Positions 1 to 20,000 of a stretch of 20,000 nt of DNA are shown one piece after another. The translations under genes were made by a program, and so were the position numbers. The DNA is from an uncultured virus (IMG/VR IMGVR_UViG_3300028394_000079) (lineage: Duplodnaviria; Heunggongvirae; Uroviricota; Caudoviricetes). The notes under the pieces were generated by a model. That model saw nothing but the letters and a program-made list of their open reading frames with translations, was not told the origin of the DNA and ran no database searches. Each line of letters begins with the position of its first letter. Position 1 is the stretch's first letter. Location: the IMG/VR virus record IMGVR_UViG_3300028394_000079; one strand, 5' to 3'.

Positions 1-3000
1 GTGCCGCTACTAATTCATCAGAGTCGTCGTAGTATGGGCCGGGATTTTCTAACAAAGTTGTGCTGTCGTCCGGATCATATGACATGTAAACAACGTCAGG
101 CTCACCCTTGTTGTAGTCTTCAAATGTTATCTTGTTCCAGTTGTCAGGTATGTATTCTTCATTCCAAGTCATGCGGCCAACAGCTTTAAACCCATTGGCG
201 TGGTAAAGGGTGGGAAGAATTGTGGCAAATGCGTCAAGCCTTCTACCGCCTTCTTGTACCGCTAACTGGAGCGATGAGTTGGCAGATCCTCTGTGTGGCT
301 TACCTGAGAAGACGGAAACAATATCGTCTTTCTTAAGGGCAATGCCAGACTTACCATCTTGGGTTAAGAACAGGCGCATCTTGGCGTAGTCCTCTACAGG
401 ATACACAAAGACAGCCGCACCATATTCAGTTGAATCTTTGGATGCCTGAATGGCATCCGCATATGTCTGAGCATCATCACCGCTAATCTCATAGAACACG
501 GGCGATTCAAACCCGTGGTCGCTGATGATGTCTTTAAACCCTTGAGTAGGTCTGTATCGGGCAATTGGCGCTACGCCTAGAACCCGAATTCCTTCGCCAT
601 CTTCAATGCTTTCTCGCGTGTGAGTCCCGGGTTCAGATTCATTGCGTCCTCTATAGGATCGTACGGCTTCTCTGAGGGAGTATTTTGGCCCGTAGTCAGA
701 CTTCCCACGAAGTTCCTCAGCGTTCTTGACCGCTCCTCCGGATTCATCCCTGCCGTTAAGTTCTGTATCGAAGACCACACTGGGTCTTGCTCGTCCAGTA
801 GTCTTTCCGGACTGAGCGATGATTGCTTCTTCGTATCCGATGTCATCGGCTTTCCTTCCGCTTAGTTTTTCGTAGAGGCGTTTCTCATAATACCAAAGAG
901 CCGCTTGGATGTCAGCTAAAGTTAAATTAATGCCGTCTTTACGCAACATAGTTTGCGCTTTACGGCCTGCGTCATACATGAACTTGCGGTCGGTAGCTGT
1001 AAACGGTGCTTCCTCCAGCATCTCAAATTCATTCTTGTAGATGGTGTTAGCCATCTTCTCAAGGTTGTGTTCAAACAACAGTTGGTCGTAGGCGGCTCCG
1101 GCTTTGGCTTTGGCTTTCTTAAACCATGCTGGTTTCTTGTCTTTCTTGGCAGGCTCTTTCCCCTTAGCCAAATGCTCAAGCTCAGTGCTATAGCCGTATT
1201 CCTCGTACTTATTACGCAGGGGAATCGTAGCGGCAATCACTTCATCACGGGTTGCGCTAGGCATTTCCATCATGTCACGGAACTTGTTAATAGACGCTTC
1301 AGTTGCCTGAGGAATTAACAAGCCACGCATCCGGTTGACAGAGCGAGTCCACCACAGATCCATGGTGAGATAGCCCTCTGAGCCAGAGAGGTTGGCGTAG
1401 AACGCACCCAGCTTAGGCCCAAAGTAGACTGCGGCGGCAGGGACAGTCGTGTCCTTGAGGTAGCTACCATCAGTGTCTTCACCCATCTCACGCAGACGGG
1501 CATTCATTTCTTTGACCGTAATTTCTTCTAAGAGAACCTTCTCAAACTTTGTGCCGTGCAGATTAAGCAGGTCTTGGATCATCTTGAGGTTGTTCTCAAG
1601 AGCGGTAGCTCTACGGTTGCCCATGGCAATCAGAGGCTTACCATCACGCAGTTTGGAATACAGCGTGATAGCGTTAGTAATGTTCTTGTTAACCTTTTCA
1701 CCGTTAGATGTAACTGCCACCAATGCAGAGAATACAGAACGGGCGTGTTTGTTATCGCTCAGTTCAGGGAAACGGCTTGCCAAGCGTTTAACCGCCTTGG
1801 GATAGTTGTTTGAATACCAACCCAGACCTGTACCAGTTGTGGCTTGAGTGCCCAATTGGAATGCAACCTCATCTGCCATTGCCCTAGCAAGCTGAGTAGA
1901 TTGCTCTTCGCTCAAGTTGCTTCGATCCATCTGGCCGAAACGATCTATGGTGTATTGGTTTAAAGCACTGGCGATGTCCCGGACATTATTGAATATGCCA
2001 CGCTTGGCCTTGGTGTTTAAACCAAGATCCTGCTGGGACGCAGTCATGTCCTGCTCCATAAAGTTACGGGTAGACAGCGGCGTATAAACGGGCTGTTTTT
2101 CATCCCCGTAGAAAGCGCCAAAGGATGTAAGCGACTTCTTAACTTCTTTGTTTGCCTCGGCAGGCTTAGAAGGTTTTAGTTCACCCTTCTCAATCTTGCC
2201 AAAGATGTCCTTGTAGGACTCGTAGCCTTGACCATTGAGGTATGACTTGAGGGTAGAGAAGAAGTTGCGGAGTTTGTTCAGCAACGCAGTCAACATTCCC
2301 GGAGGAGCCTTGTTAGCATCAAAGTCACCAAAGGCATCTGCGATTGCTTCTTCCAGAATGTCTGCTTCGTTTAAACCCATCTCAACATAGGCATCGTACC
2401 GGCTGACAACTCGCCCGTCGGATGTCTTTGTTTGATTGTTCTTAAGGTACTTGTCTACCCACTCAGCTTTAGCTTGACGCTCTAAAGAAGCCCACTGGGA
2501 ATCAGTAAAGAACCCTAGTTCTTTTAAAGCATGGAGGGCTTCATGGCGCATAACCCTTACAGGGTTCTGTGCATCGATAGCTAACTGGATAACCTTAGCG
2601 GCATAGGAGCCATCTGCGCCCTGTTCAATGGCATTAACAATCTTTAGGGCTACATCCTGTAGGCCAAACCGTCCCAACATGGATTGGAGGGAAGCTTGTA
2701 CGGCTTGAAGCCCTTGTGTTTGTTCTGGTGTTCTAGGTGCTGGTGCTGGCGCTGTAGACCGGCGGGCAATCTCTGCGTTTAAACGAGCCTTTAACTTAGG
2801 AGATTTGGTTTTTGCCAACTCTTGAATTTCTTTGTCTGACAGGTCTTCAAAGATAGATTGCTCGGCTTCCTCACGGGTAGCCTTGGTTCCTTTAACAACC
2901 TGACCCTTGGTAACTCGGTATGTCTTGGGCGTAACCTTCTTTGTGCCAACAGGCACAACAGTGACAGGCCTGCTATAGATCTCTTCTTGATTCTTAAGGT

Positions 3001-5158
3001 TAGCAATGACGGGCATAGCCTCGTCTAGCACGGCTTGGTGCGCTTCTTCTGCAACCTTATATGCGGGGGTATCAACCAACCCATTGAGTTCAAACTTGTG
3101 CAGTTCGTTCTCGGACTTAGTAATCTTTGCGTCTTGAGCCTTTAAAGCTTCTTGCGTTTTCTTAAGTTCACCCTGTGCAAAACTGTTTAGTTTCTCAGCA
3201 TGAGTATTGGCTTGCTCCATGGTGTCCATAGAGCGAACCTTTTGGTCACCGCTCATGACATCATAAGATTCTGCCTGCTCTTCTTCTTGCCCAACTTCCT
3301 CCTGAATGTTGTATCCAGTAGGTGTGGTACGTGAGGGAACACTAACTTTCTTGTCTTCCGTGACAATACTTCCGTTCTTAGTTGCATCGTTAAGCAAGGC
3401 ATTAACGGCAGAACCCTTTAGTCCTGTGGCCGTCTCTATGGCTGTTGTTGTTTCTTTAAACGTTAACTCATCCTTACCAACTTCATCCATCTTGGCGTTT
3501 AAAGCATCTACAGCCTGTGTAACTTGTTCAGGTGTGTAGCGTGTAGCGTTAGTGCCTTCGGGTAGGGCTTGCTTAGTCTCAAATGTAGGGAGCTTCTGTA
3601 GGGCTGTAACCGCAGAATGCAACTGGGGCTGAGACATCTGAGCAAGATCAGCGATGCCAGTTGATCTAGAAAGGAAGTCCCCAAACCCGGGAGCGTTTAC
3701 ATCCACATTCTTTTCAGTAGCCAGCGCAGTTACCGCGTCAGGCGTGTAAACCTGATCTGTGTGACCGGTCTTCTGGGCGATCAATGCGTTTAAAGCGGCA
3801 GTCTCTTTAGCTACATCTTTGCCCGGCAGGGCATCAACCACATCATCCAAACTGTACGCAGATAGCGTAGGCTTACCTGTTGCTGTCCGGTGCTCGTTTA
3901 CATATGAGGTTAACTCAGGGCCAAGGTCAGCCTCTGTCAAAGCACCAATAGGGTTCTTAACAACCTCCATCTGCTTGGAGATTACTGCCCGCTTTTCTTC
4001 AGCTAGTTTGGTGTCTTCAGCCCTGCGCTTCTCAAACTCTGCGTTCTTGACATCTTCAGGATTAATTGTGGGTTTACCACCAGAGATAGCACCTGCACCA
4101 CCACCGATAAGGCCTGCGCCTAAAGCGGCTTGACCTAGGGTTTGTCCTAGTCCGGCAGTGAGACTTTGCTCTGGATTGACTTCACGCAAGGCAAGGTTCT
4201 GGGTAACTTTACCGCCACCCTCTTCAACCATTTCCTCAGGGATATTCTTAAGAGCGCCAGCGATTGCACCTTTAATACGACCTGTACCAAGTCTTTCGCC
4301 TGCAAGGGCACGTTCTAGGGCTTGTGCACCGGGTAATTTCTGTGCCAAAAGGGAAATAGCCGCACCACTTACTCCGGAGGCTCTGGCAAGGTTTAAAGCC
4401 TCTGCCGAAGCCTGAGGCTCGGACATGCCTTTTTCCTTCATCAGGTACTGTTTGATCTCCTCAAAGCTACCTGAGCCGATGTCTGCGCCCTGTTGGGCGG
4501 CTCCAGTGCCAATAGCGGCGGCAGTACCACGAGCTATTTGGGATTTTTTAGCGGCATCTTCAGCTAAATCAACAATGGCTTTGGCGGCTTTTTCTTTAGC
4601 GGCATTACCGACTGCGGCCTTGGCGGCAGTCTGAGCGGCACGTAACTCTGCGGCGGCGGCAGGGCCAACACCGGGAATAGCGGCGGCAAGAATAGAAGGG
4701 ATAGCCTGAGGAAGTTGCTCTGCGGCAAAACCGATACCCTGAGTTAAAGGGTTCTTAAGGACTTCACCAAACTGAGTGCCTAAGGCTGAAAGAACACCCT
4801 TTTTCTCGGCTTCTTCAACCTTACGGGCAGTTTCTGCTTCTTCAGATACAAGCTTTTCAGAAAGCTTCTTCTTGGCATAGTCCTGTAATTCTTGACCTAG
4901 GCCTTGCAGGCCAGTGGTTCCAAAGTCTTTCTCTTTGATAGCACCTGTAGTCAGGCCATAGATCTGACCGGGGAACTGAATTAATGAGCCAATGCCTGAG
5001 GCAAACTTAGCCGCAGGGTCGGTAAAGGCTTCAGTAACTGTGCGCTCTTTAACGGGGCGTGACGTACCGCCTAGCTCTTTGGCTAATTTCTCTAGATTAA
5101 CTGGTTCAATTTTGGTTGAAACACCGCCATACTGTTTTGCCAGTTCTTCTAGATCCAT
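1..5158 (-). CDS. Giant polyvalent / internal virion protein (at least 1719 aa, 3' end outside window) with HExxH metallopeptidase, HhH-glycosylase-like and GNAT-like domains
   Basis: Not in the ORF track. ATG at 5156-5158 overlaps the upstream stop (TAATG) and follows a GGAG SD. Manual translation shows no stop from 5158 to 2: MDLEELAKQYGGVSTK...RHEALHALKELGF (HEALH 2531-2545)...EEAIADAF...GWYSNNY...GPKLGAFYANL...TMDLWWTR...DIQAALWYYEK...RLDAFATILPTLYHANGFKAVGRMTWNEEY...PDVVYMSYDP. Confidence 0.93.
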   Translation of the reverse strand, partial: MDLEELAKQYGGVSTKIEPVNLEKLAKELGGTSRPVKERTVTEAFTDPAAKFASGIGSLIQFPGQIYGLTTGAIKEKDFGTTGLQGLGQELQDYAKKKLSEKLVSEEAETARKVEEAEKKGVLSALGTQFGEVLKNPLTQGIGFAAEQLPQAIPSILAAAIPGVGPAAAAELRAAQTAAKAAVGNAAKEKAAKAIVDLAEDAAKKSQIARGTAAAIGTGAAQQGADIGSGSFEEIKQYLMKEKGMSEPQASAEALNLARASGVSGAAISLLAQKLPGAQALERALAGERLGTGRIKGAIAGALKNIPEEMVEEGGGKVTQNLALREVNPEQSLTAGLGQTLGQAALGAGLIGGGAGAISGGKPTINPEDVKNAEFEKRRAEDTKLAEEKRAVISKQMEVVKNPIGALTEADLGPELTSYVNEHRTATGKPTLSAYSLDDVVDALPGKDVAKETAALNALIAQKTGHTDQVYTPDAVTALATEKNVDVNAPGFGDFLSRSTGIADLAQMSQPQLHSAVTALQKLPTFETKQALPEGTNATRYTPEQVTQAVDALNAKMDEVGKDELTFKETTTAIETATGLKGSAVNALLNDATKNGSIVTEDKKVSVPSRTTPTGYNIQEEVGQEEEQAESYDVMSGDQKVRSMDTMEQANTHAEKLNSFAQGELKKTQEALKAQDAKITKSENELHKFELNGLVDTPAYKVAEEAHQAVLDEAMPVIANLKNQEEIYSRPVTVVPVGTKKVTPKTYRVTKGQVVKGTKATREEAEQSIFEDLSDKEIQELAKTKSPKLKARLNAEIARRSTAPAPAPRTPEQTQGLQAVQASLQSMLGRFGLQDVALKIVNAIEQGADGSYAAKVIQLAIDAQNPVRVMRHEALHALKELGFFTDSQWASLERQAKAEWVDKYLKNNQTKTSDGRVVSRYDAYVEMGLNEADILEEAIADAFGDFDANKAPPGMLTALLNKLRNFFSTLKSYLNGQGYESYKDIFGKIEKGELKPSKPAEANKEVKKSLTSFGAFYGDEKQPVYTPLSTRNFMEQDMTASQQDLGLNTKAKRGIFNNVRDIASALNQYTIDRFGQMDRSNLSEEQSTQLARAMADEVAFQLGTQATTGTGLGWYSNNYPKAVKRLASRFPELSDNKHARSVFSALVAVTSNGEKVNKNITNAITLYSKLRDGKPLIAMGNRRATALENNLKMIQDLLNLHGTKFEKVLLEEITVKEMNARLREMGEDTDGSYLKDTTVPAAAVYFGPKLGAFYANLSGSEGYLTMDLWWTRSVNRMRGLLIPQATEASINKFRDMMEMPSATRDEVIAATIPLRNKYEEYGYSTELEHLAKGKEPAKKDKKPAWFKKAKAKAGAAYDQLLFEHNLEKMANTIYKNEFEMLEEAPFTATDRKFMYDAGRKAQTMLRKDGINLTLADIQAALWYYEKRLYEKLSGRKADDIGYEEAIIAQSGKTTGRARPSVVFDTELNGRDESGGAVKNAEELRGKSDYGPKYSLREAVRSYRGRNESEPGTHTRESIEDGEGIRVLGVAPIARYRPTQGFKDIISDHGFESPVFYEISGDDAQTYADAIQASKDSTEYGAAVFVYPVEDYAKMRLFLTQDGKSGIALKKDDIVSVFSGKPHRGSANSSLQLAVQEGGRRLDAFATILPTLYHANGFKAVGRMTWNEEYIPDNWNKITFEDYNKGEPDVVYMSYDPDDSTTLLENPGPYYDDSDELVAA
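577..846 (-). CDS. Nested (overprinted, +1 frame) 89-aa helical protein inside the polyvalent gene; candidate immunity/antitoxin
   Basis: ATG start with AAGGA SD 6 nt upstream, matching the RBS of bona fide genes here. Protein-like sequence ending DPIEDAMNLNPGLTREKALKMAKEFGF. Host-frame codon usage is distorted over this interval. Confidence 0.7.
   Translation of the reverse strand: MTSDTKKQSSLSPERLLDEQDPVWSSIQNLTAGMNPEERSRTLRNFVGSLTTGQNTPSEKPYDPIEDAMNLNPGLTREKALKMAKEFGF
853..857 (-). promoter_or_regulatory. Shine-Dalgarno AAGGA for nested ORF 577..846
   Basis: Minus strand reads GGAAGGAAAGCCG-ATG. AAGGA with a 5-7 nt spacer also precedes the starts at 6585, 9425, 14343, 16176 and 18171. 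Confidence 0.6.
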
Positions 5159-6585
5159 TATTTTGCTCCACTAGCTAGTCTAAACGCATCAGCCGCCGCT
5201 TGGGTTGGGAATGTGTGAACCATTCCTCCTGCCGTAACAGTATATCCTCCAGCGGTTGGAGTCGCACTAGGAGTTGCACTTGGAGTTGCGCCGGGAACGG
5301 CAGAAGGCAAGCCTTTTTCAGCTAGTGGGCCAATGTTGTACTTAGAATAATGCTTATTAATACCTTCAAGATCGGCGGCTTTCTCAGTTTTCCACGCTTC
5401 TTTTTCAGCTTTTTGATACTGGCGTGGATCATCTTTATATTTTGTATCGTGTTCTTTAATTGCTCTTTCGTATTGACCAAGCAATGCGGCATCTGCTTGA
5501 CCAGTTCTATTTCCATACACGCTTGCAATACCTTCTCTGATAGCATTTAAACGATCTGGGTCGGCTTTTTGGAGGGCATCTGCAATTTGCAAAGCTGGGT
5601 TAATTTTCATAACGCCAACTTTGTCACGCTCAATAGCAAGCTTCTTAAGTTCAAGATCTTTCTCTTGAGCCAACTTAAGCTTTTCTTGATCTGTTCTAGC
5701 CACTTGGATAGCCGCATCGTACTTCTGCTTGATAGCGGCTTCAGCGGCAGTGTTACCTGTCTGGTACAGTTCTTTCTTATACTGATAGCCAGTGTCAGAC
5801 TTCCTCTGAGCCAGATCAATCATTTTGTCAGTCAAGGTGTTCTGTTCTGCTTCACGGGCTTTCTGCAATGCTCTTTGTTGCTGTGCACCATAAGAGCCAG
5901 CCGCCGCACTAGAGCGGGTACTAACTGGAGCATTGGCAACCTGCTCAAGATACTCCATCACTGCGTCATAGCCGGGTTTAGGAGGAGCAAGCTTCTCCTT
6001 ACGTGCTTGGTTCTCAGCAATTAAGCGATCAATCTGCGTCGTGTCGGGAGCACCAACTTCAGCCCTTTGACGCTCAATAGCGGCTGTACGTTTAGCTTCC
6101 TCGTTTACACGCATCTGTTCACGAAGAATGTCGTCTGCGCTTCTTGTGTCTGGTGTTGGGCCACCCTCATCAAACGAGACTACCCCGCCATGGAAATAGG
6201 ATTCGCCCACATTAGAGGTTAGGCTATCAATGCCCTGTTCCTCAGGTTGAGGTCTAGGTTGTGGAACTCCCATAGGAACAATACCGGGTCTGCCATCTTT
6301 AGCCATTTGCTTCTGAGCCTCCTGAACCATACGAGCCTGTAAAGCCTGCTTGGCCTTGGCCTGAACATCTTCTGCAACTGTTGGCATGTTAGGAGGAGCG
6401 TTTAAAGCGGCCTGAATACCAGCACCCTGACGCATCTGGTTGATGTCGTTTAAAGCAAGAAGCTGGCGCAAATCCTGTGGGATTCCACCATGTTGTTTTT
6501 TATCTTGGTCAACTTTCTGAGCCAAGGGCGCAGGGTTGCCTTGATATGCTGAGGCAATCTGATTGACGGATGGAGGTGTAAACAT
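5158..6585 (-). CDS. Probable internal virion / DNA ejection protein (475 aa)
   Basis: AAGGA SD. Q/A/E/K-rich helical and coiled-coil composition, YFHGGVVSFDEGG motif, ATPS linker and short C-terminal module YTVTAGGMVHTFPTQAAADAF. Lies directly upstream of the giant protein; function inferred from synteny. Confidence 0.75.
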   Translation of the reverse strand: MFTPPSVNQIASAYQGNPAPLAQKVDQDKKQHGGIPQDLRQLLALNDINQMRQGAGIQAALNAPPNMPTVAEDVQAKAKQALQARMVQEAQKQMAKDGRPGIVPMGVPQPRPQPEEQGIDSLTSNVGESYFHGGVVSFDEGGPTPDTRSADDILREQMRVNEEAKRTAAIERQRAEVGAPDTTQIDRLIAENQARKEKLAPPKPGYDAVMEYLEQVANAPVSTRSSAAAGSYGAQQQRALQKAREAEQNTLTDKMIDLAQRKSDTGYQYKKELYQTGNTAAEAAIKQKYDAAIQVARTDQEKLKLAQEKDLELKKLAIERDKVGVMKINPALQIADALQKADPDRLNAIREGIASVYGNRTGQADAALLGQYERAIKEHDTKYKDDPRQYQKAEKEAWKTEKAADLEGINKHYSKYNIGPLAEKGLPSAVPGATPSATPSATPTAGGYTVTAGGMVHTFPTQAAADAFRLASGAK

Positions 6586-6596
6586 TTAAATATCCT

Positions 6597-9425
6597 TCAG
6601 GCTAGGCCAAGATTCTTTAACAAAGCATTAACGGTGGAAGCACCTTGAGAAGCTTTAAGCAACGCAGAAGGCTCAATACCTTGATAGCTCTGAGCCGCCA
6701 AAGGCAGGCCTTGCAATAAAGACTGTTGGTACTGAACCATCTTATAAGGATTGGCCCTAGCTTCTTCAAACTGTGCTTTGTCTGCGGCAATACCTTCAGA
6801 CTCAATGCCACGTTGTTGACCGCCAGCGGTCAGTTGTGCGTTGAGGTTATTAATGTCGGCTTGGTTCTGTTGAACGCCCAAAGCGCCTTGAGCCGTGGCG
6901 GCTTGTAAGCCTGCCTGTAGACCCTGCAAACCGTAGCCTGCACCGTATTGAGCTTCTTGCATCTTACGGGTCTGATCAGCATTGAACTGCTGTTGTGCAT
7001 TGTTAAACGCAGTGTTATAGCCCTGACCAGTGATATTAGCTAGGTTAGTGCCTAAGTTACGCTGTGTTTCGGCATCAAGGATAGCCTGACGGGAGCCTCC
7101 AAAAGCACCTGCCTGAGTCATCTTGGCGGCATTACCTTGTTGGGTAATCTGAGACTGACGGCGAGCTTCATCTAGTTGAGGATTCAAAGAAGCCTGCAAA
7201 TAGGGGTTCATGTAATTCTGAGCCTGTGCCGCATCAAACGATGTGGTTGTAGGCGTGTACTTCAACCCTTGAGCCGCAGTACCAATAGTTCCTGCGTTTG
7301 TAGCGGCAGTACCAATGCTAGACGGTGTTTGTAGATTGGAAGCATTGCTGAATGCTGAAGTCTGTAAAGGAGATTCACCCGCAGACAACTGACCCATGTA
7401 AGCCTGATAAGGCATGTTAGCCAAGGCTTGGCCTTGACCAAGCATGTTGGTTACATATGGGCCTGCCCAGTTGGATAGGTTAGATTCAACGCCTGCAAGA
7501 CCTGCGCCGTAGTTAGCCGCAGGAGTTCCTGTGGAACCACCATTGTCAAAGTGCTTAACTGAGCCACCTGAAGCGTAAGCTTGAGCCAATCCACCGGGCA
7601 TAAACTTATCAGGGTTGATACGTTTACCTTGTTTCTTTGTACCTGTACGTGCCATACGAATTTTGTCCATCATTTGATAAAGCTTCTTAGCTCCGGCATC
7701 AGAGTTGCCGTTACCCATATGGGAAACCACATCCGCAGGGATAACAAACTCACCATGGCTTAAAGCGGCGGGTTGGTCATTACCAATTTGGGCTGGAAGT
7801 TTATCTGCCATGCCATCTGTTTCACCTTGTAGATAACGACCTTTAGCCATACCACCCTCGGCAAATGCTTCGCTGTAAGGATCATAAAATCCAACCTTAT
7901 TAGAACCAAGAGCCGCATCATATGCGGCCTGAACATCAGCCACATTTGAACCTGTAGCTTGTGCTACTTCGGCTGGAGAATAACCCAAAGCTTGCATGGT
8001 TTCAGCAATACCTCGTGTATTACCAGAGGCAAGTGCGGCTTGTGTTGAGGGGTCGGCAAAATACTGATAAATCTCGCTCATCTTGCCTGAGTTGTCAGGC
8101 GCAGTATTTTGAACCGCTGTAGGTGTTGATGCGGCTTGCACAACATCAGCCACTTTAGTAGGAGGAGGTGGTGTAGAAGTATCCGCTACATTAGTAGTGG
8201 GTAGATAGTTAACAGTAGCCGCCGCAGATGTAGGATTAGCGGTGTAATTTTGCGCCGTGGCAAATTTATTAGCGGCATTGATATCACGTTGATCAAGTCC
8301 CGTAGCCGCTAATGCGGCGGCAACTTCAGCAGAAGAATGACCTGCGGCTTGGTAGTCCAAGATATTCTTGTACAACTGATCTAAGCCCATGTCATTAATG
8401 ATTGCAGATTCTTTGCCAGCAGAGGCTGACAGGCCGTTTAAACCACGGGCAATATCCGCATCATTAACTCCTGCGGCTTTCATTGCATCTTGTATCTCTT
8501 TGTTTGTTGCATATGGGTGTTGAGAAACCCAATCAGCAATCTTGAAATTCAACTCTTGCAAACCTTGACCATGAGTCAAACCATACTTTGTGTAGTCTGA
8601 AAAGTTTGTGGTTCCTAAAGCCGTTTGCAAATCTTCTTGGCTTACGCCAAACTGGCTCATGGCGGCATCAACTTGCGCTTTACTTGCACGGGGATTATCA
8701 ATAAGCCATTGATTAATATTGCCTAAATATTGGGCGGGAGTAAGTCCTGCCGCAATAGCGGCTTGGTATCCCTTAGAACCTAGGTTGGTAGGTGGTGGAG
8801 GCTTAACATCAAGTGGTAAAGGTGTTATTGTTTTGGGTAATGGGGGGGTTACTACTTTTGTGCCACCGGGAGTCACGGTTGTGCCACCGGGAGTTGTGCC
8901 GCCTGCAATAGTGGTTAAACCTCCGGAAGTTGTGTCGCCGGGAGTGGTTAAATTTGCACCAGCCGCAGAACCTGAAGTTCCTGACAGATTGGCATAAGGA
9001 GCTTGACCCGGAGCAAGCGTGTAGGATACATCACCACCATAATCAATCCCACCTGCGCCGGGACGGTAGCCTTGTGCACGGGTAGGAGGAGCGGCAATCA
9101 TTGAACGAGAAGCGGCTAATGTAGGAATAACGCCTTGGTAGCCTGTCTTCTTATCAGCGTTTGTACCGCCACCATAGACACTAGCCAACGCGCCTGCACC
9201 AGTTATAAATGCTTTGTTATCTGTTACAAACTTCTTTAGCCCTGCTATACCAGCAGATGGATCCATCACAGTTTGGTTTGTAAAAACATCACCGCGTGTA
9301 AACGGTGAATTGGGGCCGGTACTAGTGTTGGGGTTGGTATTTGGATCCGTATCTGCGCCGGGGAACGGTGCGGCTACTGTATAACCACCGCCAGCATCTT
9401 CTACGTCATATGCATTTTCATCCAT
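6597..9425 (-). CDS. Probable internal virion / ejection protein (942 aa)
   Basis: AAGGA SD. T/P/G linkers, helical repeats, a DGMADKLPA...LSHGEFVIPADVV domain and a Q/A/G-rich C-terminal half with YMNPY...GAFGGSR, a pattern I recognise from podovirus-like DNA transfer proteins. Confidence 0.78.
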   Translation of the reverse strand: MDENAYDVEDAGGGYTVAAPFPGADTDPNTNPNTSTGPNSPFTRGDVFTNQTVMDPSAGIAGLKKFVTDNKAFITGAGALASVYGGGTNADKKTGYQGVIPTLAASRSMIAAPPTRAQGYRPGAGGIDYGGDVSYTLAPGQAPYANLSGTSGSAAGANLTTPGDTTSGGLTTIAGGTTPGGTTVTPGGTKVVTPPLPKTITPLPLDVKPPPPTNLGSKGYQAAIAAGLTPAQYLGNINQWLIDNPRASKAQVDAAMSQFGVSQEDLQTALGTTNFSDYTKYGLTHGQGLQELNFKIADWVSQHPYATNKEIQDAMKAAGVNDADIARGLNGLSASAGKESAIINDMGLDQLYKNILDYQAAGHSSAEVAAALAATGLDQRDINAANKFATAQNYTANPTSAAATVNYLPTTNVADTSTPPPPTKVADVVQAASTPTAVQNTAPDNSGKMSEIYQYFADPSTQAALASGNTRGIAETMQALGYSPAEVAQATGSNVADVQAAYDAALGSNKVGFYDPYSEAFAEGGMAKGRYLQGETDGMADKLPAQIGNDQPAALSHGEFVIPADVVSHMGNGNSDAGAKKLYQMMDKIRMARTGTKKQGKRINPDKFMPGGLAQAYASGGSVKHFDNGGSTGTPAANYGAGLAGVESNLSNWAGPYVTNMLGQGQALANMPYQAYMGQLSAGESPLQTSAFSNASNLQTPSSIGTAATNAGTIGTAAQGLKYTPTTTSFDAAQAQNYMNPYLQASLNPQLDEARRQSQITQQGNAAKMTQAGAFGGSRQAILDAETQRNLGTNLANITGQGYNTAFNNAQQQFNADQTRKMQEAQYGAGYGLQGLQAGLQAATAQGALGVQQNQADINNLNAQLTAGGQQRGIESEGIAADKAQFEEARANPYKMVQYQQSLLQGLPLAAQSYQGIEPSALLKASQGASTVNALLKNLGLA
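8859..8894. repeat. 15-bp direct repeat (21-bp period) encoding TPGGT linker units
   Basis: tgtgccaccgggagt at 8859-8873 and 8880-8894, with degenerate copies up to about 8945. Confidence 0.8.
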
Positions 9426-11052
9426 TTTGCTTCCTTAGTAAACGAGCAAGAGCATCCATATCCGTAGATGCTTGGTTTTTAGGTGCTCCAAGTGCTCTGA
9501 GCTTGTAAGCTGTATCACCGCCAAACAACTCTTCCATCAATTTTATATTGGCATACGGATCTTGGCTAGGCATTGGTGCGTTTAAACCAAGATTCATTAA
9601 TGCCTGCTCTGTGGTTGTTGTTCCCGGCACAGTTGTTTTTGGCGTAACAGTTGCAGGAATAACCGTCTTGGTTGGAGTAACAGTTTTTGTGTCGCCCGGA
9701 ACGGTAACAGTTTGCAAGATATCATTAAAATCAATATCTGGAAACAACTTGTCAATCTGATCGGAAGTTATCTCATCCGGAATGTCAGACTTAATATCTT
9801 TGGTTCTAAGGCTAGAAATATACGGCGCGGGACGATCACCTGTAATAACCACTTCATCAGGGTTATCTACTGGAACCACATTGCCCTTGGGTGTATCTGT
9901 GGTGGGAACCATAAAGTCGCCAAGGCCTGTAGGCCTATCGCCCGTTACAGTAACAGTGCCTTCATCTGCGGCAGTTTTTCCTTGGCCTTTAAGCAAAGTT
10001 TCAAGCTCCGCAGAACCTTGAATTTCACCCATATTGGCTTCAAGGAATTTAACTAAATCGCCTTGAGACATACCTTTAACATCTGCGGCTGGGTACATCT
10101 CATTAATTAAATCAACAATTCCTTGTGTTGACCCATCATCAGACGCTGGCTGGTTTAAAACTGCGTTTTCAATTTTGTTTAAACGTGCGGTTTCTCGATT
10201 GGCATTACGTTCCGCCTGTTCGCTTGCGGTTAAACCGCTAAAGTCTGTTCCTTTAGCTAAACCTGTAATAGCGTCAAATATCTTTTTGTTATCTCCACTA
10301 CCAAAAGCTTGCGCCGTGTTAACGCCTTTAAGTAAATCGTTAGTGGTAAATCCAGTATCACCAAGTTCAAAGTTGGTTGTCATGTAAGGAGAGGCAATAT
10401 TTGCCGCTCCGGCTAGGGTGGGGTTTTGAGCAAAGTTAATTGCTTTGGTTATATCGCCTATCTTGGCATTTTCAAACGTTTTGCCTAAAGTATCAGCACC
10501 AAAAATATCTGCAAGTTTTGCAGAGCCTGCGCCCGATACACCACCAAGCAATGCGCCTTTAAGGATGTTGCTGTCATTTCCATAAGCGTTTAAACTGCCT
10601 GCCAAAGCTCCGCCAGCGGCTGATGCACCTGCACCTGTCAGGCCAAATAATGCATTTCCTAGCAAAGCATTACCGCCACCCATTGTCATGGCGGCCAGAG
10701 CTAAAGGCCCAAGATCCTTGATCATGGTCTTTAAAAAGTTATCATGATCCATCTTCTCACGTTTAACAACGTTGCCGTCTAAGTCGTAGGAAGTGATGTA
10801 ATCGCCTTCTTGCTTGGCAAAGCCACCAAGTTTTTTGTCAGTGCTATAAATTGGAACGGGCTGATCACCGCCTTCTCCACCGCCTGCACCATCTTGATAT
10901 CCAATAATTTCAGGCGCTTTATCCCAAGCAGTCCATCCTTGCCCATATTGAATAGGTTGGTAATCTACGGTGTCGCCCTGTTCAGATACGCCATGAACGG
11001 CTTCAGTAGCGCCTTTCTCGGCATACAGGGCTTTAAGTTCTTCTAAAGTCAT
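9418..11052 (-). CDS. Probable internal virion protein (about 544 aa; start likely ATG 11052, MTLEELKALY)
   Basis: TAATG coupling with the upstream stop at 11052-11054 favours 11052 over the track's 11067. Gly/Ala-rich hydrophobic segment, acidic Thr/Pro-rich C-terminal region, repeated V-x-[VI]-T-G-D-R-P motif. Confidence 0.75.
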   Translation of the reverse strand: MTLEELKALYAEKGATEAVHGVSEQGDTVDYQPIQYGQGWTAWDKAPEIIGYQDGAGGGEGGDQPVPIYSTDKKLGGFAKQEGDYITSYDLDGNVVKREKMDHDNFLKTMIKDLGPLALAAMTMGGGNALLGNALFGLTGAGASAAGGALAGSLNAYGNDSNILKGALLGGVSGAGSAKLADIFGADTLGKTFENAKIGDITKAINFAQNPTLAGAANIASPYMTTNFELGDTGFTTNDLLKGVNTAQAFGSGDNKKIFDAITGLAKGTDFSGLTASEQAERNANRETARLNKIENAVLNQPASDDGSTQGIVDLINEMYPAADVKGMSQGDLVKFLEANMGEIQGSAELETLLKGQGKTAADEGTVTVTGDRPTGLGDFMVPTTDTPKGNVVPVDNPDEVVITGDRPAPYISSLRTKDIKSDIPDEITSDQIDKLFPDIDFNDILQTVTVPGDTKTVTPTKTVIPATVTPKTTVPGTTTTEQALMNLGLNAPMPSQDPYANIKLMEELFGGDTAYKLRALGAPKNQASTDMDALARLLRKQNG

Positions 11053-11393
11053 TACCCGACCTTCCAATTCGTGCCGTCAGAGTAGACGGGCACTGCCACT
11101 GCCCCGCCAGTCGCAACGGTTGCCCCAAATACAGGAGCTAAAGCATCAGTAACAAAAGACCTTGCACCTTTACCTGAAGTGACTGCGCTAGGTAATGTTG
11201 CTACAGTGTAATTAGTTAACGGTGGGATGATTTCATCTGTCTTAAGCTGACCAAGAATAGCATCAACCCTATTAAAGTACAGGCGTAGTACGTTGTTTAG
11301 CTGATTGGTGTATTGCTGGTTGTACTCAAGCGGAGACAGTGGTAGGTTGGGCGAAGCAACCTGATTGATCTCAAACTCGGATATAACAATCAT
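11052..11393 (-). CDS. Small tail/virion structural protein (113 aa)
   Basis: ATGA-coupled to the nozzle gene. N-terminal PNLPLSPLEY...LRLYFN helix and C-terminal YTVATLPSA...VYSDGTNW module seen in phage tail appendage proteins. Confidence 0.7.
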   Translation of the reverse strand: MIVISEFEINQVASPNLPLSPLEYNQQYTNQLNNVLRLYFNRVDAILGQLKTDEIIPPLTNYTVATLPSAVTSGKGARSFVTDALAPVFGATVATGGAVAVPVYSDGTNWKVG

Positions 11394-13288
11394 GAATTAC
11401 CCCTGCGGCCATCTTGTTTGATGTCAATACGGGGTGAACCCAATTGCCAAGTACACCCAATCTGGCTAGATTCAACTTGAAGAATCATTTGACGGCCTCG
11501 CACCCTAACGTACACCTGACCCGTAAACTGCTCAATCACTGAAGTAGATGTACGGGTTACTGTCGCACTTGAGTTACCGCCCACAGAGACTGGATTGTTA
11601 TACCCGGATCCTGAGTTCTGCATGGGGATTAGTGTCATAGTCACTTGCGGAGAAACCGCGTCAGACCCACGGAATGTAATATCTGGGAGCATTCTCCAGA
11701 CAAATCCAAGATGATCGCCGTCATCAATGTCAAACTCAGCAGAGCCAATTAAAGCGTTAATTGCTACAGGTGTTCCAGTTTCATTGTTGTTTACACCATA
11801 CTCATGGTTTACAAGGTTACCAGTACTTGTGGTTGAGTTGTATGTAGCCGCCAACGGATAATCACGCAAACCCGAATCAAGCCATGCTGTACGACTTAGC
11901 GTTCCATAAGACCAAACATCTTCTGCGTAGTTATAGATTGCGTACAGGTCAATAGCGGTGCTAGTAGCAGAACAATAAAACCACCAGACTTCATTAAAGC
12001 CTTCATTGGTTCCCGCAAACACTTGCGTTGATTGAACTAAGTTAATGTCTTGGTAGATAAAACGAAGTAAATCGCAACGCAAAGTTTGGACTCGCCCGTC
12101 ATATTTATAAAACTTATCTACACCCATCCAATACACAACACCGGAAGCAATTACAGCCGCATTAGGGCTAATAATTGAAATGTTGTCGCCAAGAAGTTGA
12201 GAACTCCATATTACTGGTGGGCCTTGGTATTGCAATGAATAAATAGACGAATCAGTAAATACTACAATTTCTTGCCGAGCTTGGACAACTGTAATAATTT
12301 CTGAGCCGTGAGATAACACCACACTACCAGCTTGATTGATTGTTGCCGGTGTCCAATTTACTACAGATTCTTGATCTGACCAACGGATTAACATAGGGTT
12401 TAGTGTTCCTGAACCAATGTCATTACAACCAAATGCAAATACAAATCTGCTTGTATCAGATACAAAAATAAAATTTTGAACTGTTGGGACATCAGAAGCA
12501 CCGGACAAAGATGAAACAAGAACACCCCTAGTTGTCAAACCAGATGCGGCATCCCAATAATAAATAGGACTCCCACGGTAACTGAAAATTAAATTTTGAC
12601 CAAAATTGCTTTGACTCCAAATGCGAATACTAGATAAAGAAGTACCTCCAGTACCCCACACACCTTGCCCCCAAGTACCACCGCCCCAACCAACAAATGG
12701 GCCAACTATGGCAGGGCCAACACTGATTTGATACGCCGCTACGACAGAAGCACCACCACCGGGAGAGCCAGAAGCATCCGTTGCATTGGCTGTGGCTGAC
12801 GCTGTAAATGTGTATGTATTTGCAGTAAGAACTGTTATTTGATATTCAGCGTTTAACACCGTAGCCGTGATATTCCCGCCCAACCCTATAGCACCACTAA
12901 AAGTAACAAAGTCACCCGTAATAGCACCGTGACTTGTATCTGTTACTGTGATTGTGGCAGAGCCATTTGTAGCTACAAACGGGTTGTTGTTAATTGTGCT
13001 AGATGCCCGAATAGGTGTAATGTCGTTGTATGCGCCGCCGCTCTCAATATAAAACTTTAAGTTAGTGCCAACCCCAACTAAATTTAAAAATCCAAGAGTG
13101 ACCCAATTCCACAAAGAACGACAAACACCTAAGAATGTTGCCGCTGATATGCGTTCCCAACCACCAATTTTTTCAGGCGTACCTTGGCGAAACCGCACTT
13201 TATCGGATTCATACCAACCATTTTCATTGGTATAACGGGTGTTTTCTTTGTTTACACCAGCTTTCAAAGTTAGTTTTTTAAGTGCCAT
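11390..13288 (-). CDS. Tail nozzle / DNA stabilisation protein (P22 gp10 or tail tubular B-like beta-propeller), 632 aa
   Basis: Starts with GWYESDKVRFRQGTPEKIGGW. Trp-rich beta-strand repeats, IRWSDQE motif, inserted T/A/G-rich beta domain, C-terminal RVRGRQ...DIKQDGRR. Immediately precedes the ejection proteins. Confidence 0.75.
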   Translation of the reverse strand: MALKKLTLKAGVNKENTRYTNENGWYESDKVRFRQGTPEKIGGWERISAATFLGVCRSLWNWVTLGFLNLVGVGTNLKFYIESGGAYNDITPIRASSTINNNPFVATNGSATITVTDTSHGAITGDFVTFSGAIGLGGNITATVLNAEYQITVLTANTYTFTASATANATDASGSPGGGASVVAAYQISVGPAIVGPFVGWGGGTWGQGVWGTGGTSLSSIRIWSQSNFGQNLIFSYRGSPIYYWDAASGLTTRGVLVSSLSGASDVPTVQNFIFVSDTSRFVFAFGCNDIGSGTLNPMLIRWSDQESVVNWTPATINQAGSVVLSHGSEIITVVQARQEIVVFTDSSIYSLQYQGPPVIWSSQLLGDNISIISPNAAVIASGVVYWMGVDKFYKYDGRVQTLRCDLLRFIYQDINLVQSTQVFAGTNEGFNEVWWFYCSATSTAIDLYAIYNYAEDVWSYGTLSRTAWLDSGLRDYPLAATYNSTTSTGNLVNHEYGVNNNETGTPVAINALIGSAEFDIDDGDHLGFVWRMLPDITFRGSDAVSPQVTMTLIPMQNSGSGYNNPVSVGGNSSATVTRTSTSVIEQFTGQVYVRVRGRQMILQVESSQIGCTWQLGSPRIDIKQDGRRGNS

Positions 13289-13291
13289 CGG

Positions 13292-13735
13292 TTAATCCAA
13301 CAAAGCGCACTCAGCCGTGCGGCGTTTAAACAGACCCGGCAGTACCCGACCGCCACCTTTAGTCCAGAGCATCAGTTGTTCTTTTGCGCCTTCCCAATCA
13401 TTGGCATTGATTTTCCTCTTTAACGTAGATGTTTGCAAGCGTCCTGTGCCTAGGTTGTAGCAGAAGTCCACGATGGCGTTGCACTTACGTACGTCAGTAA
13501 TCAAGCCGGGGCAGTTACGCAGAACACCGGGTAGGTACGTGTGCTCAAGCTCAATCATTAAAAGCGCCCTAGCCGTAGGTTCGTCCATCGGAGCGTCTTC
13601 CAAAGTTACCTTGCGTTTGTCTGCGTAGTAGGTAGAACCGTAGCCAATCGTAGCCACGCCAGCCGGACAAAGGTAGGGCTTAGCCCGATACCCTTCATAC
13701 CGGCGGCACAGTTCAGCGGCTAGTTCTAGGTTCAT
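13292..13735 (-). CDS. Phage lysozyme / endolysin, glycoside hydrolase family 24 (147 aa)
   Basis: YEGYRAKPYLCPAGVATIGYG gives an E-x8-C-x5-T triad. Also AIVDFCYNLG, STLKRKIN and GGRVLPGLFKRRTAE. Confidence 0.95.
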   Translation of the reverse strand: MNLELAAELCRRYEGYRAKPYLCPAGVATIGYGSTYYADKRKVTLEDAPMDEPTARALLMIELEHTYLPGVLRNCPGLITDVRKCNAIVDFCYNLGTGRLQTSTLKRKINANDWEGAKEQLMLWTKGGGRVLPGLFKRRTAECALLD

Positions 13736-13848
13736 TCTTGTTCAAGATGCTCTTGTTCGGCTTCTCTTGCCTCGTCTTCAAGAATCTCTTCAAATCCACA
13801 GGTGCATGGGCCGTCTTCGTGAACTAAACAGTTGTTTGCGTGTGCCAT
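13732..13848 (-). CDS. 38-aa His/Cys-rich acidic peptide MAHANNCLVHEDGPCTCGFEEILEDEAREAEQEHLEQE
   Basis: Below the ORF-track cutoff. ATG 13846-13848 directly follows the holin stop and TGA 13732-13734 overlaps the lysozyme ATG (ATGA), so it fills the gap exactly. Confidence 0.75.
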   Translation of the reverse strand: MAHANNCLVHEDGPCTCGFEEILEDEAREAEQEHLEQE

Positions 13849-14343
13849 TTAAATACCCCTTTGCTTTAAAGTACGATCAAGAAACCAATAGTTAATTGTC
13901 CCAGACAACAGGGCTGAGAAGTCAGGTGTCATCATGGTCTTAAACACTTCTACGGCAGGCGCACCGGCAAGCCATGCGTTCCATGCAAACCATACGTGGA
14001 TGAACGACCAAACAAACAGCACCCAATAGGTAACCACCGGACGGACAGAAGCTGAAAGGCTGGCTACCCAACCGCCTGCGGCTTTGACCATCTCGGCCTG
14101 CTGGGTGATGGCGTTGTTAAACGCATCCATAACACCTACGTCAATAGCGGCTTCACGCTGTGCGCCAATCTCAGCCAATTTCTGCTGGCCGCGCTGGGCT
14201 TCCAAGTCGCATTGGTTTTTGAACATTGCCAACTCGTGCTGGCGTTCGTTCTTCTTGTCAAAATATTTGAGCACTTCGGGGGCCATACGGAACAGCCCAC
14301 CAAAGATGGAACCCATCAGTCCACCGGAAAGAATATCAAGCAT
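13849..14343 (-). CDS. Holin, 3TM (GTA_holin_3TM-like), 164 aa
   Basis: AAGGAG SD. Gly-rich hydrophobic N-terminus, coiled coil, SVRPVVTY followed by TM segments and terminal YWFLDR..K. Next to the lysozyme. Confidence 0.8.
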   Translation of the reverse strand: MLDILSGGLMGSIFGGLFRMAPEVLKYFDKKNERQHELAMFKNQCDLEAQRGQQKLAEIGAQREAAIDVGVMDAFNNAITQQAEMVKAAGGWVASLSASVRPVVTYWVLFVWSFIHVWFAWNAWLAGAPAVEVFKTMMTPDFSALLSGTINYWFLDRTLKQRGI

Positions 14344-14352
14344 GGTTACTCC

Positions 14353-15075
14353 TTATTTAGCCATTTCAGTGGCGGCTAGGTTGATACGGGTTTTGACTGC
14401 GCCAAGGTCTTGTGGTTCTTTGGTAAAGCCCACAGAGATGTACCCCTCAAATGCACCCATTTCAGGTGGTATTGAACCACGGCAGATGTAGCCTACGCCT
14501 TGTTTCTCTTCCCAGTCTGATGTTTTACCAGAGGCCACAAGCTTATCGCAATGCACCTCGCCATTCATCATTGCAATTACGGCAGAGTTACGGGTGGCAT
14601 CTTTGCCAAACAAGGTAGAGTTATAGCCATCAAGCGTTATGTCTCGACCCTTTGGGCCATACGCAAGTAGCGTAATCCGGCTATTAACTACCAGAGCTAC
14701 TTTGTGAACCAGCACAGTCTCAGCTTCTAAGTCTTTCTTCAGTTTTTCAGCTATGTGCTCCAGCACTTTGATTTCTTTAAGCTGGGGCTGGTGGCTTGAG
14801 CTTGTAATGGCGTTCAAAATGACTGTACGTGAGTCCCAAGCAAAATAACCCGCAAAGAACAAGAACGACAGCAGGATAACCGTAAACAACTTGAAAGGAT
14901 TGTCCACCCATTCAATTAAACCAATCACTTTACCAACGGTGCTGTCGTCTTTCTTAGCTTCAGGCTTGACAGGGGCTGGCTCAGAAATAGATACATTGAT
15001 TATCTGTTCTGGTTTGGGCTTGGGTGTACGCTGTTTGACAGGCGCTACCTTGGCTGGGGGTTTCTTTGTAACCAT
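14353..15075 (-). CDS. Single-TM membrane protein with C-terminal alpha/beta (GAF-like) domain, reminiscent of T4 holin T (240 aa)
   Basis: Basic Pro-rich N-terminus, TM LFTVILLSFLFFAGYFAW, then an about 160-aa domain with two Cys ending ICRGSIPP...FEGYISVGF...RINLAATEMAK. The CDS is secure; the fold is inferred. Confidence 0.6.
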   Translation of the reverse strand: MVTKKPPAKVAPVKQRTPKPKPEQIINVSISEPAPVKPEAKKDDSTVGKVIGLIEWVDNPFKLFTVILLSFLFFAGYFAWDSRTVILNAITSSSHQPQLKEIKVLEHIAEKLKKDLEAETVLVHKVALVVNSRITLLAYGPKGRDITLDGYNSTLFGKDATRNSAVIAMMNGEVHCDKLVASGKTSDWEEKQGVGYICRGSIPPEMGAFEGYISVGFTKEPQDLGAVKTRINLAATEMAK

Positions 15076-15311
15076 TACACGTATACATCCAGTTTGCGGT
15101 TGTTAAATATCTCCATACGGAGCCGGTCTTGCACTGTCTTCTTGCAGTAAATCTCAAACCCTATGTCTTGCAACTGCACCTGTTTCTGTTTGGCTAACTC
15201 ATTTGCCTTGTTAACTTCATGCTGTCTTTCCATCTTTTTCTGAGCAAGGTCATGCTTGTCTGGATACCCAGACGGCTGAACGGTCGGAAATAATTTGATG
15301 GTGTCGATCAT
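15075..15311 (-). CDS. Hypothetical soluble helical protein (78 aa)
   Basis: Coupled on both sides (ATGA upstream, TAATG downstream). Charged coiled-coil-like sequence ending KLDVYV. Confidence 0.75.
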   Translation of the reverse strand: MIDTIKLFPTVQPSGYPDKHDLAQKKMERQHEVNKANELAKQKQVQLQDIGFEIYCKKTVQDRLRMEIFNNRKLDVYV

Positions 15312-15595
15312 TTCTTTTCACGCTCTTGTGCCTCTTTGTACCCATGAATGACTAACTCTCTAATCTTTGGTGAGTCTGCCGTTCCCGCCCATTCGCCCAG
15401 ATTGTTCCAGATGACCACGTAATCCGTTGTCTTGCAATAGGGCGCATTCTTGTCGAGCCACGCTACCATCTCTCTGTGCCGCAGGGTTGGGTCGTGGACT
15501 GTGTAAGCAATCCCATAGAACTCGCGCACATGGCATCCGCTCTTGGCTACGGCTCCAACTAGCCCCAACAGCAGTAACAGTATGAGCCAACGCAT
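15308..15595 (-). CDS. Hypothetical secreted/periplasmic protein (95 aa)
   Basis: Signal-like MRWLILLLLLGLVGAVA with AxA site and two Cys in the mature part. Tightly packed with its neighbours. Confidence 0.78.
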   Translation of the reverse strand: MRWLILLLLLGLVGAVAKSGCHVREFYGIAYTVHDPTLRHREMVAWLDKNAPYCKTTDYVVIWNNLGEWAGTADSPKIRELVIHGYKEAQEREKK

Positions 15596-15598
15596 TTA

Positions 15599-15691
15599 TC
15601 ACACCACACTCCATGCAATTATGTACGTACCAAAAACAATAAACGCAGTGATAGAGACTGCCGCAATGATTGCTTCAGTCCAGTCTTTCAT
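15599..15691 (-). CDS. 30-aa single-TM peptide MKDWTEAIIAAVSITAFIVFGTYIIAWSVV
   Basis: Below the ORF-track cutoff. Starts 2 nt after the chaperone stop and ends 3 nt before the next ATG. One continuous hydrophobic helix. Confidence 0.68.
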   Translation of the reverse strand: MKDWTEAIIAAVSITAFIVFGTYIIAWSVV

Positions 15692-15693
15692 GA

Positions 15694-16176
15694 TTAGGGC
15701 GCGTCAGGCCAAGTGATTGTCCAAGGGAAGCCAGACTGAGCAGTAACATCACGCAATGCTTGACGGTACGTAGCCCATGCAGTTTTATCCGCAGTGCTAT
15801 CAGAAATCTGAGTCCAGTCGCAGTCCTTGAGCTTTTCCGTGCGTGAGGTGCGTACAGACTTGGCTTGCTCTGCGTCTTTAATGGCTTTGTAAGCGGCTTC
15901 TTGTTCTGCGGCAGTTGTCTCACCATCTGTAAAGACAGGGCCAAGCACATACTTGGTGTACCACTTGCCATCAATCTGCTCAACGCCGTCTTGCTGTGAG
16001 TATTGATATACCGTACCACCTGATGCTTGTGGGCCTTCAAACACAATGTCTGATTCAAACCTATTGACCGCCTCTTCGGTAATGCCACTCAAAGATTTGG
16101 CGTAAGTTTGGGCGACCCACTTTTCCCACTCGTGTTGTAAAAGCACTTGACCTGTTGCGCGAATTCGTATTTGCAT
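15694..16176 (-). CDS. Tail fibre assembly chaperone (160 aa)
   Basis: AAGGA SD. C-terminal R..KLKDCDWTQISD...WATYRQALRDVTAQSGFPWTITWPDAP is typical of phage tail assembly chaperones. Follows the fibre genes. Confidence 0.88.
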   Translation of the reverse strand: MQIRIRATGQVLLQHEWEKWVAQTYAKSLSGITEEAVNRFESDIVFEGPQASGGTVYQYSQQDGVEQIDGKWYTKYVLGPVFTDGETTAAEQEAAYKAIKDAEQAKSVRTSRTEKLKDCDWTQISDSTADKTAWATYRQALRDVTAQSGFPWTITWPDAP

Positions 16177-16185
16177 GATTTTTCC

Positions 16186-18171
16186 TTATGCGATTGCCAA
16201 AAAGATGTAGCTTGCTGAACTTGTGTTAATTGCTACTGTAATTGCCGCATTTAAAGCAAAGCCTGTTGAGACTGTTGTAACAGAGCCAAGAGTTGCCACT
16301 TCAGCTACTGAATCGTTTAACCATAAATATGGGTCTGTCAATACTGTCATGCCACGGGCTGTGTCGTATACATACCAATCACCCGTTGAGTCTGTGCGTT
16401 TGATAAGAACAAACCTTGCACCACCCGCACCGAATCCGCAATCAATTGTTTGAGTTGAGCCATTGCCTGTGTATGAGCCTACTTTGGAAATACCTGCAAG
16501 AGTTGCAAAAAGGTAAGTCACAAATGTGTATCCGTTACCATTTGAATACGAATTATTTCCAACACTAAACACAGACGAAGTGGGGGCTGTGCTATTCCAA
16601 TAACTACCACCTCCAGCAGATATTGCGCCAGTTGTAGATAGTTTTAAATATTCATCATTGGCATATGATAAATATGTTGACCCAACTAACCAATATGGCC
16701 CTGTGTTGCTTCTACTTTTTCGAATTACTAATTCGGGCATAACTCCTAAGTTATGCGTCACAGTTTTTGCTACACCCGTCCCTGTATCGCAAACCTCATC
16801 AAAGAAGCTAGGGGCGCGTCTGAAGTTCCAGTAAATAGTAGACAAACCACTGTAGTTACTAGATATTGTAATTCCAGTACTGCCCCAATTCCTAGTGAAA
16901 CTAGATAAAGTTTCTGCGCCAGTGCCATCGCTTTTTAAGCGAGGTGTGGACGTCCCCACAGTTGTTGTATCTACTCCGCGAAGTCTGTCACCCCAAAACG
17001 CTGGGTCTCCCAAACGATACTGAGAAATTGATAAATCAACGGGGAATCCAGTTGTAATAGCTGTACCTGTTGTGCCTGATGAAGTGTTAGGACTAAACAC
17101 ACTCGTCCCCACAGTAGGCACTTTCATCGGGCCTCTGCGAATGGCTATGTAGATGTAGGGTGTTGACGCATATTGATTTGCTACAAAACCTGTACTTGTT
17201 GGGTGAACACTTCTGTTGAAATTATTATCTTCTGCGCCTGAAGTGTTTGGAAATAATCCACCAACCCCGTCAGTTGTAGGAGGTGCTGGCATACCACGCA
17301 TATTGTCAGCAATAACCCAATTTGTTTCTCCGTAAATCCCACTAGTTGCTTTGGTTAAAACCCATTGAGGCTCATAGCCCAAACTTACAGTTGCAACGCC
17401 ACTGCCATCAGTAGTGTATGTTCCACACGAAATCACATTGTCTGTACCAGTTAGGCCAAAGCCTCCTGCGTCATGGGCGAATAGGTAGGCAACGTATGTA
17501 TTACCATTGGCGTTTGTGCCATTTGTACCGCTTGGATTTCCGACTTGAAAATTAGTTGAAGTTGGTAGAGCATTATTAAAAGCGGTATTAGTTTGTGCAA
17601 TATACGTATCGTTTAAAAGTATTATAGTGTCGCCTGTCCCGCTACATCCTCTATGATAAACCGGCCAATTAGTAGAATCTGATGTATTTTTAACAATAAT
17701 ACAACCGGGGACACTTCCAAGATTATGTGCAATTGTCTGAGTTGACCCATTCCCTGTATAAGTCACAATATCAAAGAACTTTGCTTGTTTACGGAATGTC
17801 CATGAAACATAAGTAGCCGCAGATGTGTTGTAATCCGCATCAGCACCAATCGTAAATCCAGTTGTGCTAAACGCAGTTAATCCTGTGCTTTCAGTTGCTT
17901 CTGCGTCAGTAGAGTTAGATGCAAGTGATTTTGTAACACCTCTTGCGGTATCGGTTAAACGATGACCAGTTGCGCCACTTCTGCCTTTTATCCAAGTTAA
18001 CCCACCTTTGGTAGACAAGTCAATATTATTGGTAATGGTCTGTGTAGCACCTGTACCTGTGTAGAGAAAACAGGAGAACACATCCTCAATGTAATTAGGC
18101 ACAGCAGATGCTTGAGCAAACTCCCCAAAGCCTTGAGCAGAAGCCGCACCCCTTGTTTGTACTAATGGCAT
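16186..18171 (-). CDS. Tail fibre / receptor-binding-associated protein built of about six YTG(N/T)G beta modules (661 aa)
   Basis: AAGGA SD. Modules of roughly 100-115 aa begin YTGTGATQTI, YTGNGSTQTIAHNLG, GTYTTDGSG, DTGTGVAKTVTHNLG and YTGNGSTQTIDCG and end in motifs such as YVAYLFA and YIFLAIA. Confidence 0.82.
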   Translation of the reverse strand: MPLVQTRGAASAQGFGEFAQASAVPNYIEDVFSCFLYTGTGATQTITNNIDLSTKGGLTWIKGRSGATGHRLTDTARGVTKSLASNSTDAEATESTGLTAFSTTGFTIGADADYNTSAATYVSWTFRKQAKFFDIVTYTGNGSTQTIAHNLGSVPGCIIVKNTSDSTNWPVYHRGCSGTGDTIILLNDTYIAQTNTAFNNALPTSTNFQVGNPSGTNGTNANGNTYVAYLFAHDAGGFGLTGTDNVISCGTYTTDGSGVATVSLGYEPQWVLTKATSGIYGETNWVIADNMRGMPAPPTTDGVGGLFPNTSGAEDNNFNRSVHPTSTGFVANQYASTPYIYIAIRRGPMKVPTVGTSVFSPNTSSGTTGTAITTGFPVDLSISQYRLGDPAFWGDRLRGVDTTTVGTSTPRLKSDGTGAETLSSFTRNWGSTGITISSNYSGLSTIYWNFRRAPSFFDEVCDTGTGVAKTVTHNLGVMPELVIRKSRSNTGPYWLVGSTYLSYANDEYLKLSTTGAISAGGGSYWNSTAPTSSVFSVGNNSYSNGNGYTFVTYLFATLAGISKVGSYTGNGSTQTIDCGFGAGGARFVLIKRTDSTGDWYVYDTARGMTVLTDPYLWLNDSVAEVATLGSVTTVSTGFALNAAITVAINTSSASYIFLAIA

Positions 18172-18180
18172 GGTTTTCCT

Positions 18181-20000
18181 TTAAGCAAACTTGGTCTGTG
18201 AAGTGAACACAGTAAATGCCGCATTACCCGTTTTGATGATCGTGTACATATACACATCAACTGCACTTGCATTACCAGCCGCATACGCTGTACCGCCCTG
18301 ATACTTAGGAGTAACAGTTGAGCCATCCACTTGCACCACAGAGTTGTAATAGGCAGTAGCACCTTGAGTCACCAAGAAAGCCACAGTCACAGACTGACCC
18401 GTGGACATGGCAGTGTTCAAAGATGTACCTGATGAGGCTCTGAAGTTAACTGTCCAGTTAGCACTTGCGTTGCTGGTGTAGTAAATAACCGATTGAGTGG
18501 TTACATCGTAGTTGATTGTTCCTGTAGCCGCTGTAGCTGATACTGTGGCTATCTCTGCCGCATTGCTCAAGACTTCTGCTAGCACTGAAGATGAGCCAGC
18601 AAAGGTCTGTGTCGCTGTAAATGTGTTGGCAACATTGACAACAGGAATATTAGCCCCTGCCAAAGTAGATGCACCAGTACCACCATTAGCAATAGGAAGT
18701 GTTCCTGTTACACCAGTAGTTAAAGGAAGACCTGTAGCGTTAGTTAAAACACCACTTGCAGGTGTTCCCAATTGAGGGGTTGTTAGTACAGGGCTTGTCA
18801 GCGTCTTGTTTGTCAGAGTTTCTGTGCCTGTCGGGGTCACATAATCAGTGCCCGCAGTAGCCGCAGATATTGCTGTTCCATTTCCTTTAATAACACCTGT
18901 AATAGATGTTGATAAAGTTATAGCGGGTGTTGTTGTTGCTGTAGCTACTGTTCCTGCAAAACCATTGGCAGATACAACAGAGGCACTTGTTACTGTTCCC
19001 GATCCACCACCAGTAGACGCAATAGTAATACCACCCGCACTATTGGTTACAGTAATACCAGAACCTGCTGTCAAAGTAGCTTTAGTTAGTGTATTTCCTG
19101 TAGTGTTACCAATCAGCAATTGACCATCTGTATAAGAAGTTTGTCCTGTTCCACCATTGGCTACAGGCAAAGTGCCTGTTATACCAGTTGACAAAGGCAG
19201 ACCCGTTGCATTCGTCAATGTTGCACTTGTTGGAGTTCCCAAGATAGGAGTTACCAATGTTGGACTTGTTGCAAAAACATTTGCACCACTTCCTGTTTCA
19301 TCTGTTAAAGCTGTTGCTAGTTGAGCAGATGTAAATGAACCTAATGAAGTTGCATTACCAACAGAAGTAACAGCACCTGTTAGATTAGCATTTGTCGTGA
19401 CATTACCCGCTGTAAGACCAGATGCCGTTCCCGTGATATTTGTACCAACTAAAGCAGATGGTGTTCCTAATGCAGGTGTGACCAATGTTGGACTAGTTGC
19501 AAAGACTAATGATCCTGTGCCTGTTTCATCTGTTACAGCAGATATTAGATTTGCTGAACTAGGTGTTGCTAGAAAGGTTGCTACACCTGTTCCAAGCCCC
19601 GAAACACCTGTGCTGATAGGCAGACCCGTTGCATTCGTTAAAGTGCCGCTAGTAGGAGTTCCAAGAATAGGGGTTACTAGCGTAGGGCTTGTAGCAAATA
19701 CCAATGCGCCAGAACCTGTTTCATCAGTGATTGCAGCGGCTAAATTAGCACTAGAGGGGGTTGCCAAAAGAGTTGCTACGCCAGTACCCAAACCACTTAC
19801 GCCCGTTGAAATAGGAAGACCCGTAGCATTTGTTAAGACTGCCGCACTCGGTGTACCAAGGGCGGGGGTTACAAGTGTTGGCGAGTTTGACAACACTACA
19901 TTTGTTGTGCCTGTAGAGGTTGTAACTCCTGTACCGCCTTGAAGGACTGTTAAAGGTGTTGTAAGTCCAGTGAGTGACGTAATGTCAGAGTTAGCACCAC
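18181..20000 (-). CDS. Long tail fibre protein, 5' end outside window (more than 605 aa)
   Basis: The frame stays open past the track's 19896 start to the window edge ([24 protein letters not shown]...). Thr/Gly/Ala-rich shaft with [16 protein letters not shown] and ETLTNKTL motifs and a C-terminal beta domain. Confidence 0.9.
18712..19884 (-). repeat. Degenerate SPTLVTPxLGTP...LTNATGLP fibre repeats (five copies; first three starts at 195-bp / 65-aa spacing)
   Basis: Units begin at 19884, 19689, 19494, 19266 and 18795 on the minus strand. Confidence 0.9.

What the first reader, a model, noticed from the sequence alone, without database searches (positions are those of the whole stretch)
577..846. 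Overprinted gene in the linker between two effector domains of the polyvalent protein: candidate built-in immunity system
Seen: an 89-aa ATG-started ORF in the +1 frame of the giant gene, with AAGGA 6 nt upstream, the same SD and spacing (5-7 nt) as five genuine genes in the window. It starts just after the glycosylase-like domain ends (WYYEK, about 880-895) and stops before the GNAT-like domain. Over this stretch the host frame turns into an R/G/E/S-rich linker with rare codons: by hand count 8 of 10 Arg are CGA/AGA/AGG/CGG and 10 of 12 Gly are GGA/GGG, versus about 15 of 17 CGT/CGC and about 17 of 20 GGT/GGC in 900-1860. That is the expected footprint of selection on the alternative frame. 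The nested product reads as amphipathic helices ending NPGLTREKALKMAKEFGF. Inference: a virion-delivered toxic domain must be neutralised during late synthesis but active after injection, and an inhibitor encoded inside the same gene would stay linked to its domain during domain shuffling. The host-frame KYSLR boundary (671-685) falls inside the ORF, so it may be a fusion of two inhibitors, one per flanking domain.
Basis: partly seen in the sequence, partly recalled or inferred. Interest (0 to 1): 0.88.

Follow-up and report, generated by a model that had tools for sequence, protein, structure and literature searches.

The report
Hidden gene inside phage giant-protein linker
A small, previously unannotated gene is read in a second frame inside the spacer between two domains of a giant phage virion protein, and its product is predicted to clamp onto the neighbouring acetyltransferase-like domain, which would make it a built-in safety catch for an injected enzyme.

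Summary
Window 577-846 (minus strand) holds an 89-aa ATG-started ORF in the +1 frame of a giant virion gene (2-5158, minus). In 40 of 40 homologous loci (26 distinct peptides) the ATG is kept and the frame stays open for 54-89 codons. From the ATG onward the most variable codon position moves from host position 3 to host position 1, which is the third position of the nested frame. Host synonymous diversity falls from 0.49 to 0.18 (p=3e-7). Homologues also exist as free-standing genes with their own ribosome-binding sites in integrase-bearing islands of Limnohabitans/Burkholderiaceae. One group of these is a captured fragment of the phage gene, in which the nested frame is intact and the host frame has acquired stops.

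The protein has two helical modules. The N-module occurs in every locus with the upstream DUF7178-like domain. The C-module occurs only where the GNAT-fold domain follows (23 of 23 loci against 0 of 21). A controlled complex prediction places the C-module on the cofactor cleft of that domain (ipSAE 0.85, best control 0.00).

This fits a built-in inhibitor, but neither toxicity nor inhibition has been tested. The label 'glycosylase-like' for the upstream domain is not supported.

The parts
577..846 (-). Nested gene, 89 aa, in the +1 frame of the giant gene. ATG at 846-844, stop TAG at 579-577.
   Evidence: ATG kept in 40 of 40 homologous loci, with the ORF open for 54-89 codons. Selection acts on this frame.
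853..859 (-). Ribosome-binding site GGAAGGA, formed by the host codons Gly-Arg-Lys, 6 nt before the ATG.
   Evidence: The Gly codon is GGA or GGG in 27 of 27 unique relatives, although 79% of the gene's Gly codons are GGT or GGC. The Arg codon is AGG or AGA in 22 of 22. The same AAGGA spacing precedes five other genes of the window.
685..783 (-). N-module core (nested residues 22-54, two helices; motif WSSxxNLTxGMxPEERxxxLxxFVxSL), overlapping the variable host linker.
   Evidence: AF2 helices 22-31 and 36-54. In the linker, nested-frame identity is 0.52 against 0.36 for the host frame, over 27 unique loci.
580..669 (-). C-module (nested residues 60-89, two helices; motif YDPIEDAMxxNPxLTREKAxxMAxxFGF). 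This is the predicted GNAT-binding part.
   Evidence: AF2 helices 64-71 and 77-86, block pLDDT 86-89. Interface residues 62-89. Nested-frame identity 0.64 against 0.48 for the host frame over 15 unique embedded stretches.
2..5158 (-). Giant polyvalent virion protein gene (host frame), 1719 aa within the window. It continues past the window: the same frame is still open at the end of L001.
   Evidence: The neighbouring genes encode virion, tail-fibre and endolysin proteins.
587..769 (-). Host-frame R/G/E/S-rich linker between PSVVF and RVLG. It is poorly conserved in the host frame and uses atypical codons.
671..685 (-). Host-frame KYSLR, one copy of a recurrent x-S-L-R inter-domain motif. It falls between the two modules of the nested protein.
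   Evidence: There are five such sites in L001 and six in L031.
2..586 (-). GNAT-fold domain of the giant protein. It starts at RVLG, immediately after the nested stop, and its core ends near window 70.
   Evidence: AF2 pLDDT 76.9, pTM 0.72. Foldseek gave 65 PDB matches with E<=0.001, and all listed rows are acetyltransferases or GNAT-type proteins.
770..2041 (-). Upstream conserved domain (host residues about 1040-1463), DUF7178-like and of unknown function. Its last 27 codons overlap the start of the nested gene.
   Evidence: Weak Pfam match to PF23802, E 0.0041, below the curated cut-off. Atlas feature hits 0.95-0.96 to viral DUF7178 clusters. Gapless conservation in 21 unique loci.

Best explanation
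Window 577-846 (-) is a real, separately translated gene. It lies out of frame inside the inter-domain linker of a giant phage virion (polyvalent) protein, and ribosomes start at an internal Shine-Dalgarno sequence plus ATG on the giant gene's mRNA. In this stretch the small gene is the selected reading, and the host-frame linker is largely whatever the other frame leaves.

The 89-aa product has two helical-hairpin modules. The C-terminal one docks on the acetyl-CoA/substrate cleft of the GNAT-fold domain that begins right after its stop codon. Most likely it keeps that domain inactive while the giant protein is made and packaged. Because inhibitor and domain share DNA, they move together when domains are shuffled.

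Shown: the gene is real, it is modular, it co-occurs with the domain, and the domain has a GNAT fold.
Predicted in silico: the binding and where it occurs.
Inferred: inhibition, toxicity of the domain, and timing.
Unknown: the role of the N-module.
For: 1. Conservation. ATG in 40 of 40 loci; ORF open 54-89 codons; 26 distinct peptides.

2. Frame of selection. In the 200 host codons upstream, variability peaks at host position 3 (0.29-0.58). From the ATG on, host position 3 falls to 0.12-0.25 through host codon 49, and the peak moves to host position 1, the nested third position. At host-conserved codons, synonymous diversity is 0.176 (16 codons) against 0.489 (96 codons), Mann-Whitney p=3e-7. 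The Asp codon that supplies the ATG is GAT in 27 of 27. Amino-acid identity is 0.52 nested against 0.36 host in the linker, and 0.64 against 0.48 over the C-module.

3. Independent existence. 70 small proteins were found with the profile. In L032-L045 the gene stands alone, with the other two frames closed within a few codons, GGAG/AGGAGG upstream and classical third-position variability of 0.098/0.063/0.233. L056, L059 and L060 are captured fragments of an L031/L058-type giant gene (94.9% identity over 295 nt). Their nested frame is intact, while the host frame has stops in L059 and L060.

4. A distant clade (L064, L073, L076, L081 and the cultured Limnohabitans phage DC33) has a second variant nested at the same place, with GGAG 7-8 nt before the ATG.

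5. The C-module is present in 23 of 23 embedded loci where the GNAT-like domain follows, always with its motif 47 nt before the domain. It is present in 0 of 21 where another domain follows.

6. GNAT fold.

7. Complex prediction. ipSAE 0.85 (runs 0.86, 0.85, 0.83), best of 3 controls 0.00. That mark was reached by 116 of 157 solved complexes and 2 of 215 mismatched pairs. The runs agree in at least 49% of contacts, and the partner's pLDDT is at least 57. The interface is nested residues 62-89 against domain residues 87-98 (end of strand 4 and the loop before helix 3), 116-125 (after strand 5 and helix 4), and others. From recalled general knowledge of the GNAT fold, that is the acetyl-CoA site.
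Against: - There is no direct evidence of translation.
- Toxicity of the GNAT-like domain is unknown, and Pfam, NCBIfam and PADLOC do not recognise it.
- The complex score is a model's own confidence. My own alignments were used, so the calibration holds only roughly. GNAT toxin-antitoxin complexes have been solved (recalled), so some of the pass could be memory of that kind of interface.
- A chaperone, packaging adaptor or activator would bind too.
- Free-standing homologues have no GNAT-like gene within 3-4 kb, so the protein may have a function that does not need that domain.
- The N-module is kept in 21 loci without a GNAT-like neighbour, so at least half of the protein does something else.
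- A second, divergent GNAT-like domain in L025 and the Microbacterium phage MuF-GNAT fusions have no nested C-module.
- Co-occurrence is partly trivial, because the C-module's DNA also encodes the segment just before the domain.
- The nested frame is not codon-adapted either (0.535).
Confidence: 0.55

Rival explanations
1. It is a real overlapping gene that binds the GNAT-like domain, but as a folding or packaging chaperone, adaptor or activator rather than an inhibitor. Alternatively its main job lies elsewhere (regulator, anti-defence factor) and the predicted contact is incidental.
For: The N-module is conserved in 21 embedded loci with no GNAT-like neighbour. Free-standing copies sit in islands with no GNAT-like gene in the fetched flanks. 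No known family, fold or defence model matches. The C-module also ends an unrelated 204-aa island protein, as a portable docking tail would.
Against: The predicted interface covers the cofactor and substrate cleft rather than a peripheral surface. The C-module strictly follows the GNAT-like domain, 23 of 23 against 0 of 21.
Confidence: 0.33
2. The +1 frame is reached by programmed ribosomal frameshifting from the giant gene. This would give a truncated giant protein with an alternative tail, not a separate small protein.
For: Both frames are open and conserved across the junction. Frameshift products are common in phage structural genes (recalled).
Against: The +1 frame is closed by a stop 2-25 codons before the ATG in all 25 first loci, and only 2 codons before it in L016, L017 and L020. 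The ATG (40 of 40) and a purine-rich SD are kept through rare codons. Free-standing homologues start at the equivalent position with their own SD. Suppression of host synonymous sites begins at the SD/ATG.
Confidence: 0.04
3. It is not a gene. The open frame and its conservation are by-products of host-frame constraint, linker composition or an RNA element.
For: In this one sequence the ORF is only mildly unlikely: P(open >=89)=0.094 and P(ATG)=0.49. The first 22 codons are largely forced by the conserved host motif DDIGYEEAIIAQ..PSVVF.
Against: The nested frame is better conserved than the host frame exactly where the host frame is free. Codon-phase variability follows the nested frame. Free-standing copies keep only this frame, and the host frame decays.
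Confidence: 0.02

Closest known systems
Rz/Rz1 spanin genes of phage lambda (recalled, not tested here)
   Same: A small gene lies entirely embedded in the +1 frame of a larger phage gene, and the two products bind each other.
   Different: Rz1 is a lipoprotein of the lysis machinery. Here there is no signal peptide or Cys. The host is a giant multidomain virion protein, the overlap sits in an inter-domain linker, and the predicted target is an enzyme cleft.
comS nested out of frame in the giant srfA synthetase gene of Bacillus subtilis (recalled)
   Same: A small protein gene is hidden out of frame in a very large modular gene and translated from an internal start.
   Different: ComS acts on an unrelated pathway (competence), not on the product of its host gene. 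It is not in a phage.
GNAT-type type II toxin-antitoxin pairs (TacAT, AtaRT, KacAT; recalled)
   Same: A small modular protein whose C-terminal helical part is placed on the acetyl-CoA cleft of a GNAT-fold protein encoded right beside it (here a prediction).
   Different: No RHH/DUF1778 domain was found. It is not a two-gene operon, because the small gene overlaps the large one. The GNAT is an internal domain of a virion protein, and its toxicity is unknown.
Polymorphic toxin / immunity pairs, including phage MuF toxins (PMC5576092 and PMC3482391, seen as search listings and abstracts only)
   Same: Shuffled effector domains travel with a cognate small protein, and orphan immunity-like copies occur elsewhere.
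   Different: In those systems the immunity gene is a separate ORF downstream of a C-terminal toxin. Here it is upstream, out of frame and inside the same ORF. The Microbacterium MuF-GNAT fusions related to this domain lack the module.
Polyvalent proteins of phages and conjugative elements (PMC5512222; passages read)
   Same: A giant virion protein that strings together effector-type domains (GNAT, a metallopeptidase-like HExxH, ART-like domains in relatives), presumably delivered with the DNA.
   Different: That paper's main text has 0 occurrences of 'overlap' or 'linker'. A gene nested in a linker is not part of the described picture.

Membership tests
Overlapping (nested) protein-coding gene | Alternative frame open, with its start kept, across homologues | tested here: met
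   ATG in 40 of 40 loci; open 54-89 codons; 26 distinct peptides. The variant-B clade also has ATG plus GGAG.
Overlapping (nested) protein-coding gene | Purifying selection on the alternative frame (suppressed host synonymous change, codon phase of variability) | tested here: met
   (p=3e-7).
Overlapping (nested) protein-coding gene | The product is made (translation) | not testable with these tools
   Only short contigs from RNA libraries cover the stretch. They show neither transcription nor translation.
GNAT-type type II toxin-antitoxin system | Toxin partner has the GNAT fold | tested here: met
   AF2 plus Foldseek: 65 matches with E<=0.001, and all listed rows are acetyltransferases or GNAT-type proteins. 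Sequence profiles find nothing.
GNAT-type type II toxin-antitoxin system | Antitoxin carries an RHH/DUF1778 DNA-binding domain | tested here: not met
   No Pfam or NCBIfam match at E<=1 apart from chance rows. The model is all-helical with no strand. No fold match.
GNAT-type type II toxin-antitoxin system | Antitoxin C-terminal region occupies the toxin's acetyl-CoA site | tested here: inconclusive
   Predicted only: ipSAE 0.85 against best control 0.00, with the interface on the strand 4 / helix 3 loop and the strand 5 / helix 4 region.
GNAT-type type II toxin-antitoxin system | GNAT is toxic and is rescued by the small protein | not testable with these tools
   Needs co-expression assays.
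Polymorphic toxin / immunity pair | Immunity gene is a separate ORF immediately downstream of a C-terminal toxin domain | tested here: not met
   The small gene lies upstream of the domain and out of frame inside the same ORF. The domain is internal, and the giant frame is still open at the end of L001.
Rz/Rz1-type embedded pair | Small gene wholly embedded in the +1 frame of the larger gene | tested here: met
Rz/Rz1-type embedded pair | Lipoprotein signal and lipobox Cys in the embedded product | tested here: not met
   The sequence has no Cys and no hydrophobic N-terminus.
Polyvalent protein (Iyer et al. 2017) | One polypeptide with several conflict-type domains, encoded by a phage and associated with the virion | tested here: inconclusive
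   More than 1719 aa. GNAT fold, HExxH at window 2531-2545, and relatives swap in other domains after the linker. The gene sits among virion genes. Packaging and delivery were not tested.
Programmed frameshift product | Alternative frame reachable from the host frame without a stop, and no start of its own needed | tested here: not met
   Stops lie 2-25 codons before the conserved ATG, and the gene's own SD and ATG are conserved.

The most novel reading that the evidence does not exclude
The polyvalent protein is built from cassettes in which an effector domain brings its own inhibitor, written out of frame in the linker DNA in front of it, so recombination moves weapon and safety catch as one block. 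Host mobile islands have then captured these inhibitor genes (L056, L059 and L060 are visibly cut out of a phage giant gene) and keep them beside restriction and nuclease genes. There they would disarm the effector that the phage injects. That would be a defence class based on stolen phage self-immunity.
Probability: 0.22. Interest if true: 0.92.

Novelty: new variant of a known kind. Interest (0 to 1): 0.82.

Why it matters
Giant polyvalent proteins are thought to deliver enzymes into the host together with the phage DNA. How the producing cell is spared, and how domains can be shuffled safely, is an open question. A partner protein encoded out of frame in the linker of the same gene would answer both, and annotation pipelines cannot see it: the cultured phage DC33 record lists only the 3125-aa CDS.

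This is also an unusually clean natural case of dual coding. The overlapped frame has free-standing homologues and caught-in-the-act captures, so the direction and cost of overprinting can be studied.

If host islands use captured copies against the phage, that would be a new defence principle. A cultured phage-host pair exists for testing it.

Tried and rejected
- Known families for the small protein: Pfam, PHROGs, NCBIfam and PADLOC gave nothing. The ESM Atlas gave no usable hit. Foldseek against the PDB gave 0 matches at E<=0.001.
- Sequence profile of the GNAT-like domain against PDB sequences: only spurious rows (designed TIM barrels, a TAL effector).
- Megablast of the region against phage records: no match. 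P0062 against viral contigs: 18 pattern matches, none confirmed.
- Internal promoter: a sigma-70-like site (915-887, minus strand, 10 of 12 matches with TG) lies 40 nt before the ATG. However, 2 sites were found where shuffles give 0.9 +/- 1.1, and its bases sit at freely varying synonymous positions in relatives. Rejected as conserved.
- Which frame is older, judged by codon usage: both frames are poorly adapted (0.585 and 0.535), so there is no verdict.
- RNA evidence: contigs from 4 metatranscriptome runs of 4 studies lie within window 638-997, and three of them only within 654-865. Contigs cannot show transcript ends. The pattern most likely reflects assembly of the low-variation overlap shared by strains, and DNA carry-over is not excluded. 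It is not used as evidence.
- Single-sequence statistics do not establish the ORF.
Full report
**What is there.** The window is a phage structural region: virion proteins, tail fibre and assembly proteins, and an endolysin, all on the minus strand. The largest gene is window 2-5158 (-), 1719 aa, and it runs off the window. In the near-identical contig stretch L001 the same frame is still open 1433 codons after window position 1300. The ORF in question is 577-846 (-), 89 aa, ATG at 846-844, in the +1 frame.
- AAGGA lies 6 nt before the ATG, and the same AAGGA at 5-7 nt precedes five other genes.
- WYYEK is at 895-881 and KYSLR at 685-671.
- The Arg and Gly codon counts are exact.
- Host-frame codon adaptation in the overlap is 0.585, against 0.752 +/- 0.041 elsewhere in the gene.

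On this sequence alone the ORF is only mildly improbable: with synonymous recoding, P(open >=89)=0.094 and P(ATG)=0.49.

**Comparative test.** A scan of viral contigs gave 25 loci. Later scans raised the number of loci carrying the host motif WYYEKRLY.KL[ST]G..ADD to 40. Some are the same contig held in two collections. They comprise 27 unique nucleotide stretches and 26 distinct nested peptides.

- The ATG is present in 40 of 40 loci and the frame is open for 54-89 codons.
- The host alignment is gapless for 200 codons upstream. There, variability peaks at host codon position 3 (0.29-0.58).
- From the ATG on, host position 3 drops to 0.12-0.25 through host codon 49, and the peak moves to host position 1, the third position of the nested frame. 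The order position 3 > position 1 > position 2 holds in nested-frame terms.
- At codons where the host residue is conserved, synonymous diversity is 0.176 (16 codons) inside the overlap against 0.489 (96 codons) upstream (Mann-Whitney p=3e-7).
- The Asp codon that supplies the ATG is GAT in 27 of 27. The Gly codon of the SD is GGA or GGG in 27 of 27, although 79% of the gene's Gly codons are GGT or GGC.
- In the linker, nested-frame identity is 0.52 (BLOSUM62 2.64 per site) against 0.36 (1.26) for the host frame. In the upstream domain the relation is reversed, 0.44 against 0.74.
- Over the last 28 nested codons of 15 unique embedded stretches, including a distant clade, the figures are 0.64 against 0.48.

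In this stretch the small gene is therefore the selected reading and the R/G/E/S-rich host linker is largely its by-product. The exception is the short host motif x-S-L-R, which sits where the nested protein is itself variable.

**The protein exists on its own.**
- A profile of the nested peptides found 70 small called proteins among 604 candidates. They include types with different N-termini.
- A metagenome scan gave 51 loci. In L032-L045 the gene stands alone: the other two frames close within a few codons, GGAG lies 7-10 nt before an ATG, GTG or TTG start in 13 of the 14 (L039 reads GGAAAAG there), and variability is classical (0.098, 0.063, 0.233 for positions 1-3; 13 sequences).
- L056, L059 and L060 are captured pieces of an L031/L058-type giant gene. 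L056 450-744 matches L031 3995-4288 at 94.9%. They have a new N-terminus and an AGGAGG site. The nested frame is intact, the host frame carries stops in L059 and L060, and about 25 codons of the GNAT-like domain are left behind.
- The free-standing copies lie in mobile islands: tyrosine integrase, Mob_Pre relaxase, type I restriction enzyme (L032); HNH and NERD nucleases (L062); D5-type primase next to a tRNA cluster (L084).
- The genome scan confirmed 4 loci. The two strong ones name a Burkholderiaceae bacterium and a Limnohabitans MAG. The other two (E 1e-4 and 2e-4) are weak.

**Modules.** AlphaFold2 on 37 sequences gives four helices in two hairpins: 22-31 and 36-54, then 64-71 and 77-86. 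Mean pLDDT is 74, and pTM is 0.33, as expected for two loosely joined parts.

- The N-module is nested in every locus with the upstream domain, whatever follows.
- The C-module (YDPIEDAM..NPxLTREKAxxMAxxFGF) is present in 23 of 23 embedded loci where the GNAT-like domain follows, with its motif always 47 nt before the domain. It is present in 0 of 21 where another domain follows.
- In L005, L006 and L057 an insertion splits the gene into two ATG-started ORFs in the same frame, one per module.
- A distant clade (L064, L073, L076, L081 and the cultured Limnohabitans phage DC33) has a second variant, with a different N-part and the same C-module. It is nested at the same place before the same domain, behind a distant relative of the upstream domain, with GGAG 7-8 nt before the ATG. 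The DC33 record annotates only the 3125-aa CDS. Variant B also occurs free-standing (L083).

**The flanking domains.** The downstream domain is invisible to sequence profiles. It nevertheless folds with pLDDT 76.9 and pTM 0.72 and gives 65 Foldseek matches at E<=0.001, and all listed rows are acetyltransferases or GNAT-type proteins. The upstream domain is not glycosylase-like by any test. It gives a sub-threshold DUF7178 match (E 0.0041) and Atlas feature hits of 0.95-0.96 to viral DUF7178 clusters.

**Binding.** One controlled complex job (GNAT-like domain alignment A4 plus small-protein alignment A3, with the small protein as partner) scored ipSAE 0.85 (0.86, 0.85, 0.83), with the best of 3 controls at 0.00. 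That mark was reached by 116 of 157 solved complexes and 2 of 215 mismatched pairs. The runs agree in at least 49% of contacts, and the partner's pLDDT is at least 57. My own alignments were used, so the counts hold only roughly.

The confident interface is nested residues 62-89, the C-module only. On the domain it covers residues 48-50, 75, 87-90, 93-98 (VFSG..HRGSAN: end of strand 4 and the loop into helix 3), 116-125 (ATILPTL.HA: after strand 5 and helix 4), 152-154 and 170-177. By general knowledge of the GNAT fold (recalled), that is the acetyl-CoA and acceptor cleft. Solved GNAT toxin-antitoxin complexes exist (recalled), so part of the score may reflect likeness of kind. There is no detectable sequence or domain similarity to their antitoxins.

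**Most likely mechanism.** Ribosomes start at the internal SD and ATG on the giant gene's mRNA. No conserved separate promoter is seen. The small protein is therefore made whenever the giant protein is made. Its C-module caps the cofactor cleft of the adjacent GNAT-fold domain. The domain would be freed after packaging, processing or ejection.

The steps have different standing. Gene, modules, linkage and fold are shown. Binding and its site are predicted. Inhibition, toxicity and release are inferred. The role of the N-module is unknown.

**Evidence against the inhibitor reading.**
- Free-standing copies have no GNAT-like gene in the fetched flanks.
- The N-module persists without the domain.
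- A second GNAT-like domain in L025 and the Microbacterium MuF-GNAT fusions lack the module.
- Co-occurrence is partly forced, because the DNA is shared.

**Rivals.** The rivals are a chaperone, adaptor or other function; a frameshift product; and no gene at all. The last two are contradicted by stops 2-25 codons before the ATG, by the gene's own conserved start signals, and by the free-standing and captured copies.

**Literature.**
- The polyvalent-protein paper (PMC5512222; passages read with 'find') describes GNAT, ART and metallopeptidase domains and self-processing. It has 0 occurrences of 'overlap' or 'linker'.
- Searches for overlapping genes with polyvalent proteins found no described case among the papers listed.
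- A search for immunity proteins with overlapping reading frames listed no paper that holds 'overlapping reading frame'.
- Searches on MuF toxins and on antitoxins embedded in toxin genes likewise found no described case among the papers listed.
- I saw only listings and abstracts for those papers. One Synechocystis ribosome-profiling preprint listed holds the terms 'antitoxin' and 'alternative reading frame' and was not opened.

**Verdict.** This is a real and long-maintained nested gene (it is present in two clades whose upstream domains are only distantly related), with a strong in-silico case for binding the neighbouring GNAT-fold domain. It is a new arrangement of known principles, and a cultured phage is available for the decisive experiments.

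Noticed in passing
window 671-685 and 2126-2140 (-); L001 and L031 host frames: A short host-frame motif x-S-L-R (KYSLR, and KKSLT at residue 1007) recurs at domain boundaries: five sites in 2433 aa of L001 and six in 2740 aa of L031. New domains begin just after it. Together with an HExxH motif, this suggests self-processing sites.
   Followed up: partly
window 2531-2545 (-): HEALH (HExxH) lies in a conserved segment of the giant protein. It may be the metallopeptidase-type domain described for polyvalent proteins. Not modelled.
   Followed up: no
L056 415-681, L059, L060; L062 2812-3138: These free-standing small genes are visibly excised from a phage giant gene (94.9% identity to L031 over 295 nt). 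They retain about 25 codons of the GNAT-like domain as a decaying remnant, and sit beside HNH and NERD nuclease genes.
   Followed up: yes
L084 3509-4123; L069 1334-1963; L056 2745-3065 (-); L062 2017-2415 (-): The C-module also forms the C-terminal tail of a 204-aa island protein. That protein's N-part ('KDGDLAVV...') is a separate gene in other islands, so the module behaves as a portable tail.
   Followed up: partly
L084 4135-4581, L070 3089-3556, L075 3111-3557, L083 2150-2650: A conserved protein of about 148 aa and no known family (MLIVEMVRGE...AWDD) directly follows the variant-B free-standing gene in L084, L070 and L075. In L083 a related 166-aa ORF lies about 1.3 kb upstream instead.
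   Followed up: partly
window 638-997: Short contigs from four metatranscriptome libraries of four studies cover only this part of a 1001-nt query, and three of them only 654-865. This is probably an assembly effect of the low-variation overlap.
   Followed up: partly
L087 (PQ492659.1, Limnohabitans phage DC33): This cultured phage has the nested variant-B ORF unannotated inside a 3125-aa CDS. The record's taxonomy line reads Inoviridae, which looks odd for a 39-kb genome with such a gene.
   Followed up: partly
L025 1198-1632: A second, divergent GNAT-like domain is fused directly behind another domain, with stops in the +1 frame and no nested module.
   Followed up: yes
L045 225-719: This free-standing copy has lost the end of its C-module. 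The frame reads on into a basic tail, for 158 aa in all.
   Followed up: no
L013, L014, L019, L020, L007/L008 host frames after the linker: The domains swapped in after the linker include several with an MYHG[TL]/MFHGS...IFVT/IFVS pattern that, from memory, looks like ADP-ribosyltransferases. I did not check whether they have nested partners of their own.
   Followed up: no
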